Shown: one piece after another, positions 1 to 64,000 of the stretch
Layout of the letters: each line of letters begins with the position of its first letter
How positions within the stretch are numbered: position 1 is the first letter of the stretch
Assembly: GCA_027858315.1 (NCBI GenBank)
Contig: JAQICV010000077.1
Coordinates: 6,186 to 70,185 of the forward strand
Reading direction: 5' to 3'
Origin: Candidatus Woesearchaeota archaeon
GTDB lineage: Archaea > Nanobdellota > Nanobdellia > Woesearchaeales > UBA583
DNA length: 64,000 nt
Made by a program: the position numbers and the translations under genes
Notes under the pieces: model-generated
The model's input: only the letters and a program-made list of their open reading frames with translations
Told to the model about the DNA's origin: nothing
Databases searched by the model: none

Positions 1-53
1 AGTAAAATTCCCACATAATTACTTTAAATTAATTGATAATTATTATATAGGAG

Positions 54-428
54 TTAAATAGTCACAAGTATATTCTCAACTTCTTTTTTTAGATATTTAT
101 AATCAGAATTTCCAAAAGGAATACCTATTATTTTAACTAGTTTTACTTGACCAGTTTCTTGCATCAATTTAAGATAAAAACCTAAGTCTAAATCATGACA
201 AGTTAGAGAATTTGCAAGTACTAAATCATCTATTTTGTCTATTAACTTTACTTTTTTTAAACCCTTTACAACATCTAGAATTATCAATTCCTCACTTGCA
301 TTTAAAATCTCATTTGGTGACTCTGCATGAATGAATTCGAAGTCCTTTGTTTGAATTATTTTTGCTAGTTCTTTTGCTACTTCATCACCTTCAAAAAATT
401 CATTTCCAAATACAAATATCTTTCTCAT
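54..428 (-). CDS. hydrogenase maturation protease (HycI/HybD family)
   Basis: 124 aa ORF with an N-terminal 'IFVFGNE..GDE' motif and a later 'IILDVV' motif typical of hydrogenase C-terminal processing proteases. It sits in the hyp cluster. Confidence 0.5.
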   Translation of the reverse strand: MRKIFVFGNEFFEGDEVAKELAKIIQTKDFEFIHAESPNEILNASEELIILDVVKGLKKVKLIDKIDDLVLANSLTCHDLDLGFYLKLMQETGQVKLVKIIGIPFGNSDYKYLKKEVENILVTI

Positions 429-429
429 T

Positions 430-1059
430 TTATAATATAAATAAACCTTCTATAATTCCTACTTCGTAAATTAAAATAATACCTACTAAAATACTTAAAA
501 TTCCAGCAATTTTTGGAGTCCAATTATTACTTGAAATTTTATTAAATAGAAAGTATAGAACTAAACTTACACAAAACATTCCTATCATTGAACCAAATCC
601 AAAGATCAAGATATAAATTAAACCTTCTAAATTATTTTGAATGGATGTCAAAATTAAAAGTATTAAAGCTGCACTTCCTGCAAGACCATGAATCATTCCA
701 ATTCCTAAAGATTTTTTATTTGTATCAATTGATTTTAGTCCTAATTCTAATTTTTTATGAAATGAACCAAGTCCTAAAATTATTAACATAATACCAACAC
801 AAAATTCTAAAAACAATGCTAGAGTTTGTGGAAGAGTAATATTTAAGATTAAAACTAAAAATCCTACAAAAAATAAGGTTATAGTGTGTCCTACTCCCCA
901 AATTATTCCAAGTTTTAACGAATTAAAAATACTTTTCGAACTTGCAAGTAATGTATTTACTGCGACTATATGATCTGCATCAAAAGCGTGTTTTATTCCG
1001 ATAAGAAATCCTATTCCTAAAAATAAAAAAAATTCCATTAGAAAAAATATATCAATCAT
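430..1059 (-). CDS. NicO-family nickel/cobalt transporter
   Basis: 209 aa polytopic membrane protein carrying the 'HAFDADH' signature of the NiCoT/NicO family. It is adjacent to the hyp genes. Confidence 0.55.
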   Translation of the reverse strand: MIDIFFLMEFFLFLGIGFLIGIKHAFDADHIVAVNTLLASSKSIFNSLKLGIIWGVGHTITLFFVGFLVLILNITLPQTLALFLEFCVGIMLIILGLGSFHKKLELGLKSIDTNKKSLGIGMIHGLAGSAALILLILTSIQNNLEGLIYILIFGFGSMIGMFCVSLVLYFLFNKISSNNWTPKIAGILSILVGIILIYEVGIIEGLFIL

Positions 1060-1191
1060 TTTTATAAACTTTTTCTAAAATAAAAAATAAATAAAAATCT
1101 TAAAATCATAATCAATTTAGAATTTAGAACAATAAATATTTAATAAATTGAAACATTTATAATCCATTACAAGGTCTTTCTAGATACTCAC

Positions 1192-1207
1192 AAAGTTTTA
1201 TAAAAAT
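1192..1207 (+). promoter_or_regulatory. TATA-like box upstream of hypF
   Basis: 'agttttataaaaattg' lies about 25-35 nt upstream of the ATG at 1229, consistent with an archaeal TATA box and a leaderless mRNA. Confidence 0.3.
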
Positions 1208-1228
1208 TGTAAATAATTATATATTAAG

Positions 1229-3415
1229 TTGTATAGAATTAGAGTTTTTGGGATTGTGCAAGGTGTAGGATTTAGACCTTTTATTTATAATGAAGCTATA
1301 AAAAACAATATAAAAGGAACAGTTCAAAACACTGGAGATGGTGTTGAAATTATTTGTAATAATAAAGAATCAATATTAAGGATTTTGAAAACACCTCCAA
1401 AGCTTTCAAAAATTGAAAAAATAAAAATTGAAGAAGTTTTAAATTTGCCTGATTTTAAAGATTTTAAAATACTTGAAAGTGAAACTAGTAATTCTTACTC
1501 TCCAATTCCTGCTGATTTAAATTTATGTTCAGATTGCATTAAAGAAATGTTTGAAGTGAATAATCAAAGGTATAAATATTTTTTCATTTCATGTATTAAT
1601 TGTGGACCGAGATATTCTATAATAAAATCAACACCATATGACAGGAAGAAAACTACTCTAGATTTTTTTAATATTTGTAAGTTTTGTAATGAAGAATTTA
1701 AAGACCCTACAAATAGAAGATTCCATGCACAAACAATTGCATGTCCTGATTGTGGACCTCAACTTTCTTTGTACAAAAATGGAATTAAGATTGAAGGTAG
1801 TTGCCCAATAGAAGAAGTAGCTAAATTAATTAATAAAAATGAAGTTGTTGCTATTAAAGGAATAGGAGGATTTCACCTTGCTTGCTCAATTGAAGATGAA
1901 GCAATTTTAAGATTGAAGAAAATAACTCAAAGATTCCATAAGCCTTTTGCACTTATGGTAAAAAATGTTGCAATGATTGAGGGGTATGCAAAAATTAGTA
2001 AAAATGGACTTGAGCTTTTACAATCAAAAGAGAGGCCAATTGTTCTTCTTGAAAAGAAAGACTCAAATATTCTAAAAGAGATAAGTGAATTATCTAGTCT
2101 AGGTTTTATGCTACCTTATTCAGGAGTTCATTATTTATTATTTGAACATCTTGATTCTCCTATTGTTTTAACATCATCTAATTTGCCATCTTTCCCAATT
2201 ACCACTAAAAAAGAAGAGCAATTTACAGATTATGTCTTAGATTATAATCGAGATATTTCAAATAGTGTTGATGACTCAATTATTAAAGTAATTGGAAATG
2301 AAAAACTGATAATAAGGAGAAGTAGAGGATTTGCACCAAATGAGATTGAAATTCCTAAGAACTATCTAAATTTTTCAGAAGATATTTTAAGTGTGGGAGC
2401 TGAACTGAAGAATACTTTTTGTATTAAAAAAAATGATAAATTAATTCTCTCAGAACATATTGGAAATACTTATAATTTGGAAAATTTTGAAAACTTCAAA
2501 TCTAGAATTTTTAAGTTAATGGAATTTACAAAGTCCACCCCAAAAATAATTTTGAGAGACTCAAATGTAAACTTTAATACTTCACAATTTGCAGAAGAAT
2601 TTTCAAAAGAGAAAAATATTGAACTATTCAATATTCAGCACCATATTGCTCATGGTTTTTCTGTTGCACTTGAACATGATTTGAAAGATTTTTTAGCTAT
2701 TGTTTGTGATGGTTTAGGGCTTGGAGAGGATGGGACTGCTTGGGGAGGAGAAGTATTTCATAATGATAAAAGAATTGGACATTTAGAATATCAAAGTTTG
2801 GTTGGTGGCGAGATAGCAAATAAAGAACCTAGGAGAATCTTAGTTGGGATTTTAGCTAAATTTATGAAACTTAATGAGATTGAAAAAATATTAGGTGAGA
2901 GTTTAGAAATTAAAACTTATTTTGAACAAAAAAAACAAAATTTTAATTGTGTTGAAACTTCAAGTGTTGGAAGAATCCTAGATTGTGTTTCTGTTCTTTT
3001 AGGATTCTCAGATAAGAACTATTATGAAGGTCGAGGCGCTATGCTTCTTGAGTCAAATTCTAGTTCAAAAATTAAATTATTTTTTGAACCAATTATTGAA
3101 AAAGAAAATAATTTATTTATTTTGAAAACTACTCCACTATTTGAATTCATCAAAAATAATCTTGATAAAATATCAAGAGAAGAACTTGCTCGTTTCGCGC
3201 AGATTTATATTGCAAAAGGATTATTTGAGATTGCGAAAAAATATGATGAAAAATTGCCAGTAGTTTTTAGTGGAGGGGTTGCATATAATGAAATAATAAC
3301 CTCATTTATGATTAAGAATAAAGTATTGTTAAATAAAGATATTCCTTGTGGTGATGGAGGAATTAGCGCAGGACAAATTGCATACTTTTTATGGAAAGAG
3401 AAAAATAAAAATTAA
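1229..3415 (+). CDS. hypF: [NiFe]-hydrogenase maturation carbamoyltransferase HypF
   Basis: 728 aa ORF with an acylphosphatase-like N-terminus (VQGVGFRPF), two CxxC-x18-CxxC zinc fingers, and YrdC-like and Kae1-like domains. Confidence 0.9.
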   Translation: MYRIRVFGIVQGVGFRPFIYNEAIKNNIKGTVQNTGDGVEIICNNKESILRILKTPPKLSKIEKIKIEEVLNLPDFKDFKILESETSNSYSPIPADLNLCSDCIKEMFEVNNQRYKYFFISCINCGPRYSIIKSTPYDRKKTTLDFFNICKFCNEEFKDPTNRRFHAQTIACPDCGPQLSLYKNGIKIEGSCPIEEVAKLINKNEVVAIKGIGGFHLACSIEDEAILRLKKITQRFHKPFALMVKNVAMIEGYAKISKNGLELLQSKERPIVLLEKKDSNILKEISELSSLGFMLPYSGVHYLLFEHLDSPIVLTSSNLPSFPITTKKEEQFTDYVLDYNRDISNSVDDSIIKVIGNEKLIIRRSRGFAPNEIEIPKNYLNFSEDILSVGAELKNTFCIKKNDKLILSEHIGNTYNLENFENFKSRIFKLMEFTKSTPKIILRDSNVNFNTSQFAEEFSKEKNIELFNIQHHIAHGFSVALEHDLKDFLAIVCDGLGLGEDGTAWGGEVFHNDKRIGHLEYQSLVGGEIANKEPRRILVGILAKFMKLNEIEKILGESLEIKTYFEQKKQNFNCVETSSVGRILDCVSVLLGFSDKNYYEGRGAMLLESNSSSKIKLFFEPIIEKENNLFILKTTPLFEFIKNNLDKISREELARFAQIYIAKGLFEIAKKYDEKLPVVFSGGVAYNEIITSFMIKNKVLLNKDIPCGDGGISAGQIAYFLWKEKNKN

Positions 3416-4401
3416 CAAATTCTAGGAACTATTTTTCCTGAAGGCATTTGAAGAATTCTTGAACCTAAAGATGTTTTTAAAATTACTTTTCCTTGCTTGT
3501 TTGAAGTAGATTTTACTTCCCCGATTATTTGCGCCATTTCGTTAAACTTTTTTAATTCCTCCAAAACCTTATTTGAATTATTCTTACTTACAATAGTTAT
3601 AATTCTTCCTTCGTTTGCTAACTCTAGAGGATCAAGTCCTAAAAGATTACATGCAGTTCTTACCTCTTTTTTTATAGGAATTTTTGAGTCTTCAAGTTCT
3701 ATCTCGATTCCTTTTTCATTTGATACTTCATTTAGAACTGATGCAATACCTCCTCTAGTTGGATCTTTTGCAAATTTAATTAAGTTTCTAATTTTTTTCA
3801 TTTCAAGATATATTGATTTTGAGTCAGAGATTATTTGTGTTTGAAAATCAAACCTTTGAGACAACAATGCTACAGCATGTTCACCAATACCTCCAGAGAT
3901 TATAATTTTATCTCCAGTTATAATTTCTTCATCTATTATTTTTTTAGTAATACCTACACCTGAAACATTTATTACAATTTTATCTATTGCTCCTTTTTCC
4001 ATAACTTTTGTATCACCAGTTACAATTGGAATTTGTTGTTCTTTTGAGATTTTATTTATTGACCCCATTATTTCATTTAGAGTTTCTATATCAAATCCTT
4101 CTTCGATGATTAAAGACAATGAAAGACCAACCGGGTCAGCGCCCATAACTGCTAAATCATTTATAGTACCACAAATTGCTAGATGACCTATATCTCCTCC
4201 GGGAAATTTTATAGGATTTACTACAAAACTATCAGTTGTAAAACAAAGTGTATCTTTATTTGGAAGTTCAAATGTTGCAGAGTCGTTAGTAAAATTTTCC
4301 CATTTATCTCCTCGGTATAAATTACCTAAAAATGAATTCAATAAATCGTTCATTTCCCTTCCACCATTTCCTTGTTCTAAAGATATATTCTTTTTTTCCA
4401 T
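3412..4401 (-). CDS. hypE: hydrogenase maturation factor HypE
   Basis: 329 aa ORF with the PurM/AIR-synthase-like fold and the HypE-specific C-terminal PRIC motif. Confidence 0.9.
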   Translation of the reverse strand: MEKKNISLEQGNGGREMNDLLNSFLGNLYRGDKWENFTNDSATFELPNKDTLCFTTDSFVVNPIKFPGGDIGHLAICGTINDLAVMGADPVGLSLSLIIEEGFDIETLNEIMGSINKISKEQQIPIVTGDTKVMEKGAIDKIVINVSGVGITKKIIDEEIITGDKIIISGGIGEHAVALLSQRFDFQTQIISDSKSIYLEMKKIRNLIKFAKDPTRGGIASVLNEVSNEKGIEIELEDSKIPIKKEVRTACNLLGLDPLELANEGRIITIVSKNNSNKVLEELKKFNEMAQIIGEVKSTSNKQGKVILKTSLGSRILQMPSGKIVPRIC

Positions 4402-4403
4402 TT

Positions 4404-5411
4404 TTATTTTACATATTTAAACGCAATCCCGCATGCGCCTTCAGTTTCTGAAACCATGCATGCTCCAATTGGATTTTGAGGAGTGCAAACTTTGCCAAAT
4501 AATTTACAGTCTTTTGGTTCACATAATCCTTTAATTATTTCACCACATCTACAAGCAGGGTTTGAAAATGATTTTACATTTTTTAATATGTTTGCATATT
4601 TTATTTTTGCATTGATTTTATCATTTTTTGGTTCAAGACCTGAGTTTTTTAAAATCCCCAAACCTCTCCATTCCGAGTCGATAAGTTTCATGTTATCTCT
4701 TATAATCTTTCTTGCTTTAGGATTACCATCTTCTTTAACAACTTCAGTATAATCATTTATTACCTCATTTTTTCCTTCTTTGATTAGAACTAATAATTTA
4801 TATATTCCTCTTATGATTTGTTCTTTTTTAAAACCTGAGATTACTTGAGGAACTTTTAATTCATCAAATACCTTACTACCAATTATACATGCAACATGTC
4901 CTGGGTCTATGAATCCATCAACCTTTGTTTTTGTAGTTATTTCTCTCATTGGAGGAGGCATAATTTTATGAGCAGAATATACACAAATTCCTTTTTCTAA
5001 AAGATAAGCAGTCATAGGAGTTGTTGTTTCAAAACCAATTCCAAAAAAAACTCTATGTTTATTTTCATCTTTTAACATCTCAGTTGCAGTATAAATCATC
5101 TTCACATCTGCTCCAAGAGATTTTGCTTTTGCAAGCGAGAGTTTAGTTCCTGGAACATGCATCATATCTCCATAAGAAGCAACAGGTATTCCACTATTTG
5201 CTAGAGCTATCATATTATCTATATCTTTTTGTGATGTTACACATACAGGGCATCCTGGCCCAGAGATTAAATGAATATTTTTTGGAAGAATATCTCTTAT
5301 TCCATATTTCATAATAGTATTTGTATGGCCTCCACAAACTTCCATTATAGTTATTGTTCTATTATCGAATTCTTTTGCAATTTCTTCTATTTTTTTTAGG
5401 TAAATATTCAT
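4404..5411 (-). CDS. hypD: hydrogenase maturation factor HypD
   Basis: 335 aa ORF with the CGGHT and GPGCPVC motifs and C-terminal cysteine clusters. Confidence 0.9.
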   Translation of the reverse strand: MNIYLKKIEEIAKEFDNRTITIMEVCGGHTNTIMKYGIRDILPKNIHLISGPGCPVCVTSQKDIDNMIALANSGIPVASYGDMMHVPGTKLSLAKAKSLGADVKMIYTATEMLKDENKHRVFFGIGFETTTPMTAYLLEKGICVYSAHKIMPPPMREITTKTKVDGFIDPGHVACIIGSKVFDELKVPQVISGFKKEQIIRGIYKLLVLIKEGKNEVINDYTEVVKEDGNPKARKIIRDNMKLIDSEWRGLGILKNSGLEPKNDKINAKIKYANILKNVKSFSNPACRCGEIIKGLCEPKDCKLFGKVCTPQNPIGACMVSETEGACGIAFKYVK

Positions 5412-5614
5412 TCTTCATCATATAATAAATTATACATACCTTCTGCTTGTTTCTTATCTACTACTTCAATTGCAAAGCCAACATGAACTAGAACATAATC
5501 ACCAATTTTACATTCTATGAAAGAAACATTTGCCTCTTTTTTTATCCCACCATAATCAATTATGGCATTCTCGCCATTAATTTTTTCAATTTTACCTGGA
5601 AGAGCTAAACACAT
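5408..5614 (-). CDS. hypC: hydrogenase maturation factor HypC
   Basis: 68 aa ORF starting MCLALPGKI. It overlaps the hypD start. Confidence 0.85.
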   Translation of the reverse strand: MCLALPGKIEKINGENAIIDYGGIKKEANVSFIECKIGDYVLVHVGFAIEVVDKKQAEGMYNLLYDEE

Positions 5615-5669
5615 ATATTATTTAAAAAGAATTGAGTATATAAAGTTTTTCCACACGAACCTTGCAGCA

Positions 5670-6856
5670 TTATTCTTTTTTCCAAATATCTTTCATGATT
5701 AATTCTTTTAGATCTTTGTCATTAAAGTATTCACCATTTCTATGATTATATTCTGTTTCAACTTCAACTAAAGAATATGAAATTTTATTATTGATTTTTT
5801 CAATCAGATAACCTTTATTTCCAACTGCTCTAATTAGTGGTGTATCAAAAGGAGTTTTCATTTCATATGTTGTGTGAAGATGACCATCAATTGTAATTTT
5901 TGCTAAAGATGATAGCATTGCTGCAACATAGAGTGTAGGCATTTCATTTGCCTGCCTATCATCACGCCAAGCGCCTTTCCCTATTTGTCCATGTGTTAAA
6001 AATAAATCTAAGTTATCAGTATTATTTGGCATTATTCTTATCCAATCCATATCGTCTTTAATTTCTGATTCTTGAAGTTCTTTGGAAATATTTTTGAACA
6101 GAATTCTTCTATCTTCTCCTCTTTGATGTGAAAACATTTCATTTAATTCTTCTTCAGAATATATCTCTGAAAGAAATGGCAATAGAGCATTCACATTACT
6201 TACTGCGGCAGTTTTAATCCCATTAATATCTAATACTCCTTTTTCTTTTCCTAAATCTGAGATTAGTGATTTATTTTCTAAATATTTTTGAATTAGTTCA
6301 GGAAAATAAATTGGTTCATGGTTGCCATTTAGAAAATATGTTTCTACTTTGTATTTATCTATTAATTCTGCAAGTTTTTTGCATGTTCTTTTATTACTAC
6401 ATTATAGAGCGCTCTTAATTTAATTTTGTGATTTGAAATTATGTATTTTACTTCTTTTTCTATTTTAGAATTTGTATCTTTTAATTTATTTTGAAACTCT
6501 TTAGATTCAATAATTTTTACAATTGAAATAAGTTGCTCTTTAGCCTCTTCTTTTTGCTCTTAAGGTATTTGTTTGAGAAGTAAATCTATTCTTCCACCTG
6601 CTTGAGCAATTTGCTGATATGTTGCATAGGATTGAATTTCCTCAGAGGTTAGTAGTTCATTTGGTTTTTCATTAGTTATTTCATAAGGAAATTTTAAGTC
6701 TAATGATTTAGCAAGTTCTTCAAAATTATAATCACCAATCACATCACCATTTATTACGAATGGAATTTTGTTAATTTTTGCATACTCGAAAAGCTTTTCT
6801 AAAGCTTCCCAATTTGCATGATGATCAGAACTTACAAGAAGTTTGTTTTTATTCAT
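5670..6856 (-). pseudogene. disrupted calcineurin-like metallophosphoesterase (Mre11-like)
   Basis: The N-terminal piece (6560..6856) has the SDHH and GDVIGD motifs. The C-terminal piece has GNHE and GHLH motifs, in an open frame from about 6410 down to 5670. The two pieces are in different frames and separated by stops. Confidence 0.5.
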
Positions 6857-6911
6857 ATTTATTTTTCTAAAAGATTATTTATATTAGTTTGTAAAGAATT
6901 AGAAAAAAGAA

Positions 6912-7280
6912 TTACTCTTCTTCCTTAGCTTCATCTTCATATTCTGAGTCGTACTCTTCATCAACTTCTACTTCTTTTAGAGTTATATCTTTACCATCTA
7001 AAATTGTAGGAAGAGATTGGGCGCATTTAGGACATTCATAAATATTATTATCATGTAATTGTTGTAGAATTTTTGGTTCTCCTGTATATCCACATTTACA
7101 ACTAATAGTTGCTTTTTTTGAAATTACTTCAATTTTCCAATCTGTTAATTTCTCCATTACTTCTTTCATTTCATCTGCGGGAAGATGACCTAAATCTCCT
7201 ACTTCGATTGTTAATGACTTTACTTTTCCATAAGTATTTGCATCAGCAATTATTTTTTGTGCTATTGTTTGTTCATGCAT
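6912..7280 (-). CDS. hypA: hydrogenase nickel-insertion factor HypA
   Basis: The protein starts MHEQTIAQKII and has CxC...CxxC zinc-finger cysteines. The likely start is the internal Met of the 6912..7301 ORF. There is an unusual acidic C-terminal tail. Confidence 0.7.
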   Translation of the reverse strand: MHEQTIAQKIIADANTYGKVKSLTIEVGDLGHLPADEMKEVMEKLTDWKIEVISKKATISCKCGYTGEPKILQQLHDNNIYECPKCAQSLPTILDGKDITLKEVEVDEEYDSEYEDEAKEEE

Positions 7281-7398
7281 AATAGTTTGTAAAAAAAACA
7301 TTATTTAAATCTTTCGAGTAATACTAGACAATAAACAATAATTTTCTACTCCAAAAAGATGAATAAATGTTAATAAGTATATATTATAAAAATTATAT

Positions 7399-9132
7399 AT
7401 GAGTCTAAATAAAATCTCTATTAAAATAGGAGGTCCTGCAGGGTCTGGAGTTTTTACAATTGGTCTTTTGCTTTCGAAATATTTTCAAAGAGCAGGATTA
7501 AATGTTGTATATACTACTGATTATCCCTCTCTAATCAGAGGAGGACATAATACTTGCTGCGTTAGAGCAGAGAATGAAGAAATTAATGCTGAAGTTTTGA
7601 ACCATGATGTTTTAGTTGCACTTGATGATTTAACAATCACTGAAGATTTGAAACAATTAAACAAAGGAGCAGTTTTAATCTGTGATACAAAATCTACTTT
7701 TGAATCAGCAGATTATCAAGTTCTAAAAGTTGATTTTGATAAATTACTTGATGGAATGGATAAAAGATATTTCAATACTATTGCTTTTGGTTGTGTTATT
7801 GGTTTAATGGGTGAGGATGGAGATATGCTGAGAGATGCACTTGCAACTCATTTTAGAAAAAAATCTCAAGAAGTTGTTGAAGAAAATCTGAAAGCTGCTC
7901 AAGTTGGATACGATTTTGCAAAAGAGTTCTGTGTTCAAAATAATACTGGATTTTTAGGAAGAATTACTAAGACACAAAATTCTTTAGGAAATACTGTTTT
8001 TATGTCAGGAAATGATGCTGCTTGTGTTGCTGCTGTTAAAGCTGGAGTTAAATTTGTTGGAGAATATCCAATGACACCTTCTACTTCATTTTTACATTAC
8101 ATGGCTGCTCATGAATTAGATTACAATATTACAACAAAACAAACTGAAGATGAAATTGCTGCAATTAATACGGCAATTGGTGCTAGTGTTGCAGGAGTTA
8201 GGGCAATGACTGCTACTTCAGGTGGAGGTTTTGCATTAATGAATGAAGCTATTGGTTTTGCAGCTATTGCTGAAGCGCCAGTTGTGGTTTTTGAGTGTAT
8301 GAGAGGAGGTCCTTCAACTGGAATTCCTACATATACTGACCAAGGAGATTTGAAATTTGTAATTAATTCATCACAAGGAGAGTTCCCTATGGTTGTTTTA
8401 GCTCCAGGAGATATTGAAGAATGTTTTGAAGAGAGTTTTAATGCATTTAATTTAGCAGATATTTTACAAACACCAGTTATTGTTTTATTAGATAAACATC
8501 TTGCTGCATCTCATTTTACTGCTAAAAGATTTGATACTTCTAAATTAAAAGTAGATAGAGGAAAATACATCAATCTAAGTGATGAAGTTTTAGCTAATAA
8601 TAAAAGACATGAATTTACAGAGGATGGAATCTCAACTAGATTCAATCCAGGTCAACCTGGTGGTATATATACTAGTTCATCTTATGAACATGATGAAACT
8701 GGGTACACTTGTGAAGATTCTGAAAATCATGTAAAAATGATGGAGAAGAGGTTTAAGAAGTATGATGCAATTCCTAAAGAATTGTTAAGACCTAAGATGT
8801 ATGGACCGGAAGATGCTGATTTAACTATTGTTGGTTGGGGATCTACTAAAGGTGTAGCATTAGATGCAATTAAGTACTTGAACTCTGATGGACTTAAAGT
8901 AAACTATATGCATTTTGTATACATCAATCCTTTTGATAATGAAGAAGTTAAGAGTATGCTTGATAGTTGCAAAGATACAATTATTCTAGAAGCAAATTAC
9001 ACTGGACAATTAAGAGATATTATTAGAGAGAAAACTGGTTTCTACATCGAGAAGACTTATTTCAAATATGATGCAAGACCATTTTATTTTCAAGAAGTCT
9101 ACACTAAGATTAAGGAGGTATTGAAAAAATGA
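7399..9132 (+). CDS. 2-oxoacid:ferredoxin oxidoreductase, fused gamma/alpha subunit
   Basis: 577 aa ORF with an N-terminal gamma-like domain and an alpha-subunit transketolase-like domain. It overlaps the beta-subunit gene by 4 nt. Confidence 0.85.
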   Translation: MSLNKISIKIGGPAGSGVFTIGLLLSKYFQRAGLNVVYTTDYPSLIRGGHNTCCVRAENEEINAEVLNHDVLVALDDLTITEDLKQLNKGAVLICDTKSTFESADYQVLKVDFDKLLDGMDKRYFNTIAFGCVIGLMGEDGDMLRDALATHFRKKSQEVVEENLKAAQVGYDFAKEFCVQNNTGFLGRITKTQNSLGNTVFMSGNDAACVAAVKAGVKFVGEYPMTPSTSFLHYMAAHELDYNITTKQTEDEIAAINTAIGASVAGVRAMTATSGGGFALMNEAIGFAAIAEAPVVVFECMRGGPSTGIPTYTDQGDLKFVINSSQGEFPMVVLAPGDIEECFEESFNAFNLADILQTPVIVLLDKHLAASHFTAKRFDTSKLKVDRGKYINLSDEVLANNKRHEFTEDGISTRFNPGQPGGIYTSSSYEHDETGYTCEDSENHVKMMEKRFKKYDAIPKELLRPKMYGPEDADLTIVGWGSTKGVALDAIKYLNSDGLKVNYMHFVYINPFDNEEVKSMLDSCKDTIILEANYTGQLRDIIREKTGFYIEKTYFKYDARPFYFQEVYTKIKEVLKK

Positions 9133-10052
9133 ATGAAGAAATAAAAATTGAAGATGTGAATTTTGTTGGAGGAGATAATCTTAAATTTAGCCTTTTAGAT
9201 TTAGATTCTAAGCATGAGAGTCAATGGTGTCCTGGTTGTGGAAATTATGGTATTGTTATGGCAGTCAAGAATGCAATTCTTAAATTAGGTATTAATCCTA
9301 AGGATGTTCTAATTGTTTCAGGAATTGGTTGCGCTTCTAAGTTCCCTCATTATTTGAAAACTTATGGGATAGAGACTATTCATGGAAGAGCACTTCCAGT
9401 TGCAACTGGAGCTAAACTTGCAAACAAAGATTTACATGTAATTGTTGTTGGTGGAGATGGTGATGGTTATGGTATTGGTATGGGTCATTTAATGCATACT
9501 ATGAGAAGAAATATTAACATTACTTATTTAATTAATAATAATGAGATTTACGCTTTAACTAAAGGTCAAACTTCTCCAACTACACCTAAAGGAAAGAAGA
9601 CTGCTTCAACTCCTAATGGTTCAATTGAGACTCCAGTTAATCCAATGGCTCTAGCTATTGGTGGTGGTGCTACTTTTATTGCAAAGAGTTTTAGTGGTGA
9701 TATTAATCATATGAGCGATACTATTGCTCGAGCAATTGCTCATAAGGGTTTCTCAATTATTGATATTGCGCAAATCTGTGTATCATTTAATCCTTCAATG
9801 AATTTTAAATGGTATAAAGATAGAATTTATAATATTGATGATTTACCTGATTATAATAATAAGAATAAGTCTTGGGGTATGATTCATGCTCTTGAGAGTC
9901 AAGATGATAAGATTGGAATTGGAATATACTATCATAATGATGATGACAGAGAAACCTATATTGATGATCTGCCAGAAGATGAAAAATTATCTCTAGTAAG
10001 ACAAGATATAAATGATATTGACATTGAAAATATCCTTGATAACTACGAGTAG
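9129..10052 (+). CDS. 2-oxoacid:ferredoxin oxidoreductase beta subunit (TPP-binding)
   Basis: 307 aa ORF with the WCPGCGNYG motif and a GDG thiamine-diphosphate-binding motif. Confidence 0.85.
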   Translation: MNEEIKIEDVNFVGGDNLKFSLLDLDSKHESQWCPGCGNYGIVMAVKNAILKLGINPKDVLIVSGIGCASKFPHYLKTYGIETIHGRALPVATGAKLANKDLHVIVVGGDGDGYGIGMGHLMHTMRRNINITYLINNNEIYALTKGQTSPTTPKGKKTASTPNGSIETPVNPMALAIGGGATFIAKSFSGDINHMSDTIARAIAHKGFSIIDIAQICVSFNPSMNFKWYKDRIYNIDDLPDYNNKNKSWGMIHALESQDDKIGIGIYYHNDDDRETYIDDLPEDEKLSLVRQDINDIDIENILDNYE

Positions 10053-10105
10053 AGAAATCTCTTATTTTTCTTAAACTTTTTAAATTCTGAAATATTCTAA
10101 TATAT

Positions 10106-10765
10106 ATGAAGAGAATAAAACTTAAAAAAAGATCACTTTTCCAAATATTTCTAATTATGATTTTATTTTATTTTGCTATAACTTATACTTTTATTAATAA
10201 GAATACAATTGCTGAGCAATTTGAAATTATTAAAGAGAGTGGAGTGTTTTTTGCAAAATCTGCAACCTATAAAGTTCTTGATTTAGAGAATGATAATATA
10301 GGTTATGATAAATCGACATATGAGATTGAACTTTTAGTTTTTGATGAGATTAATGATATTAGAGAAGATAAAGGACTTAATCGTTTAATATGGGACGCTC
10401 AACTTTCAAGACTTGCTAGAGAGCATAGTTTTGATATGGCGCAGTATGATTATTTTAATCATTCCGATTTATTTGGAGATGGACCAACACAGAGAGCAGA
10501 GAGATTAGAGATTAAAATTACAATTGAGACTAAAGATACCATTTATACTGGAATTGGTGAGAATATTGGATATACTCCTAGAGGATTTGTTGATGATTTG
10601 GGTGTAATTATTACAACAAAAGATATTTCCTCAGGCACAATTTATGAATGGATGTTATCTGAACCTCATAAAGAAAATATTCTCAAAGAAGATTATTTGT
10701 ATACAGGTATTGGTGTTGCTTATGATGGAAAAGATGGGTATTTGATTACTCAAAATTTTCAATAA
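10106..10765 (+). CDS. membrane-anchored CAP/SCP/PR-1 domain protein
   Basis: 219 aa ORF with an N-terminal transmembrane helix and CAP-domain motifs (a HSxD-like segment and GENIGY). Confidence 0.5.
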   Translation: MKRIKLKKRSLFQIFLIMILFYFAITYTFINKNTIAEQFEIIKESGVFFAKSATYKVLDLENDNIGYDKSTYEIELLVFDEINDIREDKGLNRLIWDAQLSRLAREHSFDMAQYDYFNHSDLFGDGPTQRAERLEIKITIETKDTIYTGIGENIGYTPRGFVDDLGVIITTKDISSGTIYEWMLSEPHKENILKEDYLYTGIGVAYDGKDGYLITQNFQ

Positions 10766-10771
10766 AAAGAA

Positions 10772-12022
10772 TTATTTTTTAGATTTTTTCAAACCATATC
10801 TATATCCAACAATTAAACCTATAACTAAAAATATAGCGTAAAGTGCAATTCTCAATGTTAAACTCTCACCAGGATTTGCTGTTGATATATCATTAACCAT
10901 AATGGAAATTGTCTCATCTTCTGTTAAAACATCTCCATTTACTACTGATCTAATTTGTAATTTTAATTTGTATTCTTTAGCCTGAGCATCTTCATCAACT
11001 TCAATATTAAATATAACTTCACCTTCATCATTTACATTCATTTTTCCAATGAAATCAGACTTGTCTGCAAAATCAAATGGTTGAGATGAATCTTTAAATA
11101 TTTGAATTGATGTTGAATCACTATCTCCTGAACCAATATTTTGAATTTTTAAATGCAAATCAGCTTTCTTCCCAGGTACTAATTCTGGAGCAACAAATTC
11201 TAAAATTTTGTACTCAGGTCTTGCAAAGATTGCAATGTTGAAATCTTTAACTTGAGTTTTAATTTCATCTTGTTGTTTTTCATCAGATTCTTTGTATTGA
11301 ATATTTAATTTAGCTAATTTATTACCTTTTACTAAACCTTCATTAGTGTCTAAATAAAACTCTGCAATTTTTGAAGCACCTGCATCAATAGTTCCAAGGT
11401 TTGCTCTAGTTGAATAACCAAAACTTTCTTCGAATCCTTCAGGAATAGATAAATCTAAGATTACTTGTTCTGCTGCTTCATCTCCAATATTTACGATTTC
11501 TAGTTTAATTAAACCCTCATCGTAGTTTGCAATTAATTTATTTGGACTTGTCTCAACTTTTCCAATAATTAAATTAGGAGATTTATCTTCATCAACTCTA
11601 ATGTCAAATTCGATTTCTTTTGTAACGACTAAATTAGAAGATGTTTGATACATTTTTAACTCATATACACCTTCTAAAGCACCTTCATCAACTTTTAATT
11701 TGTAATATAGAATGTAGTATTCTTTATCATCACTATTACCTACCCAATCACCTAAATTTTTAATAGCTTTATCGCTACTATCAAAACTAAAAGGATATTC
11801 CGGTACTAATTCATACTCAATATCTTTTAATTCTTCATTACCTTCCTTTTCGATTTTAAATCTTAATTCAACATAGTCTCCAGGTTGCGCTGGGTCTGGG
11901 TCTTGATTAAGCAAAGTCTCTGTTAATTTTGAATAAGAAAAATCTTCTGCAAATGTAGTTGAGGAGATTCCTAACAAAACTAATGTTAATACTAATAAAT
12001 TTTTAATTAATTTGTTTTCCAT
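10772..12022 (-). CDS. secreted surface protein with C-terminal membrane anchor
   Basis: 416 aa ORF with a signal peptide, a repetitive beta-rich body and a C-terminal transmembrane helix followed by a basic tail. Confidence 0.35.
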   Translation of the reverse strand: MENKLIKNLLVLTLVLLGISSTTFAEDFSYSKLTETLLNQDPDPAQPGDYVELRFKIEKEGNEELKDIEYELVPEYPFSFDSSDKAIKNLGDWVGNSDDKEYYILYYKLKVDEGALEGVYELKMYQTSSNLVVTKEIEFDIRVDEDKSPNLIIGKVETSPNKLIANYDEGLIKLEIVNIGDEAAEQVILDLSIPEGFEESFGYSTRANLGTIDAGASKIAEFYLDTNEGLVKGNKLAKLNIQYKESDEKQQDEIKTQVKDFNIAIFARPEYKILEFVAPELVPGKKADLHLKIQNIGSGDSDSTSIQIFKDSSQPFDFADKSDFIGKMNVNDEGEVIFNIEVDEDAQAKEYKLKLQIRSVVNGDVLTEDETISIMVNDISTANPGESLTLRIALYAIFLVIGLIVGYRYGLKKSKK

Positions 12023-12023
12023 T

Positions 12024-13205
12024 TTATTTTAAATTTGCATTTCCTTTTGCTAACATAAATAGTTTTTTTATAATTTTAAAAGGAGAGTTTAACTTCTTTT
12101 TTGGTTTGTGCAATTCATATAATACTGAAATTGCAGGAACTACAGTAATTGCTGCTAAGAAACAAAATATTACTCCAAAAGCCATAATTTTACCTAATTC
12201 TCCTAAAATGATAAAATCACCATAAGTCATAGACCAAAAACCAATAAAACTAGCAATTGTAGTAATAAACATTGGCTTTAGGACATTTTCCATTGTTTTT
12301 TGCATTGCAAGAACCGGTTTCGCAGATGCGAGTTCTTGCTTGAACCTCATGATAGTTTGGATACCAAAATCTATTCCAATTCCAATAATCATCGAGATTG
12401 CTCCAGAACTAAAATTTGTCATTTTAATTCCTGCTGCAGCAATAAAACCAAATACCCAAATCACTCCAAATATAATTGTGAATAATGGAAGAACAGTATA
12501 AATTGGATGTCTAAATGTGAGCAATAATATTGCAATAATTGCAAATAATGAAATCATTGTAGTCTTAGATGAGTCAGGGCCCGTTAAATCTTCGGAGATT
12601 TTTCCTGCGATTGCTTCACCTGCTAATTGAACTTTTATTCCTTGAGGTTTTTGAGTATTATCAATAATTTTTTGAACTTGAGTTTGCAATTCACCAACTT
12701 CAAAACCTTGGTTTGCATAAACCCTAATTATAGTTAGAGTATATTTATCATTTACAATTCTATCAAATGTATTGGAATTATCATTCATTAATTCTTTTAC
12801 ATCTTTTAAATTATTAATTGGTTTATCATCGTTTAAATTGTAAATATTATTTCCTAGACTATCGCTACCAGTTACATCTTGAATGCCAACAACTTGATTT
12901 GATAAGATATTTGTATATCTTACAACCTCGGGGTCACGAATATCATATATATTTGAACCTAGTTCGGGGTCTAATTCGACTACTATCATAAATGCAGTTG
13001 ACTCTCCTCCACCTAGATTATCGGAGAGTTTTTGAATTCCATCAACAACTGAAAATGTATCAGGTAAAATTTCATCTACATTAGGATTGTCAACAATTAA
13101 TCTATCATATATACTAAATGATCCTACACTAATTAGTAGAGCAAATACAATTACTAAAAATGGATGATTTACAATTATTTTTGCGTATTCATGAATTAGA
13201 TTCAT
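12024..13205 (-). CDS. RND/MMPL-superfamily exporter, C-terminal half
   Basis: 393 aa ORF with an N-terminal transmembrane helix, a periplasmic-type domain and a 5-TM bundle. Confidence 0.5.
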   Translation of the reverse strand: MNLIHEYAKIIVNHPFLVIVFALLISVGSFSIYDRLIVDNPNVDEILPDTFSVVDGIQKLSDNLGGGESTAFMIVVELDPELGSNIYDIRDPEVVRYTNILSNQVVGIQDVTGSDSLGNNIYNLNDDKPINNLKDVKELMNDNSNTFDRIVNDKYTLTIIRVYANQGFEVGELQTQVQKIIDNTQKPQGIKVQLAGEAIAGKISEDLTGPDSSKTTMISLFAIIAILLLTFRHPIYTVLPLFTIIFGVIWVFGFIAAAGIKMTNFSSGAISMIIGIGIDFGIQTIMRFKQELASAKPVLAMQKTMENVLKPMFITTIASFIGFWSMTYGDFIILGELGKIMAFGVIFCFLAAITVVPAISVLYELHKPKKKLNSPFKIIKKLFMLAKGNANLK

Positions 13206-13206
13206 T

Positions 13207-14382
13207 TTAATTCATACCTCCTGTTTGATTGTAAAAATCTCTTTTTGCAATTTGTTTTTTTGCATTTTTATTCAAACTCTTAATTTCTATATTTTCATAT
13301 AGTATTATCATTAAAGGTGTGACAATTATTGCAGCAACAATTGAAGCTAAGATTCCTATTGCTAATGTTAGACCTAATTTTTGCATCATTGGTGTGAATG
13401 AAAAAGTTAGAGCTAAGAATCCTGCAAATGTTGTAGTTCCTGAAGATAATAGCGCCATTCCAATATTTGAAACTGTAGCCTCAATTGCTTTTAATTGAGT
13501 TTTTTTATTTTTGAATCTTTCTTCATTGTATCTTGTAAGCATAAAGACTCCATACTCAACTCCTAGTCCTAAAATGATTGAAGCTAGAGCAACGGATGCT
13601 ATTGACATTTTTAATCCAATATGTCCAATGATTCCTGCTGCCCAAACTAGAGCAAATAACAATGGAGTAAATACTATTATTGCTTTTGCAAAGGATTTTT
13701 CTGTGAATAATAATAATAAAAATATTCCTACTGCTGCCATTGAAAATGTTTTCAGAGTATCTGAGAATACTGTTTCTCTAATTGTTTTTCCAAAAGCAGG
13801 ACCTCCAGTCATAGTGTATTTCACTCCACCTGGTTGACCTACTGCAGACATTTTATCAAGAAGCATTTCTTCAAATGGAACTACATCTTCATATGCTCCA
13901 CCAATATTAGTTGTAATAGTTAAAATAGTCATTCTATAATTCTCACTAAATAAACCCTTTAGAGCTGGGACCATGTCTAAAAATTTTACTATATCATCTC
14001 TTGATTCAGGTGGATGAGACATCATTGCAGTTCCTAATGAAGAAGTTTGAATTACTCTTGAATCTTTTTTTAGAGAAGTTTCAAGTTCTTGTAAAAATGT
14101 TACGAAATCAGGATCTCTTAAATCAAGTAATTCATTCTCATCAGACTCATCTACTTCAAATACTAATACTACTGTATTTTCTCCTCCGAATTCATCACTG
14201 ATTCTATCTGTTAAAACATAGGCAGGCAAATGCCTTGGATTTTCTTTGTCAAAGTCAGATTCAACTTGTAGATTTGGAACACCTAAACCTATAAGTATTG
14301 TTGATATAATAACTATAGCTAAGAGTATAAATGGAAATTTGTATTGAAATTCTGCAATTTTTTCTAATATTTCTTTAATCAT
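13207..14382 (-). CDS. RND/MMPL-superfamily exporter, N-terminal half
   Basis: 391 aa ORF with the same architecture as its neighbour. The two ORFs are separated by 1 nt, consistent with a split 12-TM exporter. Confidence 0.5.
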   Translation of the reverse strand: MIKEILEKIAEFQYKFPFILLAIVIISTILIGLGVPNLQVESDFDKENPRHLPAYVLTDRISDEFGGENTVVLVFEVDESDENELLDLRDPDFVTFLQELETSLKKDSRVIQTSSLGTAMMSHPPESRDDIVKFLDMVPALKGLFSENYRMTILTITTNIGGAYEDVVPFEEMLLDKMSAVGQPGGVKYTMTGGPAFGKTIRETVFSDTLKTFSMAAVGIFLLLLFTEKSFAKAIIVFTPLLFALVWAAGIIGHIGLKMSIASVALASIILGLGVEYGVFMLTRYNEERFKNKKTQLKAIEATVSNIGMALLSSGTTTFAGFLALTFSFTPMMQKLGLTLAIGILASIVAAIIVTPLMIILYENIEIKSLNKNAKKQIAKRDFYNQTGGMN

Positions 14383-14806
14383 TTTTTGTTAAATTCTCTA
14401 CAATCTTTCTCATACTAGAAACTATTCTTTCCTTCTCTGTTTCATCAATACTTGAGAGCATAATTTTTGCAATTTTTAGTTTTTGTTTTTTGTGATCTTT
14501 ATATGCTTCAATACCATGATCAGATAATGATACAAATACTTTTCTTCTATCTATACTCTCATCTCTTTCTCTTTTCAATAAATCTTTTTCAATTAATTTA
14601 TCTATTAGTGGAGTAATTGTTCCAGGAGTTAAATCAAACTCCTCTGCGATTTCTCCCATTGTCTTTTTTGATTTTTCAATAAAGTCAATTACTTGTAAGT
14701 CTCTAAGCGGCAATTCACAAAGAGTTTTAGAATTAGCAAGTTTTCTTTTAACTTGGGTTCCAATTGCCTCAATTAGCATAGCAAGTTCTTGTTCTTTTGA
14801 TACCAT
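14375..14806 (-). CDS. MarR-family transcriptional regulator
   Basis: 143 aa ORF with a winged helix-turn-helix and MarR-like spacing. Confidence 0.6.
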   Translation of the reverse strand: MVSKEQELAMLIEAIGTQVKRKLANSKTLCELPLRDLQVIDFIEKSKKTMGEIAEEFDLTPGTITPLIDKLIEKDLLKRERDESIDRRKVFVSLSDHGIEAYKDHKKQKLKIAKIMLSSIDETEKERIVSSMRKIVENLTKND

Positions 14807-15233
14807 ACTATAAAATGTTTACTTTGATTTATAAATATTTTGATTATCAAAGTATTATTTTTTGATTTTATATAAGATTATGATTAAAACTATGAAAAAT
14901 AATGCAGTTATAGAATATGCAATGAAATTAGTTTCTGGTTCTGGGAAGAATAGAAGAGTTAGTAAGGCTATCAGAATAATGAATATAATTAGTTTGTTCA
15001 TTGAATCTTATGGATTCCTGATACTATAAAGGTTTTGGTGGTGAGGTGGCATATTGTAGTTTTTGAAAACTTTGTTTTATCATCAAGTTATCAAATATAA
15101 CAAATAATAAAGAACTTTCAATTTCAAAAAATATATTTGAAAGGTTAAAAGAATCTTCAATAAATTATTATCTTAAAGATTTAGATAATACAAATATTCA
15201 ATTATTGAGTGAAGAAGGAAATAATATAGAAGA

Positions 15234-15722
15234 ATGAATTTAGAAGAATTACAAAATGAGATTAATACTCAGAATCAAAGGAAAGGTGAAATAATCTCAT
15301 TAGTTGTTTCATTAGAAGGAGATATGGAATTTTTCATATCCAAATATTTTGCAAGAGATTCTAATAGAGATATTGTATTATCTTACTCAATCTTATCTGA
15401 TATAACAATAGAAAAGAAAAAACAATATATATTTGAAATTATAAAGTTTCAGGAAAGTACAGGATTTAATGAATTAAATAAAGAAATAAAAGAATTTGTA
15501 AATTTTCTTAGAAATGATTTTGATTTTGTAATACAAAAAAGAAATGCAATAGCACATTGGCATGGATTAATAGATAGTGAGAGAATTACTATTGAAAATA
15601 GAAAAAGAGTTACAACTCCTAAAGATAGATTAGAAATTACAAAAGATTTAGTTGAAGAAATTAAAATTAAAAAAGATAGAATTTCTAAAAGTTTAAAGGA
15701 ATTAGGAATTAAATATAAATAA
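15234..15722 (+). CDS. mini-HEPN protein with RNxxAH motif (Abi_2-like)
   Basis: 162 aa ORF carrying KRNAIAHW, the Rx4H HEPN catalytic motif of the AbiD/AbiF type. Confidence 0.5.
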   Translation: MNLEELQNEINTQNQRKGEIISLVVSLEGDMEFFISKYFARDSNRDIVLSYSILSDITIEKKKQYIFEIIKFQESTGFNELNKEIKEFVNFLRNDFDFVIQKRNAIAHWHGLIDSERITIENRKRVTTPKDRLEITKDLVEEIKIKKDRISKSLKELGIKYK

Positions 15723-15784
15723 CTTATTATATTAAATAACAAGAAAATGGGAAATTTAATAAAGAGAAACAACTCAAATTAATT

Positions 15785-16621
15785 ATGGATACAACTCTTC
15801 TTTTTGATGAAACTATTAATTGTTTAAAAAAAATAAATAATAAAAAAGATAATATAGATTTAAGTCAAAGTTCATTTCTGACTCCATTCTTCATTGCACC
15901 ATTAGCTGCATATTTAAATAATGTCAAATCAAAAAATTGCATATTACCAATAAGAACAGAAGTCTTTTCTTATTTAGAATATGTTAAATTTCCAACAGGA
16001 ATAAATGTAGATGAATTCAAAAGAAGAGCTGATAAAAAAACATATTTGCCCTTATTTTCATTTTATGATAATGAGATTGATAATGAAGAAATACTTAGCA
16101 AACTAATAGATTGTTTAACTATTTTTGCAGATATAAAATATAATAAAGATTTAATATATAATCCTTTAGCAGAATTAATAGATAATGTGAAAGAACATTC
16201 CCATTCTACTAAATGTGTTATTACTGCACAAATTTATGAAGAAAAGTATCTTGCAATTTCTTTAGTAGATAATGGGAAGACAATACCTCAAAATTACATT
16301 GATGCAAAATTTGGTATAAATAATGATATAGAAGCTTTTGAACAAATACTTAAAGGAATATCATCTACTGGTGATAATACTAGAGGGTTTGGTATTCAAA
16401 CATCACTTCAAGTCATTTCTGAAGCACTTAAAGGAACTATATTTATAGTTTCAGGCGGGGGAGGGATATACAAACAAGGCAAAAATCCACCTACATTATA
16501 TGATTTTACTAAATATAATTTAAAATATAAAGGAACAATTATTAATATTATCTTTGAAATGCCGAAAGAATCATTAAAAATAAATAAAATGGATTATTTA
16601 AGCAAAAAACGAATATATTAA
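15785..16621 (+). CDS. GHKL-family (histidine-kinase-like) ATPase
   Basis: 278 aa ORF with an N box (ELIDNVKEH), a G1 box (DNGKTIP), a G2 box (GFGIQTS) and a GGGG lid. Confidence 0.55.
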   Translation: MDTTLLFDETINCLKKINNKKDNIDLSQSSFLTPFFIAPLAAYLNNVKSKNCILPIRTEVFSYLEYVKFPTGINVDEFKRRADKKTYLPLFSFYDNEIDNEEILSKLIDCLTIFADIKYNKDLIYNPLAELIDNVKEHSHSTKCVITAQIYEEKYLAISLVDNGKTIPQNYIDAKFGINNDIEAFEQILKGISSTGDNTRGFGIQTSLQVISEALKGTIFIVSGGGGIYKQGKNPPTLYDFTKYNLKYKGTIINIIFEMPKESLKINKMDYLSKKRIY

Positions 16622-16673
16622 CCTTTAAATAGTCAATGAATAGGTTTATAAAAAAAGACATCATATTATATAT

Positions 16674-16979
16674 ATGAAAAAAATAGAATTATCTAAATCT
16701 TTTAAAAATAAACTAGCTTTAAGATCAACTGCTAGACATTTATTTGATATTATCATTGAAGAAAATATTACTACATTAGATTTTAAAAATATTGAATTTA
16801 TCTCTAGATCATTTGCAAATGAGTTATTAAAATTAGAAAAAGAAACAAAATTAAAATTAGAAAAAATTAATATGAGTTCAAATGTAAGTTTTATGATTAA
16901 GTTTGCTTTAGAAAATAGGACTGAAGATTCTAAAACTAATTATAAAATAGGTAATCTTGATAATTTGATTGCATTATAG
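16674..16979 (+). CDS. DUF4325/STAS-like domain protein
   Basis: 101 aa ORF with LALRSTARHL..LDFKNIEFISRSFANEL, matching the STAS-like DUF4325 pattern. Confidence 0.45.
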   Translation: MKKIELSKSFKNKLALRSTARHLFDIIIEENITTLDFKNIEFISRSFANELLKLEKETKLKLEKINMSSNVSFMIKFALENRTEDSKTNYKIGNLDNLIAL

Positions 16980-17077
16980 TTAACTTCATTTAATATTTAC
17001 TATAATTATAGATCTACAATTATATAACATTCCAATAATTAAAAAGATTTAAAAATATATTTTTCATTATATAATAT

Positions 17078-17536
17078 ATGAGTAATAAAAGAATCCAACT
17101 AGAGGCAATAGTTTATAGAAAAAAGAAAGATGAATATGAATTCCTATTGTTAAAAAGGATTCCTTCAAAAGGTCACTTTTGGCAGCCTATATGTGGAAAA
17201 ATGGAGGATAGTGATAAAAATGTATTGGATGGATGCTATAGAGAAATAAAAGAGGAAACATCAATTGATAAGAAAAATATTATAAGAGTAATAGATAATG
17301 TACATTATTTTGAAATGAATAGACATTATTTAACTCGAGAAGTTATGCCAACCATAAAAGAATATGTTTTAGCATTTGAAGTAGACACAAATACAGTAAT
17401 TAATATTGAGAATAATATTTACCCTGAGCATGAAGAATATAAATGGGTTACTTTAGAAGAAGCACTTGATTTGTTGAAATGGGAAAACAATAAAGAAGCC
17501 TTTAGTAAATTATTTGAGAATTTAAAAGATAAGTAA
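17078..17536 (+). CDS. NUDIX hydrolase
   Basis: 152 aa ORF with the Nudix box GKMEDSDKNVLDGCYREIKEETS. Confidence 0.7.
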   Translation: MSNKRIQLEAIVYRKKKDEYEFLLLKRIPSKGHFWQPICGKMEDSDKNVLDGCYREIKEETSIDKKNIIRVIDNVHYFEMNRHYLTREVMPTIKEYVLAFEVDTNTVINIENNIYPEHEEYKWVTLEEALDLLKWENNKEAFSKLFENLKDK

Positions 17537-17589
17537 AGAAACAATGCAAATCTAAATATTTATAAATATAAAAATTTAATCATATTTAA

Positions 17590-18132
17590 ATGAAAAAAAG
17601 ATATCTCATTTATGCTTTTATTTCAATAATTATTTCAGTAACAATAAACTTTAATTATCACGGTTCAGTATTAGGTTTTTTATCTATAACTATATTTAAA
17701 GGATTTCTTTTTTTCCTAGGACTAACTAGCATATATCATCTGGTTCTAAGTTTTAAAGACAAAAAATATAAAAAATCCATTTTTTTTGGAAGTTTACTTG
17801 TTTTATTATTTTTCTTTGCTTTTTTTTTGAATAATACAGAAGGTGAACTATGTTCAATGGCAATTCAATTCCCACATTTTAGAACTAATATTCTCACTCA
17901 AAAATGTGAATTTGGAGGAGGAGCTGGTTGTTTAATTGGAGAACCTTGGTATTATAATTCTGGTTGTGATATAAGTGAAGAAGAAAAATTAAATATATTA
18001 AAAAATGATGAAAAAGTTATTTTGGAATGCAAATTTATATGTGAGCAAAATTTTGAATATAAATATTGTTCAGGAATATATAGATGTAATGAATTCTTTT
18101 CTTGTGATAGTATTTCTTGTGTAGATGATTAA
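17590..18132 (+). CDS. secreted/membrane Cys-rich protein
   Basis: 180 aa ORF with a signal/transmembrane segment and a C-terminal 100 aa region containing about 11 Cys. Confidence 0.3.
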   Translation: MKKRYLIYAFISIIISVTINFNYHGSVLGFLSITIFKGFLFFLGLTSIYHLVLSFKDKKYKKSIFFGSLLVLLFFFAFFLNNTEGELCSMAIQFPHFRTNILTQKCEFGGGAGCLIGEPWYYNSGCDISEEEKLNILKNDEKVILECKFICEQNFEYKYCSGIYRCNEFFSCDSISCVDD

Positions 18133-18135
18133 TTA

Positions 18136-20097
18136 CTAATTAACAATTCTCTCCAAAATTTCTCTACTCTTCTTAGTTTTATTTTTCCAGAATGATTCAT
18201 CTTGTAATACTCTTTTTAGAATCAACTCAGGAGTTGATTTTCCTAATTGATTAAATTGAGGTTGATGATTTGTCATTAAGTTTCCTTTCTCATCTAAACC
18301 TGTTGCAGAGATTCCATCTATTCTTATTCCTTTAACTCTTTGTTCTTCAATGAATTCTTTAATTTCTCTTCCTAAGTGAGATACTGCAATACAATAATTA
18401 TTTTGCAGAGATAATTCTGTTAAGAATTCTATTAGAATTTTAGCTGCAGCACCTGGCTCAGTTATTGCTTCGAATTCATCAATTAGAATTAATTTAGAAT
18501 TTTCATGGTCTAGTATTTCAATTAGATTTCTTATAGTTTGTTCAAATGCTCCTGATCCTTGAGTTCCTGTAAATTTCTTTAAGTAAATTATTTCATCAAA
18601 GATTTTTACTGTAGAAGATACTGAAGTTGGAGATGGAAGACCCATATTAGTTAGGATATGAATTTGTAAGAACATTTCTAGAATAGTTGTTTTTCCACCT
18701 GAATTTGCACCTGTTAATACTGAGATTTTTTCATTTTCTAATTTCTCATTATTTATTGAATTAGTTCCTAGTCCGTATGAGATTGGCATTGGATTATCGA
18801 TGTATATATTTCTACTTTGAATTAATTCAAGTTTGTCTCCTAAGTTAGGATATTGAAGGTTGTATTTTTTTGCAAACTTTGAGATTCCATTAAAGAAGTC
18901 TAAATAAAAAGCATAGTCCCATAGTTTTTTGATTTGTTTATAATTAATTGAACCTAGTTGTTTGTATGTGTCCAATTCTAATTGAGAAGAGACTGAATCG
19001 ATTTGATTTAATAAATTTGCTTTTGCTTCTTCATCTAATTCAAGAGGATATGTTGAATTAGAAAATAAGAAGTCAACATTTATTTTTGCCTTTTTGAAAT
19101 CTTCTAGGATTTCTTTTTCTCTTTGAGAAATTATTTCTCTAGTGTCTTCTTTGAATTTATCCTGGAGTGCTTGCATATTTCCAGAATTTAATAATTCAAG
19201 CAGCTCATCTCCTCCTAATGAGAGTTGTTTTTTTGAAATGATTTCTTTTAGTTCTTTGTTTATGTTCTGAACCTCTTCTTCAAGTCTTAGAGCTTTATTT
19301 GTCAATTCTTTTAGTGATTCAGAAGAATCTACTTCAAGAAGCTCTTTTAGTTTTATTTGGTCTATATCTATGTCTAATTCATTATTTGTTAATTGATGAG
19401 CACAGGATTGTATTGACTTATTATATTTTGAAGATAAATCTAAAAGTTTTAATAAATTTAAAATTTGTTTCGAATTCTTTTTTATTATATTTCCGATAAT
19501 TACTTTTTGAAAATCTTTGAAAGAATAAATTTCAAAGTCAACATATAAATCCTCTTCAGTTACTAAAATAAAACTTGCACTTTGGTTTTGAGTTATTTCT
19601 TCTAATTCATTTTTTGTAACATAGAGTGAGCTAATTTTATATGAGTCATATAATAGATCTTGAATTTGTTTGTCTAGAGTATAAATTGTTTTATTAAAAG
19701 ATACCTTTGTATTAATTAGTTCTATTTGATTGATTATTGTTTTGATTTGTTTTTGAGATTCTTCATCTATATCAATTTTAGAAATACTTGAGAAAATTTC
19801 TTTTCTTTTTTTTAATTCTTTAACTTCTTTAGTTGGATTAAAAAATAGATTTGCATAATGATTTGTCTTTTGATTGAAAAATTGAGATTTTATCATATCA
19901 AATATCTTAGTTAAATGTTTTTTTGCATGTGATTGAGTGTATATCTCTTGAGTCTCTTTATTGAATAATTTTAGAAGCTGACTTGAAGTTAAATCATGAA
20001 AGTTATATAATTCATAGTTAGTCATTATCGAATTTATTTTACTTTCAGTATTAAATTTTTTTAGAAGTTCTTGTTTTAGATTATCTTGTATATTCAT
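18136..20097 (-). CDS. MutS2-like ABC ATPase (MutS domain V protein)
   Basis: 653 aa ORF with the Walker A motif TGANSGGKTT and a MutS-type signature LIDEFEAITEP. The N-terminal coiled coil has no mismatch-binding domain. Confidence 0.6.
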   Translation of the reverse strand: MNIQDNLKQELLKKFNTESKINSIMTNYELYNFHDLTSSQLLKLFNKETQEIYTQSHAKKHLTKIFDMIKSQFFNQKTNHYANLFFNPTKEVKELKKRKEIFSSISKIDIDEESQKQIKTIINQIELINTKVSFNKTIYTLDKQIQDLLYDSYKISSLYVTKNELEEITQNQSASFILVTEEDLYVDFEIYSFKDFQKVIIGNIIKKNSKQILNLLKLLDLSSKYNKSIQSCAHQLTNNELDIDIDQIKLKELLEVDSSESLKELTNKALRLEEEVQNINKELKEIISKKQLSLGGDELLELLNSGNMQALQDKFKEDTREIISQREKEILEDFKKAKINVDFLFSNSTYPLELDEEAKANLLNQIDSVSSQLELDTYKQLGSINYKQIKKLWDYAFYLDFFNGISKFAKKYNLQYPNLGDKLELIQSRNIYIDNPMPISYGLGTNSINNEKLENEKISVLTGANSGGKTTILEMFLQIHILTNMGLPSPTSVSSTVKIFDEIIYLKKFTGTQGSGAFEQTIRNLIEILDHENSKLILIDEFEAITEPGAAAKILIEFLTELSLQNNYCIAVSHLGREIKEFIEEQRVKGIRIDGISATGLDEKGNLMTNHQPQFNQLGKSTPELILKRVLQDESFWKNKTKKSREILERIVN

Positions 20098-20244
20098 TTT
20101 TATTTATTAAAATGGTCTTGAAAATTTATTTTACTAAATTTTCATTGTTCATAATAAAAAATAGATTAAGCTGTTTTTAAATATTTGTAAGAAGTTGAAA
20201 TTATTTGAAATATAATACTTAATGAAAATCTATGAATGTATATA

Positions 20245-20556
20245 TTATTTCTCTAATTTTTTAATATTATTAATTGCCTTTCTAATAAAATAGGAATATT
20301 CTTCTTTGTGTTCAATAGGGATCAAAACCCAATTTTTCATAATTTTGTTAGAATCATAAATGTGATGCCCAATCTTTGCTCCAGTTAATTTTAATGCTTC
20401 TTTTTTTGAATTTTCATCAAGTTTAATCATTAAACTATTTTTATATGAAATGACTAATATTTTTCCATAATCAAATCTAAGTCCATCAACTCCAAATACT
20501 TTACACAAAGAGATTTTATCAAATTTATTTGCAATCTGGACTAAAGTTTCTTTCAT
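20245..20556 (-). CDS. hypothetical protein
   Basis: 103 aa ORF. No recognisable motif. Confidence 0.25.
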   Translation of the reverse strand: MKETLVQIANKFDKISLCKVFGVDGLRFDYGKILVISYKNSLMIKLDENSKKEALKLTGAKIGHHIYDSNKIMKNWVLIPIEHKEEYSYFIRKAINNIKKLEK

Positions 20557-20603
20557 ATTAGTTTATGGAAATTGTAATATATAACTTTTTCTTAAAGTAA
20601 ATA

Positions 20604-21140
20604 TTATTTTTTAGTATATTTTAAAATAACAATTCCTTCTTGAATAGTAGATTCCTCTAGATGTAATTTTATATTAGGATTGTTTTCTAAAAATAATCTT
20701 CTTCCTGAACCTAAAATGGTCGGGATAATACCAATAATATAATCATCTATTATCTCTGATTTAATAAATGTGTCAGTTAAACCAGCTCCCCCATATAACC
20801 AAATATTTTTCCCATTTTCTTTTTGTAATTCTAATATTTTATCTACAATATTTTCTTTTCTGAATTCAACGTCTTTGAGTTTCGATTTTAATTCTTTTGA
20901 TGTTGCAACATATACTTTTTTATCTTTAAACATTTCAATTGATTCTTCAGGAATATCTTCATATGCTTTTCTTCCCATAACTACTGTATCAATAGAATTT
21001 AAAAACTCTTCAAAATTAAATTTTTTATTAGTATCATGGCTCTTATCTGCATCTCCGACTATCCAATCAAAGCTTCCATCTCCTCTTGCAATATAACCAT
21101 CTAAACTAATTGCTAGATTTAGAATTATTTTTCTTGACAT
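20604..21140 (-). CDS. RibD C-terminal domain / dihydrofolate-reductase-like protein
   Basis: 178 aa ORF with ILNLAISLDGYIA and GDGSFDW. A second, disrupted paralog lies at 37563..38105. Confidence 0.65.
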   Translation of the reverse strand: MSRKIILNLAISLDGYIARGDGSFDWIVGDADKSHDTNKKFNFEEFLNSIDTVVMGRKAYEDIPEESIEMFKDKKVYVATSKELKSKLKDVEFRKENIVDKILELQKENGKNIWLYGGAGLTDTFIKSEIIDDYIIGIIPTILGSGRRLFLENNPNIKLHLEESTIQEGIVILKYTKK

Positions 21141-21190
21141 AATATAGATAATGTTATCAGAATTTATAATCTTATCTTTAGAAAATTATT

Positions 21191-22402
21191 AAGCCCTCCG
21201 ACCGGGAGTAGTTTAATGTTAGAAATACAAGATATCAACAATAAAGAACTAAATACGTTGATATTAATAAATTTTAAAACTTAAATAAAAGTTCACCTCC
21301 TTTAATTAGGTGACTACAAAAATGAAAAATGAAAAAAATGTAGTCTCCTATTTCAAAGTTTTCTTGTACTGCTTTATTAAAAACTGAATTGTTGGTTTTA
21401 AATTGTTATTTTGAGAGTATTCTCTTAAAGAGAAGTAATACTCTTGTCTATCTTCTAAAAATATGTTAATTGGAGGATAATTATTTTTTAATAATATGTA
21501 ATTTAGTAATAATCTACCAACTCTGCCATTTCCATCTTGAAATGGATGAATATGTTCAAATTGATTATGGACTAGGGCTGCTAAGATCAGAGGTTTAAAG
21601 TTATTCTTATTCTCATTATACCAATGTATAAATTCGTCCAATTCTTCTTTTAATTGTGAGACAGGTGCTCCTTGATGAATGATATCACCTTGATTATTTT
21701 TTATTACAACTTCAACATCCCTTAACTTCCCTGCAAATCCTTTTGAACCTTTAAAACAAATTTCATGTAATTTTAATATTAAATCTAAAGAAACATCATC
21801 CTTGCAAGTGTTAATGAAATCTACGGCCAATCCAACATTAATAGTTTCTAGTTCATCTTTAGTTTTAGGTAAAGTTTTCTCTTCAAGTAAATCCTTAACT
21901 TCATCTTCAAGAACAGATGAACCTTCAATTGCATTAGTATTATATACGAAATCTTCTTTAAATTTCTCAAATTCTGAATTTTGAAGATGAATTATTTTTA
22001 ACTTAGAATCATATTTATTTAATTGATTAATTTGAGAAGAAGATAAAAAAAAATTAAAGACTTCTGTTTTTAACTCTTCAATTTGTTCAAGAATTATTTG
22101 CTGTGCCCTAGATTTATTTTTTTCTAAATCTTTTGCAGATAAATTTTGTCCTAGATACCTAGAAATTTTTTTTACTTTATCATTATCTCTATAAGAATGA
22201 GATAAATAGTATTTTATATTTTTTCCAGATTTTCTTTTTTCTACAAACATAGTAATAATTAGGTGACTACAATTTATAAATATATCTTCTTATGTAGTCA
22301 CCTTTCTTAAAATTTAGGTTCACCTCCTACCAAAAGTCAAGAATCTAGAAAATACATAATACGGTTCGCCTCCCGCGTTTTTTAAAAGCCCTCCGACCGG
22401 GA
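21191..22402. mobile_element. ~1.2 kb tRNA-Glu-associated cassette carrying a Fic gene, flanked by a 17-bp direct repeat of the tRNA 3' end
   Basis: 'aagccctccgaccggga' occurs at 21191-21207 and again at 22386-22402, inside the tRNA. Internal repeats: 'aggtgactaca' at 21308 and 22261, its inverse at 22293, and 'gttcRcctcc' at 21291, 22318 and 22364. Confidence 0.6.
21348..22250 (-). CDS. Fic-family protein (AMP-transferase), class II with inhibitory TxxxEG helix
   Basis: 300 aa ORF with the Fic motif HPFQDGNGRVGR and an upstream TNAIEG inhibitory motif. Confidence 0.85.
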   Translation of the reverse strand: MFVEKRKSGKNIKYYLSHSYRDNDKVKKISRYLGQNLSAKDLEKNKSRAQQIILEQIEELKTEVFNFFLSSSQINQLNKYDSKLKIIHLQNSEFEKFKEDFVYNTNAIEGSSVLEDEVKDLLEEKTLPKTKDELETINVGLAVDFINTCKDDVSLDLILKLHEICFKGSKGFAGKLRDVEVVIKNNQGDIIHQGAPVSQLKEELDEFIHWYNENKNNFKPLILAALVHNQFEHIHPFQDGNGRVGRLLLNYILLKNNYPPINIFLEDRQEYYFSLREYSQNNNLKPTIQFLIKQYKKTLK

Positions 22403-22463
22403 TTTGAACCCGGGTCCCCGGCTCGAAAGGCCGGAATGATTGGCCGGACTACACCATCGGAGG
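22389..22463 (-). tRNA. tRNA-Glu (anticodon UUC)
   Basis: Cloverleaf with anticodon loop CTTTCGA, T-arm GGGTTCAAATCCC and a 7-bp acceptor stem with C1:G72. No encoded CCA. Confidence 0.85.
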
Positions 22464-22557
22464 ATTATATAGAAATAAACCTTTTATTTGTCCGTTTGTT
22501 ATAATTAAAAGGAACTAATTTCCCTTTAAAAAGTTTTTTGTAAATTCTAGCGGCCCC

Positions 22558-22632
22558 AGGGAGATTCGAACTCCCGATCCACAGCTTAGAAGGCTGTTAT
22601 CATATCCAGGCTAGACCATAGGGCCACAATAA
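22558..22632 (-). tRNA. tRNA-Arg (anticodon UCU)
   Basis: Cloverleaf with anticodon loop CTTCTAA and T-arm GGGAGTTCGAATCTCCC. Confidence 0.8.
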
Positions 22633-22736
22633 TATTAATTAATTAAGATTGGATTATAAAGTTTATTATTTAGTTCAAGCTAAATAATGACCAAAAATCT
22701 TAAAGAAGATTTTTGATTTATTATAAAAAAACTTTA

Positions 22737-23399
22737 TTATTCAGTCTTTGTTTCAGCTTTTAATTCAGCTTTTGCTGCAGCAGCTGCTGCTGCTGCTGCT
22801 TTTTGTTCTGCTTCTTTTCTATCAATTTCTGCATTAGTTTCTAATTCTGCTTTAGTTAATTTTTTAACTTTTTGAATAGTGGAATGAGTAGTTGTTCGAA
22901 GTGTTAGTTTTGAAGAACCAACTCTTAAAGCTTCTCTTCCAAAGATCTCTTCTCCTGCAGGTAAAAATAATTCGAAAATTACTTTTCCTTTATGTACTTG
23001 ACATGCAGTACCAATAGTTTTACCAAAACTGTGTTTCATACCTGTTGAAAGCCTATCTGCTCCTGCTCCTGCAGCAAGAGGATTCTCTCTTAAAGTATGA
23101 TGAGGCACAGCTTTAATTCTAAAGTAAAAACCAGATCTACCATATTTCTTTTCAATTCTTCTTAAAACTGCAATTCTTGCAGCTTCAATTGAATTAGTTC
23201 TTACTTGTGCATCATCTTTTGAAATTAATTGCAATTTTACTGGAAAATTATCTGATTGAACTAAATTACCCATATCAAACTTAATAATCTTTTTACCAGG
23301 TCTTGCTTTAACAAAAGCTTTCTTCCTATATTTTGAAAATCTAGTGTAAGGTCTCTCTAGTTTTCTATAAGCGGTCCATTTTCTAAGCTTTGTTGCCAT
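22737..23399 (-). CDS. rpl10e: ribosomal protein L10e (uL16) with C-terminal Ala/Lys-rich extension
   Basis: 220 aa ORF with the N-terminal RPYTRFSKY..KIIKFDMGN motif. The C-terminus includes an A9 run encoded by (GCN)9. Confidence 0.85.
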   Translation of the reverse strand: MATKLRKWTAYRKLERPYTRFSKYRKKAFVKARPGKKIIKFDMGNLVQSDNFPVKLQLISKDDAQVRTNSIEAARIAVLRRIEKKYGRSGFYFRIKAVPHHTLRENPLAAGAGADRLSTGMKHSFGKTIGTACQVHKGKVIFELFLPAGEEIFGREALRVGSSKLTLRTTTHSTIQKVKKLTKAELETNAEIDRKEAEQKAAAAAAAAAKAELKAETKTE

Positions 23400-23401
23400 T
23401 G

Positions 23402-23665
23402 TTAATTAATCTTTACAGATCCCCCAATTGCTTGACCAGGCATACCAGTAATAAAATGAACTCTAACTGCACCTTTACCACCATGAATTGCGCTAATTGT
23501 ACCAGTAATTTCTTTTTTTGCTTTTCCTTCACAAACATAAGTTACAGTTTTACCAACTAATTTCTCAGCTGTTTCTTTACTATCAGTACCTGGAACTAAA
23601 ACTATCATTTGGTTAGTTGTTTGTGTTTTTCTTCCTCTTCTATAATTCACAATAATTCCTTCCAT
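23402..23665 (-). CDS. rpl35ae: ribosomal protein L35Ae
   Basis: 87 aa ORF matching the L35Ae pattern (VNYRRGRKTQ..VHF). Confidence 0.75.
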   Translation of the reverse strand: MEGIIVNYRRGRKTQTTNQMIVLVPGTDSKETAEKLVGKTVTYVCEGKAKKEITGTISAIHGGKGAVRVHFITGMPGQAIGGSVKIN

Positions 23666-23666
23666 T

Positions 23667-24041
23667 TTAGTCCCTCGTTTTAATAATTAAATCATTACCT
23701 TTTTTAGTTAAAACTTTTCCAGCTTTAGGTAAAGCTACTTGTTTGATTAAACCAGCACTTTCAAGTTGTTGTAAAACTTTTCTTACAATGTTTCTTGAAC
23801 CATCAAATTTTTTCTCAGGTCTGTGACCTCTATTTTTTTTACCACCGTAAGCTTTAGCTAATGTGTTTGTTCCAATTGGACCATATTTATTAACTTTACT
23901 TAATACTGAAGCAGCTCTTACTTGCCACCATTCAGGATTTACAGGAGGTCTTTCTTTACTAACACCTGTTTTAACAAAAGCGGCCCATTCAGGAGCTACA
24001 ACTTCTTTCACATTTCTCATTTCATCAATAAGTTTATCCAT
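23667..24041 (-). CDS. rps19e: ribosomal protein S19e
   Basis: 124 aa ORF with PEWAAFVKTGVSKERPP and NRGHRPEK. Confidence 0.85.
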   Translation of the reverse strand: MDKLIDEMRNVKEVVAPEWAAFVKTGVSKERPPVNPEWWQVRAASVLSKVNKYGPIGTNTLAKAYGGKKNRGHRPEKKFDGSRNIVRKVLQQLESAGLIKQVALPKAGKVLTKKGNDLIIKTRD

Positions 24042-24483
24042 TCTTTTTTACCTCCTCAGTTTCCTCTTCCTTAGTCTCAACTTCTTTAACTTCAGCGTTT
24101 TTTACTTCAGTCTTAGTCTCTTCAGTCTTTGCAGCTTTAGCAGGTTTCTCTGCTTTTTGTTCTTTTACTGCTTGAACTTCTTGAGATCTATATTTGTCAA
24201 GATGTTTATCCACACCGATTTCAATTAAGTTAACTAATGTTTTCTCAACTCCACCAATTTGTGTCTTAAGAGCAATTACACTCACTTTCCCTGGAGGATT
24301 CTTAATACCATTCTCCCATACTTTTTCGTTAAGTTCTGGACAAATGATAACTGAATCAGTTTTCATATGTTTTTGAATAAATTCTTGTAAAACACAGATA
24401 GCTTTTTTACTCCTTCTCCACTTTGGAGCAAACTTAGTTTTTCTCCTCAGTGGGACTACATATTCCCGTTTAAGCTCTGTCAT
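24034..24483 (-). CDS. rpl31e: ribosomal protein L31e with K/E-rich C-terminal tail
   Basis: 149 aa ORF with an L31e core (RRSKKAI..VWENGIKNPP) followed by a ~55 aa charged tail. Confidence 0.8.
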   Translation of the reverse strand: MTELKREYVVPLRRKTKFAPKWRRSKKAICVLQEFIQKHMKTDSVIICPELNEKVWENGIKNPPGKVSVIALKTQIGGVEKTLVNLIEIGVDKHLDKYRSQEVQAVKEQKAEKPAKAAKTEETKTEVKNAEVKEVETKEEETEEVKKNG

Positions 24484-24672
24484 TTTTATTTGAAAAATAC
24501 GAATATCCTATAAATTTAGGATTTTCATACTAAAAAAGAATAAATACTGCTTTTTAAAAGTTATCATGGAAATCTATTCTGAAATCATTTATTTGTTAGG
24601 ATTTAGAATTGTTAATTTTCAACAGATTTTTAAATAAAAGAAGAGATTAAATTCTATGAGAAATGTAATAAA

Positions 24673-24840
24673 ATGGTAAAATGGTTGTGTATTCCTTGTG
24701 GATATGTATATGATGAGAATATAGGAGATATTGACAGCGGTATTGAAGCTGGAACTAAATGGAGTGATATTCCTGATAGTTGGGTCTGCCCTATCTGTGG
24801 AGTTTCCAAATCAGATAAAGATCTTTGGAAACAAGTATAA
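24673..24840 (+). CDS. rubredoxin
   Basis: 55 aa ORF ([15 protein letters not shown]...[10 protein letters not shown]) with CxxCG and CPxCG motifs. It is too short to appear in the supplied ORF track. Confidence 0.85.
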
Positions 24841-24849
24841 ATTAAATAA

Positions 24850-26040
24850 TTAATTTTCTTCTCTAAAAGAACCCATCCCTTTAGTAATAAAAATGCCTGA
24901 AAATGCTATTGCGCTAAGGGTGTATATGGTTTCCCCAAATAATATGAAAATTCCCATGATTCCAATCGCAAACATAATTTTGGCAGTATGTAAATACCAC
25001 TCCCTTAGAATAATATATTCCATGTAATCTCCCTTTGATGCATTATTATAAAATATTGACATGAAAAGCATATTAACATGGCTTCTTACAAGTTTTCCTA
25101 AACCTTCAATTATGTATAGTGCAAATAACCCGAAGAAAATAACTAGACTCTTAAAGAACCAACTTACAGATTCAAATCTCATTATATTTGGCAATTCTTT
25201 ATCTATACCTTTTTTATCAAAATAAGATTTAGTGTAATATAAAATAATCATACTAAAAAATGAAATTGTAGTAAGTAAAATTCCCACATTAAAGAAGCTT
25301 TTACTAAGTAAAATGAACACTAGTATTGGCCAAATTCTTAGTATTAAAATTGCATCTAATCCTTCATAGATAAATGCCTTTTTAGATATTTTATTTTTTT
25401 TATTTTTAATTAATTTGTAATAATCTTTGTAAGAGAAATCATAATTTTTTATTCGAATATCCTTAGATTTTAAAAGAGGCACAAGACCAAGTAAAACAAT
25501 TGAAAATGTTAAAATTAAAAGGTACCAAAAACTAGTAAATTCTAGAATATAACCTGATATAATCGGGGCAGAAGTTCCTACAAGTGTTGTAATAATTTGT
25601 AGTGTTCCCATTTGTGAACTCCTATGTTTATTTGAGCCATTAACTGCGATTTCGCTGTGAAAAGTTGGCCAAAAAAATGACATATATAAACCAAAACTAA
25701 TCCAACTTAAATGATAATATAGTGTCGAGAGTGATAAGAAATTAAGGAATATTACATGGACTAAATAAATTGGGGTTGTGAATAATAAAGTATATTTGAA
25801 ACCTAATTTATTAATAGTTTTAACAGAAATTGGAATCATGATTAAATAAATAATCGAAGTTCCAATACTATAGAGTATAACTTCAACTAAAGAGTATCCT
25901 ATGCTGTATAAATAAACTGGTACAAAAATTCCAATTAAGCTTTTTGCAAAGGTTAAAAGCGCTTGATAAATGTATAAAGGACTCATTTTATCATGCATTG
26001 CCTTATGCAATTCAAAGTGATGATTATGATGTAGATTCAT
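24850..26040 (-). CDS. polytopic membrane protein (MFS-like transporter)
   Basis: 396 aa ORF with about 11 transmembrane helices. Confidence 0.35.
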   Translation of the reverse strand: MNLHHNHHFELHKAMHDKMSPLYIYQALLTFAKSLIGIFVPVYLYSIGYSLVEVILYSIGTSIIYLIMIPISVKTINKLGFKYTLLFTTPIYLVHVIFLNFLSLSTLYYHLSWISFGLYMSFFWPTFHSEIAVNGSNKHRSSQMGTLQIITTLVGTSAPIISGYILEFTSFWYLLILTFSIVLLGLVPLLKSKDIRIKNYDFSYKDYYKLIKNKKNKISKKAFIYEGLDAILILRIWPILVFILLSKSFFNVGILLTTISFFSMIILYYTKSYFDKKGIDKELPNIMRFESVSWFFKSLVIFFGLFALYIIEGLGKLVRSHVNMLFMSIFYNNASKGDYMEYIILREWYLHTAKIMFAIGIMGIFILFGETIYTLSAIAFSGIFITKGMGSFREEN

Positions 26041-26193
26041 TTTAATATAATTCTAAATAATTTATATTTTATATAAAAGTTAAGTATTACTTAAAAATAA
26101 TAATTCTTGGAAATTCTTAATCATTGTTTAGATTCATTTCATCCCAACTACATAACTCTAAGATATTTGAAAGAATAAAATAAAAATTTACTC

Positions 26194-26556
26194 TTATTTT
26201 TTTTCTAGTTCTTTAGTTAAATCTTCAATAGTCTCATCATCAAGAGTTTGCCCTAATAAAGCTTTTTCAAGAATTATCTCCCTAATCTTTGAAGTCCTTT
26301 TTAATTGATCTAAATAACTTTGAGATTCAATTAACTCATCAAAAAATTCATAAACTGCAGTTTCTAGTTCTGCTTTAGTTCCTTCTTTTTCTTTAAATTT
26401 CATATTAACAATGAAATAATCTTCTTCTTGATCTAAAAAGAAAAAAAAATCACTTAATTTTACATAAGATGCTTGTATTAGAACTTCTTTTGGATATATT
26501 TCTTTATTTATCCTAATAATTGCAGCCCAAACATTTATTTCGAAATGTGTCTTCAT
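26194..26556 (-). CDS. hypothetical protein
   Basis: 120 aa acidic ORF with no motif, divergent from the radical SAM gene. Confidence 0.25.
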   Translation of the reverse strand: MKTHFEINVWAAIIRINKEIYPKEVLIQASYVKLSDFFFFLDQEEDYFIVNMKFKEKEGTKAELETAVYEFFDELIESQSYLDQLKRTSKIREIILEKALLGQTLDDETIEDLTKELEKK

Positions 26557-26607
26557 AAAAATATATCTTTGATAAGATTTATAAAACTATTTTTTTCTTA
26601 TAATAAT

Positions 26608-28041
26608 ATGGCTATAAATTTCCTAAAACAAGATGGTTTAGATTATATTAGTAATTTTTATAGATATAAATTATATGATACTATGTCAGGACTTTATTTG
26701 GTAACTCTTGATGATGGAAATTTTTTATTTATTAATAAAAGTACACTACAACAATTAAAAAAAGGTAAAATTGTAGACCCTAAAATCTTTGAAATTTTAC
26801 TTCAAAAAGGTGTAATTATTACTGAGAAAAATTTTAATCAGATTGTTGAAAAAACTAAAAAAAGATATGAATTCCTTAATTCAGGAACTTCACTTCATAT
26901 TGTTATTCCCACACATAGATGTAATCTTGCTTGCGTATATTGTTTTGCATCTTCTTGTTCTATGACTGAGAAAATACAAGAAACAGATATGAGTGATGAT
27001 ACTGCATTAAAAATTGTTGAATTTATTATGAAATCACCATCAAACTCAATAACTATCGAATTTCAAGGAGGAGAACCTTTAGTTAGATTTGATATAATCA
27101 AAATTATGGTAAAACATGCCAATGAGTTAAATAAAACTTATAAAAAAGATTTACATTTTGCACTTGTCTCAAATCTAACTTTAATGAGTGATGATATTGC
27201 TGATTGGTTAATTGAAAATGATGTTACAATTTGTACTTCATTTGATGGGCCTAAAGAAGTTCATGATAAAAATAGATTTTTTTTATCAAAAAGTGGATCG
27301 GAAATTGGAACATATGAAAAAGTTGTTTACTGGGTAAAACGAATTAATGAGAAATATAAAACTCTGAATAGTAAATTACAAGTAAATGCTCTTATGACTA
27401 TAACTAAAAATTCCTTACCATTTTACAAAGAAATTATTGATGAATATGTAAAATTAGGACTTTATTCTGTAGACATTAGAGGACTTACACATGTTGGAAG
27501 AGTTGAAGAAAATGAAGATTCAATTACATATTCTCAAGAAAATTTCATTGAGTTTTATGAAAAATCCTTAAAGCATTTAGAATCTTTAAGAGAAAAAGGT
27601 ACTTTTGTTTTTGAGAGAATGCAAGAACTTTACGCAAAGAAAGTGCTTTTAAATGTCCCTGGATATCATACTGATTACGAATCTCCTTGTGGAGCTGCAA
27701 CAGGCCAAATGACATATTTTAATAATGGTGAAATTTATACATGTAATGAAGCTTTAGGTAGAGATGAATTTAACTTAGGGAATGTTTATGATGATAATTG
27801 GCAAAAAATTTTTAAAAAAAAAGAGACTTCAAAAGCAATACTTAATTCTATGATTGAGCAAAATGTTATTTGTGATAGATGTGTGTATAAACCATACTGC
27901 TCAACTTGTATGGTCGAAAATTTTTATAAAGATAAAAAATTTAACTTTTATCCAACAAAAACTGCAAATCATCATACTACAATTTATCAGTCTAAACAAA
28001 TATTCGATAAAATTCTTGAAGAATTAAAAAAACAATTCTAA
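26608..28041 (+). CDS. radical SAM / SPASM-domain protein (maturase-like)
   Basis: CNLACVYC is a Cx3Cx2C motif. A C-terminal SPASM-like cysteine cluster (CGAA...CDRCVYKPYCSTC) is present. The likely start is MAINFLK inside the 26545 ORF. About 90 aa precede the core. Confidence 0.8.
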   Translation: MAINFLKQDGLDYISNFYRYKLYDTMSGLYLVTLDDGNFLFINKSTLQQLKKGKIVDPKIFEILLQKGVIITEKNFNQIVEKTKKRYEFLNSGTSLHIVIPTHRCNLACVYCFASSCSMTEKIQETDMSDDTALKIVEFIMKSPSNSITIEFQGGEPLVRFDIIKIMVKHANELNKTYKKDLHFALVSNLTLMSDDIADWLIENDVTICTSFDGPKEVHDKNRFFLSKSGSEIGTYEKVVYWVKRINEKYKTLNSKLQVNALMTITKNSLPFYKEIIDEYVKLGLYSVDIRGLTHVGRVEENEDSITYSQENFIEFYEKSLKHLESLREKGTFVFERMQELYAKKVLLNVPGYHTDYESPCGAATGQMTYFNNGEIYTCNEALGRDEFNLGNVYDDNWQKIFKKKETSKAILNSMIEQNVICDRCVYKPYCSTCMVENFYKDKKFNFYPTKTANHHTTIYQSKQIFDKILEELKKQF

Positions 28042-28111
28042 TGTTCATCACTTTTTAATGAATAAAGTAGATATATTTATAAATCCTAAATTTTACTAAT
28101 ATATATAGAAA

Positions 28112-28693
28112 ATGAACGACGATAAAAGATTAAAAGAAGCATTTAGAAAAATCAAACAAGATATGTTTGTTCTATCCAAACAAATTGATGAAATTAAGGG
28201 AAGCAAAGTTTCTACGAAAACTGAGATAAAAACAGATTTTGATAAAAAAAAGTTTGAAAACTTTGTAAATAATGTTGAAAAAGAATTAGGAGACTTAAAT
28301 CTTTATTTGAAAGAATTTGATGATAGAATTAAACATATCTCAAAAAAAATTGAAATTTCAGATAAAGAGAGAGAAGATATAAAAAATAAATCTTTACTTA
28401 ATCAAAGTTCATCACAATCAAATAAAAGCGATATTGAATTATTTGATGAAAGGTTTGGTGAATTTTCAGAAATTTTAAATGAGAAAGTAACACTTGAAAT
28501 AAGTTCATTAAGATTAGAATTTACTGAAGAAGTTGCAAATTTATATGATAAATTTTTCAATGAGATTCTAGATTTAAAACATGAGATAACTAAAAAACAA
28601 AAAAAAGAAGAAAAATCTTCTAAAAAAGCTGAAAAAGAAACAGAAATTAAAAAAGAAACTATTAAAGAAATTCCTGCACCAGTTGAAAAATAA
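28112..28693 (+). CDS. K/E-rich coiled-coil protein
   Basis: 193 aa low-complexity charged ORF. Confidence 0.3.
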   Translation: MNDDKRLKEAFRKIKQDMFVLSKQIDEIKGSKVSTKTEIKTDFDKKKFENFVNNVEKELGDLNLYLKEFDDRIKHISKKIEISDKEREDIKNKSLLNQSSSQSNKSDIELFDERFGEFSEILNEKVTLEISSLRLEFTEEVANLYDKFFNEILDLKHEITKKQKKEEKSSKKAEKETEIKKETIKEIPAPVEK

Positions 28694-28922
28694 ACAACTT
28701 TATTTAATAAAAAAAAGACAACTAAAAAAGATGAACCTTTTAAAAAAATTGAGGAGGATGAACTTTATCCTGCTCATATTGAAAAAGAGAGTAAAATGAA
28801 AAAAATTGCTAAATGGCTTTTTGTTGATGAAGAAGAAGATGAAATAGAACATATTAAATCAGAAATCAAAAAGTCTGAAAAATAAACATCTATTTTTAAA
28901 ATACCTTTCACAATATACTAAT

Positions 28923-29225
28923 ATGGTAAAACAAATCGAGAATATATTTAGCTTAGTTGCTCAAATAAAAGTATACTTTGGAAATGTGGGTATATATTTG
29001 AGTATTGCAAATTTTTTAATGCTTCTTGCAACATTTAAACTTGCATATGGAATTAATATCAGTGCATTTCTTTTAGTTCCAACCGGATTTATTTTAATTA
29101 TTTTTTTGGGTTGGCTTGATTATAATCTTATTTTAAAATACCAATCTCAACATTCAAATAAAAAAAATGATTTGAAACATCAATTAAATAGGATTGAAGA
29201 AAAACTAGATAAAATTTTAAAATAA
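28923..29225 (+). CDS. small membrane protein
   Basis: 100 aa ORF with two transmembrane helices. Confidence 0.3.
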   Translation: MVKQIENIFSLVAQIKVYFGNVGIYLSIANFLMLLATFKLAYGINISAFLLVPTGFILIIFLGWLDYNLILKYQSQHSNKKNDLKHQLNRIEEKLDKILK

Positions 29226-29345
29226 AATTACTTCTTATCAAGATGGTCTCCTTTCAACCTTTTTTCTGAGCTTTTTACTTATTGATGGCTCTCGAGTTCC
29301 GTTAACTCTTCGCCTTAAAAAGCTAAAAAAGATTGAGCAAAAAAA

Positions 29346-29579
29346 TTACTTTTTATCCAGATGGTCTTCTTTGAATTTAAGACCTTTGTCTATAAAACTT
29401 AAAAAAATTTGAGCATCTTCTTTTTTCATTGCAAATAGGTTTGCAAATTCTTCAATATCAAATTTATTTATTTTTAATTTTGTTAGATACTTAGCGATTT
29501 CTTCTGCTTTTTCTTTTTCAAATAAATTGTATTTCTTAACGACTTCTTCAAATAATTTTTTATGTTCATCTAAATCCAT
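29346..29579 (-). CDS. hypothetical small protein
   Basis: 77 aa ORF. A degenerate copy of its 3' end lies at 29229-29262. Confidence 0.3.
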   Translation of the reverse strand: MDLDEHKKLFEEVVKKYNLFEKEKAEEIAKYLTKLKINKFDIEEFANLFAMKKEDAQIFLSFIDKGLKFKEDHLDKK

Positions 29580-29582
29580 TTT

Positions 29583-31319
29583 CTATCTGTGTGTAAAATA
29601 AAAAATATTTTTTCCTTGTTTATTTTTATGATCAAATTTAACAAAACCAAATCTTTCAAATTGAATATTTTCATTAGGTTTTAAATTATCTAAATTCTCA
29701 GTAACTCCTTTAATTAATTGATTGTCTTGCATTACAAGTTCAATATGTTGATGTTCATTATGATTTCTTGGAACAAATTGAATATTTCTTTTTGCATTTA
29801 GATTTTTATCATAATCTTTACTTAAATATTCTACAACTAATTTATCTTTAGTTTTTTCGATAATTTTAAAATTTGCAAAATGCATAAGTCTAATTATATC
29901 ACCTTCTTCTAAATTATTAAAATCTATTCCATCAATAAAATAATCATTTTTTACAGTTATTTTTCGATATCCTCTTTCTTTGAATTCTTGATGTTTTGGA
30001 AGTACAATTTCTTTATCAGGAAATTCATTAATGTTTTTAATATGAACTTCTTTAGGATTTAAAACAAATGAGTACCTGTCCGCTTCTTTTTCTAAAATTT
30101 GTTTATTAAAAAAGTTAATTTGTTTAAAATAATCTTTCTCAGACATTTTCAAATCTCTTTTAGTTATCCCTCCTGCAATAATCATATCTCTAAATGCTTT
30201 TGCTCTAAATCCTCTTTTTCTAAAAGATACTAATGTTGGAACTCTAGGGTCATCCCAACCAGAGTATATACCTGTATCAATTTTTTCTTTAATTGGAGTT
30301 TTCCCCAGTTCTAAATCTTCAAATTTAATTCTTCCAAAATGAAAATAGTTTGATTTTTTAAGACCTAGTGCATCTTTTACCATGTCTTGTCTTACTCCTC
30401 CAATTTCAGCATCTTTTCCTCTAATTACATAGTTAATATTCATAAGAGAATCGTCAATTGAGACGCATAAATTATACATTGGCCATAGTTTGTATTTTGT
30501 TCCAACTCTTGCATGAGAATTCGAATTTAATCTTGCAATTGGAAAATCTCTAAGTGCAGGATTTTTATTTTTTAAGTCTGCTTTAAATCTAATTACTGCA
30601 TCACCATCTTTATATTTTCCATTGAAAAATTTCTCATATTTTTTTTGTTGAACTTCAAGAGGTTTATCTCTGTGTGGACATGGTTCTGCAGAATCATTAT
30701 ATGCTTTGAATACATCTGCTTCACATTCACAAACATAGGCATTTTTAGTTTCAATTAATTGTCTTAAAAATTTATAGTATGTTTCTAGTCTATCGGATTG
30801 ATAGTAAATTTCATCAATACTGTCATCAGTTATCCATTTTGAGTCTTCAATAATTTTCTCATAATTATTTATGTCAATTTTTTCAGGATTAGTATCTTCA
30901 AATCTTAAAATAAATTTTCCACCATATTTTTTCTTGTATTCGTAATTAAAAACTAAATTATACAAATGACCTATATGTAAATACCCTGAAGGAGCCGGAG
31001 CAAATCTTCCAATAAATAAACCTTTATGGTCTGGCAAATCAGGTAAACCTTCTTTCTTTTCTACTTTTTCTTTTTTTTCAAGTGCTTTAGGATTTAAACT
31101 TAATAGTTTTCTTTTTTGGTCTTTATCATCCATTTCATTTACTTGTTTAACAATATTTTCAATTTCAGAAGTATAGTGTTGCATATCTTCTTTAATTTCT
31201 GGAAATTTAGGAATAACTTTCCCAAGCATTGCTTTAGGATTTGCTTTTCCGCCAAAATTAACTGCATTTTCTAATGCTTGTAGAAATACGAAATCTTCAA
31301 ATTCTTTTTCATTCATCAT
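29583..31319 (-). CDS. gltX: glutamyl-tRNA synthetase (archaeal/eukaryal type)
   Basis: 578 aa ORF with the class I HIGH motif (PSGYLHIGH), RFEDTNP and an MSEK-type motif. Confidence 0.85.
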   Translation of the reverse strand: MMNEKEFEDFVFLQALENAVNFGGKANPKAMLGKVIPKFPEIKEDMQHYTSEIENIVKQVNEMDDKDQKRKLLSLNPKALEKKEKVEKKEGLPDLPDHKGLFIGRFAPAPSGYLHIGHLYNLVFNYEYKKKYGGKFILRFEDTNPEKIDINNYEKIIEDSKWITDDSIDEIYYQSDRLETYYKFLRQLIETKNAYVCECEADVFKAYNDSAEPCPHRDKPLEVQQKKYEKFFNGKYKDGDAVIRFKADLKNKNPALRDFPIARLNSNSHARVGTKYKLWPMYNLCVSIDDSLMNINYVIRGKDAEIGGVRQDMVKDALGLKKSNYFHFGRIKFEDLELGKTPIKEKIDTGIYSGWDDPRVPTLVSFRKRGFRAKAFRDMIIAGGITKRDLKMSEKDYFKQINFFNKQILEKEADRYSFVLNPKEVHIKNINEFPDKEIVLPKHQEFKERGYRKITVKNDYFIDGIDFNNLEEGDIIRLMHFANFKIIEKTKDKLVVEYLSKDYDKNLNAKRNIQFVPRNHNEHQHIELVMQDNQLIKGVTENLDNLKPNENIQFERFGFVKFDHKNKQGKNIFYFTHR

Positions 31320-31459
31320 ATTTTACTTTGTCTTAGAGAATTTATAAAGATTTAGTAATTATGGCCTGGCCTTAACTTTATAAAGTAAAATTCATTATAT
31401 ATTATATATGAGGTCACAAATTGTAAAAATTTGCTTGACACTTTTTTAATGAATAAAAA

Positions 31460-31870
31460 ATGGATGATAAAAAATACGAAGAACTTTTAGATAAAGCCTA
31501 TTCTGAATTACCTGAAGTTCTATATAAAAAAGGAAGATTTGAATTGCCAACAGTTAAAGGTAAATTAATCAGATCAAGAACTGTGATTACTAATTTTAAA
31601 GATATTGCTCAAAAATTCTCAAGAGAAGATGACCATTTGACCAAATATTTCTTAAGAGAAGCTGGAGTTAGAGGAGAATTAGATGCTAGAGGAAATTTGA
31701 CACTACATTCAAGATTTCAACCTGCAGGATTAAATAATATTGTTTCAAGATATTTTGATAATTTTGTAGAATGCCCACATTGTAGAAGCCCAGATACAGC
31801 TCTTGAGAAAGAAGGTTCAATGCTTGTATGTAAAGCTTGTGGACATCAAGAGAAAAAATCTAAATTATAA
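31460..31870 (+). CDS. translation initiation factor aIF2 beta subunit
   Basis: 136 aa ORF with an eIF2beta/eIF5-type domain and a C4 zinc ribbon CPHC...CKAC. Confidence 0.8.
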   Translation: MDDKKYEELLDKAYSELPEVLYKKGRFELPTVKGKLIRSRTVITNFKDIAQKFSREDDHLTKYFLREAGVRGELDARGNLTLHSRFQPAGLNNIVSRYFDNFVECPHCRSPDTALEKEGSMLVCKACGHQEKKSKL

Positions 31871-31882
31871 TCTTTTCTAAAA

Positions 31883-32182
31883 ATGAGCGAAGTACAAAAT
31901 CTAATTACGAAGGAAAAACTTGAGAAGTATTTTGATATTACAGGTAGAGCTCTTAAAAAATTAAAACTAGCCTGCCCTGATAAGACTCATTTAGATAAAA
32001 TTGCTAAAGATTATCTTAATATGGCTCAAACCTATTTTAACGATGCAAAACACTTTGAAGAACAAAGTGATTGGATTAATGCATTTGCTGCTCTGAATTA
32101 TGCTCACGGATGGTTAGATGCAGGTGCTAGACTTGGAGTATTTGATGTCGAACACGATTCAGTTCTTTTTACTGTTGATTGA
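31883..32182 (+). CDS. conserved hypothetical protein
   Basis: 99 aa helical ORF. Its last 35 bp are duplicated at 32248-32282. Confidence 0.35.
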   Translation: MSEVQNLITKEKLEKYFDITGRALKKLKLACPDKTHLDKIAKDYLNMAQTYFNDAKHFEEQSDWINAFAALNYAHGWLDAGARLGVFDVEHDSVLFTVD

Positions 32183-32278
32183 GTGAGATATCAAATTTAG
32201 ATGCTTTGTGTTAGCAAAGTTCCGAACGAATTTTATGAGTGACTGAATTGAACATGATTCAGTATTATTTACTGTTGA

Positions 32279-33700
32279 TTAATCTTTTAATTTATCAGTA
32301 TTAAAGTGTAATTTTTGAACTAATTCACGATTAATAAAAATCCCTTCTAAGATTTCCCTTCTTTTTTCATAATTCACATCAATTAAAGTTTTTCCATTAA
32401 GATATAGTATATCAAATGCCTTTACTACTACATTGATATGTGATACTACTGAGATTTCTTTTGTCAAAATTCTTCTTGATAGAATTTGAAATTCTAAAAA
32501 CTCTTCTTTGTCAAAGTCATACCCAACACATTCAGTATCTAATACGAAACTTAGGTCTGAAAAATTATCTTTTATGAATTCAACAACTTCAGGAAATTGT
32601 TTAGTTATATTATCTAAGTTTCTTGAAAATAATTCTATTTCCCCTTTTTTGTTGTGTATCTGAACTCTTAATCCATCATATTTATAGTCTAAAAATGCAG
32701 GAGTCCCAGTAAGTTCTAAACTTTCTTTAATTGTATTCTTTCTTGTTCCAAGCATACTTTTAATTGGATTTCCTAAAATAATCTCAAAATTTAAAATATT
32801 TAAAATGTCGTCATCAAGTTCTCTTAGTAATTTTCTAAATGAGTTTAATAGATTGTATTTTTTTTCAAAATATTGTGTGAATGCGTTATACACTTCTCTT
32901 GGATTTGAAGATTTTAGTATTTGTTTTTCCTTATTTCTCCTTAGAGCAAATTCTATCGGTTTTATTTCATATTCAATGTCATAATCAAGTAAGCTTGTTT
33001 CTTTTTTTGGCGTTTCAAGTTCAACGATTTGGTATTTTCTTTGCGCTAATTCATCTTGTTCTTTTAAGTCTAGTTTAGTTTTACATTTTAAACAATTTGA
33101 TAAATTTAAATTCACATATAGGCATTTAGGACATATCAAATGAATCCCAAGAATATTTGGAAAATATGCATTAACTGCAGCTTCTCTTAGAACTCCTTCT
33201 GATACCCCAATCCTTAAATCATCAATTAATAGTCTTGAAAGATATTTGTATTCAACATCAGAATTAGCGTATAAGTATAAATTACTCAAAATCTCTTTTT
33301 TCTTTTTATTGCTGTTTGTTCCACTAATTGATGCTATTTCATCTAAAGATTTGTTAATGAATTCAATTGTTAATTTTTTACTTAGTAAACTTTGTTGATA
33401 TTTTTCTTTTAAAACTTCTACACTAACTGAACCTAAATCTCCAAGTTTGTTGAACTTTTTTTCAACGCCTCTCTCACTAGTTTTGGAAATAGAACTAATA
33501 ACTGAAAATATTGTCTTTAATGAAATTCCTAGATTTTTCTTATTAATTTCTCTTTGATAATTTTTTGCTAAGATGTCAAATACGATTTTTGCATCTTTTT
33601 TATTTTCAAGCAAAAAATCTCTTAGAATTAAGACTTTCTCTAATCTTTTAGATCTTTTATCTAAATTTTCAAAAAGCTTTGCAATCTCTAAAAACTCCAT
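32279..33700 (-). CDS. ATP-dependent DNA ligase, apparently lacking the C-terminal OB domain
   Basis: 473 aa ORF with a DNA-binding N-terminus, motif I KYDGLR, VLDTE and FDILY. It ends soon after motif IV. A CPKC..CLKC zinc ribbon is inserted. Confidence 0.7.
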   Translation of the reverse strand: MEFLEIAKLFENLDKRSKRLEKVLILRDFLLENKKDAKIVFDILAKNYQREINKKNLGISLKTIFSVISSISKTSERGVEKKFNKLGDLGSVSVEVLKEKYQQSLLSKKLTIEFINKSLDEIASISGTNSNKKKKEILSNLYLYANSDVEYKYLSRLLIDDLRIGVSEGVLREAAVNAYFPNILGIHLICPKCLYVNLNLSNCLKCKTKLDLKEQDELAQRKYQIVELETPKKETSLLDYDIEYEIKPIEFALRRNKEKQILKSSNPREVYNAFTQYFEKKYNLLNSFRKLLRELDDDILNILNFEIILGNPIKSMLGTRKNTIKESLELTGTPAFLDYKYDGLRVQIHNKKGEIELFSRNLDNITKQFPEVVEFIKDNFSDLSFVLDTECVGYDFDKEEFLEFQILSRRILTKEISVVSHINVVVKAFDILYLNGKTLIDVNYEKRREILEGIFINRELVQKLHFNTDKLKD

Positions 33701-33809
33701 ACTTAATATATTTGAAAGATTATAACTTTATAAATATATAGCCAGTAATTTAATTAAAAATTACTTTGATACAATTTCAAATTAAAAATATTTGAAATAA
33801 TTTTAGTTA

Positions 33810-34355
33810 ATGTCTTTTGTTATCCTTTTTATTCTAAAAGAAACATTTATAAAACTTAAAATTAAATATTTTCTTATGGTATTTGACAAGATCAGAGAAG
33901 CGTTCTCTAAAACAGATGAAAAGTATGAAATATTATATTACAAATACTCTCAAATCAAGATGGAGAACATCAAATTAAAGGAGAAGCATACAAAGGAGAT
34001 GCAACATCATAAAGAAAAAGTACATGAGATTATGGCAAAACATTTAATTAATCTTTATGAAGATGTTGAGACTGCAAAATCAGATAGTTTCAAAGTAAAG
34101 GCATCAGATAAAGAGACTCAAAGACTTTTAATTAGTTTAAATAAAGTAGAAAAAGATATGAAATCTGTAATGACTAATTTTTCAATTGAAACTTATGATG
34201 CTGAAGATAGGATGTTTGATCCAGAATTGCACGAAATAGCTTCTTATCAAGATGCTAAAGGAATGAAGAAAGGAATAATTATTAATACAGTAAAAAAAGG
34301 TTTCAAATATAGAAATAATATTATTAAAAAACCGAAAGTTCTTGTTACAAAATAA
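33810..34355 (+). CDS. GrpE-like coiled-coil protein (tentative)
   Basis: 181 aa ORF with an N-terminal coiled coil. The C-terminus (KGFKYRNNIIKKPKVLV) resembles the GrpE beta domain. Confidence 0.3.
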   Translation: MSFVILFILKETFIKLKIKYFLMVFDKIREAFSKTDEKYEILYYKYSQIKMENIKLKEKHTKEMQHHKEKVHEIMAKHLINLYEDVETAKSDSFKVKASDKETQRLLISLNKVEKDMKSVMTNFSIETYDAEDRMFDPELHEIASYQDAKGMKKGIIINTVKKGFKYRNNIIKKPKVLVTK

Positions 34356-34439
34356 AAATCTTGAAAAAGATTTTTAGTTATTTTCTTGGAAAATAAAATA
34401 AAAATTTAATATTGCTTTTATCCTAAAGTATTTAAAGTT

Positions 34440-34955
34440 TTGAATTCTGAAATTTCTATGAAGCAAGTTATTTTAATAGGCCCTAGAGGAGTTGGTAAAA
34501 CATCAATAGGTATTGAACTTGCAAAATTACTAGAAATTGAATTTATTAATATTGATACTTATATTCACCAAAATTTGATATTTCCTGCAAAGGATATCTA
34601 TACAAAAGAAGAATTTGAGAAAAAACAAGAAATTGAATTTAATGTTTTAAAAGATTTTATATACTCCAAAAAAGAAGTAGTTATTTCTAATGGAGCAGGA
34701 CTTCTTCAAAATCAAACTTCAAAAAGACTCATTGAAATTAAAGAAGTTTTAAAAGAGAAAAATGTTATACTATTGTTTCCTTATACTAATTTTATGTTGT
34801 CTAAAATAATCTTAGAGAAGAGAACAAAACAAAAACTAAAGATTATTGATATTGAAACTTCATTTCTACTTCATAAAAAATTTACAAAAAAAATATTCTT
34901 TACTAAAAATTTAAATATTAAAGAGATTGCTAAAGAACTATTAAAAATTATTTGA
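34440..34955 (+). CDS. P-loop kinase (shikimate-kinase/AroK-like)
   Basis: 171 aa ORF with ILIGPRGVGKTS (Walker A) followed by the LAKLL..FIDTD pattern. Confidence 0.4.
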   Translation: MNSEISMKQVILIGPRGVGKTSIGIELAKLLEIEFINIDTYIHQNLIFPAKDIYTKEEFEKKQEIEFNVLKDFIYSKKEVVISNGAGLLQNQTSKRLIEIKEVLKEKNVILLFPYTNFMLSKIILEKRTKQKLKIIDIETSFLLHKKFTKKIFFTKNLNIKEIAKELLKII

Positions 34956-34961
34956 AGAAAT

Positions 34962-35636
34962 TTAAAGATAATCTAAACTCTCAACAATATTTTGAATTTC
35001 TACTGTTGAACTCATCGTACCAATAATTAAACCAAAACTATTCCCTACTACTCCTGATGCAATGTAATAACTTCCTTGATTTATTGTTCCAACTCCACCA
35101 ATTTCTTTTAGAATAGGTTTAACTTGATCTTCTTCATATTCTTGAGAGAAGAAGTATTTATTATTCATAAATCTACATGTAGCTCCAATTGATTTGAATA
35201 TAGGATTTTCAATTCGAATGATTTTGTATTTAGTTTGTTTCTTGATTTCAGATTCAAACTCTTCTGAGTATTCAAAATTAATTAAAATTTTTCCATTACC
35301 TACACAAATATTGCTTCCATAAGTGTTTTGTAAGTCTTTAATTACAATTAATTTTACTTCATGAGTTTTACAGATTTCTTCTAATTCTTTTTGTTCATAT
35401 TCATACATTGAAGGAACTATTAAAATTTCAGTATTTCCTGAAATAAATAGGCCAATTAATTCAGTTCCTAAAACTGATACAGTGTACACAGGCACATTAA
35501 AAGTTTTTTCTATTTCTTTCTTTTTTTCATCAGAAATCTCATGTCCAATTAAACAAAATTTGTCATTAACAAACATATAAATACCAATATTTGGGTTTCC
35601 ACCAAAATCCATTAAATTAACATTTTTTTTAACCAT
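34962..35636 (-). CDS. translation initiation factor aIF6
   Basis: 224 aa ORF with the characteristic repeated alpha/beta eIF6 pattern and N-terminal GNPNIGIY. Confidence 0.7.
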   Translation of the reverse strand: MVKKNVNLMDFGGNPNIGIYMFVNDKFCLIGHEISDEKKKEIEKTFNVPVYTVSVLGTELIGLFISGNTEILIVPSMYEYEQKELEEICKTHEVKLIVIKDLQNTYGSNICVGNGKILINFEYSEEFESEIKKQTKYKIIRIENPIFKSIGATCRFMNNKYFFSQEYEEDQVKPILKEIGGVGTINQGSYYIASGVVGNSFGLIIGTMSSTVEIQNIVESLDYL

Positions 35637-35731
35637 TTTTTAATTTTATATATTAATAAGAATAAATATGAATTAATAAACTTGATTATTATAATCATAA
35701 TCTTTATTAACAATTAAATATAATAATAATT

Positions 35732-36208
35732 ATGGGTACATGTGAGCTTTGTGGGAAAATTGTAGACACGACTACAACTGTTAAAGTTGCTGGTTCTAAT
35801 ATGCAAGCTTGTGGCAAGTGTAAAGCGCTTGGTTCTGAGGTTAATAGGGAAAGTCCAGCATCTCTTTCCCATTCATTTAGGAAGAGAACAAAAGAAGGAA
35901 GTGTTGAAATGGAAGTTATTTCTAATTATGCTCCAGTTATTAATTCTGCACTTGCAAAGAAAGGTTTAAATATACATCAATTGGCTAGGATGTTAAATAT
36001 TAAAGAGAGTACTTTGAATAAATATTTTACAGGAAAGATCAAACCTGATGTTACTGTAGCTAGAAGACTTGAAACTTTTTTTGAAATTACAATATTAGAA
36101 TACAGAGAAGCTCAAGATTTAGGTGATGTAATGGTAAATGAGGAATTAGACAATAAACCTATGAGTCTAGGTGATATGATTAAGAAACAAATGGAGAATA
36201 AGAAATAA
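35732..36208 (+). CDS. archaeal multiprotein bridging factor 1 (MBF1), Zn-ribbon + HTH
   Basis: 158 aa ORF with CELCG..CGKC at the N-terminus and an XRE-type helix-turn-helix at the C-terminus. Confidence 0.6.
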   Translation: MGTCELCGKIVDTTTTVKVAGSNMQACGKCKALGSEVNRESPASLSHSFRKRTKEGSVEMEVISNYAPVINSALAKKGLNIHQLARMLNIKESTLNKYFTGKIKPDVTVARRLETFFEITILEYREAQDLGDVMVNEELDNKPMSLGDMIKKQMENKK

Positions 36209-36211
36209 ATA

Positions 36212-37276
36212 ATGGCTTTTGATTTAATTACAATTATAAATTACCAGGTTGGTTTGAATGAAGTTTGGAGATATCTAGTTTTTTTAATAGCTCTATTAAT
36301 GACATATCCTTTAGGAAAACTTATCATATATATTTTACAAAATTATTTAAAGAAATGGGCTACCAAAACTGCTTTTAAACTTGATGATATATTTTTCAAC
36401 AGTATTAATCCTTCAATTACGATGTTTGTATTTGCAGGACTATTTTATTTTGGTTCTAGTGTTTTAAATCAAGGTCAATATGCACCAGTCTTCACAAAAG
36501 CATTCAATTTTTTCATTATAGTTCCTCTAGTTTATTTCTTAATTAAGTTTTCAACAGAGATGATTGGATTTTATTTGAAAAGCGATAAGAAAAGAATCAA
36601 TGAAGCAGGAATTGATTTGCTTATGCAAATTGTAAGAATTACATTATTTTTAATTGGTATATTGTTAGTACTTGGAAATTTGGGATATAATGTTTCAGCA
36701 GGATTAGCAGGACTAGGTGTAGGAGGTTTGGCATTTGCTCTTGCAGCTCAAGATATTCTAAAAAACTTCTTTGCAGGAGTCTCTTTAGTATTTGATAAAA
36801 CTTTCAATAAAGGAGAGAGAATTCAATTTCAAGGAGTTACTGGAAAGATTGAAGAGTTAAAATTAAGATCTACAAAGGTTCGAACTTATGATGGAACTTT
36901 AATGACTATTCCTAATGCAATGCTTGCTGATAATATGGTTGAGAATGTAACAAAAGTTCCAAAAGTTAAAGTTAAAATGACAATTGGAGTTGAGTATTCA
37001 ACTTCTGCAACTAAATTAGAAGAAGCTAAAAAGATTATTCAAGAAGCAATTGACTCAAATGAATATGCAGATGCTGGAAATCATGATGTTTGGTTTGATA
37101 ACTTTGGAGCATACTCATTAGATCTTCAAGTAATCTATTATGGAAAACTAACTATGGATGATTGGAGTAAAAGAGTACAATTCAAAGATGAAATTAATTT
37201 TGCAATTAAGAAAGGATTTGAAAAAGCAAAAATCAGTATGGCATTCCCAACTCAAACAATTGAGTTGAAAAAATAA
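36212..37276 (+). CDS. MscS-family mechanosensitive channel
   Basis: 354 aa ORF with transmembrane helices followed by the MscS hallmark GVTGKIEELKLRSTKVRTYDGTLMTIPN. Confidence 0.8.
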   Translation: MAFDLITIINYQVGLNEVWRYLVFLIALLMTYPLGKLIIYILQNYLKKWATKTAFKLDDIFFNSINPSITMFVFAGLFYFGSSVLNQGQYAPVFTKAFNFFIIVPLVYFLIKFSTEMIGFYLKSDKKRINEAGIDLLMQIVRITLFLIGILLVLGNLGYNVSAGLAGLGVGGLAFALAAQDILKNFFAGVSLVFDKTFNKGERIQFQGVTGKIEELKLRSTKVRTYDGTLMTIPNAMLADNMVENVTKVPKVKVKMTIGVEYSTSATKLEEAKKIIQEAIDSNEYADAGNHDVWFDNFGAYSLDLQVIYYGKLTMDDWSKRVQFKDEINFAIKKGFEKAKISMAFPTQTIELKK

Positions 37277-37321
37277 AATAAAAATATTTATAAACTCCAT
37301 ATCATTATTTTATATATTCAA

Positions 37322-37393
37322 GCTCCTGTAGTACAATGGCTAGTATCCCGGCCTTCCAAGCCGGTGATCTGGGTTCGAATCCCAGCAGGTGCA
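37322..37393 (+). tRNA. tRNA-Gly (anticodon UCC)
   Basis: Cloverleaf with anticodon loop CTTCCAA and T-arm CTGGGTTCGAATCCCAG. There is one T:T mismatch at acceptor position 3. Confidence 0.75.
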
Positions 37394-37562
37394 CTCAAAT
37401 ACGAGATTTGGTGAATAGGGAGTAGAAATTTGCGAAACCTTCCGAATCTTAATTTTAAATAATTCTGAACAAAATGTCAACTTTGAAAGTTTACTATTTT
37501 AGAAAATTGAATTTTTACTTAGAATAATAATAATACTATCAATAGAGATAGAATAAATATAT

Positions 37563-38105
37563 TTAGATTTTTTTATTATATCTTAAAATGATGACTCCTT
37601 CTTTTAGTGTAGATTCTTCTAGGTGTAATTTTATTGTAAGATTATTTTCTAAAAATAATTTCCTACCACTTCCTAAAATAATTGGAATAATGCCTAGAAT
37701 ATATTCATCTATAATATTTGCTTTAATAAATGAATCCGTTAATCTTGCTCCACCATATAACCAAATATCTTTGCCTTCTCCTTTTTTTAATTCTAATATC
37801 TTATTACAAATATCTTTTGATATAAATTTAACATCTTTAAGTTTTGATTTCAATTGTTTAGATGTTGCAACATATACTTTTTTACCATTGAACATTCTAA
37901 TTGATTCTTCAGGAATATCTTAATATGCTTTTCTCCCCATAACTACAATATCAATAGAATCGAAAAAAATTTCAAAATTAAATTGATTTTTTGTATCATG
38001 ACTTTTATCTGAATCTCTAACTATCCAATCAAAGCTCCCATCTTCTCTTGAAATATAACCATCTAAACTAATAGCTAAATTTAAAATTATTTTTCTTTTT
38101 GTCAT
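37563..38105 (-). pseudogene. RibD_C/DHFR-like gene interrupted by in-frame nonsense codon
   Basis: Paralog of 20604..21140. Codon GAA (KAYEDIP) is TAA here at about 37916, splitting the gene into 37920..38105 and 37563..37895. Confidence 0.7.
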
Positions 38106-38164
38106 ATATAAACAATAAAAATCACAATTAAATTAATTATTGTTTGTTCTAGAAAAATATTAAG

Positions 38165-38239
38165 CCCTCTGGCCGGGATTTGAACCCGGGTCACAGCCTT
38201 GAGAGGGCTGCATGATTGGCCGAACTACACTACCAGAGG
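38165..38239 (-). tRNA. tRNA-Glu (anticodon CUC)
   Basis: Cloverleaf with anticodon loop CTCTCAA and T-arm GGGTTCAAATCCC. It is a close paralog of tRNA-Glu(UUC). Confidence 0.85.
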
Positions 38240-38293
38240 ATTACTTATACTTTATAAGAATTATAAGAGGTTTTTAAAGATTTTGATTGAAAA

Positions 38294-38950
38294 TTACCTA
38301 AAATAAGAATGAATTAATTCATATATCTTTCCTTTTAATTTGAAACAAGTATTTATATCATTTTCAAGATTTTTCTGATAAAACCTATCTAAATATACTT
38401 TTTTTAAAAAAGGACTTCCTTTTACAAAGGGAATTTTATCTAGATAATTTTTATTAACTGTATTTTTATATTCCATCTTATTTCTAAATTCCCATTTTCC
38501 AATTTGTGTTTTGATTTTATTATTGTTTTTATCTAAAAATTCAACATCTTTCATATCTCTTACAACTAAATATAGTTCAAATTCCATTGAACCATAATCT
38601 GATTCAGGAAGATTTTTTTTGAATTTCCATTTAAATTCGAATTCTTTTGCCCACCCTCTCTCAACGACAACATGTTCAACTTCAAACATATCTGAATTTC
38701 TATTTATTCGCTCTTTATTATCTACCCATTCTCCTGCTTTTACTAAATAATCTCCATCAGGACTCCATACATCAGTGAATTTTAAATTTACAAGTAAGTC
38801 ATGAAGATCATTGTAAAATTTTTTAATATCTACTTTTTTTGAAAAAACTTCTGTTGCAGGTTTAAATAACAGACTTTTTTTATCTCCTAGAACTTCATTA
38901 ATTATATTAGTAGTAGTAGTCCCACCCCTTAAATAATTGTCATCACCCAT
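38294..38950 (-). CDS. hypothetical protein
   Basis: 218 aa ORF with no motif. Confidence 0.3.
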   Translation of the reverse strand: MGDDNYLRGGTTTTNIINEVLGDKKSLLFKPATEVFSKKVDIKKFYNDLHDLLVNLKFTDVWSPDGDYLVKAGEWVDNKERINRNSDMFEVEHVVVERGWAKEFEFKWKFKKNLPESDYGSMEFELYLVVRDMKDVEFLDKNNNKIKTQIGKWEFRNKMEYKNTVNKNYLDKIPFVKGSPFLKKVYLDRFYQKNLENDINTCFKLKGKIYELIHSYFR

Positions 38951-39012
38951 ATATCTATAATTTAAACAAGAAAAGAAGTTTTTAAATCTTTCTTTTCATT
39001 AAATAAGAAAAT

Positions 39013-39549
39013 TTAAAGATTTTTATCAATCATTATATCATTTGGTTTAACATAACTTAGAAGAATTCTTAAATTTTTTAGAAATAACTCAATGTCCTCT
39101 AATTTAGTTTCAATTGAAGAATTTGGTTGAGTTATTTGCTTTTCTAATTTTGAATTTATATTTTTTAGCTCAATTGAAATTAATTCAATATTAGAGTCAG
39201 ACGAATGATCTAGCATATCTTTCATAGATTCAACAAGTCCTGAGAGTGATCCTATCATCCCCTCTAATCTATCATCTAGGCTCTGAGTTTTAGTTACAAG
39301 ATTATCTAATGTTGATTTATTTAAATCTTTTATATCATCTAAATGGTTAATTATTGTTTCTCGTTCTTTTTTTGATTCTTCATTTATTACTTGAATTATT
39401 TGAGAAAGAAGTTTTGTATCTGGTTGAGCTTGTTTTTGAGGAACGAGAGTTTTTTGTTTTAAGAGATCATTTTCTTTTTTCAATTTAGAATTTTCTTCCT
39501 TTAAATCTCTAATTGAACTCTTTGCTACTAACTCATATTCGTCATCCAT
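39013..39549 (-). CDS. coiled-coil protein
   Basis: 178 aa ORF with heptad-rich sequence. Confidence 0.3.
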   Translation of the reverse strand: MDDEYELVAKSSIRDLKEENSKLKKENDLLKQKTLVPQKQAQPDTKLLSQIIQVINEESKKERETIINHLDDIKDLNKSTLDNLVTKTQSLDDRLEGMIGSLSGLVESMKDMLDHSSDSNIELISIELKNINSKLEKQITQPNSSIETKLEDIELFLKNLRILLSYVKPNDIMIDKNL

Positions 39550-39640
39550 ATGATATTTAAAGTTAATTTTAATATATTAATTTATCACTACTTGAAAATG
39601 TTAGACAATAAAATTAATTGAAATTAATTAAATTTAAGAT

Positions 39641-39892
39641 ATGTTAGATCAAATCATGTTAATTATAGGTATTTCGGGAGTTTTAGTTATTGCTCTAAAT
39701 TTTATTTTAGAGGCAACAAATAGATTAGGAAAAGACCATAAAAGTTTTGCTTTACTTAATGTTTATGGGTCCAGTGCACTTTTCATATATTCTTTATATG
39801 AAAAAGTTTGGTTATTTGTAGTTTTGAATGGATTTTTAATATTTGTTGGATTTTATGGAATTTATCAAGTTTTTAGAAATAAAAAGAAATAA
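39641..39892 (+). CDS. small membrane protein
   Basis: 83 aa ORF with two transmembrane helices. Confidence 0.3.
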   Translation: MLDQIMLIIGISGVLVIALNFILEATNRLGKDHKSFALLNVYGSSALFIYSLYEKVWLFVVLNGFLIFVGFYGIYQVFRNKKK

Positions 39893-39894
39893 AT

Positions 39895-40356
39895 TTATTT
39901 TTCATATATCTCAATTAATTTTTTATTTACACTAGAATACTTCTCATTAAACTTAGCAATAATCTCATTTATTCTTACAGTATCAAATTTACCATTAGGT
40001 TTAAAAAAATCAATTATGTCATGAGCTGCATGAATGTTACCCAAATTATCCTTTTCAAATTCAATAGCATTTTCAGTATGTACGAGACTATTTCTCATAT
40101 TGTTTAGAAAGTATAGGTCATCAAATAATTCTCTTGCGATTTTGCCTTCAAGCCACTTCTTTTCATTGTTTATATGTCTAAACAACTTTAGTTTTGAATT
40201 AAAACTAATTATTGAGTTATTGAATAGAATTTGATGATAGAATTGTTCTTGAGTTTTTTGAGGTTTGAGGTGTTTTATTAGGATTTGTTTTAGATAAAAT
40301 TCTACTTGATTAAACTTTAAAATAATTTCACCAATTAATTGTTCTTTTTTTTCCAT
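39895..40356 (-). CDS. mini-HEPN protein with RNxxxH motif (paralog-like of 15234..15722)
   Basis: 153 aa ORF with the NMRNSLVH motif and similar size and architecture. Confidence 0.4.
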   Translation of the reverse strand: MEKKEQLIGEIILKFNQVEFYLKQILIKHLKPQKTQEQFYHQILFNNSIISFNSKLKLFRHINNEKKWLEGKIARELFDDLYFLNNMRNSLVHTENAIEFEKDNLGNIHAAHDIIDFFKPNGKFDTVRINEIIAKFNEKYSSVNKKLIEIYEK

Positions 40357-40397
40357 GTGTTAGATTAAGAAGTCTTTATTTAATAAGTTAACTAACT

Positions 40398-41027
40398 CTA
40401 TAAATCATTATAGCTAACTAATTGAATATTGTTTTTATCTAATTTGGGAACTAAATATTTAATTTTTTCAATGTCTAACTCTCTTTTCTCATTTAAACTT
40501 GATTTGCAATTTTCATCATATGTGCCTGGATGAAATAAAATTTCATATATCTCATCTTCTTGCATTGATTTTATCATTTCATCTAAATCCTCAAAAGATG
40601 AGTCAGTCCCGTTGAAAAGTTTGTTTGTAGTTTTCACATCTTTTAATTTATTGGTCATAGTTCTACAAGGCAAATTATTCTCTTTACAAAAATTTGAGAT
40701 TACTAAGATTTCTTCATCCGATTTTTTTGGTTTATGAATATCTATGTGAGATGGATTAAATGAGAATATGTCTGAAAAATGATTATATTGGATTGCGATT
40801 TCTTTTTCAAAATTTTCATTTTTAAATTCTAAATGAAGACCAATACTCAAATTATACTTTTCTTTTAATTCAATTATTTTTTTAATTTGCTCTTCTTGTT
40901 CATCACTTACCCAATTTACCATAACAGTTGTTGAAGTAACAAGATTGTTTTCAATTAAATTTAGAATAGATTCGTTAAATATCACACTATATCCAAAATC
41001 ATCCGCATTAATAATTATTCTTTTCAT
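40398..41027 (-). CDS. YdjC/ChbG-family carbohydrate deacetylase
   Basis: 209 aa ORF with IINADDFGYS at the N-terminus and His-containing motifs. Confidence 0.55.
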   Translation of the reverse strand: MKRIIINADDFGYSVIFNESILNLIENNLVTSTTVMVNWVSDEQEEQIKKIIELKEKYNLSIGLHLEFKNENFEKEIAIQYNHFSDIFSFNPSHIDIHKPKKSDEEILVISNFCKENNLPCRTMTNKLKDVKTTNKLFNGTDSSFEDLDEMIKSMQEDEIYEILFHPGTYDENCKSSLNEKRELDIEKIKYLVPKLDKNNIQLVSYNDL

Positions 41028-41069
41028 ATAAATATTAGTTTAAAATATGAACCTTATAAATATTTCTAA

Positions 41070-41237
41070 AATTTAAAATAATAGAGGAGGGAGGGATACG
41101 AGAAATTTTTCTTCGAAATAATTTCTGGACAATTTGAACAATAATAAAAATTCGGGAAATTTTTAAACAAATTGAATAATTCAATTAGGTTCAAATAGTT
41201 TGAACCTTCAATCACAATTTATAGAAAATAGGTGAGG
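41070..41237. repeat. miniature element 3' of tRNA-Cys: att-like duplication plus palindromic hairpin
   Basis: 'gagggagggat' at 41087-41097 repeats the tRNA 3' end at 41227-41237. The hairpin is agaaatttttcttcgaaataatttct at 41101-41126. The body is homologous to 48027-48147. Confidence 0.55.
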
Positions 41238-41294
41238 GAGGGATTTGAACCCTCGATCACAGGGTTGCAGCCTATTGCCTTAACCACTTGGCCA
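41223..41294 (-). tRNA. tRNA-Cys (anticodon GCA)
   Basis: Cloverleaf with anticodon loop CTGCAAC and discriminator U73, which is typical of tRNA-Cys. Confidence 0.85.
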
Positions 41295-41393
41295 CCCCAC
41301 CACAAGTAAATATTAATTATATTTGTTTTATAAAGGTTTCTTACAAAGAAACTTCCGAAGAAATCTCTGATTTGTGACTGAAATTTTCCTATA

Positions 41394-41795
41394 TTAAAAA
41401 TTAGATAATTTGCCTGTAATTGAGTCTATTTTATCCTCATTTTCTGGACCAATTGCAAGACAAGTTGGAGTTCCAGGAGCAATTTCTGTTCTTCCTGCAT
41501 CAGTTATTAGAGCAGTTGTTAGTCCAAAATCTTTTGCTTCTTGAAGGTATTTGTATAATTCTTTTTCAGATTCAATCTTTAGAGTAATTTTTTTCATACC
41601 CGAATTTCTCCACTTTGAAACCATTCTATCGTCTGAACGAAGTGTTGCTTCAACTGCTGCATGAGCTGCTTGAGCTGCAATTTTACCTTTAGACATTCCT
41701 AAGTCTTTTCGAATTAGAATTACTTGTTTTAATTCAGACATAGAATTGGTGGTTTTTAATAGTTTAAAAAGTTTGGTCAAAAATTTAAAAAACAT
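41394..41795 (-). CDS. pth2: peptidyl-tRNA hydrolase, archaeal Pth2 type
   Basis: 133 aa ORF with VILIRKDLGMSKGKIAAQAAHAAV. Confidence 0.8.
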   Translation of the reverse strand: MFFKFLTKLFKLLKTTNSMSELKQVILIRKDLGMSKGKIAAQAAHAAVEATLRSDDRMVSKWRNSGMKKITLKIESEKELYKYLQEAKDFGLTTALITDAGRTEIAPGTPTCLAIGPENEDKIDSITGKLSNF

Positions 41796-41907
41796 TTTTT
41801 CGAAGCAATTTAATTTTTAAATAGTTCATTCACTAAGTTTGGAACAATTTAATTCTGGAAAAATTAAATAGTTTTATAAAAGTAAATTCATATATAATTT
41901 TATGGTA

Positions 41908-41941
41908 CAGTCACAATTAAAAATTGTTCGGGACCATTTTA
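41908..41941 (+). promoter_or_regulatory. conserved upstream motif (cagtcacaa..ttgttcggGAC..atttta) plus TATA-like box upstream of SRP54
   Basis: Shares about 80% identity and the same spacing to the ATG with 47366-47401 upstream of dut. Confidence 0.4.
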
Positions 41942-41957
41942 AATATTAAAATTAAAA

Positions 41958-43343
41958 ATGGTACTTGACAATTTAGGTGGGTCTTTGAAAGATACACTAT
42001 CTAAGATTAGGAATTCTTTAACAGTTGATAGAAATTTAGTTGAAGAAATTCTAAAAGAGATTCAAAAAGCTCTTTTGAGCTCTGATGTTAATGTTAGGTT
42101 AGTTCTTGAAGTTACAAAAAGAATTCGTGAAAGAGCAATTAATGAGAGAAATGAGAATCTTACGAAAAAAGAACAACTTATTACAATTATTTATGAAGAA
42201 TTGTCTGCTTTTTTGGGAGATGGAAAAGAATTTGAATTGCGTGAAAAACAAAATAGAATTTTACTTGTTGGCTTGTATGGTCAAGGAAAGACTACTACTT
42301 CAGGAAAATTAGGAAATTATTTTAAAAATAGAACAAAAAAAGTTGCACTTATTTCAACAGATACATGGAGACCTGCAGCATATGACCAATTAAAACAACT
42401 TGGAGATAAAATTGAGATTCAAGTTTTTGGAGATAAAACTGCTAAGAAACCGGAAGAAATTTATAAAAAATTCAAAAAAGAATTAGATAAATTTGAGATA
42501 GTAATCATTGATAGTGCTGGAAGAGATAGTTTGAATAAAGAACTTGTAGATGAAATTACTGACTTGAATAAAATAGTTGACCCAACAGATACATTTTTAG
42601 TTATGGGTGCAGATGTTGGACAGACTGCACAAAGACAAGCTGAAGCGTTTAAAGATAATTTGAATGTGACAGGAGTTATCATTACTAAGATGGATGGAAC
42701 TGGTAAAGGTGGAGGCGCCCTTAGTGCTTGTTCTATTGTTGAAGCTCCAGTAAGATTTATTGGTGTTGGTGAAAAAACTGAAGATTTTGAAAGATTTAAT
42801 TCTGAGAAATTTGTATCCCAACTTTTAGGCATGGGTGATATTGATACTCTTCTTGAAAAAGCAAAACTTGCAATTGATGAAGATAAAGCTAGAGGCATGG
42901 CCGATCGTATGATGAAAGGAAATTTTGACCTTGATGATTTATACGAGCAAATGGGTGCTATGAAGAAAATGGGTTCTATGTCTAAAATTATGGGAATGAT
43001 GCCCGGAATGGGAGGTTTGAAGATTGATAAATCACAGATGGAAAATCAAGAGTCTAAGATGAAAAAATGGAAATTTATTATGGATTCAATGACTAAATAT
43101 GAAAAAAGAAATCCTGAAGTAATTGAACTTTCAAGAATCAAAAGAATTGCTCAAGGTTCAGGAACTCAAGTTTCAGATTTAAGAGAACTCCTAAAACATT
43201 TTAAACAGACTAAAAAAATGATGACTATGTTAAAAGATCCTGGTTCAATGCCCGATATGGATAATATGAATCCTCAAGAAATTATGAAAATGATGAAAAA
43301 ATCAGGCATGAAAGATTTTAAAAAATTAGGTAAAAAAAAATAG
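41958..43343 (+). CDS. srp54: signal recognition particle protein SRP54
   Basis: 461 aa ORF with an NG domain (GLYGQGKTTT, DTWRPAA, KMDGTGKGG) and a Met-rich M domain. Confidence 0.9.
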   Translation: MVLDNLGGSLKDTLSKIRNSLTVDRNLVEEILKEIQKALLSSDVNVRLVLEVTKRIRERAINERNENLTKKEQLITIIYEELSAFLGDGKEFELREKQNRILLVGLYGQGKTTTSGKLGNYFKNRTKKVALISTDTWRPAAYDQLKQLGDKIEIQVFGDKTAKKPEEIYKKFKKELDKFEIVIIDSAGRDSLNKELVDEITDLNKIVDPTDTFLVMGADVGQTAQRQAEAFKDNLNVTGVIITKMDGTGKGGGALSACSIVEAPVRFIGVGEKTEDFERFNSEKFVSQLLGMGDIDTLLEKAKLAIDEDKARGMADRMMKGNFDLDDLYEQMGAMKKMGSMSKIMGMMPGMGGLKIDKSQMENQESKMKKWKFIMDSMTKYEKRNPEVIELSRIKRIAQGSGTQVSDLRELLKHFKQTKKMMTMLKDPGSMPDMDNMNPQEIMKMMKKSGMKDFKKLGKKK

Positions 43344-43403
43344 TGAATACTCTAATTAGATAAACAAACTTTAAAAACAAATAAGATTTAAAAATAATAT
43401 AAA

Positions 43404-43688
43404 ATGAATGATGTAGAAGATAATCCGAATAATCCTACGATTCTTTCTGGAGAAAAATTGAATGTAAGGCACCACTTCATTATTAAATATAAAACTGAGG
43501 AAGATAGAATCAAATTTATCGAAAAAGTTTTAAAACTTATCAAAGATCATGAGATTAGAGATTATTTTATTGAAGAAAAAAAAGCTTTTATGAAAAATAG
43601 AATATTATATAATCATAAAACTCTGATTAATGGTAATGAATTTAGTTTTTCCCAAATAGATCAAGAATTTTGTAAATATTTGAACTAA
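43404..43688 (+). CDS. hypothetical protein
   Basis: 94 aa ORF. Confidence 0.25.
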   Translation: MNDVEDNPNNPTILSGEKLNVRHHFIIKYKTEEDRIKFIEKVLKLIKDHEIRDYFIEEKKAFMKNRILYNHKTLINGNEFSFSQIDQEFCKYLN

Positions 43689-44041
43689 AATAAATTTTTA
43701 ATAATTTTCTTCCACAATATTATTTCCTTTGAAAAATTAATCATGAATAATGTTGCAATTCCCCATAGAACAAGTAACCATATTGGAATTCCAAAATAAT
43801 TAGGCTTTGAATATGTCCATGCTCCATATGAAATTGCAATTATTTCTGAGATTGCTCCCATTAAACCACAAATAAAAAATATTAGAATCATATCTTTATC
43901 TTTCATTAAAAACAATATTAGAAATGCATAGAATATTAATAGAACTAATACTAGATTTGGGTTATTCCATAAAAAAGCAACTGTTAAAAGAGTCATAACT
44001 GATAGAGTATTTGTCAGAAAAGATTTTAGATATTCATTCAT
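43685..44041 (-). CDS. small membrane protein
   Basis: 118 aa ORF with four transmembrane helices. Confidence 0.3.
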   Translation of the reverse strand: MNEYLKSFLTNTLSVMTLLTVAFLWNNPNLVLVLLIFYAFLILFLMKDKDMILIFFICGLMGAISEIIAISYGAWTYSKPNYFGIPIWLLVLWGIATLFMINFSKEIILWKKIIKNLF

Positions 44042-44063
44042 ACAATTTTTAAAAATCTAATAT

Positions 44064-44684
44064 TTATAAAAGTTCTTTAAATTCTTGAATATTTTCTACC
44101 AAATAATCTGGATTAAATTTTTCAAGTAATTTTTTAGAGTTATAACCCCAACTAACACTTATACATTTTACTCCTGCAGCTTTGGATGCTTCAATATCTC
44201 TAATCTCATCTCCAACATAATATACTTCTTCTTTATTTAGATTATTTTCATCAATTATTTTTTGAATGTGTTTTGCTTTTCCAAATAAAGAGGATTTGTA
44301 GTATTGTTTGTCAAAGAAATCTAATTTCTCTTTTTTGAATATTTTTTCAACAAATTCTTTGTTGTTAGAAGTTAAAATGTATAGTTTATGATTTTTACTT
44401 TTTAGATGTTCGAATAAAGTTTTTATTCTTTCAAAAGGTTTTACTTCGGAGTCCCTTTTATTAAAATCTCGTTTTATTTTCCAAACAATATATAATATCT
44501 GTAATTTATTAAGTTTAAATTCTTTGATTATATCATGCAAGGATTTATTTTCTATCAAATTGTATAGTCCTTTTTTACTCACTTCAATTCCAGATTTATT
44601 TGCATTTAAATATAGACAATCAATTAATAAATCTAAACTGTTAAGTATTGTTCCATCTACATCAAATATTAGAGTTTTACTCAT
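44064..44684 (-). CDS. HAD-superfamily hydrolase
   Basis: 206 aa ORF with HAD motif I IFDVDGTI and C-terminal motifs. Confidence 0.6.
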   Translation of the reverse strand: MSKTLIFDVDGTILNSLDLLIDCLYLNANKSGIEVSKKGLYNLIENKSLHDIIKEFKLNKLQILYIVWKIKRDFNKRDSEVKPFERIKTLFEHLKSKNHKLYILTSNNKEFVEKIFKKEKLDFFDKQYYKSSLFGKAKHIQKIIDENNLNKEEVYYVGDEIRDIEASKAAGVKCISVSWGYNSKKLLEKFNPDYLVENIQEFKELL

Positions 44685-45779
44685 TTTTGAACTCCAATAA
44701 AAAAATGTCTTTGATATTTATTACAGGTTTTGAATGTCTTAATATGTCATCTTGACCAATTCTAGGACAAGCAGTATTTACCCAACATTCTACGAATGGG
44801 AAATTTTCCATTTCACTATCCAAGAAATTATCTGAAACAAAATAATAAAATTCTTTATCTTTGTATTGGTCTTTTAATTTTAAAGCTGATTCTTTGTATT
44901 CTTGTCCCCATTTTGATGAAACAAAAACTCCGATAATGTTTGAAGTATAAAATTTTAAAAGATTTCCTTTTTTCTTTTTTAAGTATTTTTCAATATGAGT
45001 TTTATCTATTACTTCAATTAATTCTTGAACTATATTTAAAATAATTACTGGCTTGATTTTATCCTGATTTTCTTGAGCTAGTAGAATTGCATTTGGATGA
45101 AAATATCCATCACCAATATATACAAATCCATCAACTTTTGAAATGTCTAAATTTAAATTGTCTACATAGGAATCACACCCTAGAATTTGTCCTTTAAATT
45201 CTGCTCTATGAGGTTTAGTAATTATTATATTGTATCCTTCTTTTTCTAAAAGAGATTTTACTATTTCTAATTTTGGAATAAATTGAATTGCGCAGTATAT
45301 AGCAATTGTTTTTTTTTCACCAAGTGTTTCTTTTAATTTTTTAGTAAAATCTTGTGGTATTATGAAGTCTATTCCAAAATTTGCATTTAATAATTTTATT
45401 TTCATTTTTGGACCACCTCCAAAAATGAAGAAATTTGTTCCAAATTTCTTAACAATCCAATACTAAGTATTTTGCCTTGTTTCATTCTTTACCACATCTC
45501 CTTTTTCTTAATGTATACAGCATGACCCCATTGAACACATAAGTCAAAACCCAATTTATCTAAGTGGTGAGGGATGTCACATGCACCAAAACATGTACCA
45601 AAATATGAAAAATAATCTGCTTTTGTTTTTTCTTTTAGTTCATCAATTATCTCTTTTGAGTAATATTTTAGTCCATCCGGAAACTGAAGAAGCACTAATT
45701 TGTGATTATTAGAATTTATATCATCTATTAATTTGTCAATTTCTAAATCATAATATGTTTTGTACTTTTTCTCACTCAT
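44677..45779 (-). pseudogene. diphthamide biosynthesis Dph2 (2-(3-amino-3-carboxypropyl)histidine synthase), split in two frames
   Basis: The N-terminal 96 aa (LLQFPDGL, GTCFGACD, WGHA) lie at 45489..45779. The C-terminal 242 aa (GQILGCDS, GDGYFHP) lie at 44677..45405. A stop plus a frame change fall in the 83-nt gap. Confidence 0.55.
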
Positions 45780-45865
45780 ATTAATGATTAAAGTGAGCTA
45801 ATTTAAAAAATTATTGACAATTATTGAAATAAATAGACATATAAATAGAAATTATTCTAAAAACT

Positions 45866-46552
45866 ATGAATGAAGAGTGGTTTGATCAAAATTATGAATG
45901 GCCAGGTTGGCCTTTGAAAGATGACCCACATGGAATAGATTTTGATTTAGATGCCAGAAAAAGAATGGTTGGAGGTAGTGAGTTACTACTTCCTTTTATT
46001 TATAAATACAGGAATGGTGTTTGTAATGCCATACTAGAGATTGGACCTTTTTTTAACCCACTTATTACAACTAAGAATTTTCCAAACAAAAATATTTGTT
46101 ATTGGGAAAATGATAGACATGTATTAAAATGGCTCCCTAAATTTAATAATTCTGAATTGGTTAAACCTATTTACTGCGACTTAAAAGAGATTGAAGGCGA
46201 TTCATTAATAACTCTTCAACAAGAAACATTTAAGTATTTTAAAGAAGTAAAAAATACTAGCAATAAATTTGATTTTGTTATTATTTCTCAAGTATTGAAT
46301 TATGTTGATTATAAATTGTTTTTATTAATTTTGAAGAGTTTTGTTAAAAAAGATGGACTAATTTTCATAAATAATGTTGTAGAACATGGTTTGCCTGATT
46401 ATTTCTCAGATAAGAGACCAAAAAGTATTAAAGAAACTATTGAGATTTTAGAACATATAGGTTATGAAATTTTAGAAAAAGATATTATTGCAACCCAATA
46501 TCCTGATTCTCAAAAAAAAGATAGAGTAATACTTGTCGTTAAAAATAAATAA
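45866..46552 (+). CDS. SAM-dependent methyltransferase-like protein
   Basis: 228 aa ORF with the Rossmann-like glycine motif ILEIGPFFNP. Confidence 0.3.
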   Translation: MNEEWFDQNYEWPGWPLKDDPHGIDFDLDARKRMVGGSELLLPFIYKYRNGVCNAILEIGPFFNPLITTKNFPNKNICYWENDRHVLKWLPKFNNSELVKPIYCDLKEIEGDSLITLQQETFKYFKEVKNTSNKFDFVIISQVLNYVDYKLFLLILKSFVKKDGLIFINNVVEHGLPDYFSDKRPKSIKETIEILEHIGYEILEKDIIATQYPDSQKKDRVILVVKNK

Positions 46553-46855
46553 TCATTTATACTCATCAATTAAATCCTCATCATAAGAAGAATCATATTT
46601 TGAGATTTGAGATGATTGATTATTTTTATTTTTTTTATGATAGACATAATAACTAATAATTAAAATCCATATCAATGATTGCATCAAATATGAAATCATA
46701 CCACTTTTTAAATAGAAATTAACACCAAATAAAATTATTATTAAAATTAACATAAATTTAAAAGGTAAAGTTTCCTTACTCTTTTCAAAACCAAGAATAG
46801 AATTTCTAATTGGTTTTCCATCAATTCCATATTTTGGTTCCTCAAAATTATCCAT
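46553..46855 (-). CDS. small membrane protein, tandem paralog A
   Basis: 100 aa ORF with 'KYGIDGKPIRNS' followed by two transmembrane helices. Similar to 46925..47308. Confidence 0.3.
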   Translation of the reverse strand: MDNFEEPKYGIDGKPIRNSILGFEKSKETLPFKFMLILIIILFGVNFYLKSGMISYLMQSLIWILIISYYVYHKKNKNNQSSQISKYDSSYDEDLIDEYK

Positions 46856-46924
46856 GATATGTATCCAAGAATTATATTTATAATCTTTTTTAACTATTTA
46901 TTTTAATATCTAGTTAATTTTTAA

Positions 46925-47308
46925 TTATTTATTAAATTCTTCAATTAATTTATCTGCTTTTTTTTGATCAAAATCAGATTCATCATCATATTGATCTAAG
47001 ATTTCATCTATTTCATCATCTGATTCAATATCTAAGGGATTACTTCCTTTATTATCATTAAAGGTATCATCTATTTGTCTAATTTTCATGTAGCCTAAGA
47101 ATATTATTAATACAAGATAAAATAACCCTTGGCCCAAAATCATTGCCAATTTAGGACTTATCATAAAATAAATAACTGCTAAAGTAATTAGAGTACCAAA
47201 AATTATCTTAATAGTTAAACCATGATTTGAATCTTTATTAATTTTAAACATTGAATCTTTAATTGGTCTACCATCAGGAGCATATTTTGATTCATGATTA
47301 TTCTTCAT
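46925..47308 (-). CDS. small membrane protein, tandem paralog B
   Basis: 127 aa ORF with 'KYAPDGRPIKDS' followed by two transmembrane helices and an acidic tail. Confidence 0.3.
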   Translation of the reverse strand: MKNNHESKYAPDGRPIKDSMFKINKDSNHGLTIKIIFGTLITLAVIYFMISPKLAMILGQGLFYLVLIIFLGYMKIRQIDDTFNDNKGSNPLDIESDDEIDEILDQYDDESDFDQKKADKLIEEFNK

Positions 47309-47365
47309 AATTATTTTTCAAAAGATAAGATTTATAATACTTTTTAATCTTAATTTAGTTATGTG

Positions 47366-47401
47366 CAGTCACAAATCGAAGATTTGTTCGGTACATTTTT
47401 A
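47366..47401 (+). promoter_or_regulatory. conserved upstream motif (cagtcacaa..tttgttcggTAC..attttta) upstream of dut
   Basis: Direct comparison with 41908-41941. Confidence 0.4.
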
Positions 47402-47419
47402 ACAAAAAAATTGTAAAAA

Positions 47420-47935
47420 ATGGAAAAACCTTTTTTAAAGATAAAGCTATTAAGAGAGAATGCTACAATGCCTTCTAAGAGAGTTGAAGATGCATGTTTT
47501 GATTTGTATGGATGTTTTGATGAAGATCCAAAGTTCTCATATCCAGGAGATATTTATTTAGTTCCATTAGGTATTTCAACAGAATTCCCAAGAGATTGGG
47601 TTTTTTATATCGTTGAGAGGTCAGGTTCAGGGTCCAAAGGGATTTCTACTAGAGCAGGAGTAATAGACAGTGGATATAGGGGAGAGATTAAAACTCCACT
47701 GAATAATACAACAAATAAATTGATTATTTTTTCAGAATTCCCTGATGAAGAAATTAAAGAGAAATTTGCAGAGAAATTAAAGGGCTTTGAAGATAATTAT
47801 AGGATTTATCCTCAATCTAAAGGGATTGCGCAAGGTTTCTTACTATATTGTCCACATGTTGATGTTGAAGAAGTAAAAGAACTTGATATGAACTCCGAGA
47901 GAGGATCTGGAGGATGGGGAAGTACAGGTAAATAA
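47420..47935 (+). CDS. dut: dUTP diphosphatase (dUTPase)
   Basis: 171 aa ORF with RSGSGSKG, GVIDSGYRGE and a C-terminal RGSGGWGSTG. Confidence 0.8.
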   Translation: MEKPFLKIKLLRENATMPSKRVEDACFDLYGCFDEDPKFSYPGDIYLVPLGISTEFPRDWVFYIVERSGSGSKGISTRAGVIDSGYRGEIKTPLNNTTNKLIIFSEFPDEEIKEKFAEKLKGFEDNYRIYPQSKGIAQGFLLYCPHVDVEEVKELDMNSERGSGGWGSTGK

Positions 47936-47996
47936 AATTTTAATTTATTCTAATTTTTAATATAATAAACACACAACTTCTATACTTTTTCTCAAT

Positions 47997-48177
47997 TTAG
48001 AATTATGAAAATGTGGCCATACGGATACGAGAAATTTTTCTTTGAAATAATTTCTGGAACATTGTTAAAACAAAGTACGAGAAATTTTACTACACAACAA
48101 TTTTTACTTCATAAAAATAGTTTGAACTCTCTTCAAATCTTATTCAATTAGAATTACGAAAACGTGGCCACGCGGAT
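47997..48177. repeat. miniature element 3' of tRNA-Pro: ~30-bp att-like duplication plus palindromic hairpin
   Basis: 'ttagaattaYgaaaaYgtggccaYRcggat' occurs at 47997-48026 and 48148-48177. The hairpin is agaaatttttctttgaaataatttct at 48030-48055. Confidence 0.55.
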
Positions 48178-48237
48178 TTGAACCGCGGTCCAAGCGTCCC
48201 AAACGCCTGATGATAGACCAGACTACACTATGGCCAC
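48163..48237 (-). tRNA. tRNA-Pro (anticodon UGG)
   Basis: Cloverleaf with anticodon loop TTTGGGA (G37) and T-arm CGCGGTTCAAATCCGCG. Confidence 0.85.
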
Positions 48238-48255
48238 ATAAAAAAAATGTTGGAT

Positions 48256-48852
48256 TTACTCATCACTAAAATCATCTAGTGTGTACTTGAAATCTTTTTC
48301 CTTAATAATGCCTCTATTTGATAAATAGTGTTTTGCAAGAAGCATAAATGCTAAACCTAAAGATTTTTTACCTTTATTATTAATAGGAACAACTAAATCT
48401 AATTTTGAAGTTCTATTGTTAGTATCACAGAATCCAACTGTAATAATTCCTTGTTCAAATGCTTCACTTAAAATGTTTTTATCAGTTAAAGGGTCACATA
48501 CAATTACAACTTTATATTCTTTGAAATCTTCAAGAGATACATTTGTTAATTTACCTGGAAGGTATCTTCCAGTAAAGATGTCACAACCAATTAATTTTGC
48601 AAACATTTGTAGAGGCTTTTTTGCATTTTCTCTTCTTCCCATAATTACAAATTCAGAAGGATCATATCTTGAAAGTAAATTAATTAAAACTTTTAGTCTA
48701 CTATCAACATCATCAGTGTTTAAGATTTTTAACCCATCAGGTCTTGATCTTATAATGAACTTGTCAGTAAATCCGTTTTTATACTTAGTTCCAATGTGTA
48801 CTCCTGCTGTTAAATAGTCATCAACAGGTACCAAAGTAGTATTTTCAACCAT
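48256..48852 (-). CDS. rps2: ribosomal protein S2 (uS2)
   Basis: 198 aa ORF with YLTAGVHIGT at the N-terminus and a conserved uS2 core. Confidence 0.85.
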   Translation of the reverse strand: MVENTTLVPVDDYLTAGVHIGTKYKNGFTDKFIIRSRPDGLKILNTDDVDSRLKVLINLLSRYDPSEFVIMGRRENAKKPLQMFAKLIGCDIFTGRYLPGKLTNVSLEDFKEYKVVIVCDPLTDKNILSEAFEQGIITVGFCDTNNRTSKLDLVVPINNKGKKSLGLAFMLLAKHYLSNRGIIKEKDFKYTLDDFSDE

Positions 48853-48939
48853 ACAAATTATGAATTTTATTCCATTTATAAAGCTTTACTATTTCTATAT
48901 ATATAGAAAGTTTATAAAGACATTTGAGAATTAATTATT

Positions 48940-50118
48940 ATGTTTCATATGTATCTTCCATTTAGGAAAAAATTTAAGAAAACTACACAACTATCTATTT
49001 CAAGACTTGTTGCGGCATTTGGTGTCTCAGGAATTAACACTATTTGGATAATTTATATGACTAGATTTGGGATAAGTGATTCAATGATAGGATTCATTTC
49101 AGCTTTCTTGGTAATAATATCCTTGATTACTGCATTTTTCTCAACACCTATTCTTGAAAAATATAATGAATTGAAGATTTTAATTATTAGTATTATTGTT
49201 CAAATTATTGCTTATACAATGATTCCATTTTTCCCAAATTTATATATTTTCATTTTTCTTGCGATGATAATTTCAATTGGAACCGTATTTAAAATAGATA
49301 GTTTTGATATTCTATTTCGAGATGAATCAAAAAATAAAGAACTTAATGAAGATGAAGGATTAATGTATTCCTTATCAAATGTTGGATGGTTAGTTGGTCC
49401 TTTAATTGCAGGATTCTTCCTAGTTGAATACGGAATAAATTCAGTATTTTTTGTAGGGTCAGTATTTATTTTAATTGGTCTTTTTATGCTCTTAAGAGTG
49501 AAAATCAAACTCCCTGAGAAGAAAAGAAAAAATTTCGATACAAATATTACTAAGAATATTAAAGATTTTATTAAAAATAAAAGATTGATTTTATCTTATA
49601 TCATAAGTGGAGGTATATATATCTGGTTGGCGCTACTCTTTGTTTACATACCTCTTTTCATTATAGATAGTGGTCTTGGAGAGGCATACATTGGAGTATT
49701 CTTATCTGTTGTTGTTATTCCACTCGTTTTGTTTGAATATGAGGTTGGAAAACTTTCGGAGAAATATGGATTTAAACCATTTTTTATTTTAGGTTTTTTT
49801 TCTCTTACAATAATTGCAGGACTTATGTTTATATTTGACAATATATATGTAACTTTATCACTTATGGTTGTATCAAGCATTGCAATGTCATTTTTAGAAC
49901 CACTTCAAGATTCATTTTTCTTCAGCAATGTGAAACATAAAGCTGATGAGGAAAAGTACTATCCTATATATGCTACAGCTACAGATATTGGAAGTTTTGT
50001 TGGAAAAATAAGTGTTGCAGGATTATTACTTTTATTGCCAAATAAATATGCATTTTTAGTTATTGGAGTATTTATGTTTATTATTGGAGTTGTATTCTTA
50101 TTCCATAAAGAGAAGTAA
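48940..50118 (+). CDS. MFS-type transporter
   Basis: 392 aa ORF with 12 predicted transmembrane helices in a 6+6 arrangement. Confidence 0.5.
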   Translation: MFHMYLPFRKKFKKTTQLSISRLVAAFGVSGINTIWIIYMTRFGISDSMIGFISAFLVIISLITAFFSTPILEKYNELKILIISIIVQIIAYTMIPFFPNLYIFIFLAMIISIGTVFKIDSFDILFRDESKNKELNEDEGLMYSLSNVGWLVGPLIAGFFLVEYGINSVFFVGSVFILIGLFMLLRVKIKLPEKKRKNFDTNITKNIKDFIKNKRLILSYIISGGIYIWLALLFVYIPLFIIDSGLGEAYIGVFLSVVVIPLVLFEYEVGKLSEKYGFKPFFILGFFSLTIIAGLMFIFDNIYVTLSLMVVSSIAMSFLEPLQDSFFFSNVKHKADEEKYYPIYATATDIGSFVGKISVAGLLLLLPNKYAFLVIGVFMFIIGVVFLFHKEK

Positions 50119-50279
50119 TCAATTTACTTTACTTATATTTTTAAATAAAACATTATTAATTGTTAATATGAAATCTATAAATAGTGTTTTTAGAAAAGGC
50201 TATTCTTGTTATAATTATAGATGGTAAAGTCTCATTATTCAATTATAATTACTAAAAATTATTAACTAATTTATTAAAA

Positions 50280-51317
50280 ATGACTAAAAAAATTAAAGAT
50301 ATCAATATGAAAAAAACAACTAAGGCAAAAGATAATGTATTAAAAAAAGCCAATACATTAGAGGGATGGCCAGAAATTAGAGGTTACGATTTTGAAGAAG
50401 AATTTAATTTTGAAAATTTTTTGAAATCCTATGCCAATACAGGTTTTCAAGCAACTAATCTTGCACAATCTATAGAGATTATTAAAAATATGAGGAAAGA
50501 TAAAGCAACTATATTTTTTGCTTTTACTTCCAATATGGGAACTTGTGGAGTTAGAGAACAAATCAAATATATTACAAAGAATAATATGGTTCAAGTAATG
50601 GTCACTAGTGCGGGTGCTATTGAAGAAGATATTATTAAGTGCTTAAAACCTTTTGTTCTAGGAGATTTTAGAGCTCCAGGACATGTACTAAGGGAAGATG
50701 GAATTAATCGTACAGGAAATATATTTATTCCTAATGATATATACCTATACTTTGAAAAGTTTATGACTAAATTCTTAGAAAGAATCTATGAGAAACAAAA
50801 ACAAAAAAATGAGATTATTGGAATTAAAGAGTTTGTTTATGAATTAGGATATGAGATGGAATTACAAGACTTAGAAAAAAAAGAAGATAGTTTCTCATAT
50901 TGGTCTTACAAAAATAAAATTCCTTTTTTTTGTCCTGCACTTTTAGATGGAAGCCTTGGAGATATGGTTTATTTTTTTAAGAAGAATCATCCTGATTTTA
51001 AAATTGATACTTCAGATTATATTGTCGAAGTTACAGATTTAGCTTTGAATTCTGAAAAAATGGGAATTATTGCAATTGGAGGTAGTGTTCCAAAACATGT
51101 TGTTTCAAATGCTGCTTTGTTTAGAGATGGTGCAGATTATGTTGTTTATATTAATTCAGGTTTAGAGATGGAAGGTTCTAATGCCGGAGCACCTATTGAT
51201 GAAGCAGTTAGTTGGGGAAAGATTAAACCTGAAGCTCAAAAAATAAAAGTTGAATCTGAGGCAACTTTAGTTTTCCCTTTAATTGTTGCAGGAGCTTTTA
51301 AATTGTACAATCCATAA
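50280..51317 (+). CDS. dys: deoxyhypusine synthase
   Basis: 345 aa ORF with AFTSNMGTCG, a GGSVPKH NAD-binding motif and C-terminal SWGKIK. Confidence 0.8.
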   Translation: MTKKIKDINMKKTTKAKDNVLKKANTLEGWPEIRGYDFEEEFNFENFLKSYANTGFQATNLAQSIEIIKNMRKDKATIFFAFTSNMGTCGVREQIKYITKNNMVQVMVTSAGAIEEDIIKCLKPFVLGDFRAPGHVLREDGINRTGNIFIPNDIYLYFEKFMTKFLERIYEKQKQKNEIIGIKEFVYELGYEMELQDLEKKEDSFSYWSYKNKIPFFCPALLDGSLGDMVYFFKKNHPDFKIDTSDYIVEVTDLALNSEKMGIIAIGGSVPKHVVSNAALFRDGADYVVYINSGLEMEGSNAGAPIDEAVSWGKIKPEAQKIKVESEATLVFPLIVAGAFKLYNP

Positions 51318-51354
51318 AACTAAATTTTATAAATCTTTATTCTTAAATATTTTT

Positions 51355-51939
51355 ATGAGCAAAATACCTGAACATGCAAAATGTGTATTTAAAGGAGTTC
51401 TTTTTGAGATATATCAATGGAAACAAGAAATGTTTGATGGGACATTTAAAACTTTTGAGGCAGTTAAAAGACCTGGAACAGTTAGAATTATTGCAATTAC
51501 TAGGCAAGGGAAAATCATTATGCAAAGAGAAGAACAACCTCATATTGGGAAGTTTACCAATATCCCTGCTGGAAGAATGGATCAAGGAGAAGAACCAATT
51601 GATAGTGCAAAAAGAGAACTTCTAGAAGAGAGTGGATATGTATCAGAAGATATACTTGAATTTTATAAATTTCCTTCACGAGGAAAAGTTATTGGTAATT
51701 CATATATGTTTATTGCTAGAGAATGTTATAAAAAACAAGATCAAAATTTTGAATTTGATGGTGAGAGAATTGAGACTTTTTTTGTTGACTTTGGAACATT
51801 CATTAAAGAAACTCAAAAAGAGGAGTTTAGAGATAATCAACTGACTGATTTAATTTTTAGAATGATTCATACTCCTGGAGAATTAGATAAATTTAAAGAA
51901 CTATTGTTTTCGAAAGAAGGAATTAAGATAACAAATTAA
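51355..51939 (+). CDS. NUDIX hydrolase (ADP-ribose pyrophosphatase-like)
   Basis: Nudix box GRMDQGEEPIDSAKRELLEESGY. The start is taken at the internal Met to avoid overlap with dys. Confidence 0.65.
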   Translation: MSKIPEHAKCVFKGVLFEIYQWKQEMFDGTFKTFEAVKRPGTVRIIAITRQGKIIMQREEQPHIGKFTNIPAGRMDQGEEPIDSAKRELLEESGYVSEDILEFYKFPSRGKVIGNSYMFIARECYKKQDQNFEFDGERIETFFVDFGTFIKETQKEEFRDNQLTDLIFRMIHTPGELDKFKELLFSKEGIKITN

Positions 51940-52508
51940 TTATTTTTTAAATCATGAAAACTTTTTAGGTTCTTTTTCTCAATTATCAAATCTCCGTATT
52001 TTTGTTTTTCTAAGTTAGCTTCAAGACCTAATTTTTTTAATAAATATAAACATCTCTTTTTTGCTTCTTCTTTTTGGGAGTCAGCTTCTACCATTAATTC
52101 GACTTCGATAAATTCACCTAAACCATCCACATTGTCAAGAGCAATCTCGAAATCTTCAAATTGATAATATGCTCTTTGTTTTTTTATTGTGAAAAACTCT
52201 TCAAAACCTAGTTTCTCAATAATTCTTTTAGTAGAACTCATATCCGCTATATCTATTTTATATTCTATTCCTCCTCCAACATTCCTATCTATTTCTTTTA
52301 TCTCAAATATTTTTTTACTATTAACGATTCTTATTCTAAAAACTATTCCTCCGTCTTTAATTTTACCTTTAGAGTCTAAGAATTCATTTTTTAGAAAGAT
52401 TATGTCTTCTTGTTCTTCTTCTTTGATATATTGAAAATTTAATTCTTCAAATTTTGAAAGAATTTCTTGTTTATTATCAACTCTTGCTTTAAGCTCAACT
52501 TCTATCAT
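51936..52508 (-). CDS. CYTH-domain triphosphate tunnel metalloenzyme (CyaB/ThTPase-like)
   Basis: 190 aa ORF starting IEVELKARV, with acidic EXEXK-like motifs. Confidence 0.6.
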   Translation of the reverse strand: MIEVELKARVDNKQEILSKFEELNFQYIKEEEQEDIIFLKNEFLDSKGKIKDGGIVFRIRIVNSKKIFEIKEIDRNVGGGIEYKIDIADMSSTKRIIEKLGFEEFFTIKKQRAYYQFEDFEIALDNVDGLGEFIEVELMVEADSQKEEAKKRCLYLLKKLGLEANLEKQKYGDLIIEKKNLKSFHDLKNN

Positions 52509-52547
52509 AAAATATTTCTAAAAATTTGTATTAATAAATATTGGTAA

Positions 52548-53264
52548 TTATTCTTCTAAATCATCAAATATCTTTCTTAAATGTTTTAAAACTTTAGTTC
52601 TTGCATGATAACTTAGAACTACATTTCTTAATCTGTAATTAATTATCTCTTCTTTCTTATGTAAAAACCCTTTTTGCTTTAATTCTTTTAATGTTGTTGG
52701 GTGGGATTGAAATAATTGTTTTCCTTCGTCTGGTCTTGAATTTTCAATTATATGAATTGTTGATGAGAACTCTTCCATATCTAAAAACTGTTTTACATCT
52801 TGATCTAATCCTTTGTATTTCATTTCTGAATTTTCTATAATTCTAAGGTCACCGTGATGAATATTTAAAATGTTAATTTGCGCATTTCTGAATTTCATAA
52901 AATCAAGAAAACTTTGAGGAAGAATTTTTGTGAAATTATTTGTGATTATGAAATCAGGTTCAAATCCATCAATGAACACTCCTAACATGTCAAAATACTT
53001 TTCCTTGTCCTTCTCAAAAGTTTTATTTTTATCAAAAGTATAAGTGTAGAAATTGTCCATTTCCTCATCAAAATCTACTGGAAATTTTCTATCAAGTATT
53101 AAAAAAATATCAAAATCAGGATTATTTTGAGCAAATAAATGTGCTAGATTTACAAAAGATGAACTTAGAAAAACTATTTTTTTTCTCTCTTGCATCTCAT
53201 CCATAATAAGAATTCTGATCTTTGGTTTAAAAATGTTAACTACTAGCACCACTTTTAAAAACAA
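52548..53264 (-). CDS. formyltransferase-fold protein (degenerate PurN/Fmt-like)
   Basis: 238 aa ORF with FIITNNFTKIL...NIHHGDL, resembling the LAGfMrIL...NIHPSLLP pattern with substitutions. Confidence 0.3.
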   Translation of the reverse strand: MFLKVVLVVNIFKPKIRILIMDEMQERKKIVFLSSSFVNLAHLFAQNNPDFDIFLILDRKFPVDFDEEMDNFYTYTFDKNKTFEKDKEKYFDMLGVFIDGFEPDFIITNNFTKILPQSFLDFMKFRNAQINILNIHHGDLRIIENSEMKYKGLDQDVKQFLDMEEFSSTIHIIENSRPDEGKQLFQSHPTTLKELKQKGFLHKKEEIINYRLRNVVLSYHARTKVLKHLRKIFDDLEE

Positions 53265-53338
53265 TAAATAATTATAATCAAAAACTACAACTAAATTATA
53301 TGTTTAATAAATTAATAAGGAAAAACCCTGTAGCTTTG

Positions 53339-54499
53339 ATGTTTGCTTCATTCCAATTAACTCATCAAATTGCTGTTGGTATGATAGTTCCTTTTTTTTT
53401 CTTTAATCTTTTTAGAAGCAGGATGGAGTAACAAAGAGATTACTTATTTTTTTGCAATACTTAGTTTTGCTATATTCTTATTCTCTCCAATTATTGGTAA
53501 GATTTCAGATAGAATTGGAAGAAAGAATATTATCTTTTATGGAATTATTGCGCAAATATTTTTCCTTAGTACATATTACAATTTTACTGATAATAGGACT
53601 CTTGTTTACATTATTAGATTTATAGATGGAATTGGTTCAGGGGCAGTCTCAATTGTTGCACTTGGAGCATTTGAAGATATTATTAAAGAAAAGAGAGGGT
53701 TTTGGACAGGTTTTTTTTTAGTGTTGGATCAATTGGAGCAATTATTGCTCCTATTCTTGCAGGATTTATTGCAGACTGGCATTTAGCAAAAACAATATTC
53801 TTAGTCTCAATAGTATTTATGATTCTCTCAATCTTGTTATTAGTTTTAATACCTGAAAAAAAGAAGAGTAAAACTAAGATTAAACTAAGAGATCTTAATC
53901 CATTATATGAGATTTCAGATTTTTTAAAATATAGAAGATTGCAAGGAATGGCAATTCTAGGAATGACTATGAATGCAAAAGGGCAAATTATAACAATATT
54001 TTTCCCTATTTTCGTAGTAAAAACTTTAGGACTTCCAGTATATTGGTTTGGAATACTTTGGGGGATTGGGCCCTTCATACATATGTTCCAATTTTACTTT
54101 GGAAGAATTGCCGATAGTATTTCTGCACAATTTGGAGTAATGCTTGGAGTTTTTATTGTATGTATTTCAATGCTCTTTATGCCACTTGCAACTGGAATAA
54201 CTAGTCTTGCAATTATTTTATTCGTTTATGGATTAGGATCAAGTATCTGGAATGTAACAGCTTGGTCTCTCATGAGCAGTGTTGCAGAAAAACATGATAT
54301 GGAAGGAGAAGTTGTTGGAACATATTATTCATTGTCATATTTTGCAATGTTTTTAGCATCATTATTTGGAGCATATATTGTTGATGCAATTGGAATAGCA
54401 AGAACATTACAAACATTTGCAGTAGTTATACTTTGTATGACTGTAGTGTCATATTTTTTCTTTAGACCAATTTTTCATAATGTAGTTTCTAAAAATTAA
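53339..54499 (+). pseudogene. MFS transporter with two frameshifts in poly-T tracts
   Basis: Continuous transporter-like translation requires frame changes at the T9 runs at about 53390 and about 53712. The intact C-terminal ORF is 53702..54499. Confidence 0.5.
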
Positions 54500-55028
54500 T
54501 AAAATTCTCAATTAATTTCTTATTTCTTATCTCAGGGTGAAATAATGAAGCATAAATTTTTCCATTTGAGAACAACTGAGGAATTTTAGTTTCTAATAAT
54601 AGATTAAACCCTTGAGGTAATTCTGAATATGATTTATGAAGAGCATAAACTTCATTTAAAGAGACTTTTTCTAAAATACTGTCTTCTTTGACTTTACTTA
54701 TCTTAACCAGACCTATTTCCTGCTTCTCTTTCAATTCAGCTCCAAATATTTTTCCAATTATTTGAGCTCCAGCACAAATTCCCAATATATATCCTTTATA
54801 GTTTTTCATCCAATTAAAAATTTCAGTGTGATTTAAATATTCAAAATCTTTTAGAGCAACACCACATAAGATAACTTTTTCATACTTTAAAATTACTTGT
54901 TCGTTTAATTCTAAAAAATGAATTATATCGAAATTTGTTTTAACAATTTCTTTAACTGGCAATACAAATTCATCATGATGAAGAGAATTTTTTTCTTTAT
55001 TCATATCAACTATTAATATATTATTCAT
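54489..55028 (-). CDS. class I glutamine amidotransferase (GuaA-subunit-A-like)
   Basis: 179 aa ORF with the nucleophile elbow GICAGAQ and the FHPE motif. Confidence 0.5.
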   Translation of the reverse strand: MNNILIVDMNKEKNSLHHDEFVLPVKEIVKTNFDIIHFLELNEQVILKYEKVILCGVALKDFEYLNHTEIFNWMKNYKGYILGICAGAQIIGKIFGAELKEKQEIGLVKISKVKEDSILEKVSLNEVYALHKSYSELPQGFNLLLETKIPQLFSNGKIYASLFHPEIRNKKLIENFINF

Positions 55029-55813
55029 TTTTTGAGAATTTTTAAATAATTCAATAAGGATTTATGGTTTTTTAAGTTGGTTAAAACTAATTCTTTTTTT
55101 GTTATATCAAATTTCTCACCTTTAAAATCTACTGCGCATCCTCCTGCTTCAAGAACTAATAAATAACAGCAGTAATCCCATGGTTTTGCACTAGCTGAAA
55201 TTAATGCATCAACTCTTCCTGAAGCAACTAATGCAGTTGAAAAAACTAGAGAATAATAATTTCTTATTGTGATTTCATTATCTAAAAGGATGGAGAATAA
55301 TTTTTTCTTTAATGATTTATTTTCTCCTCCAGATAAAATTACATCTGAGTTTTCAAGTTTCAAATCTGAAACTTTTAATCTTTTAGAATTAAAGTAAGCA
55401 CCTTTTCCTTCTTGAGCAAAATATAATTCTTTAGTTACAGGATTATTACAATAACACATAATAACATCATTTTTCTTTGCAAATGCAATAGTTACCATAA
55501 AAATTGGAATTTCACGAGAATAGTTTCTTGTACCATCAATTGGGTCTATTATCCAAGTATAATCTGAATTATTAGTAACTGAAGATCCTTCTTCTGCTAA
55601 AATATTATGATTTGGAAACTTCTTTTGAATAATTTTGACAATTTCTTTTTCAATTAATAAGTCATATATTGTTACAATATCTCTTTTTTCTTTATCCTTG
55701 TAATATACTCCTTTATCTTTCAATAAAAATCCTTTTTTTGCAATTTTAGCTCCTTTTAAAATAGCTTTTTTCATAACTTTTCTTATTTCTTCTAAATTTA
55801 TATCTTCTCTCAT
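55025..55813 (-). CDS. inositol monophosphatase / fructose-1,6-bisphosphatase family protein
   Basis: 262 aa ORF with WIIDPIDGT and LAEEG motifs. Confidence 0.8.
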   Translation of the reverse strand: MREDINLEEIRKVMKKAILKGAKIAKKGFLLKDKGVYYKDKEKRDIVTIYDLLIEKEIVKIIQKKFPNHNILAEEGSSVTNNSDYTWIIDPIDGTRNYSREIPIFMVTIAFAKKNDVIMCYCNNPVTKELYFAQEGKGAYFNSKRLKVSDLKLENSDVILSGGENKSLKKKLFSILLDNEITIRNYYSLVFSTALVASGRVDALISASAKPWDYCCYLLVLEAGGCAVDFKGEKFDITKKELVLTNLKNHKSLLNYLKILKK

Positions 55814-56493
55814 TTATCTACCAATTTAACTTCTTTAATTTCCAAAATTCCCGCATTTTCACTATCCATATGTTTTTCTACATCCAATAACTTTATCTCT
55901 TTTTTGAATAAAGGAGAATCTATAACAAATGTTTCAAGTTCTCCACCTTCCCCGGCAGGATTAATTTTATATTTTTTTTCTAACTTCGTTAATTCTTTAA
56001 TTAGATTTTTATCAAGAATTCTTCCTAAGTAAGATTTGTCAAAAGGATAAGAAAAAATTCCTACAATTATTATTTTGAAATTATTTTCTAATAATTCATA
56101 TAAAAAATCTACTTGATTTTTTTGCCATAATGGGTTAAAACACCAGATATTTAATTTTTGACAAATTGTTTGAATTCTTGATGATTGGTATGCAGAATTT
56201 ATTGCACCAGTTACAACTCCTTCAATATTATATTGTTCTTTTGCTAACTCGATTGCTAATTGTAGGTCTTCTAATTCTTTTTCTTTTTCACCTTTAGTTT
56301 TATATTCAATTATTGGAATCCCTAAAGCTTGTGATTGTACTTTTACAAAATCAATTCCTTGTGTTTGAAACATGTAAGATTCTTTATTTTCAGATACTAA
56401 AGTTATAAGACATACAACTTCATTTTTTTGATTAGCTTTGTATAAAGCATAATTAGAATCTTTCCCACCAGAAAACAAGACTGCAACTTTCAT
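55810..56493 (-). CDS. diphthine-ammonia ligase Dph6 (MJ0570/DUF71 PP-loop ATPase)
   Basis: 227 aa ORF with the PP-loop VLFSGGKDS and NPAGEGGELETFV. Confidence 0.65.
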   Translation of the reverse strand: MKVAVLFSGGKDSNYALYKANQKNEVVCLITLVSENKESYMFQTQGIDFVKVQSQALGIPIIEYKTKGEKEKELEDLQLAIELAKEQYNIEGVVTGAINSAYQSSRIQTICQKLNIWCFNPLWQKNQVDFLYELLENNFKIIIVGIFSYPFDKSYLGRILDKNLIKELTKLEKKYKINPAGEGGELETFVIDSPLFKKEIKLLDVEKHMDSENAGILEIKEVKLVDK

Positions 56494-56535
56494 TATAATA
56501 AAGATTCCCTAAAAACTTATAAAGATATAAGTTTT

Positions 56536-56856
56536 GTGATTCATATGAATAATACTAAAATTCTAATGATTTTTTTATTAATTGGTTCATTATTATTTAC
56601 AGGGTGTATCCCTCGAATGGATGAATTAGAACTTAATACCGATCCAAGATTATATGCAGGAGAAGGAGAGATGTGTGAAAATCAATACATGAAAGTTGAA
56701 TGTAGTGAGGGACTAGAATGTATTCCTAAGAGCACTAAACCTTATGTTATTGGTTTTTGTTATCTTCCAGGTTATGTATATAATGAAGATTTTATTAATA
56801 GAAATACTTATGAAGGAAATCCCGATTATGATACTAGAATTAATCTTAGTTCCTAA
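56536..56856 (+). CDS. small secreted Cys-containing protein (lipobox-like LFTGC)
   Basis: 106 aa ORF with a signal peptide and 6 Cys. Confidence 0.3.
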   Translation: MIHMNNTKILMIFLLIGSLLFTGCIPRMDELELNTDPRLYAGEGEMCENQYMKVECSEGLECIPKSTKPYVIGFCYLPGYVYNEDFINRNTYEGNPDYDTRINLSS

Positions 56857-57833
56857 TTTTCTTCTTTTTTTATTCTATCACCAATATATATTTTATTTGC
56901 TTTTCCTACTTTTATTCTTTTCAAAATTTTTCTTGCATGTAGTTTAGAAATAATTTTACTTAAATTAGATTTAGTTAATTTAGGTAAATAGTTTAGAATA
57001 TCATATTGGGAAATCCCATCATTATCTTTAATAAGTAATAATACCTCACTTTCGTTCTCAGTCAAATGCTTTTTAACTATTTCTTCAATTGTTTGTCTAT
57101 TCTCTTCTTGAGGTAGATTAACTTCATTACTAATTTTTTCTTCTGGACGAATCTCTACAATATTTTCTTGCACATTTACTTTAGATTTAGAAGTTTTATT
57201 TTTTATTTTAGTTTTATATAAAATTAATAAACTTACAACTAAAATAAGTAAAATGAAGATGATGGTGAGATATATTAAATCTCTATTAATAAATCCTGTT
57301 TCAATATTGGACTTTGTGTCTTTAAAATTTACAACAAATAATAAATCTTCTTCAACAGATTCAAAATCCCATATTACTCTTCCTGATTCATCTAATAAGA
57401 AATTTGTAGGAAAAATGTCTATCCCTTCCCCGAAGTTGTCTTTAAATTCAAGATTGAATATTAAATTGTCAACAGGGAAATCAAAAGATAAATAAGTTCT
57501 AAAAGCATCTGCTTTGAAAAGATTATTGGATATGTCTTCAGACCTATATTTGATTAAAAAATAATTGTCTTCAATCCCTTTTGGTTTGAAAATGAAAAAA
57601 TCTCCTACAGATTCGTAATTAACTGTCCCGAACTTATCTACTGCATAATCGATTTTAGCATCTTTTGGTTTTTCTATTGAGAATTTTGAAATACTATCAT
57701 TAGTTTGAAACTCTATAGCATAATTATATATTGTGTAATCTTGATAGACAAAAGCTTTCACTGTAACATCGGTTGCATTGGAAACTATTGGAAACAGTAA
57801 TATCAGAAAAATGATGCAGAGTTTCTTAAGCAT
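56853..57833 (-). CDS. single-pass membrane protein with extracytoplasmic domain and C-terminal winged-helix DNA-binding domain
   Basis: Signal peptide MLKKLCIIFLILLFPIVSNA, a ~190 aa outer domain, a transmembrane helix, then a TrmB/MarR-like wHTH (ESEVLLLIKDNDGISQYDILNYL..ARKIL). Confidence 0.4.
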   Translation of the reverse strand: MLKKLCIIFLILLFPIVSNATDVTVKAFVYQDYTIYNYAIEFQTNDSISKFSIEKPKDAKIDYAVDKFGTVNYESVGDFFIFKPKGIEDNYFLIKYRSEDISNNLFKADAFRTYLSFDFPVDNLIFNLEFKDNFGEGIDIFPTNFLLDESGRVIWDFESVEEDLLFVVNFKDTKSNIETGFINRDLIYLTIIFILLILVVSLLILYKTKIKNKTSKSKVNVQENIVEIRPEEKISNEVNLPQEENRQTIEEIVKKHLTENESEVLLLIKDNDGISQYDILNYLPKLTKSNLSKIISKLHARKILKRIKVGKANKIYIGDRIKKEEN

Positions 57834-57884
57834 ATTTATAGAGTAGAGAAAAATCTTTATAAAATTTGTGCTAATAGTTATTAT

Positions 57885-58619
57885 ATGATTAATCATATTG
57901 GATTCATAATGGATGGAAATCGTAGGTATGGAGATAAGTATAATTTATCCAAAAAGGAAGCTTACAGAGCTGGAATGGAACAATTTTTAAATTTTGTTAA
58001 GTATCAAGTTAAACATAATATATTTGAAACATCGTTTTACGCCCTATCAACTGATAATTATGAAAATCGTGGAGAAGATTTGAGACCTATAGGAGACTTA
58101 ATCCAAAATTTTTTTAAAGATGATGATTTAGAAGAGTATTTTATCAAACATAAAATTAAACTTTGTTTGAGAGGTGAAATTGATGAATTGGAAGAAAAAG
58201 ATAGGAAAGAGAGGAAAATTAAGCTTTTTGTTTCAGATCTAAGAAAAAGGTTCGAGAAATGTAATGCAAAAATTGGTCAAGAGTTCAAATACAGAGTAAA
58301 TATTGCAATAAACTATGATGGACAAAAAGAAATTTTAAGATCTTTTAAGAGTATTTATGAGAAAATTTCTAATGGAAGTTTAGATTTTGAGAAAGTTGAT
58401 GAAAAAACTATTAAAAATAATATTTATTATAATGATTCTAAATCTCCTGAAATTATTGTGAGACCTGGAGATTCACCAAGAATCTCAGGATTTATGCTTT
58501 GGGATAGCAAATACAGTGAATTATATTTTACAAAAAAATTATGGCCAGAGATGAATGAAGAAGATTTTGTAGAGATTCTCGATTGGTTTAAATCTATTAA
58601 AAGAAACTTTGGTAAGTGA
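57885..58619 (+). CDS. uppS: undecaprenyl/ditrans,polycis-prenyl diphosphate synthase (UppS family)
   Basis: 244 aa ORF with HIGFIMDGNRRY and C-terminal R-x-S motifs. Confidence 0.85.
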   Translation: MINHIGFIMDGNRRYGDKYNLSKKEAYRAGMEQFLNFVKYQVKHNIFETSFYALSTDNYENRGEDLRPIGDLIQNFFKDDDLEEYFIKHKIKLCLRGEIDELEEKDRKERKIKLFVSDLRKRFEKCNAKIGQEFKYRVNIAINYDGQKEILRSFKSIYEKISNGSLDFEKVDEKTIKNNIYYNDSKSPEIIVRPGDSPRISGFMLWDSKYSELYFTKKLWPEMNEEDFVEILDWFKSIKRNFGK

Positions 58620-58658
58620 ATAATTTACAATATTTAAAAATAAATTCTAAATTTTTAT

Positions 58659-58952
58659 CTAATTAAAATATTTAGATAAATAAGATTCTGATTCTGAATC
58701 GGATAAACCCATATTTAAAAGGCCTGTTTTTACTGATTCTTTAGAGTAAGTTGATTTGTATTGAATAATGTACTCTTGAGCTTTTTTCTCATTCTCATTT
58801 AAATTATCTCCACCCATATTTGGATTATAAGAGTAACTTTGCATTGAGTTTTGTTTTGCCTTTGCCATTCTTTTTTGATTCCATAAACCTATTGGAAATA
58901 TTAGAACTAAAGAGACAATCAAAAAGATTTGAAGTGGATTTATGTCTATCAT
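58659..58952 (-). CDS. small membrane protein
   Basis: 97 aa ORF with an N-terminal transmembrane helix. Confidence 0.3.
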   Translation of the reverse strand: MIDINPLQIFLIVSLVLIFPIGLWNQKRMAKAKQNSMQSYSYNPNMGGDNLNENEKKAQEYIIQYKSTYSKESVKTGLLNMGLSDSESESYLSKYFN

Positions 58953-58984
58953 ATTTTATTAATGAAAGTTTCTATTTATTAAAT

Positions 58985-60031
58985 TTATTTCTTACTGATT
59001 AGTTTTATTACTTCAATCATCCTATTTGAAAATCCATATTCATTATCATACCATACTGCAAGTTTTAATAGATTTCTACCAACAACTTCTGTACTTTGAG
59101 CATCAATTACTCCTGAATGCGGATTTCCTATTATGTCTGAAGATACTAATTCTTCTTCACTATACTCGACAATGCCATGGAGTTTTGTACTACAAATTTC
59201 TTTTAAGAATGAATTGATTTCTTCTTTTGTTATATTTTTTTTCAATTCTAAATTCAAATCAGTAATACTCCCAGTTATAGTTGGAACTCTATATGCAATT
59301 CCATGAAGTTTGCCTTCTAATTCAGGTATTAATTTAATTACTGCTTGCGCTGCACCTGTTGAAGTTGGAACGATGTTGAATGGTGCTGCTCTTCCTCTTC
59401 TTAATTTTGGATGTACAGAGTCTAAAATTCTTTGATCTCCAGTTACTGAATGAATCGTTGCAAACATTCCTTTTTCAATACCATATTTTTTGTATAATTC
59501 ATTAACTATTGCACTCATAGAATTTGTTGTACAAGAACCATTTGATACAACCTTAAATTCATTTTTATACTCTTCATCATTAACTCCTCTAACCAGATAA
59601 AATACATCCCCTTTACCTGGTGCAGAGATTACAACTTTTTTTGCACCATTTTTTATATGAATGTCTACTTGTTCTCTGTCTACAAATCTTCCAGTACATT
59701 CAGCTACAACATCAATATCTAAGTCTTTCCAAGGTAGTTTTTCTATATCTTTTTCTCCTAAAACCTTAACTCTTCTATCTCCTACAACTAGATACTCACC
59801 ATCAACTTCAACTTTAGTAGGGAATTGGCCTTGTGCACTATCATATTGTAAGAAATATCTTGCTGCATCAGCTCCAGATAAATCATTAATTGCGACAAAT
59901 TCGATGTTTGGATCATTAAATCCAGCTCTAAATATCATTCTTCCAATTCTTCCAAATCCATTAATTGCAACCCTTACTTTTTTATTTGAAGAAATTTCTT
60001 CTTTAATTTCACTTAGTATATTATCTTTCAT
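58985..60031 (-). CDS. gap: glyceraldehyde-3-phosphate dehydrogenase, type I (bacterial/eukaryotic type)
   Basis: 348 aa ORF with INGFGRIGR and the catalytic SNGSCTTNS motif. Confidence 0.9.
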   Translation of the reverse strand: MKDNILSEIKEEISSNKKVRVAINGFGRIGRMIFRAGFNDPNIEFVAINDLSGADAARYFLQYDSAQGQFPTKVEVDGEYLVVGDRRVKVLGEKDIEKLPWKDLDIDVVAECTGRFVDREQVDIHIKNGAKKVVISAPGKGDVFYLVRGVNDEEYKNEFKVVSNGSCTTNSMSAIVNELYKKYGIEKGMFATIHSVTGDQRILDSVHPKLRRGRAAPFNIVPTSTGAAQAVIKLIPELEGKLHGIAYRVPTITGSITDLNLELKKNITKEEINSFLKEICSTKLHGIVEYSEEELVSSDIIGNPHSGVIDAQSTEVVGRNLLKLAVWYDNEYGFSNRMIEVIKLISKK

Positions 60032-60161
60032 AGATAAATTTACTCAAAGTTTTAATTAAATGTTTAGTATCTTCGTTTAGTGATTATTTATTTTTACTTT
60101 AATTTTTATCCAATTTTAATTTAAACAAAGATTTATAAAACAAAATTCTTTAAGTAGTTCT

Positions 60162-60527
60162 ATGAAAGCTGAAAAAAAAATTGAAAAAAAATCTAAACAT
60201 GTTTTTGGAATGACTGATGCAGATTTTTCAAAAGAGAATTTTATTGAAGGAGGAGTTATTAGACCTTTAATACTTATGAGTGCATTTTTCTCATTTATAA
60301 TTGCTATGTTTTTGTTGTTATTGGGTGCTAAAGATATGGATTTAAATATGTTGAAATGGGGTGGTTCCTTAATTATATTTTCATTTGTTTTGAATTTATA
60401 TTCAATCTATGAATCTCTAAAAGATAAGCCTAGTATTTTTAAGAATATGAATTTAGGATTTAAATTTACATTATTTTTAATTGAAGTTGTAGCATTCAAC
60501 TGGATTTTAGCTACAATCCTAAATTAA
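60162..60527 (+). CDS. membrane protein
   Basis: 121 aa ORF with three transmembrane helices. Confidence 0.3.
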   Translation: MKAEKKIEKKSKHVFGMTDADFSKENFIEGGVIRPLILMSAFFSFIIAMFLLLLGAKDMDLNMLKWGGSLIIFSFVLNLYSIYESLKDKPSIFKNMNLGFKFTLFLIEVVAFNWILATILN

Positions 60528-60642
60528 AAGAAATTTTAAAATACAAAATTTCTAGCAAATCACCTATTATTTAATTTTTAATTTAATTTTTTACTTTATA
60601 GGTAATACTTTTTTTTATATTTAAAAGTCTTTTAAATAGTAT

Positions 60643-61167
60643 ATGAAATTATCGCAAGAGTTTTCTAGAGTTAAAAATAGTTTTTCTAAAGTTAAAGAAG
60701 ATATGATTAGAATATCTTCAAAAATTAATGAAAATTATGATGAATTTCTAAAAGAACATAAAAAAATTAAAGAAACTATTGAGAATTTATCAAATGAAGT
60801 TAGAGAACATATTTCTAAGGCTAAAAATATTACTCCAAATCTTGAGACTGATAAAAATGAATCAAAAAAAGAGTATTTGGATTTGAAAGCAGAGATTAGG
60901 GAACTTAAGAGTGCGATCTCAAATATATTAGAAGAGCACCATAAATTCAATTTAACTATTGAAGAAGTTAAAAAAAATAAAGGTAATATTACTAGTCTTA
61001 AAGAAAAGCTCCACAGTAGTGAGCTTGAAATTTTTTTGTTAAAGGAGAGACTGATTGAAAAAGATGTTGAGGTTAAACAAATGAAAGATATAAATTCTCA
61101 CATGTTGAATGTACTAACTGAACTTTCTAATCTTGAGTTAGAAATACTTAATAAAAAACTTAACTAA
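60643..61167 (+). CDS. coiled-coil protein
   Basis: 174 aa charged, heptad-rich ORF. Confidence 0.3.
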   Translation: MKLSQEFSRVKNSFSKVKEDMIRISSKINENYDEFLKEHKKIKETIENLSNEVREHISKAKNITPNLETDKNESKKEYLDLKAEIRELKSAISNILEEHHKFNLTIEEVKKNKGNITSLKEKLHSSELEIFLLKERLIEKDVEVKQMKDINSHMLNVLTELSNLELEILNKKLN

Positions 61168-61227
61168 TGAAAATGGATATAGTCAAAAATAATAAAAATA
61201 TAGAAAATCCTGAGGTGAATTGTTAAA

Positions 61228-62052
61228 ATGGATTTTGAACAAAAGAAAAAGAAAAATGATAATGAAGAACAGTACCATATTGAAAATTTAAGAATTGTTA
61301 GAGATTTTTCTAAAAAACTTATTTTAGAAATGGATGATCTAGTTAAGGCAATAGTTATCTTTGGTTCAAATACTCATGATACTCTAGATAAAGATTCAGA
61401 TATAGATTTAATGATAATTCTAGATAATGTTTCAGTTTTTGTGACTGATGAACTAAAAGAAGCTTATAGAATTATTGTTTCAAAACTTGCATCAAAATAT
61501 CCCAATAAACTTCATCTTATGAGTGTAAATTTTAGTGATTATTGGGATATGGTTAGGAAAGGAGACCCTATAGTTATTAATGTTTTAAGATACGGAATCC
61601 CACTTTATGATAAAAACATAATAGCTCCAATGCAATATTTGCTTGAAATTGGAAAAATTAAACCTTCAAGAGAAACAGTTTATACTTATATGGCGAGGTC
61701 TCAAACACTTTTAGAAGAGACTTCTAAACATTTAGATGACTCTGTATTAGATTTGTATTATGCAATCATTGATATGGTGCATGCTTCTTTAATTGTTGAG
61801 AAAAAAATGCCTCCTTCCCCAAAAGAGATGCCACATATATTCAAAGAGACTTTCAAAAATAAACCTTTAGCAAAATACTCGAAAATAATTGAAGAGTTTT
61901 ATAAAATTGCAAAAGGTATAGAACATAAAAAAGGAATTAAAATTAATGGTGTGAAATATGATGAGCTTAAAATTAAAGCAGAAGAAGTAGTTTTGGAATT
62001 AAAGAAACATATCGATGTAAGCATCACAAAAAAAGACCTATTTGAGTTATAA
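61228..62052 (+). CDS. Pol-beta-superfamily nucleotidyltransferase fused to helical C-terminal domain
   Basis: 274 aa ORF with the GS...DxD NTase motif (IFGSNTHDTLDKDSDIDL). Confidence 0.5.
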   Translation: MDFEQKKKKNDNEEQYHIENLRIVRDFSKKLILEMDDLVKAIVIFGSNTHDTLDKDSDIDLMIILDNVSVFVTDELKEAYRIIVSKLASKYPNKLHLMSVNFSDYWDMVRKGDPIVINVLRYGIPLYDKNIIAPMQYLLEIGKIKPSRETVYTYMARSQTLLEETSKHLDDSVLDLYYAIIDMVHASLIVEKKMPPSPKEMPHIFKETFKNKPLAKYSKIIEEFYKIAKGIEHKKGIKINGVKYDELKIKAEEVVLELKKHIDVSITKKDLFEL

Positions 62053-62054
62053 AT

Positions 62055-62648
62055 ATGGCAATCATTACTATTCAAGAGCTTTTAATGTCGATTCATCAGA
62101 ATAATTTTTTTTGGATTGTAATACCAATTTTATTTATTGGTATTGTTACAGATAAATATCAAGAAGAATCAGGAACTTCTGTGGGTAATGCTATTTCTAA
62201 TGGTGCCTTAATTATTTTTACAGGTTTTTCATGGATACAAATTATTTCATCAAGGATAAATTTTTCAATTGATGTTATTGCATCACAATATATTTTTGCA
62301 GTATTTATTATTTTGTATGGTTTTTCAATTATTGGGTCAGGTTTTGGTAGCGGAGAGTTTGCAAAAGTATATGGTAGGATTAGAGTAATTACATTTATGT
62401 TAATATTTTTTACAATGATGATTTATGTTCCACTATTATATAATTATGTTAGTGTAGTATTGTTTGTTTTATTATTTCCATTTTATTATGCTTTTATTAC
62501 AGAACTTATTAAAATTATGCCTGTTGCAGGTTCAAAAATGGTTAACAAAGAGTATATTGATTTTTCCAAATCGGAACTTAAAAAATTGTCTCTTAATCAA
62601 AGATTTATTACAATTGGCAAAGCGAAGATATATGAGTATTTAGAGTAA
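62055..62648 (+). CDS. membrane protein
   Basis: 197 aa ORF with five transmembrane helices. Confidence 0.3.
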   Translation: MAIITIQELLMSIHQNNFFWIVIPILFIGIVTDKYQEESGTSVGNAISNGALIIFTGFSWIQIISSRINFSIDVIASQYIFAVFIILYGFSIIGSGFGSGEFAKVYGRIRVITFMLIFFTMMIYVPLLYNYVSVVLFVLLFPFYYAFITELIKIMPVAGSKMVNKEYIDFSKSELKKLSLNQRFITIGKAKIYEYLE

Positions 62649-62682
62649 ATGTTTATAAGAATTTGACTATTATTTTTATTAT

Positions 62683-63633
62683 ATGAGTATTGAAATAAAT
62701 ATTACTAAAGAATTTGACGGAGTTAAACCTAAAAATTTTATTAAGAAAAATATTGATATTCCATTTTTTAAAGTTGTTAATTTGATTAAAGATAAAAGAA
62801 TTACTATAAATGGGAAAAAGATTAAACAAGATGATATTTTAAGAGAAGGAGATGTTCTTAAAGTTTGGCCAAATGATATAACTCTTCGAGAAAAGAAGAA
62901 ATACCAAGAGAATATGGAAGATTTAGGTATTGAAGTTGTTTTTGAGAATGATAATTTCATTATTTTTAATAAAATTGCAGGAGTTGTTGTTCAAGGAGCC
63001 CAACATGATGATAAATCTTTTTCACTTCATCTTGCATGGTATAAAAATAAAATTGGTGATGAGAGTAGTTATGAATATTTTCATGCACACAGATTAGACA
63101 AAGATACTTCTGGACTTTTAGCTGTTGCAAAAAATGAGATTGCAATTAGAAATTTGAATGAAATCTTTAGACAAAGAGATGTTGTTAAGAAATATGTTTG
63201 TTTGTGTGTAGGAGAATTTGAAGAAAAGGAAGGAAAAGTTGAAGTTTTAATGACTCGAAATCCTCAAGGTTCTCATGAGAAGATGCGTATTGTTGAAAAA
63301 TTTGAGAAGGAAACTAAAAAGAGTCTTAGTTTATACAAAGTTCTTGAAGAGTATGAAGATAAAGATGGAGATATATTCTCATTAGTTGAAGTAGAAATTA
63401 AAACTGGCATTACACATCAAATTAGAGTTCATATGAAATCTTTAGGTCATGCTATACTAGGAGATAAAATGTATGGTAATTCATTTCTTAATAGAAAGTA
63501 TGAAGATAGATTGAGTAGACAATTTTTACATGCCAAATATTTAAAATTTAATTATGAAGGTGAAGAATTTGAAGTTGAAGCTCCAATTACTTTAGATTTA
63601 GAAAACTTTTTGAAAAATTTGAAAAAATTTTAG
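62683..63633 (+). CDS. RluA-family pseudouridine synthase with N-terminal S4-like domain
   Basis: 316 aa ORF with the catalytic motif HRLDKDTSGLL. Confidence 0.8.
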   Translation: MSIEINITKEFDGVKPKNFIKKNIDIPFFKVVNLIKDKRITINGKKIKQDDILREGDVLKVWPNDITLREKKKYQENMEDLGIEVVFENDNFIIFNKIAGVVVQGAQHDDKSFSLHLAWYKNKIGDESSYEYFHAHRLDKDTSGLLAVAKNEIAIRNLNEIFRQRDVVKKYVCLCVGEFEEKEGKVEVLMTRNPQGSHEKMRIVEKFEKETKKSLSLYKVLEEYEDKDGDIFSLVEVEIKTGITHQIRVHMKSLGHAILGDKMYGNSFLNRKYEDRLSRQFLHAKYLKFNYEGEEFEVEAPITLDLENFLKNLKKF

Positions 63634-63995
63634 ATGAATTCTTTTTCCATTGATTGTTTTAAATTTAAATAATTTTTCTCCCACCAAGTATAATAAAATG
63701 ACATGTTTCCTTTAGGTAAGAAATCTCTAACATTAGAATTTTTTGCAATATAATTTCCATATAGAACCAAATCAGATTTAATAGACATAAAAAGAACTAA
63801 ATACGGAATTAATTCTAACTCTGCAGAAATTAAAGGATTATAGATCATATACTCTTTAATAAAATATATAATTTTTTCGAAATTATACTTTCCACTATTA
63901 GAAATCTCATATTCCTCTTCCCTTGATAAAAACAAACTAGTTTTCACTATATCGTAAATTCTGTAAGTATAAACAATATGCTCGAAATCAATCAA
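63630..63995 (-). CDS. hypothetical protein (partial at window edge)
   Basis: The ORF runs to the window end. Confidence 0.2.
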   Translation of the reverse strand: MIDFEHIVYTYRIYDIVKTSLFLSREEEYEISNSGKYNFEKIIYFIKEYMIYNPLISAELELIPYLVLFMSIKSDLVLYGNYIAKNSNVRDFLPKGNMSFYYTWWEKNYLNLKQSMEKEFI

Positions 63996-64000
63996 ATATT

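Follow-up and report, generated by a model that had tools for sequence, protein, structure and literature searches.

A VapK/VapS-like kinase and STAS gene pair is the conserved unit of a five-gene cluster in a Candidatus Woesearchaeota archaeon

Why are five genes packed closely together and read in the same direction in the compact genome of a DPANN archaeon, and do they work together or only lie together? The question is raised by a MAG of a Candidatus Woesearchaeota archaeon (GCA_027858315.1), of which a window of 64,000 nt, the whole stretch of DNA analyzed here, covers positions 6,186–70,185 of contig JAQICV010000077.1. The five genes encode a mini-HEPN protein, a GHKL protein (K), a STAS-like protein (S), a NUDIX hydrolase and a Cys-rich protein. 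A preliminary description presented them as one candidate RNase or defence module. The layout that it gave was recovered in full: the five ORFs are on the plus strand with gaps of 62, 52, 98 and 53 bp, and they are flanked by a MarR gene on the minus strand (14375–14806; MarR_2, 1.6e-8), which heads a two-gene MMPL operon, and by a divergent MutS2-like ATPase gene, also on the minus strand (18136–20097; TIGR01069, 9e-19, below cutoff). The explanation favored here, with a probability of about 0.6, is a mosaic: unrelated accessory genes surround one VapK/VapS-like cassette, which is formed by K and S.

There are no T-runs between the five genes. TATA-like octamers occur about 25–33 bp 5' of the starts of the S, NUDIX and Cys-rich genes, however, such strings are common in DNA with 25% GC and therefore give no operon structure. 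The GC content is 0.219 for the HEPN gene, 0.246 for K, 0.193 for S and 0.27 for the NUDIX gene, compared to a window mean of 0.27 ± 0.03. Neither direct nor inverted repeats that would mark an insertion were found in the flanks, and the Rfam matches in the window are tRNAs only. A synteny test through the MutS2-like neighbor found no metagenome relatives, and no close relative of the genome was found in which synteny with and without the insertion could be compared.

The preliminary description also stated that no known system links a STAS–GHKL pair to an RNase. This no longer holds, since VapKSC was published in 2026 (Chambers et al., EMBO J 2026). In VapKSC the kinase VapK phosphorylates the STAS antitoxin VapS and the PIN RNase VapC is released (PMC13373217). 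The activating signal in VapKSC and in the related CapKS switch is single-stranded DNA, with a predicted ssDNA site at VapK F54 and CapK W68, and the kinase–STAS switch of VapKSC acts in phage defence (PMC13373217). The kinase–STAS switch responds to DNA damage and sets an immune effector free, and in the bacteria from which it is described its fixed partner is either the toxin VapC or a repressor domain of the wHTH type (PMC13373217).

K (15785–16621, plus strand, 278 aa) is the first core gene of the cassette. Its predicted fold is a STAS/DUF4325-like domain (approximately residues 6–71, nt 15800–15997) followed by a SpoIIAB-type GHKL Ser/Thr kinase domain (approximately residues 124–251, nt 16154–16537). 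Residues 124–225 match Pfam HATPase_c at 3.6e-7 (31 bits, cutoff 26.4), and hhalign aligns the N-terminus of K with the S/DUF4325 family at 91% probability (E 9e-7). E130, D133, N134, H138, S139, D162, R200, G201 and G203 are invariant in 67 homologues, with G164 conserved in at least 90% of them; all of these ATP-binding/kinase residues are present in the window protein. The N, G1 and G2 boxes reported earlier for this gene are thus confirmed, and the N box fits ExxxNxxxHS (compare EIYANSFEHS in VapK). The profile of the 67 homologues aligns end to end with Escherichia VapK (VapK residues 27–285; 44 bits, E 9e-16), and phrog_3364 matches K over nearly its full length at 4e-30. The fold of K is predicted from these sequence profiles, as a structure model built from the single sequence is too poor to use (pLDDT 34). 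By analogy with VapK, K may be an active kinase. It may also be triggered by ssDNA through a predicted site at F31, which aligns with VapK F54; 39 of the 67 sequences have F in this column and 16 have W (F or W in 55/67).

S (16674–16979, plus strand, 101 aa) is the second core gene and consists of a single STAS domain that ends in a short C-terminal tail. Its score of 21.9 bits for DUF4325 (PF14213) is just below the gathering score of 23. The homologue in phage BF1-TP2 carries the DUF4325 annotation and the family shares a LDFxxVxFISRSFADE core, in agreement with the earlier assignment of this gene as STAS-like. phrog_20761 matches S at 4.8e-4. When a profile of 66 S sequences was compared to the whole PDB, the best match was VapS (9z7o_A, E 0.0028), and weaker matches were obtained with the SpoIIAA-like STAS proteins 4hyl and 3t6o (E 0.6–0.7). 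Ser or Thr occupies position 44 in 65 of the 66 sequences, while R45 is conserved in 62 and S46 in 64. By analogy with the characterized pairs, S is a putative phospho-substrate of K, and the candidate acceptor is Ser46, or alternatively Ser44, in the FISRSF motif.

Relatives of the mini-HEPN, K and S genes were collected by exhaustive phmmer searches, tblastn of phage and plasmid records and pattern-based locus retrieval. Single-sequence searches of a set of 5.8 billion proteins with the mini-HEPN protein and K returned only the queries themselves. The relatives demonstrate that K and S form a conserved, mobile two-gene cassette (15785–16979) that is the sole conserved unit of the stretch. 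At 76 of 82 genomic loci S lies directly 3' of K on the same strand; the median gap is 12 bp and many of the pairs overlap, and four of the six other loci are cut off by the end of a contig. The same arrangement is found in 78/80 viral contigs and in all four phage or plasmid matches. The carriers include at least eight archaeal lineages, Bacteroidota, gut phages, a haloarchaeal plasmid (from Halobaculum) and an insertion in the psiM100 prophage. The pair is gp43/gp42 in Bacteroides phage BF1-TP2 and ORFB/ORFC in the inserted psiM100 fragment IFa, IMG/VR contains at least 107 contigs with it, and it is represented by PHROG families 3364 and 20761. The distribution is sporadic, identity between lineages does not exceed 35%, and closely related Woesearchaeota have no conserved context.

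The surroundings of the cassette vary from locus to locus. The −1 and +1 neighbors fall into 158 Pfam families, none of which is common to more than 3 of 108 proteins, and BLAST clustering of the neighbors gave one cluster from only three loci. No recurrent nuclease was found among 119 small neighbors, and no PIN family recurred in the neighbor censuses. A phmmer search with the VapC sequence of 9Z7O found no VapC in the window, at 83 loci or at 80 viral loci (best E 0.48). The immediate neighbors are overwhelmingly metabolic or housekeeping genes, and few match PADLOC models. Mini-HEPN genes are absent from 83 genome, phage and plasmid loci and from 80 viral contigs, and homologues of the NUDIX or Cys-rich gene are likewise absent from the 83 loci. 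The five genes are not found together elsewhere, which the preliminary description had itself named as an outcome that would speak against its five-gene module. What survives of that proposal is the STAS–GHKL pair, which is the conserved unit; the linkage to the HEPN, NUDIX and Cys-rich genes is not supported. In a compact DPANN genome, close co-directional packing is weak evidence for a functional module.

The mini-HEPN gene (15234–15722, plus strand, 162 aa) has its RNAIAH motif at residues 103–108. Among 25 sequences N104 never varies, and R103, A107 and H108 are each conserved in at least 90%. Since these four residues are near-invariant in 25 distant relatives, the RNxxAH motif is no chance match, and the earlier identification of a protein of about 160 aa with this HEPN motif is upheld. 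The protein itself has no match in Pfam. Its relatives have sub-threshold Pfam matches only, to HEPN_RiboL-PSP in 9 of 25 (best 5.5e-4) and to Abi_2 in 8 of 25 (best 2.1e-3). The family profile has no match among PDB sequences, and Foldseek returned nothing significant when the HEPN model was compared to the PDB. NCBIfam has no match for the mini-HEPN, K or S genes, and PADLOC, whose collection lacks models of K and S, gave no credible match for any of the three. The protein is predicted to be HEPN-like, helical and RNase-like. At five of about 15 mini-HEPN loci the gene directly follows a type I R-M hsdS or hsdM gene, and neither K nor S is present at any of these 15 or so loci. The mini-HEPN gene is probably a separate accessory gene that is independent of the K–S cassette, and most likely it came to lie beside K and S by chance, both being accessory and low in GC.

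The two genes downstream of S are ordinary neighbors outside the cassette. The first (17078–17536, plus strand, 152 aa) encodes a NUDIX hydrolase, as proposed earlier, with a match to PF00293 well above the cutoff (2.7e-16, 60.2 bits, cutoff 21.1). The closest NCBIfam model is NF006961 (NudB, dihydroneopterin triphosphate diphosphatase), and the score of 58.6 bits is below the equivalog cutoff of 103. The second (17590–18132, plus strand, 180 aa) encodes a membrane protein with three N-terminal hydrophobic segments and a Cys-rich tail; all 10 Cys residues are in the C-terminal 93 residues, in keeping with its first description as Cys-rich. It has no family match in Pfam, PADLOC or PHROG. A further mini-HEPN-like gene (39895–40356, 153 aa, motif RNSLVH) is on the minus strand. 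It was described as a paralog of the first mini-HEPN gene beside a tRNA-associated element. The two proteins are not significantly similar by BLASTP, however, a profile of the first family built without this protein matches it with 29 bits, so that it is a distant homologue at the profile level. The tRNA association is not borne out, with about 0.9 and 1.7 kb to the nearest tRNAs, and the orthologue P0052 adjoins aCPSF1 and ribosomal protein genes, which is a housekeeping context.

Could the mini-HEPN protein nevertheless be the effector of this particular pair? A HEPN RNase is a plausible alternative effector because in VapKSC, the one characterized relative that has a VapS-type protein, the pair controls an RNase toxin, and the HEPN gene is co-directional with K and 62 bp upstream of it. 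The mini-HEPN, K and S genes would then be a three-gene phosphorylation-gated toxin in which HEPN replaces VapC, S silences the HEPN dimer, and K, upon ssDNA or infection, frees the RNase. K and S are homologues of VapK and VapS, the STAS protein of VapKSC is an RNase antitoxin, the catalytic-type RNxxAH motif is intact and the HEPN gene has a low GC content like S. This arrangement is quite unlikely, however, given that none of about 160 K–S loci has a mini-HEPN gene, K and S are missing from all of about 15 HEPN loci, the HEPN family has type I R-M as another recurrent partner, and the gene order differs from vapK-vapS-vapC. In all the other loci K–S evidently works without an adjacent effector. 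If the capture of a HEPN gene were nonetheless true, the locus would be a HEPN-based archaeal counterpart of VapKSC in which phosphorylation of Ser46 or Ser44 by an ssDNA-sensing K frees the RNase, and VapC-less K–S pairs would be a plug-in sensor for varied, sometimes unlinked, effectors.

There are also two explanations in which K and S need no neighbor. One is that K–S alone is a toxin–antitoxin (TA) or abortive-infection module, where K is harmful because it phosphorylates or sequesters an essential factor or consumes ATP, and S is a pseudo-substrate inhibitor. Unphosphorylated SpoIIAA holds SpoIIAB and is a model for S as an inhibitor of K. The pair is strictly autonomous with TA-like spacing (the 12 bp median gap and many overlaps), it is carried on phages, in a prophage insertion and on a plasmid, it is spread sporadically over archaea and Bacteroidota, and it has no linked effector. 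However, most neighbors are housekeeping genes and not defence islands, and the kinase in the VapK/CapK systems studied is only a sensor (PMC13373217), and no kinase of this type is reported to be toxic; a harmful K is rather improbable. The same housekeeping neighborhood, together with the few PADLOC matches nearby and a PADLOC collection without a model for K or S, would fit a stress-signaling partner switch that acts on an unlinked cellular target and has no role against viruses, the other genes of the window being mere neighbors. This is very unlikely in view of the patchy spread, the identity of at most 35% between lineages, the lack of context in close Woesearchaeota, the frequent carriage by phages and the fact that the nearest characterized relatives act in phage defence (PMC13373217).

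For the preferred explanation, a mosaic around one VapK/VapS-like cassette, a mechanism can be proposed by homology with VapKSC and CapKS. A stress signal, which is ssDNA in the characterized relatives, would activate K. Active K would phosphorylate S at its near-invariant serine, Ser46 or else Ser44, and phosphorylation would alter the binding partners of S. In the K–S clade the partner of S is neither VapC nor the product of any fixed neighboring gene. By analogy with these systems the pair may have a role in defence. If K–S is functional, finding its output would extend kinase–STAS signaling to archaea and to phage-encoded versions.

Several known systems share features with the genes of this locus. 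The Rx4H motif with Asn after Arg in the mini-HEPN protein is also that of the R-M-linked and Abi HEPN proteins (HEPN_RiboL-PSP, Abi_2/AbiD–AbiF and HEPN–MNT). A helical bundle is predicted for it, and several of its relatives are in type I R-M operons. Unlike the HEPN–MNT toxins, it has no MNT or other antitoxin partner that could be seen, and there is no R-M neighbor in the window. The classical partner switches SpoIIAB–SpoIIAA and RsbW–RsbV combine a GHKL-fold Ser kinase, whose N box reads ExxxNxxxH, with a substrate that is a single STAS domain. K–S has the same N box and single-STAS substrate, however, K adds a STAS-like domain of its own, and no PP2C phosphatase was noted near K–S. We know of no sigma-factor target for a partner switch in archaea.

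ORFB and ORFC of psiM100 IFa, which are MTH315 and MTH316 of Methanothermobacter thermautotrophicus, are direct homologues of K and S. IFa is 2.8 kb long and, according to its annotation, inserted into the psiM100 prophage. The next gene encodes the 492 aa ORFD, which has no counterpart in the window; an N-terminal PIN domain in ORFD, which would make IFa a vapKSC locus, was considered and rejected, as Pfam gives no support and PHROGs shows an acetyltransferase-like region. ORFB and ORFC have been annotated only as hypothetical since 2001, and both gene pairs now gain a name and a testable hypothesis.

CapK and CapS are a GHKL kinase and a STAS substrate with a SpoIIAB/SpoIIAA-like interaction, as proposed for K–S, and Ser46 of S is opposite phospho-Ser54 of CapS in a S-F motif, in an alignment that is not significant. 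CapK has an N-terminal HTH, CapS has a C-terminal wHTH and an immune operon lies downstream, whereas K–S lacks all three. The STAS-like domain of K begins at about residue 6 and leaves no room for an HTH. S, with 101 aa and no HTH match, has no C-terminal wHTH and is therefore not a CapS-type repressor, and the gene directly downstream of S in the window is the NudB-like NUDIX gene and not an immune operon. Membership of K–S in the CapKS group was rejected, as the S profile does not match CapS significantly.

VapKSC is the closest system. The identity of K and S to VapK and VapS is low and detected only at the profile level. The third gene of VapKSC is vapC, whereas K–S has no VapC or PIN gene here or at about 160 related loci. 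The hosts of K–S are archaea, Bacteroidota and their viruses, which are absent from the main text of PMC13373217. The architecture of a STAS-like domain and a GHKL kinase is the same in K and VapK, which align over the whole length, with N134 of K equivalent to N160 and F31 to F54 of VapK. S, like VapS, is a short-tailed protein of about 100–120 aa that has a conserved Ser/Thr and is encoded right after the kinase. The window thus leads to a large group that keeps the sensor kinase and STAS substrate without a VapC or wHTH partner, and on these profile comparisons K–S appears to be a new element, a VapC-less sister clade of the VapK/VapS switch.

In this window, part of a Candidatus Woesearchaeota MAG, five + strand genes follow one another between 15234 and 18132, exactly where the preliminary description had placed them, with spacers of 62, 52, 98 and 53 bp. 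Gene 1 (15234-15722, 162 aa; NCBI name PF569_07345) has no Pfam match. Gene 2, the kinase K (15785-16621, 278 aa), matches HATPase_c above threshold at 31 bits, and gene 3, S (16674-16979, 101 aa), scores 21.9 bits against DUF4325, for which the gathering score is 23. A NUDIX protein is encoded by gene 4 (17078-17536, 152 aa; 60 bits in Pfam) and a Cys-rich membrane protein by gene 5 (17590-18132, 180 aa), which has three N-terminal hydrophobic segments and 10 cysteines, all within its final 93 residues. The domain calls first made on these genes were right. Pfam backs genes 2 and 4 above threshold and gene 3 just under it, and several lines of evidence taken together back gene 1. Their grouping into one five-gene RNase or defence module is not supported. 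From comparison of related sequences, we take the conserved functional unit of the stretch to be a two-gene cassette, the K-S pair at 15785-16979.

Across 67 kinases of the K family, E130, D133, N134, H138, S139, D162, R200, G201 and G203 are invariant. The ExxxNxxxHS N box and the G1 and G2 boxes are present in the family, and the ATP site is therefore intact. In profile-profile comparison the N-terminal ~70 residues of K prove homologous to S (hhalign 91%, E 9e-7), thus K has a STAS-like plus GHKL architecture. Two systems built from such proteins have been described by Chambers et al. (EMBO J 2026, PMC13373217). CapK (HTH-STAS-GHKL) is activated by ssDNA and phosphorylates the STAS-wHTH repressor CapS. 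In VapKSC, an operon that guards E. coli against phage Bas42, VapK (STAS-GHKL) phosphorylates Ser48 of VapS, a STAS domain with a short tail, and the PIN RNase VapC is released.

The VapK sequence was taken from the AlphaFold 3 model file of that paper, and those of VapS and VapC from the 9Z7O coordinate file. The profile of the window kinase family and VapK align from end to end (profile 20-280, VapK 27-285; 44 bits, E 9e-16, no bias), pairing ELIDNVKEHS with EIYANSFEHS, DNGKTIP with DFGVGIP and RGFG with RGLG. F31 of the window kinase is aligned to VapK F54, a predicted ssDNA-contact residue that is required for defence (PMC13373217); 55 of the 67 kinases have F or W here. When the S-family profile was searched against the entire PDB, VapS (9z7o_A) was the sole significant match (E 0.0028-0.0045). 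Together, these two alignments identify genes 2 and 3, at the level of sequence, as VapK/VapS homologues. The partner-switching logic proposed for the GHKL and STAS genes was correct, but the architecture is not an undescribed one. Of 66 S-family sequences, 65 have S or T at position 44; R45 is kept in 62 and S46 in 64. VapS Ser48 falls between Ser44 and Ser46 of S, and CapS Ser54 lies opposite Ser46 in an alignment that is itself non-significant. We take Ser46 to be the likelier candidate phospho-acceptor, with Ser44 as the alternative.

The pair is widespread. A tblastn search of phage and plasmid records with gene 2 gave four kinds of match: gp43 of Bacteroides phage BF1-TP2, in which the next ORF is annotated DUF4325, a faecal phage contig that carries no annotation, ORFB of the Methanothermobacter prophage psiM100, which belongs to its "inserted fragment IFa", and a gene on a Halobaculum plasmid. 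Each time, an ORF of 88-119 aa with the gene 3 core LDFxxVxF[IVM]SRSFxxE lies directly 3' of the kinase. The psiM100 pair, from Methanothermobacter wolfeii (NC_002628.3 7090-8221; 3773-4904 of our locus L003), is annotated merely as hypothetical. ORFB is similar to MTH315 and ORFC corresponds to MTH316, and as homologues of window K and S the two are a VapK/VapS-like pair. The next gene, ORFD (492 aa), has no Pfam match and contains an acetyltransferase-like region according to PHROGs.

When one genome of each GTDB species was scanned by pattern, 79 genomic K loci came up. Archaea account for 28 of them (Woese-, Pace-, Nano- and Micrarchaeota, Thermoplasmata, Methanosarcinales, Methanobacteriales, Methanomassiliicoccales and Nitrososphaerota), and the remainder are almost all from Bacteroidota. 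By alignment-built profiles, 76 of 82 loci have S directly downstream of K and in the same orientation; the median gap is 12 bp, many of the genes overlap, and contig ends account for four of the six exceptions. In IMG/VR the kinase occurs on at least 107 viral contigs. S adjoins K in 78 of the 80 that were retrieved, yet these hold only 12 distinct kinase sequences. K and S correspond to the PHROG families phrog_3364 (4e-30) and phrog_20761 (5e-4), both listed as of unknown function.

No third gene was found to accompany the pair. The 108 proteins flanking K-S match 158 Pfam families, each in at most three proteins, the commonest being phage integrase (three), and BLAST clustering of the neighbours gave one cluster, drawn from three loci only. 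The 119 small ORFs that lie within 1.2 kb of K-S include no recurrent family of nucleases or toxins, and just a handful of neighbours match PADLOC models. A VapC homologue is absent from the window, from 83 genome, phage and plasmid loci and from 80 viral loci (best E 0.48). The family profile of the mini-HEPN found no member at the same 83 and 80 loci, and homologues of the window NUDIX and Cys-rich proteins are absent from the 83. A PIN_2 gene (7e-16), unrelated to VapC, lies ~640 bp upstream and on the same strand at a Thermoplasmatota K-S locus (L075:3594-4025); no other PIN was seen close to a K-S pair.

For gene 1, a word-indexed search returned the query as the sole match, and an exhaustive phmmer search over 1.8 billion representatives brought up 24 distant relatives with lengths of 143-195 aa and one 294 aa fusion. 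In the family alignment N104 is invariant and conservation reaches at least 90% at R103, A107 and H108, which gives the RNxxAH motif. Scanned singly, members show sub-threshold matches to HEPN_RiboL-PSP (9 of 25) and Abi_2 (8 of 25), and scattered matches to five other HEPN families. The AlphaFold2 model built from the family alignment is confident (pLDDT 89.5, pTM 0.84) and shows a helical bundle whose third long helix is closed by the motif. Foldseek with this model gave no significant match in the PDB, and unrelated helical bundles score similarly to HEPN in comparison with it. No single test suffices, however, the combined evidence leads us to accept gene 1 as HEPN-like and probably an RNase.

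The mini-HEPN also has neighbourhoods of its own. Four relatives located by exact sequence lookup and about eleven more from metagenomes were examined, and neither a kinase nor an S gene occurs in the flanks of these ~15 loci. At five loci (L086; L096/L097; L101/L102), which stand for about three lineages, the HEPN gene comes immediately after hsdS or hsdM in type I R-M operons (L086:1697-8665; L097:2739-4489; L101:237-4480; L102:866-4486). This slot is the classic place of abortive-infection-type nucleases. L086 has the order hsdM-hsdS-189 aa-HEPN-267 aa with hsdR convergent, and its co-operonic 189 aa and 267 aa proteins have no Pfam match. For the window mini-HEPN, the best reading is therefore that of a separate RNase-like gene of the R-M-island type.

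A second mini-HEPN (39895-40356, - strand, 153 aa, RNSLVH) had been called a paralog of gene 1 lying beside a tRNA-associated mini element. It aligns end to end with a profile of the gene 1 family from which it was left out (29 bits), but by BLASTP the two are unrelated, and the nearest tRNA genes are ~0.9 kb (tRNA-Cys) and 1.7 kb (tRNA-Glu) away. Its orthologues, of 153-154 aa, form a separate conserved archaeal group. Because one of them adjoins the genes for aCPSF1 (a beta-CASP RNase) and the L1/L10/P1 ribosomal proteins, an RNA-related housekeeping role rather than one in defence is suggested.

GC content is 0.219 in the HEPN gene, 0.246 in K, 0.193 in S and 0.27 in the NUDIX gene; neither HEPN nor S exceeds the 5th percentile for 800-bp windows (mean 0.27 ± 0.03). 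These values fit a picture in which HEPN, K and S are accessory genes and the NUDIX gene is native. No insertion marks (repeats, integrase, tRNA) were found flanking 15234-16979. TATA-like octamers lie 25-33 bp ahead of the S, NUDIX and Cys-rich gene starts and are too frequent in this DNA to prove separate promoters. S contains a perfect direct repeat of 16 nt (ATTAAAATTAGAAAAA; spacing 24 nt; 16826-16865) that codes for a repeated KLKLEK segment and is probably a trivial low-complexity feature. Upstream of gene 1, a MarR regulator and two ~390 aa MMPL-family half-transporters (12024-14806, - strand; MMPL 7.8e-29 and 6.6e-27) are apparently a single operon. MarR heads this exporter unit and is therefore not part of the HEPN/K-S genes. 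The convergent gene downstream of gene 5 (18136-20097, - strand) encodes a divergent MutS2-like ATPase (TIGR01069 67 bits, cutoff 400) whose match is confined to the P-loop/MutS domain V region; the KamC reactivase ATPase is also similar, and a metagenome scan found no close relative. The NUDIX protein, which is closest to NudB, and the Cys-rich membrane protein are ordinary neighbours.

Could the HEPN protein take the place of VapC as a toxin gated by K-S, in line with the gated toxin that the preliminary description considered? The gene is co-directional with K at 62 bp, shares the low GC of S, and an RNase has precedent in this role. However, HEPN and K-S are co-located in none of ~175 other loci examined from both directions, and the other K-S pairs all evidently work without an adjacent effector, which makes a gated HEPN unlikely. 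K-S might instead be a toxin-antitoxin module complete in itself, the kinase being the toxin. Its closely spaced genes and its presence on mobile elements make this plausible; we consider it improbable too, if slightly less so.

For the K-S cassette as a switch, homology predicts that K is a stress-activated Ser kinase, its trigger probably ssDNA, and that it would phosphorylate its STAS partner S and so switch the binding of S.

Two things here are new: a clade of K-S pairs that lack VapC, widespread among archaea and Bacteroidota and the viruses of both, and a small family of mini-HEPN proteins associated with R-M. One defining feature of VapKSC is VapC, whose gene is absent beside window K-S, and those of CapKS are an HTH, a wHTH and a downstream immune operon, all of which the window pair lacks. 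The pair is therefore filed as a VapC-less VapK/VapS variant and as a member of neither system.

Follow-up and report, generated by a model that had tools for sequence, protein, structure and literature searches.

Here we describe a single-gene cassette in a DPANN archaeon that is inserted at the 3′ end of a tRNA-Glu(UUC) gene, is bounded by a duplication of the tRNA end, and carries a Fic gene with two conserved palindromes and no integrase. We hold with fair confidence that it is a horizontally acquired islet that resembles the cis-mobilizable elements (CIMEs) of bacteria, is flanked by att sites, and is mobilised in trans. Throughout, the window is the whole 64-kb stretch of DNA that was analysed.

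Results

A one-gene insert beside an intact tRNA gene

The outer limits of the cassette are two exact copies of the 17-mer AAGCCCTCCGACCGGGA (Table 1), a sequence expected 0 times in 100 shuffles, which is composed of the final 14-15 nt of the tRNA and 2-3 nt of flank. The sole further near-match in the window, at 38162-38178 with 2 mismatches, falls within tRNA-Glu(CUC). A first-pass annotation had proposed both the pair of 17-mers and their origin in the 3′ end of tRNA-Glu, and exact matching, ARAGORN and Rfam agree on the two points; the chance or many-locus match that it named as grounds for abandoning the idea is not what we find. An Rfam scan of 21000-22700 returned two tRNAs and no other RNA, and no partial copy of a 3′ end accompanies any of the window's remaining five tRNAs (0/5). 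The insert thus has the borders of a tRNA-integrated element, namely direct repeats that reproduce exactly the 3′ part of a tRNA gene which is itself intact. It measures 1,178 bp between the 17-mers, or 1,195 bp when one repeat is counted, and the Fic gene is its one real ORF, just as had been claimed.

Table 1. Features of the cassette locus and of its unoccupied paralogue, in window coordinates
Feature	Position	Strand	Remarks
RibD_C/dihydrofolate-reductase-like gene	20604..21140	-	Native distal flank; Pfam RibD_C 9e-22
Distal direct repeat (attL-like)	21191..21207	-	Partial copy: last 14-15 nt of tRNA-Glu(UUC) and 2-3 nt of flank
Outer right arm	21208..21282	-	AT-rich, tRNA-Glu-lineage-specific; kept in L089/L090 and partly in L001, absent in distant relatives
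Inner direct repeat, copy A	21283..21301	-	Has GTTCACCTCC (Fic strand GGAGGTGAAC); 6 nt outside the 3′ palindrome
3′ palindrome (IR-R)	21308..21349	-	Fic strand AGGAGACTACA-N20-TGTAGTCACCT; z = -4.0
Fic gene	21348..22250	-	300 aa; Pfam Fic 2e-22
5′ palindrome (IR-L)	22261..22303	-	AGGTGACTACA-N21-TGTAGTCACCT; z = -4.8
Inner direct repeat, copy B	22310..22328	-	Has GTTCACCTCC; 6 nt outside the 5′ palindrome
Third GTTCGCCTCC copy	22364..22373	-	Fic strand GGAGGCGAAC; ~10 nt from the proximal repeat
Proximal direct repeat (attR-like)	22386..22402	-	Makes up the 3′ end of the functional tRNA-Glu(UUC)
tRNA-Glu(UUC)	22388-22463 (ARAGORN); 22389-22463 (Rfam, 55.1 bits)	-	Integration target, intact
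Paralogous unoccupied locus 2	37563..38239	-	RibD_C pseudogene (one in-frame TAA); tRNA-Glu(CUC) 38164-38239 directly upstream

Nested between the 17-mers is an inner direct repeat, whose two copies are identical at 16/19 positions and conserved among close relatives, and which accounts for every occurrence of GGAGGTGA in the 64 kb. Copy A may be a candidate arm-type site or else the relic of an older insertion, and homology with the cassette of L005 begins at copy B. The motif GTTCRCCTCC, for which 0.03 occurrences would be expected, lies at 21291, 22318 and 22364; the three copies reported earlier are therefore present, their suggested role as arm-type sites is a possible one, and two of them also form the inner repeat around the core. 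On the element side, the junction 'cgcgggaggcgaacc' is conserved in L088, L089, L091 and L001. The portion GGTTCACCTCCT of the inner repeat bears a likeness, at 11 of 12 positions, to the 3′ end of 16S rRNA, which is too slight to build on. A Shine-Dalgarno function for GGAGGTGAAC was considered and rejected, since no start codon follows it and the 8-mer is found nowhere else in 64 kb.

Two palindromes over the promoter and the stop codon

The sequence AGGTGACTACA lies at 21308 and 22261; it recurs in inverted orientation at 22293 and, inverted but degenerate, at 21339. The first-pass annotation listed these as short repeats and placed them correctly; they are, however, the arms of two palindromes that cover the TATA box and the stop codon and are kept in about 80 DPANN species, so they are not incidental. 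Measured inward from the 17-bp repeats, the palindromes are some 83 nt away on the 5′ side and 100 nt away on the 3′ side, and in 1.0 Mb searched both are almost absent outside these positions. The loop of IR-L contains the TATA-like TTTATAAA, ~27 nt upstream of the ATG, and the palindrome occupies positions -53/-21 from the ATG in 74/82 loci; it is a probable promoter and operator of a leaderless transcript. IR-R has a T-rich loop and one degenerate arm (AGGAGACTACA), straddles the Fic stop codon (21348-21350), and is found at the stop-codon position in 60 of the 82 loci. The universally conserved unit runs exactly from IR-L to IR-R.

Empty sites and horizontal transfer

The cassette is an insertion at the tRNA 3′ end, and neither a conserved neighbour of the tRNA nor a chance repeat. 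The window itself holds an unoccupied paralogue of the locus, in which RibD_C, spacer and 17-mer are 82% identical to those beside the cassette (495/602 nt), while the next 100 nt agree at 30/100 positions. The distal flank had earlier been likened to the junction at tRNA-Glu(CUC), and the match in fact reaches further than was noticed, through the whole RibD_C gene. The distal repeat is joined to this native RibD_C-side flank, and it marks the end of homology both with the paralogous locus and with the cassettes of L001 and L089. An uninterrupted RibD_C–tRNA-Glu junction, which the annotation suggested looking for among relatives, exists in L102 as tRNA-Glu(CUC), 89 nt and RibD_C, and the metagenome contig L096 has a tRNA-Glu(UUC) that is 100% identical and lacks the cassette, as does L097. 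It is accordingly not the case that all relatives carry Fic here, the outcome that was to have counted against insertion. The exact empty junction predicted for the source species (...GAAAATTATTAAGCCCTCCGACCGGGATTTGAACC...) had no match in JGI metagenome contigs, where we also saw no excised circle and no within-sample polymorphism, and for these reasons present-day mobility is unproven.

As judged by sequence comparison, the cassette has been transferred horizontally as a unit. L005 shares the ribosomal-protein neighbours of the window, of which L10e, L35Ae, S19e and L31e are 62-66% identical and the block 68% identical in nucleotides, compared with 89% protein identity for Fic and 87% nucleotide identity for the cassette. 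Cassettes at tRNA-Glu genes are found against at least four different flanks with 84-89% nucleotide identity, and the homology stops at the repeats. The distal flank is RibD_C in one case and a giant Laminin_G protein, CTP-transferase or Glyoxalase/DUF2200 in others. Homology with the window extends from 22465 to 21193 in L001 and from 22416 to 21190 in L089. In both it reaches across the cassette, beginning at the tRNA and stopping at the distal repeat's outer edge. The repeats themselves vary with the host. In L001 they match the host's own tRNA allele, and the distal copy reaches into a degenerate T-arm; in L005 two copies of the tRNA end enclose a 125-bp insert; and in L089/L090, where the cassette sits at tRNA-Glu(CUC), the proximal copy reads TCCCGGTCGG... 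and the distal copy TCCCGGCCGG..., a hybrid pattern of the kind that would arise when the new tRNA end comes from the element. Each genome appears to have a single copy of the cassette.

The Fic protein

Residues 235-246 of the Fic protein, HPFQDGNGRVGR, conform to HxFx(D/E)GNGRxxR and are invariant in 17 homologues. The inhibitory motif TNAIEG (residues 105-110) is likewise invariant in the homologue alignment, and it places the protein in class II, with a motif of the form (S/T)xxxE(G/N) on the same chain and N-terminal to the core. Residues 100-300 align to human FICD (4e-33), TNAIEG falling opposite FICD TVAIEG, and the PADLOC SoFic model matches residues 102-299 (7e-35) over model positions 61-264 of 361. 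These similarities suggest that the cargo is a class II, FICD/SoFic-like AMP-transferase, which would be held inactive by its own inhibitory glutamate. Its probable role is that of a toxin or of an effector of abortive infection. For residues 1-62 AlphaFold predicts three strands and a helix (pLDDT 88), and this N-terminal domain probably binds the palindromes and represses the gene's own promoter. It may belong to the AP2 / integrase arm-type DNA-binding domains, a class recognised by a three-stranded sheet packed against a helix and by specific similarity to known members. A literature search on Fic in DPANN archaea returned nothing relevant.

Recurrence across DPANN archaea

Our family survey found more than 6,000 Fic homologues and covered 82 loci from about 80 species. 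A tRNA 3′ end faces the cassette within 400 nt at 21/82 loci, a tRNA 5′ end at 1 (binomial P = 6e-14). About 20 loci have significant flanking direct repeats, many of which copy the 3′ end of the adjacent tRNA (Lys, Gln, Tyr, Gly, Met, Glu). The first-pass annotation had called an integrase-less Fic islet unusual; this tRNA 3′ bias and the flanking repeats make it instead a recurrent pattern in DPANN archaea. The repeats range across the family from 13 to 357 bp (97 nt in L037, 92 nt in L034, 357 nt in L098), not all of them derive from a tRNA, and the cassette can face either way with respect to the tRNA, all of which is easier to reconcile with several different recombinases or with homology-driven insertion than with a single dedicated integrase. 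At L025, L038, L072 and L066 the repeats come to within 3-20 nt of the palindromes; at L100 and L035 additional genes lie inside the repeats; and at L098 fragments of an SSV-type integrase stand beside a related cassette. Clustering of 659 neighbouring ORFs and a Pfam search of the 148 nearest neighbours revealed no conserved partner gene or integrase near Fic.

A candidate helper integrase

No recombinase was found in the 64-kb window, which agrees with the earlier remark that the islet has no integrase, and in 80 further species a search extending up to 8 kb from Fic turned up no integrase of any kind. In L091 the order of features is a methyltransferase, a tyrosine integrase, GGCAGATGAAC repeats, 'CCGGTCGGAGGGCtt', a Fic cassette (93% protein identity) and 'CAGTCGGAGGGCtt', so that two copies of the repeat core bound the cassette exactly, and next to it stands the integrase (Pfam Phage_integrase, 28.8 bits against a cut-off of 27.1; HSCRHSSATH...AREY). 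Relatives of this integrase in L092-L094 (67% identity) have GCCCTCCGACCGGTCTG and a GGCAGATGAA repeat upstream of their own gene at the same spacing, and three assemblies stop ~30 nt past it. The 13-nt core thus adjoins the integrase gene in two diverged lineages, with flanking repeats at fixed spacing, and the integrase-side repeat GTTCATCTGCC agrees with the GTTCRCCTCC of the cassette at ~8/10 positions. The candidate helper family has been seen in just five metagenome contigs, none assignable to the source genome. The annotation had left the choice between a decayed element and mobilisation in trans, and it is the second that gains direct support from the L091 tandem and the L092-L094 core; decay we treat below as a rival. 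A search of IMG/VR yielded 0 matches to the att-plus-integrase pattern and 0 relatives of Fic, and hence no evidence for a viral vehicle.

Discussion

How the islet might move

Under the reading we favour, att-type site-specific recombination would have brought the islet into tRNA-Glu(UUC) at the 3′ end of the gene. Its circular form would bear a copy of the last 13-17 nt of the tRNA as attP, with a junction predicted to read ...CATTAAACTAC-TCCCGGTCGGAGGGCTT-TTAAAAAACGCGGGAGG..., and a crossover within the core would rebuild the tRNA from element DNA, leaving the original host 3′ end as the distal partial copy beside RibD_C. The recombinase would be a tyrosine integrase, provided in trans by a larger element specific for tRNA-Glu. 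With such a helper the islet would behave as a bacterial CIME does and could form tandems with the helper.

Alternative explanations

The simplest rival, a chance repeat beside a vertically inherited gene, would suit the fact that close relatives too have Fic beside tRNA-Glu, but it is refuted by the absence of the 17-mer from shuffles, by the paralogous empty junction and the unoccupied identical tRNAs, and by a Fic far more similar than the adjacent ribosomal proteins, and its probability is practically negligible. A homology-driven insertion of the Campbell type deserves more thought, even though we consider it rather unlikely. Here no dedicated integrase would be involved: a fragment, circular or linear, with Fic and a short part of the tRNA end of an earlier host would come in at the conserved tRNA 3′ end through the cell's own recombination, which duplicates the shared segment, and tRNA ends would be favoured only as the most conserved DNA between diverged genomes. 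The wide range of repeat lengths, which takes in non-tRNA sequence and long tRNA flank, the occurrence of both orientations, the lack of an integrase near 80 loci, and the fact that the repeat always matches the local tRNA allele all speak for such a process. Yet homologous recombination would have very little to work with in an exact match of 14-17 bp, and neither the 13-nt core beside an integrase in two diverged lineages, with flanking repeats at fixed spacing, nor the exact placement of the L091 cassette between two cores would be anticipated from it. The cassette might otherwise be an immobile fossil, all that survives of a larger plasmid or virus that had integrated here and then lost its integrase and other genes by deletion in situ, Fic being kept only as useful or addictive. 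The missing integrase, the degenerate IR-R arm AGGAGACTACA, the SSV-type integrase fragments in L098 and the extra genes between the repeats of L100 and L035 are in keeping with this, and still we find it improbable: the same Fic-only unit occupies at least four unrelated contexts and two tRNA-Glu genes at 84-89% nucleotide identity, against ~68% for neighbouring core genes, and independent decay in situ would not yield identical limits each time.

A more daring proposal is that Fic mobilises itself, its N-terminal domain resembling an integrase arm and binding the palindromes that flank the att core in the circle, so that Fic directs or catalyses integration at the 3′ ends of RNA genes. The palindromes are indeed cassette-specific and conserved wherever Fic is, the repeats abut them within 3-20 nt in L025, L038, L072 and L066, IR-L and IR-R are the exact limits of the universally conserved unit, and no other gene is common to the loci. 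Simple autoregulation nonetheless suffices for an IR-L that overlaps the TATA box, a conventional integrase with the right att core exists, and the cassette is apparently single-copy per genome, which together make the proposal highly improbable. We know of no Fic-fold enzyme that cuts or joins DNA. In a broader form, the palindrome-bracketed Fic would be a self-sufficient selfish unit of DPANN archaea, with Fic as an architectural or directionality factor, or even the recombinase, and the palindromes as arm sites; we give this little chance of being right. If true, it would explain how one gene spreads without an integrase to the 3′ ends of tRNAs with many different specificities, across thousands of genomes, with conservation above that of ribosomal proteins.

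Significance

DPANN mobile elements and their integrases have been little described, and the words DPANN, Woesearchaeota and Nanoarchaeota are absent from the main text of a 2021 review of archaeal tyrosine recombinases (PMC8371274). The locus provides a mobilisable unit with mapped limits, a candidate helper integrase family and an att core. Fic with its fixed promoter and stop-codon palindromes forms a widespread, horizontally moving cassette that is conserved above the neighbouring ribosomal proteins, and this breadth and conservation suggest a role in toxicity, defence or addiction that matters generally to these reduced, host-dependent cells. It also offers a compact case for Fic autoregulation and for mobilisation in trans in archaea.

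Comparison with known systems

Several classes of mobile DNA can be set aside. A DNA transposon or IS was rejected on the grounds that the stretches immediately internal to the 17-mers do not form inverted repeats, the repeat length varies from 13 to 357 bp and there is no transposase; an integron gene cassette, on the grounds that the Fic gene has its own TATA promoter in the 5′ palindrome and stands alone, with no array and no intI nearby. Casposons, like other tRNA-targeting transposons, go into the 3′ ends of tRNA genes and duplicate ~14-17 bp. The cassette lies at such an end with a repeat of about that length, but the variation in repeat length across the family and window repeats that do not abut a fixed terminus set it apart, and as the junctions lack terminal inverted repeats and neither Cas1 nor a transposase is present, a casposon too was rejected.

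Archaeal integrative elements at tRNA genes include those with an SSV-type integrase, whose gene is split when the element integrates, and those with an integrase of the pNOB8 type, which stays intact (PMC8371274, PMC7253208). Like these elements, the cassette targets a tRNA 3′ end and is flanked by direct repeats of that end; unlike them, it has no integrase inside. By our own reading the candidate helper gene of L091-L095 resembles the pNOB8 type, being intact with att upstream, and the integrase fragment beside the L098 cassette recalls an SSV-type setting.

For the cargo, the best solved relative is human FICD/HYPE, with which it has in common the TxAIEG inhibitory motif and HPFxDGNGRxxR. 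FICD, however, has a TPR N-terminus and acts on BiP, whereas the N-terminus of the cassette Fic is predicted to be a small, possibly DNA-binding domain. SoFic is a single-gene Fic anti-phage defence that works by abortive infection through AMPylation (PMC12249575), and the cassette Fic is similarly a class II core with an inhibitory helix, encoded by one gene on mobile DNA. It differs in lacking the SoFic C-terminal domain, before which the model match stops (264/361), and in its three-strand-plus-helix N-terminus; compared with SoFic, there is also no small downstream antitoxin ORF at the cassette.

The closest parallel is with the CIMEs, which have been defined in Firmicutes together with their accretion with ICEs and IMEs (PMC5704250). 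As in a CIME, attL and attR persist without integration genes, and the site of insertion is a conserved gene or tRNA, at its 3′ end; the L091 cassette stands in tandem with an element that bears an integrase and shares its att site; and successive insertions leave internal att copies, as the 125-bp insert of L005 illustrates. Unlike the known CIMEs, the cassette resides in an archaeal (DPANN) host, is 1.2 kb long with one gene and no conjugation, and has a one-gene core that recurs at many tRNAs and sites across phyla with its own conserved palindromes.

A single Fic gene inserted at tRNA-Glu(UUC)

The first-pass annotation described a 17-bp duplication of the tRNA-Glu(UUC) 3' end enclosing a lone Fic gene, and this description holds throughout. 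The two copies of AAGCCCTCCGACCGGGA are exact, shuffled versions of the window gave 0 matches to this 17-mer, and every short repeat that had been named was found in its place. The proximal copy takes in the tRNA's final 14-15 nt and 2-3 nt past its end; a partial 3' copy is absent for the window's five other tRNAs. Between the repeats lie 1,178 bp with a G+C content of 25.8%, against 27.0% for the window, and with one credible ORF. Its product is a Fic protein by Pfam (2e-22). It has HPFQDGNGRVGR and TNAIEG, the inhibitory motif of class II, which are each invariant among homologues, and it aligns over residues 100-300 with human FICD at 4e-33.

Coordinates of the cassette, its target and the related loci (L-numbers are contigs or loci compared with the window)
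Feature	Position	Strand	Remark
17-mer, distal copy	window 21191-21207
Inner direct repeat	window 21283-21301 and 22310-22328		16/19 identical
IR-R (3' palindrome)	window 21308-21349		straddles Fic stop codon
Fic ORF	window 21348-22250	minus	300 aa
IR-L (5' palindrome)	window 22261-22303		AGGTGACTACA-N21-TGTAGTCACCT
17-mer, proximal copy	window 22386-22402
tRNA-Glu(UUC)	window 22388-22463 (ARAGORN); 22389-22463 (Rfam, 55 bits)	minus
L10e (uL16)	window 22737-23399		C-terminal low-complexity tail ...EAEQKAAAAAAAAAKAELKAETKTE
MS-channel + tRNA-Gly block	window 35337-37393; L005 36-2078
Second RibD_C-tRNA-Glu pair (locus 2)	window 37563-38239		segmental duplication
RibD_C paralogue	window 37563-38105		one in-frame TAA; directly adjoins tRNA-Glu(CUC)
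Small insert at tRNA-Glu	L005 5762-5905		~125 bp
Small insert at tRNA-Arg	L088 ~1-120		~75 bp
Fic cassette within direct repeat	L098 ~4577-6579
Integrase element	L092 1-9617

The Fic cassette is an insertion into a site that stands empty elsewhere, as the first-pass annotation had proposed for the junction of tRNA-Glu and RibD_C. Across RibD_C, the spacer and the 17-mer, the occupied locus 1 and the paralogous locus 2 share 82% identity (495/602 nt); straight after the 17-mer this falls to 30/100, where locus 2 runs on into its own tRNA. A contig from another metagenome (L102) has tRNA-Glu(CUC), 89 nt and then a RibD_C gene (71% identical), with nothing else between. Metagenome contig L096 has a tRNA-Glu(UUC) with 100% identity to that of the window over 83 nt; what comes next there is ordinary AT-rich DNA with unrelated genes, and L097 is alike. 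Taken together, these arrangements make the adjacency of tRNA-Glu and RibD_C the unoccupied state. The in-frame TAA of the second RibD_C replaces the GAA codon for E62 of the first copy, and the second copy is probably a young pseudogene.

Horizontal spread of the cassette

The cassette has been acquired horizontally, as one unit, and has spread faster than core genes diverge. Its Fic protein has more than 6,000 homologues, nearly all in DPANN archaea, full length and about 60% identical; the annotation of the window's copy assigns it to a Woesearchaeota MAG. Contigs L005-L007 keep the gene order of the window (L31e, S19e, L35Ae, L10e, tRNA-Arg, tRNA-Glu(UUC), Fic), with these ribosomal proteins 62-66% identical and Fic 89%; at the nucleotide level, the cassette of L005 is 87% identical and the ribosomal block 68%. 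In L001-L004 and L008 the Fic (91%) stands between tRNA-Glu(UUC), itself preceded by a radical-SAM gene, and a giant Laminin_G protein; in L088 (95%) the site is as in the window, and in L089 and L090 (95%) it is tRNA-Glu(CUC), with Glyoxalase/DUF2200 on the far side. The stretch homologous to the window spans 22465 to 21193 in L001 and 22416 to 21190 in L089; in both it extends from the tRNA as far as the distal repeat's outer edge and stops there. The distal repeat of L001, CCCGGTTGGAGGGC, matches that contig's own tRNA allele, and L089 has TCCCGGTCGG as its proximal copy and TCCCGGCCGG as its distal one; the hybrid pattern of L089 is expected if the element brings a new tRNA end and displaces the host's old one.

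Two relatives have very small inserts at tRNA ends. The L005 insert, upstream of Fic, separates tRNA-Glu from a repeat of that gene's final ~30 nt, and that of L088 is enclosed by two tRNA-Arg end copies; both resemble scars left by later integration events at the same att sites. The MS-channel block sits beside the ribosomal-protein block in L005 and about 12 kb off in the window, where it adjoins locus 2, and the breakpoints of this rearrangement fall at tRNA genes. Only ~185/220 residues of the window's L10e align with the L005 orthologue. MAG records label several cassette contigs (L015, L031, L073, others) Sulfurovum, Methanosarcinales, Methanocellales or Patescibacteria, which for contigs with a DPANN-type cassette probably reflects mis-binning or mis-classification.

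Palindromes and neighbours across the family

Copies of AGGTGACTACA form two palindromes in the cassette, IR-L and IR-R. The IR-L loop has TTTATAAA about 27 nt upstream of the Fic ATG, placed as in archaeal promoters that give leaderless mRNAs. Of 82 Fic loci surveyed, from about 80 species (1.0 Mb), 74 have the family palindrome, AGGTGACYACA-N~21-TGTRGTCACCT, at -53/-21 relative to the ATG, and 60 have it around the stop codon; elsewhere in the 1.0 Mb only a handful of occurrences were found. The first arm of IR-R codes for the C-terminal '...EVTTK' in most homologues. Relatives whose protein is 67-73% identical align with the window at the nucleotide level exactly from IR-L to IR-R, a stretch that forms the universal core of the cassette. 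Since the palindromes travel with the Fic gene and are unseen elsewhere, they are most simply read as binding sites of a protein encoded in the cassette, and Fic, as the only candidate, would be that protein. AlphaFold predicts three strands and a long helix for its residues 1-62 (pLDDT 88), an arrangement that resembles the topology of AP2 and integrase arm-binding domains. Upstream of the cassette, L053 (at ~-219 relative to the start of Fic), L052 and L075 have additional solitary palindromes whose loop is A-rich, as in IR-R. Lost neighbouring Fic genes, or recombination between palindromes, may have left them behind.

In 21/82 loci the cassette has a tRNA 3' end pointing at it from no more than 400 nt away, where ~2 would be expected (P = 6e-14), and in only one a 5' end. 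Thirteen of these tRNAs lie upstream and eight are convergent downstream, several with introns. Introns of 24-98 nt are found in many cassette-adjacent tRNAs (L025, L033, L040, L075, L012, L014, L069), and because plain ARAGORN misses such genes, tRNA adjacency in DPANN is under-counted without an intron-aware search. Direct repeats that are significant, rich in G+C and particular to the locus stand near the palindromes (within 3-6 nt in L025) in about 20 loci; they are 14 to 97 nt long, and many copy the adjacent tRNA 3' end (Lys, Gln, Tyr, Gly, Glu, Met). In L100 a 45-nt tRNA-Met repeat encloses Fic and two small genes; in L098 a 357-bp AT-rich direct repeat surrounds a 73%-identical cassette, with a 42-aa remnant matching an SSV-type integrase (Phage_integr_3) just outside the downstream copy.

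The 659 ORFs that lie no more than 5 kb from Fic at the 82 loci include no conserved partner gene: no family is present in more than seven loci, and none of the families is a recombinase. The 148 nearest neighbours span 256 Pfam families, tRNA synthetases and other core genes included, led by a second, different Fic paralogue (7), TrmB (6) and methyltransferases. In six species (L013, L030, L032, L035, L073, L075) a second, clearly different Fic-domain protein, with the motif HIHPFSDGNSRTTR and a longer N-terminus, is encoded no more than 1.6 kb from the cassette, and in seven the neighbours include TrmB-like regulators. No Fic relative turned up on IMG/VR viral contigs.

A candidate helper integrase

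The att core of the cassette adjoins a tyrosine integrase elsewhere, and in contig L091 a Fic cassette stands in tandem with it. This contig has a Fic that is 93% identical to the window's and no complete tRNA. It begins with a DNA methyltransferase gene and, in the opposite orientation, the gene of a 444-aa tyrosine recombinase; next come GGCAGATGAAC in three copies and inverted GTTCATATCCCA in two, then 'cagaCCGGTCGGAGGGCtt', the Fic cassette and 'tcCCAGTCGGAGGGCtt'. Against Pfam Phage_integrase the recombinase reaches 28.8 bits (cut-off 27.1); it contains HSCRHSSATH...AREY and also matches a PHROG integrase family, and its relatives are rare (eight matches). In L092-L094, integrases 67% identical to it have the same GCCCTCCGACCGGTCTG ~235 nt upstream of the gene and, after the core, the GGCAGATGAA repeat at L091's 15-nt spacing, with different intervening sequence; ~30 nt past the core, the contig ends in three independent assemblies. 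It follows from this arrangement that an integrase family exists with the 13-nt core of the window repeat as its own attachment site. An HMM of the family found no match in 80 other Fic loci, nor in the window even at E = 10, and by Pfam each of 20 mid-size ORFs of the window is a housekeeping gene, which bears out the earlier remark that the cassette comes without an integrase. The accompanying suggestion of mobilisation in trans gains from the att core beside an integrase in L091-L094; the excision and integration step itself we infer.

Beside the integrase, the element of L092 and L095 has genes for a serine resolvase and for DndB-like and PAPS-reductase/DndD-like proteins; several of its large ORFs match nothing in Pfam. 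An N6/N4 DNA methyltransferase is present in L091 and L095. The element of L092/L095 may be a Woesearchaeota plasmid or island that carries defence genes.

The GTTCRCCTCC copies, previously likened to arm-type sites, read GGAGGYGAAC on the Fic strand and are confined to the cassette, as is GGAGGTGA, with no other occurrence in 64 kb. Their positions are conserved in close relatives, and two copies fall in the 19-nt inner direct repeat, each copy of which is 6 nt away from a palindrome, on its outer side. The GTTCRCCTCC copies resemble the integrase-side repeat at ~8/10 positions. They can be read equally well as arm-type sites and as the scar of an older insertion.

Mechanism and alternatives

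The unit in the window has one gene, with a copy of the tRNA end on either side, and the window has no recombinase. In the mechanism that we propose, an L091-type integrase, or one like it, would excise and integrate the cassette in trans, and Fic would repress its own promoter via the palindromes. The protein itself would be an autoinhibited AMP-transferase, serving as a toxin or abortive-infection effector; it matches the PADLOC model of SoFic at 7e-35, and SoFic is reported to cause abortive infection via AMPylation (PMC12249575).

The main rival is insertion driven by homology, with the tRNA end serving merely as conserved DNA. That the repeats differ so widely in length over the family speaks for it; the very short identity here (14-17 bp) and the link of the att core to an integrase speak against it. 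A purely fossil element is a weakened reading, given that the limits of the unit are identical in four contexts. Less probably, the cassette might be moved by Fic itself, a self-mobilisation for which no precedent is known.

Comparison with known systems

Islets that are flanked by att sites and lack an integrase (CIMEs, cis-mobilizable elements) are known, as are tRNA-targeted elements. The tandem in L091 can be likened to what the ICE/IME literature calls accretion, a CIME in tandem with a functional element (PMC5704250). A full-text literature search, which cannot prove absence, found no description of the Fic cassette. The DPANN archaeal setting of such an islet appears to be new, the main text of a 2021 review of archaeal tyrosine recombinases making no mention of DPANN archaea (PMC8371274); so do the minimal one-gene format, with its conserved promoter and stop-codon palindromes, and the spread of the cassette over many lineages and tRNA targets.

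Follow-up and report, generated by a model that had tools for sequence, protein, structure and literature searches.

A gene in the genome of a Candidatus Woesearchaeota archaeon encodes a DNA ligase homologue of 473 amino acids that breaks off within its catalytic domain, and homologues with the same end point are found throughout a clade of DPANN archaea. The gene lies in a 64,000-nucleotide stretch of a metagenome-assembled genome (MAG), referred to here as the window, which is low in GC (23 to 33% per 2-kb segment, mostly 25 to 29%). NCBI lists its product as "hypothetical protein," and JGI calls it "ATP-dependent DNA ligase I." Judged from alignments and domain matches, it belongs to a family of conserved C-terminally truncated ligase homologues of DPANN archaea; the literature that we searched held no description of a split or truncated DPANN ligase. 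We lean toward a split ligase as the explanation, in which the open reading frame (ORF) provides the large N-terminal piece and a second gene encodes a C-terminal piece that completes the enzyme in trans.

The initial annotation of this DNA had described a ligase homologue that lacks an OB domain and had listed the motifs KYDGLR, VLDTE, and FDILYLNG. Both points hold. Pfam recognizes the DNA-binding domain (PF04675) and part of the adenylation domain (PF01068) and gives no match to the OB domain (PF04679) in the 473-amino-acid protein, and the three motifs are present at the residues given in Table 1. Against TIGR00574, the protein scored 189.5 bits, compared with a cut-off of 217.8, and matched model positions 2-318 of 527. 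An AT-rich, TATA-like element, TATATATTTATAAAG, can be read from the sequence about 30 nt 5' of the start codon.

Table 1. Features of the truncated ligase gene and its surroundings, in positions of the window
Feature	Position	Strand	Details
Ligase-fragment ORF	32279..33700	-	473 aa; NCBI MDA3856074.1, locus tag PF569_07470
DNA-binding domain PF04675, aa 3-174	33179..33694	-	E 2.5e-28; profile positions 2-172 of 174
Insertion of ~115 aa (aa ~183-300) at the DNA-binding/adenylation boundary	32801..33154	-	From alignments
Predicted zinc ribbon CPKC-x9-CLKC, aa 190-206	33083..33133	-	Conserved Cys
Adenylation (nucleotidyltransferase) domain, incomplete, aa 316-460	32321..32755	-	PF01068 positions 2-153 of 204
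Motif I, KYDGLR, aa 340-345	32666..32683	-	Catalytic lysine K340; invariant across family members examined
Motif III, VLDTE, aa 386-390	32531..32545	-	E390 invariant in alignments
Motif IIIa, FDILYLNG, aa 429-436	32393..32416	-	F429 and D430 invariant in alignments
Native TAA stop, at the position typical of the family	32279..32281	-	Within palindrome GATTAATC, where it overlaps the pseudo-stop of repeat copy 2
DUF357 protein, 99 aa, convergent neighbor	31883..32182	+	Partner conserved in relatives
Repeat copy 1, working DUF357 3' end (EHDSVLFTVD, stop)	32150..32182	+	Peptide conserved in relatives
Repeat copy 2, non-coding remnant (would encode EHDSVLFTVD, stop)	32250..32282	+	Abuts the ligase stop
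Dph2 part 1, 96-aa ORF	45489-45779		PF01866 positions 1-60
Dph2 part 2, 242-aa ORF	44677-45405		PF01866 positions 77-288

Alignment with full-length DPANN ligases places EGVMVK of motif IV, LKVK of motif V, and the OB domain, whose motif VI reads ALRFPR, past the end of the ORF, and a profile of the family aligns with the Pyrococcus furiosus ligase (2CFM) over residues 1-183 and 180-377 of 561. Because the PF01068 match and the 2CFM alignment both stop short and motifs IV and V lie beyond the ORF, the protein ends inside the adenylation domain, upstream of motif IV. By the same alignments, the missing part amounts to about 185 amino acids: motif IV, motif V, and all of the OB domain, which bears motif VI. 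The initial annotation had placed the end right after motif IV and had put the loss at about 120 amino acids; the FDILYLNG segment that it relied on is motif IIIa, and the larger figure replaces its estimate. It was right that the DNA downstream is too short for the missing part, as only 96 nt separate the ligase stop from the convergent DUF357 gene. The tail past motif IIIa is about 37 amino acids long, and no intein-like sequence was found in the 473-amino-acid protein.

The AlphaFold2 model of the protein has a pLDDT of 84 overall, with values below 50 at residues 317-324 and 332-341, just ahead of and at the start of motif I. By this low-confidence stretch, the PF01068 match, and the 2CFM alignment, the adenylation domain cannot be complete alone. 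In DNA ligases, the AMP pocket is lined by motifs IV and V, and self-adenylylation depends on motif VI in the OB domain. Without motifs IV, V, and VI, the fragment would not be able to act as a ligase by itself.

To place the protein among its relatives, we drew on a search of 5.8 billion protein clusters, which returned about 94 homologue clusters at 43-92% identity, all from Woesearchaeota or Nanoarchaeota MAGs or from metagenomes. Nearly all are 440-498 amino acids in length, the remainder being shorter partial sequences; PF04675, PF01068, or both are present, and PF04679 is in none. The truncated family is set apart by a gap in score, with its members at 277-1001 bits and the first full-length ligases at 221 bits and 30-36% identity. 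A second truncated subclade (P0347, P0349, and P0351; 471-522 amino acids, 35-38% identity) with the same end point emerged when 1.84 billion representatives were searched exhaustively with HMMER. In every relative examined, the stop codon falls within a few residues of one shared position. Compared with full-length ligases, all truncated proteins are also two residues shorter in the RILTK segment, a shared deletion indicative of one ancient event. Since the same end is found in the approximately 94 clusters and in the second subclade, the truncation is an old, conserved feature of a Woesearchaeota/Nanoarchaeota clade of DPANN archaea rather than a local accident. The alignments show no OB domain within the 473 residues. 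The initial annotation had itself named a natural lack of the domain in the family as a case that would count against its view, and that case applies: in this family, the C-terminal part is naturally absent from the polypeptide. No member of the truncated family was found on viral contigs.

The residues that are invariant in the N-terminal part of full-length ligases are all invariant in the truncated family too, among them K340, Y341, D342, G343, R345, R360, E390, F429, D430, and R447. In close pairs, dN/dS is 0.07-0.29. The ligase-fragment gene is under purifying selection, and these data, the constant stop position, and the TATA-like element mark it as functional rather than a pseudogene. 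The family also lies on a long branch and has evolved faster than its relatives, with a median score of 202 bits against the N-terminal parts of full-length ligases versus 365 bits among the full-length ones. Long branches are also expected for neofunctionalised paralogues.

The insertion at the boundary between the DNA-binding and adenylation domains is not in the P. furiosus ligase and is found in a subset of the full-length DPANN ligases of 630-680 amino acids (P0096, P0101, P0350, P0353, and L184), as well as in the N-terminal part of a broken ligase gene described below (L008). Most of these carry a CxxC...CxxC module. In the truncated family, C190, C193, C203, and C206 are invariant in 29 of 29 members aligned, and the AlphaFold2 model has strands at residues 182-184, 187-189, and 196-198 with pLDDT above 90. 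Pfam zinc-ribbon models gave no match in the 473-amino-acid protein. With two conserved CxxC pairs and beta hairpins, the module is predicted to be a C4 zinc ribbon, in agreement with the initial annotation, which had located one between the two domains. The presence of the insertion and ribbon in full-length DPANN ligases indicates that the zinc ribbon is older than the truncation. The second truncated subclade is without the four ribbon cysteines; the ribbon was lost there secondarily.

Under the explanation that we lean toward, the N-terminal fragment would supply the DNA-binding domain, the insertion that bears the zinc ribbon, and three quarters of the nucleotidyltransferase domain, counted from its start and including motifs I, III, and IIIa. 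The part of about 185 amino acids, made up of the two strands for motifs IV and V and of the OB domain, in which motif VI lies, would be encoded elsewhere in the chromosome, and the two polypeptides would reassemble non-covalently into a working ligase, much as has been proposed for the split proteins of Nanoarchaeum equitans. Completion in trans is the simplest account because the fragment would be no ligase alone, yet its catalytic lysine and pocket residues are kept by selection. It is from this combination that we infer both the existence of a C-terminal fragment and reconstitution in trans. A split is further supported by the location of the break in a linker, by a split Dph2 gene in the same window, and by the lack of a second ligase there.

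The two Dph2 ORFs of the window are separated by an 83-nt gap. Split Dph1/2 genes are described from Woesearchaeota, Pacearchaeota, and other DPANN archaea (PMC6349945, citing Narrowe et al. 2018). Split protein genes number 10 in N. equitans and eight in Nst1 (PMC3655853), with reverse gyrase, Glu-tRNA amidotransferase, RNA polymerase B, DNA polymerase, and alanyl-tRNA synthetase among the examples; the word "ligase" does not occur in that article, and DNA ligase is not named among the split-protein table entries consulted.

Two other DPANN ligase genes (L008 and L213, with 55% mutual identity) each have a single in-frame stop in or beside the linker where the truncated family ends, and each is called as adjacent N- and C-terminal fragments. 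Around the break, L008 reads RRKMLERIVK-stop-EKNKIKLTDKF and L213 reads KERR-stop-LLERSIK. These genes may be real adjacent splits, or they may be sequencing errors or pseudogenes, and because the search selected for that position, they show only that a break there is plausible.

We then looked for the C-terminal part itself. None was found in six frames of the window by tblastn with full-length DPANN ligases as queries (a set of 10, then one of 24), or with a profile of their C-terminal 215 amino acids. Together with Pfam scans of about 50 window ORFs, these searches also gave no second ligase in the window, and the unannotated window ORFs of 150-220 amino acids are without ligase motifs. The same queries likewise gave no C-terminal part in the 9.6 kb past the window end or in the flanks, up to 10 kb on either side, of the gene at about 20 loci (seven relatives and 14 metagenome loci), where no neighbor has PF04679. 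The initial annotation had pointed to a second ligase or a stand-alone OB-domain ORF in the rest of the genome as the way to settle the matter; in the window, the adjoining 9.6 kb, and the flanks of the relatives, neither was found.

Two protein searches with ligase C-terminal queries covered lengths of 70-215 and 111-339 amino acids (1/1.75 to 1.75 times the query) and needed shared 5-residue words. Among the matches listed, there was no family of stand-alone C-terminal fragments of about 190 amino acids; the matches were contig-end fragments, broken genes, and ORFs whose first residue is the conserved Met of motif IV. Individual candidates were rejected as a scaffold-gap artefact (L212), a frameshift (L010), and a deletion (L009). 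A 175-amino-acid ORF located 5' of the ligase fragment in one relative (L003) was also considered as the partner and was rejected as a membrane protein. A scan of GTDB genome DNA with a codon-biased pattern for GYALRFPR yielded, in its first 120 matches, only full-length ligases, edge fragments, or broken genes, one of them a ligase gene with an in-frame TAA (L168). The absence of a C-terminal fragment from these results is weak evidence because of the shared-word indexing, the lists of the best 120, and a scope short of whole genomes. Moreover, the truncated family has diverged to an unusual degree, and the same may hold for its partner.

The alternative that survives best, though we consider it rather unlikely, is that the protein is a truncated paralogue that works alone, as an accessory factor or in some capacity other than ligation, with DNA sealed by a normal full-length ligase encoded elsewhere. 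Such a paralogue might be a nick- or DNA-binding factor, a PCNA-associated factor, or a nucleotide-binding factor, and the intact DNA-binding domain would suit it. The long branch, the drop in score from the family to its best full-length match, and the failure of the searches run to find a C-terminal fragment are also in keeping with this alternative. However, a non-catalytic role needs neither the catalytic lysine nor the pocket residues of motifs I, III, and IIIa, which are invariant down to 35% identity, and by established enzymology a nucleotidyltransferase fold without the strands of motifs IV and V is neither complete nor catalytic. A paralogue should also coexist with a normal ligase, but we found no case of a fragment and a full-length ligase in one genome. 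An apparent case, with fragment P0055 and full-length ligase L033 each on a contig of 51,737 bp, was rejected as a chance match in length between two organisms: the two loci have GC contents of 28.5% and 39.6% and no sequence in common.

A split ligase could also have a partner that our queries would not recognize, either an OB-fold protein that is non-homologous or has diverged very far, or a C-terminal fragment fused to another protein. We regard this as quite improbable. It would fit the faster evolution of the N-terminal fragment and the lack of a canonical stand-alone C-terminal family among the matches listed in both length ranges, but it has no candidate: in the relatives' loci examined, no conserved neighbors other than DUF357 and eIF2-beta were seen, and the unannotated ORFs of the window offer none. 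Furthermore, motifs IV to VI are strongly conserved in all ligases known to us. A related reading, in which the fragment is the only Lig1-type protein of the organism, no canonical C-terminal part exists, and a non-homologous or unrecognizably divergent partner or a host factor completes the active site, strikes us as very improbable; if true, it would mean that a replicative DNA ligase can be assembled in a novel manner.

Beyond the ligase fragment lie the convergent DUF357 gene, then eIF2-beta, and then Glu-tRNA synthetase. The convergent ligase/DUF357 pair is kept in relatives at 49-58% identity, including ones without the repeat described next, and its spacing varies: the two genes overlap in L019, abut directly in L214 and L215, lie 28-47 nt apart in L003 and L001, and in some cases are farther apart. 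The duplicated DUF357 3' end that the initial annotation reported is real: the 31-nt copies at 32150-32180 and 32250-32280 are 87% identical, and a degenerate pattern of the repeat matches twice in the window versus not at all in 100 shuffles. Copy 2 differs from copy 1 at four sites, all synonymous, is preceded by a stop codon, and occupies the position where DUF357 ends in L214 and L215. In the 69-nt spacer between the copies, we found no Rfam match and no unusual fold (z about -0.6 on each strand). Copy 2 probably marks the former end of DUF357, for which an event of 100 bp at the 3' end of that gene then supplied the replacement. A diverged allele may have recombined there, or an insertion, since decayed, may have targeted the DUF357 end.

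The initial annotation went on to suggest that a rearrangement marked by this repeat had removed the C-terminus of the ligase. Such a recent local event, which would leave a pseudogene, has a negligible chance of being the explanation. Copy 2 does abut the ligase stop codon, but the repeat event left the ligase ORF untouched and so did not cause the truncation. Relatives without the repeat share the end point at 35-92% identity, the convergent DUF357 gene is conserved and abuts or overlaps the ligase stop in L214, L215, and L019, the dN/dS values point to purifying selection, and the C-terminal residues of the ORF line up with those of its homologues.

An assembly or sequencing artefact, or a programmed read-through or frameshift that yields a full-length product, can be set aside with similar assurance even though in-frame stops and frameshifts are known in other MAG ligase genes (L008, L010, L168, L212, and L213), because translation past the stop yields STVNNTESCSIQSLIKF..., a sequence with no relation to ligase, the short gap to the conserved convergent gene and the six frames of the window hold no C-terminal part, and the identical protein occurs on two contigs of 78,642 bp (NCBI) and 69,814 bp (JGI).

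DNA ligase is essential for replication, and if the gene is indeed one part of a split ligase, the catalog of DPANN split genes would extend to the replication core. A lineage would then have long kept a ligase broken within its catalytic domain, with catalytic residues conserved to about 35% identity, and would offer a natural fragment-complementation pair for the closure of the motif IV-VI/OB region over the active site. Should no C-terminal fragment exist, the finding would be much more surprising. Because the protein is annotated as hypothetical, genomes that encode it may be scored as lacking a ligase.

The closest known proteins are the archaeal ligases of the Lig/Lig1 type. The 473-amino-acid protein resembles the P. 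furiosus enzyme in its DNA-binding domain and the early part of its adenylation domain (profile E 8e-69), and Foldseek matched it to structures of archaeal Lig (2CFM, Saccharolobus solfataricus 2HIV, Thermococcus 3RR5/9DFA, and Archaeoglobus 3GDE) with E values of 1e-18 to 5e-21 and TM scores of 0.6-0.68. Motifs I, III, and IIIa carry the same invariant residues in both. In contrast to archaeal Lig, the protein ends at a position equivalent to about residue 377 of 2CFM, without motifs IV to VI or an OB domain, and has the extra zinc-ribbon insertion. The DPANN ligases of 630-680 amino acids have an insertion at the same site; unlike the truncated protein, with which they are 30-36% identical, they possess motifs IV to VI and PF04679. 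The truncated protein is also more divergent from full-length DPANN ligases than those are from one another.

Among ATP-dependent ligases, human DNA ligase III also has a zinc-binding module, an N-terminal PARP-like zinc finger that is thought to aid nick sensing, whereas the ribbon described here is short and internal, and no sequence relationship between the two is shown. In the cellular ATP-dependent ligases described to our knowledge, the nucleotidyltransferase and OB domains are always in one chain.

As a split gene, the ligase fragment is similar to those of the Nanoarchaeota (N. equitans and Nst1) in being part of a protein that is a single chain in other archaea (full-length ligases of 560-680 amino acids) and in having a break point that is fixed in a genome-reduced DPANN lineage, with the fragment under selection. 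It differs from them in that the ligase is known from one fragment, the break falls inside the catalytic domain and not between domains, and the hosts are mesophilic, low-GC Woesearchaeota. The split Dph1/2 genes come from the same group of organisms and, in the case of Dph2, from the same window; the two Dph2 halves are adjacent, whereas no partner of the ligase fragment was found in the window or the flanks examined.

A further subclade of truncated ligase fragments was found in the protein database (P0347, P0349 and P0351), with 35-38% identity. Members of this subclade have lost the zinc-ribbon cysteines (4/4), while the truncation and motif I are retained.

Ligase genes carrying one in-frame stop were detected in three DPANN loci (L008, L213 and L168), all from assemblies other than that of the window, and conserved ligase-like sequence resumes past each stop. 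The stops in L008 and L213 are separated by 9 codons and are located in or beside the linker, the segment after motif IIIa and before motif IV where the window's family of shortened ligases ends. These stops could represent true adjacent splits, read-through, pseudogenes or errors. Among the matches listed, we also identified eight ligase ORFs of 336-339 aa (P0123, P0124, P0128, P0152, P0164, P0191, P0204 and P0212) that lack the DNA-binding domain and begin at a conserved Met within ..VMLA.KA... The contigs that carry some of these ORFs are long (98 kb, 19 kb). The eight ORFs may reflect another type of split, in which the DNA-binding domain is separate from the catalytic core, or artefacts of gene calling.

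The DUF357 gene, the convergent neighbour of the ligase fragment gene, has its final ten codons and stop codon repeated 100 nt downstream (window 32150-32282). The two copies differ at four positions, all of them synonymous. At the palindrome GATTAATC, the ligase stop and the second copy overlap. This duplication looks like the scar of a recombination or insertion event at the 3' end of DUF357. The spacer between the copies matched no RNA family. Across the window, six tRNA genes were detected at the Rfam threshold (22389-22625, 37322-37393, 38165-38239, 41230-41301 and 48163-48237), and no other known RNA families were found.

The hydrogenase maturation and pyruvate:ferredoxin oxidoreductase genes are notable metabolic content for a small DPANN genome. 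The Nre-family protein encoded in L211, the sequence continuing past the window end, is not a ligase; the Nre family is a putative archaeal DNA-repair factor.

Coordinates of interrupted ligase genes and of other genes in the window and its flank
Feature	Location	Strand	Detail
DPANN ligase gene	L008 4579-6480		one in-frame TAA
DPANN ligase gene	L213 2-1315		one in-frame TAG
DPANN ligase gene	L168 7142-8000		one in-frame TAA
HypF	window 1229-3415		hydrogenase maturation
HypE-like AIR-synthase-family protein	window 3412-4401		hydrogenase maturation
HypD	window 4404-5411		hydrogenase maturation
Pyruvate:ferredoxin oxidoreductase subunits	window 7399-10052		after Hyp genes
Nre-family protein	L211 15084-16304		Nre_N + Nre_C; about 4-5 kb past window end
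Dph2 ORF, 242 aa	window 44677-45405	-	PF01866 profile positions 77-288
Dph2 ORF, 96 aa	window 45489-45779	-	PF01866 profile positions 1-60

Dph2 (diphthamide synthesis, PF01866) is shared out between two neighbouring ORFs, which lie in different frames with a gap of 83 nt. This arrangement fits the published split Dph1/2 of Woesearchaeota (PMC6349945).

Follow-up and report, generated by a model that had tools for sequence, protein, structure and literature searches.

The tRNA-Cys and tRNA-Pro genes of a Woesearchaeota MAG are each trailed by a homologous non-coding body of ~115-135 bp that carries a common hairpin motif. These bodies are members of a real, recurrent miniature non-coding family tied to tRNA 3′ flanks in Woesearchaeota. 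Judged from sequence, the recurring layout is suggestive of a small mobile element whose insertion downstream of tRNA genes leaves them intact. The explanation that we favour, although only tentatively, is that both loci carry members of a single family of non-autonomous mobile elements, non-coding and rich in palindromes, whose insertion duplicates the target beside the T-arm.

Two homologous bodies and their hairpins

The window, by which we mean the whole 64,000-nucleotide stretch that was analysed, has a G+C content of 27% and contains six tRNAs, as called by ARAGORN and Rfam. The two tRNAs at issue are both intact and lie on the minus strand: tRNA-Cys (GCA) at 41230-41301 (ARAGORN; Rfam RF00005, 63.9 bits, threshold 29) and tRNA-Pro (TGG) at 48162-48238 (ARAGORN; Rfam 48163-48237, 50.2 bits, threshold 29). 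Near both loci lie housekeeping genes, including those for Pth2, SRP54, diphthamide synthase, dUTPase and the ribosomal protein uS2, the nearest homologues of the last being found in Woesearchaeota/Nanoarchaeota MAGs. Both loci were recovered with 100% identity in the independent assemblies L002-L004 of the sister JGI metagenomes 3300051638-40, and the structures are therefore no assembly artefact.

Other features of this neighbourhood were also recorded. The diphthamide synthase (Dph2-like) gene occupies two adjoining ORFs of 96 and 242 aa at 44677-45779; since the same split is seen in L008 and L038, it is probably a real two-gene layout. A RibD_C/DHFR-type reductase-like ORF at 37563-38100 on the minus strand, similar to an intact ORF at 20604-21140, contains an internal stop codon and is, as judged by reading, probably a pseudogene. 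The gene content between tRNA-Cys and tRNA-Glu(CTC) varies as well, with five genes including YdjC in the window (38240-41070) versus two unrelated ORFs in L008 (14831-16108), and the window interval looks like a variable islet.

Read in the direction of the tRNA, the layout begins with the intact tRNA, a trailer of 13-19 nt, a T-loop-like block (GGTTCAAAC), a variable middle and a hairpin (CCAGAAATTATTTCRAAGAAAAATTTCTCGT), and continues with ATCC and the remaining T-stem, followed by the acceptor strand and the trailer once more. The kinship of the two bodies and their shared hairpin, proposed in the initial annotation of this DNA, was borne out: they align at ~70% identity over 150-160 nt (E ~1e-13 to 1e-14) and are collinear over their whole length, which implies a common origin. 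The window contains two copies, and no more, of a 32-nt motif (ACGAGAAATTTTTCTTYGAAATAATTTCTGGA), one at 41098-41129 and one at 48027-48058, each on the plus strand; 0 would be expected from shuffled sequence.

This motif marks the main hairpin, HP1, which was delimited by motif count and DNA fold. Its Cys copy, of 33 nt (TACGAGAAATTTTTCTTCGAAATAATTTCTGGA; 41097-41129, plus strand), adjoins the distal pseudo-3′-end described below, and its Pro copy (48026-48058, plus strand) differs from it by one loop base. Folded as single-stranded DNA, the two copies give z = -2.7 and -3.4; the stem, initially taken for a near-perfect one of 11 bp, is an interrupted 11 bp (7+4 bp with one bulge). A stretch of 34 nt at HP1 (TACGAGAAATTTTTCTTCGAAATAATTTCTGGAC, TACGAG...CTGGAC) is identical in L001, a contig of another Woesearchaeota MAG, where the remaining body is only ~65% identical.

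The core of the Cys element, at 41098-41198, is non-coding and homologous to the Pro element by alignment and by nhmmer (E = 2e-18), and the Cys body as a whole is a chain of four palindromes. One of these is a second hairpin, HP2, at 41187-41207 (AGGTTCAAA-tag-TTTGAACCT; DNA fold -7.2 kcal/mol, z = -5.25), a perfect 9-bp palindrome that consists of T-loop-like sequence followed by its own inverted copy; it is dissimilar to HP1, and a counterpart, TTCAAATAG(T/G)TT, is conserved in L038 and L041. The remainder of the Pro body, at 48059-48147 (alignments; nhmmer E = 1.6e-15), holds a degenerate HP2/T-loop-like sequence (GAGTTCAAACTATTT) and a second AAATTTCTCGTA at 48076-48087, and a tRNA-like fragment, either Cys- or Pro-derived, lies at the proximal end of the Pro element. 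The closing consensus first proposed for both bodies, aatagtttgaacYtYcaa, fits the Pro copy only if a 3-nt indel is allowed. Across loci the bodies are modular, with the hairpin module present, shortened or absent (L038 versus L039).

Neither element contains an ORF, and no integrase, transposase or recombinase domain was found in the elements, in ten scanned ORFs of the 81 in the window, or among the precomputed Pfam hits on the Cys side. If mobile, an element that encodes nothing would have to be moved in trans; only two copies are visible in the 64 kb, and no candidate enzyme was found among the ORFs and Pfam hits just named. Direct reading revealed no terminal inverted repeats at the repeat-adjacent ends. 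Several known classes of sequence were considered and set aside: C/D-box or H/ACA small RNAs, as the sequence has no box motifs; an intrinsic terminator, as no T-run follows the hairpin; a BHB tRNA intron, as the junctions have no bulge-helix-bulge; a split-tRNA half, as the full tRNAs are intact; and a dif/Xer-type site, or a crossover site of another kind, at the hairpin, as two directly oriented active sites at a distance of 6.9 kb would bring about the loss of essential genes, SRP54, Pth2 and tRNA-Cys among them.

Duplicated tRNA 3′ ends at the proposed insertion sites

At each window locus the body lies between repeats that match the local tRNA together with its own, non-conserved trailer. 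On the Cys side, the proximal repeat (41217-41244, minus strand) begins where the T-loop ends (ATCC...) and takes in the final 15 nt of the tRNA and a trailer of 13 nt. The distal repeat (41070-41097, minus strand) consists of a trailer-like flank and a pseudo-3′-end, ATCCCTCCCTCCTCT at 41083-41097 versus the real ATCCCTCCCTCACCT at 41230-41244, in which one acceptor-stem pair is broken. The two repeats are identical at 16 of 18 positions and at 21 of 28 over the full stretch without gaps. The motif gagggagggat, originally placed at 41087 and 41227 within a similar flank of ~28 bp, does begin at 41087 and the flank is present at the ungapped identity just given, but the second copy begins at 41234, so that the period is 147 bp and not 140.

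The Cys locus holds a further partial copy of the tRNA at 41199-41216 (minus strand), directly adjoining the core. It corresponds to tRNA positions ~42-58 (TGTGATTGAAGGTTCAAA versus the real TGTGATCGAGGGTTCAAA; 16/18 identical), with a local alignment score of 26, which the highest-scoring of 200 shuffles also reached. The core thus divides the pseudo-tRNA copy at the T-loop, with positions ~42-58 and 59-73 on opposite sides and without duplication at the split. With this split and the modular bodies, the architecture is more complex than the one first described.

On the Pro side, the distal repeat (47997-48026, minus strand) comprises the trailer and a pseudo-3′-end with a broken T-stem, ATCCGTATGGCCACA at 48012-48026 versus the real ATCCGCGTGGCCACG at 48163-48177 (~0.01 chance matches expected), and the proximal repeat (48148-48177, minus strand) comprises the last 15 nt of the tRNA and a 15-nt trailer. 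The pair had been noted at these positions with 27 of 30 nt matching; the positions stand and the count is 26 of 30, while the repeat reaches ~35 nt if one indel is allowed. At the occupied sites of relatives, too, the pseudo-copy always tracks the local tRNA variant and the local trailer; for tRNA-Pro it reads TGGCCAC in the window and CAGCCAC in L007, L038 and L039. The apparent paradox of differing repeats beside a shared body, already remarked upon in the initial annotation, is thus real, and it is sharpened both by this matching of local variants and by the occurrence of the core in both orientations.

The extent of the repeats is variable. The clean repeat measures 15-18 bp in the window-Cys locus and L007 and 29-30 bp in L038 and the window-Pro locus, and in L040 and L041 it begins 5 nt earlier. 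In all copies of 'B' orientation the duplication begins at the T-loop edge, and it is 15 bp long only in L007 and 18-34 bp elsewhere. This variability in length and start argues against an enzyme with a fixed ruler. Element size varies too, and the repeat period ranges from 85 to 151 bp across loci, which rules out a constant period of ~150 bp. At the junction of core and pseudo-copy there is a 4-nt ATCC overlap, and the 11-mer TTCTCGTATCC is also present inside the L040 body.

Such irregular lengths and junctions, including the overlap and the internal 11-mer, are what would be expected if no dedicated enzyme were involved and the structures were by-products of replication or repair (template switching, fold-back synthesis, slippage) at the palindromic T-arm and the hairpins. 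Processes of this type would duplicate parts of tRNAs, invert T-loop fragments and string palindromes together, and the products could then spread between loci by gene conversion, and the inverted build of HP2, the four-palindrome chain of the Cys element and the small tandem duplications that distinguish the window from L005 all agree with them. They leave unexplained, however, the identical 34 nt in another MAG behind another tRNA, the much stronger conservation of HP1 than of the rest of the body, and the presence of the same core behind at least three different tRNAs; we regard this origin as unlikely.

Duplicated tRNA 3′ ends also bound a larger insertion in the window. The 3′ end of tRNA-Glu(TTC), TCCCGGTCGGAGGGCTT at 22386-22402, is repeated exactly at 21191-21207, with 0 chance matches expected; the 17-nt repeat is made up of the last 15 nt of the tRNA and 2 nt of trailer. 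It delimits an islet of 1.2 kb (21191-22402, minus strand) with a single Fic/DOC gene at 21348-22250 (Pfam Fic, E = 2e-22), which is flanked by two similar hairpins (GGTGACTACA-N21-TGTAGTCACCTAATTA); no integrase was found inside the islet. In all, three of the six window tRNAs are followed by inserted DNA that is delimited by a second copy of the tRNA 3′ end, and in each of them the duplicated part begins at the 3′ edge of the T-loop; the mini-element itself is absent from four of the six.

The sequence 'tacgaga' that follows tRNA-Gly had been offered as a possible third copy, but neither blastn nor nhmmer detects an element there. In its own right, the window (37395-37510) and L041 (~2200-2315, minus strand) have in common a conserved stretch of ~115 nt that follows tRNA-Gly(TCC) on its downstream side. 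It contains GGGAGTAGA..TTTG.GAAACCT and TTTTAAATAATTCT, has no Rfam match, and could be a novel small RNA or a very old element remnant.

Occupied and empty sites in relatives

The tRNA-Pro sites of relatives were fetched via uS2 homologues and the tRNA-Cys sites via Pth2 homologues, and the hairpin motif was searched for in a genome collection at one genome per species. The latter scan returned a single match, L001, which was found without reference to tRNAs. In L001 the motif lies 70 nt downstream of a tRNA-Leu, with a second TTCGAATCCC 151 bp past the T-loop, and on this reading the element probably sits behind that tRNA-Leu; the contig and the window have no common genes on which to gauge their relatedness. 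The same hairpin gave no match in the metagenome collection.

Further copies, which the initial annotation had proposed to look for, were found on other Woesearchaeota contigs. At tRNA-Pro, L007 carries a full element with a perfect 15-nt pseudo-copy, its trailer having diverged; L038 carries a repeat of tRNA end and trailer that matches at 28 of 29 positions; and L039 has the same insertion as L038 minus a 45-bp hairpin module. At tRNA-Cys, elements are present in L040 (19/20 repeat) and L041 (19/24 repeat). Orthologous tRNA loci, the other comparison then suggested, included both empty and partly deleted sites: the tRNA-Pro sites of L005 and L036 retain partial bodies without a pseudo-copy, those of L006, L008-L011 and, with an unrelated region downstream, L037 are empty, and the tRNA-Cys sites of L008, L009 and L011 are empty as well. 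Small tandem duplications separate the window from L005.

A profile of the core, run against 402 kb of fetched Woesearchaeota DNA, gave significant matches only in the first ~150 bp downstream of tRNA genes, namely at window Cys, window Pro, L001 Leu, L041 Cys and L038 Pro. The core is thus present in two copies in the 64 kb and at no fewer than five independent loci across MAGs. With respect to the tRNA, its orientation in L041 and L001 is the reverse of that in the window and L038, and both orientations therefore occur. The neighbour of the pseudo-copy differs likewise, being HP1 in the window, another 33-nt module in L007, L038 and L039, and HP2 in L041. Treating the window arrangement as a simple inversion of that in L041 accounts for HP2 and fails at the distal junction. 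The earlier suggestion of a small family of non-autonomous elements, or of scars, therefore stands as regards the family, whose members lie at tRNA-Pro, tRNA-Cys and, elsewhere in Woesearchaeota, probably tRNA-Leu; the choice between element and scar is taken up below.

The modules common to L005, L036, L038, L007 and the window make the tRNA-Pro element look old and vertically inherited. With an element of that age, the likeness of the repeats within a genome could reflect gene conversion rather than fresh insertion.

The constancy of the tRNA association raises the question of a function in the tRNA transcription unit, for instance as a small RNA cut from the trailer, as a signal for processing or termination or as a binding site for a protein, with the pseudo-3′-end as part of the function, e.g. 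as a decoy or pairing partner. The strong conservation of the hairpin, the position of the element always directly downstream of a tRNA, where co-transcription is possible, and the perfect 15-nt pseudo-copy kept in L007 beside its diverged trailer are all in keeping with it. Against this, a scan of Rfam 15 at gathering and permissive (E <= 10) thresholds brought only tRNAs to threshold and nothing credible around the element or in L001, and folding the entire element as RNA gave no significant stability for one strand or the other (z = -1.9 and -1.5). As DNA palindromes the stems are perfect, with no G-U asymmetry, and no T-run comes after the hairpin; the element can face either way with respect to the tRNA, the pseudo-copies of the window have stem-breaking changes, and the element is missing at the same tRNAs in close relatives as well as at most tRNAs of the window. 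We therefore consider a functional RNA, together with its proposed decoy or pairing role, highly improbable.

Two other observations concern insertions next to tRNAs in these contigs. Downstream of tRNA-Pro in L037, small ORFs, a PDDEXK-like protein and a DUF5678 protein (914-3228) replace the usual dUTPase synteny; this may be a larger element inserted at tRNA-Pro, on a contig that ends before any second repeat. In L008, an IS200/IS605-like element (Y1_Tnp; 16224-16770) lies 40 nt downstream of tRNA-Glu(CTC), with GC-rich hairpins at its left and right ends and a weak flanking repeat of tRNA end plus trailer (GAGGGTTGTTATTT / GATGGTTGTTACTT). It was considered as an autonomous partner of the mini-elements and rejected, its hairpins being unrelated to HP1.

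Origin of the repeats and comparison with known elements

Three observations, namely the collinear bodies, the locus-specific repeats and the two orientations, are best accommodated if the repeats are made from the target at insertion. A core of ~100-120 bp would reside in the 3′ flank of a tRNA, and its insertion beside the T-arm, in a staggered-cut, transposition-like event, would duplicate the target from the 3′ edge of the T-loop to ~13-19 nt past the tRNA end (~18-34 bp). The upstream copy would preserve the tRNA gene, and the downstream copy would be left as a free pseudo-3′-end that decays. Mobilisation would be in trans, by an enzyme encoded elsewhere, for which the conserved 33-nt hairpin would be the most likely handle. 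Repeats supplied by the target rather than by the element would allow a single family to stand behind tRNA-Cys, tRNA-Pro and tRNA-Leu in either orientation. Some features count against such a duplication: there are no terminal inverted repeats, the sequence adjoining the repeats is not conserved, the length and start of the repeats vary, no candidate enzyme came to light among the ORFs scanned, and the extra tRNA fragment (positions 42-58) between the Cys trailer and the core is not predicted by a simple duplication of the target. The apparent age of the tRNA-Pro element weighs against it as well, since gene conversion would then be needed to keep the repeats alike.

The repeats could instead be attL and attR left by tyrosine-recombinase integrative elements (viruses or plasmids) whose attP carries the tRNA 3′ part, in which case the bodies would be attP arms after deletion of the interior, and the remnants might still be mobilisable in trans, like CIMEs. 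Insertion by an integrase classically leaves direct repeats that comprise the 3′ part of a tRNA gene and extend beyond it by a few nt, and such repeats are found here. Archaeal att sites span 8-69 bp (PMC6563490), a range into which the repeats of 15-34 bp fall. The 1.2-kb Fic islet with the same type of repeat at tRNA-Glu in the same window, the replaced synteny at tRNA-Pro in L037, where a larger insertion is possible, and the arrays of partial tRNA copies in L041 and the window-Cys locus, expected from repeated use of one att site, speak for this origin as well. However, two independent deletions would not leave identical junctions in collinear Cys and Pro bodies, and a single mini-element cannot carry two different attP cores. 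One attP core per lineage in a fixed orientation is not what is observed: core orientation is not constant between loci, which would be unexpected for a conservative site-specific integrase with a fixed attP, and no conserved sequence adjoins the core repeat in the family as a whole.

No integrase was found among the ORFs and Pfam hits scanned, and no viral counterpart either. Viral contigs scanned with the hairpin, with the 33-nt module of L007 and L038, and with tRNA-Pro 3′ ends joined to trailer or T-loop yielded no match; the hairpin-flank pattern gave 4 chance matches, none with the hairpin; and the bare tRNA-Pro 15-mer gave 83 matches, all on contigs of at least 40% GC, which were treated as chance. 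No free or viral form of the element emerged from these scans. On balance we judge an origin as att scars possible but rather doubtful, and the template-switch and functional-trailer-RNA explanations less likely than it.

Compared with known systems, the mini-elements share features with several and coincide with none in every respect. As described in PMC6563490, citing Williams 2002 and She 2002/2004, tRNA-targeting integrative elements (tyrosine-recombinase viruses, plasmids and islands) likewise have direct repeats of the tRNA 3′ part plus trailer, leave the tRNA intact, reuse or array their sites and vary in occupancy between strains. The elements described here differ from them in being ~100-135 bp long with no integrase or other gene, in having homologous bodies between the repeats of two tRNAs, and in the unfixed orientation of the core.

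Non-autonomous derivatives offer a second comparison. CIMEs are att-flanked derivatives of integrative elements without a recombinase; they are kilobases long, bacterial and of a single att specificity. The mini-elements resemble them in being non-autonomous, bounded by att-type repeats and presumably reliant on a recombinase in trans, and differ in being miniature, archaeal and provided with several tRNA-specific repeats. With MITEs, PATEs and REP/BIME sequences they share small size, non-coding and intergenic nature, richness in hairpins, occurrence in both orientations and a presumed dependence on an enzyme in trans. They differ in having no terminal inverted repeats, in the target duplication, which is variable and 15-34 bp long rather than a fixed 2-10 bp as in MITEs, and in a strict association with tRNA 3′ flanks, where long stretches of the tRNA ends are duplicated. 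PATEs of the IS200/IS605 type have similar subterminal hairpins at both ends and insert without duplication 3′ of a short fixed target by means of a Y1 transposase. The split of the window-Cys copy at the T-loop without duplication recalls this pattern, from which L041 departs.

The casposase (Cas1) of Aciduliprofundum boonei provides a precedent for recognition of the T-arm with duplication of the target, although the details differ: its target is the T-psi-C arm of tRNA-Pro and the adjacent segment, which is duplicated on insertion, the tRNA remains intact, and the duplication is derived from the target, so that tandem arrays are possible (PMC5137440). Casposons have terminal inverted repeats and a fixed duplication of 14-15 bp that overlaps the tRNA by 5 bp, and they encode Cas1 and PolB (PMC5137440). 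In the present case the duplication is 15-34 bp long and overlaps the tRNA by 15-20 nt, and the absence of inverted repeats on direct reading rules out a casposon-like layout. No Cas1 was found among the ten scanned window ORFs or the precomputed Pfam hits of the Cys locus.

A bolder proposal, which we put forward as speculative and improbable, is a new DPANN integration system that would use the T-arm of tRNAs as a leader-like landmark and duplicate the adjacent ~20-35 bp (tRNA 3′ end plus trailer). It would mobilise hairpin mini-elements as well as small cargo islets, such as that of the Fic gene at tRNA-Glu, in parallel to the repeat duplication by Cas1-Cas2 or to the casposase, with a longer duplication and without terminal inverted repeats. 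The mobile elements of DPANN archaea, e.g. Woesearchaeota, appear to be little described; a full-text literature search on Woesearchaeota integrases, tRNA and mobile genetic elements returned nothing but an unrelated review.

If the target-derived duplication beside the T-arm is correct, the family would represent a compact natural form of safe-haven targeting of tRNA genes that needs no attachment site borne by the element, and it would be relevant to the way in which target choice arose in the casposase and in integrases of the Cas1 type. Even if the structures are att scars, they mark tRNA-Cys, tRNA-Pro and tRNA-Glu as integration hot spots. The combination of a partial tRNA 3′ end with the 33-nt hairpin provides a search signature for integrated elements and their enzymes in Woesearchaeota genomes.
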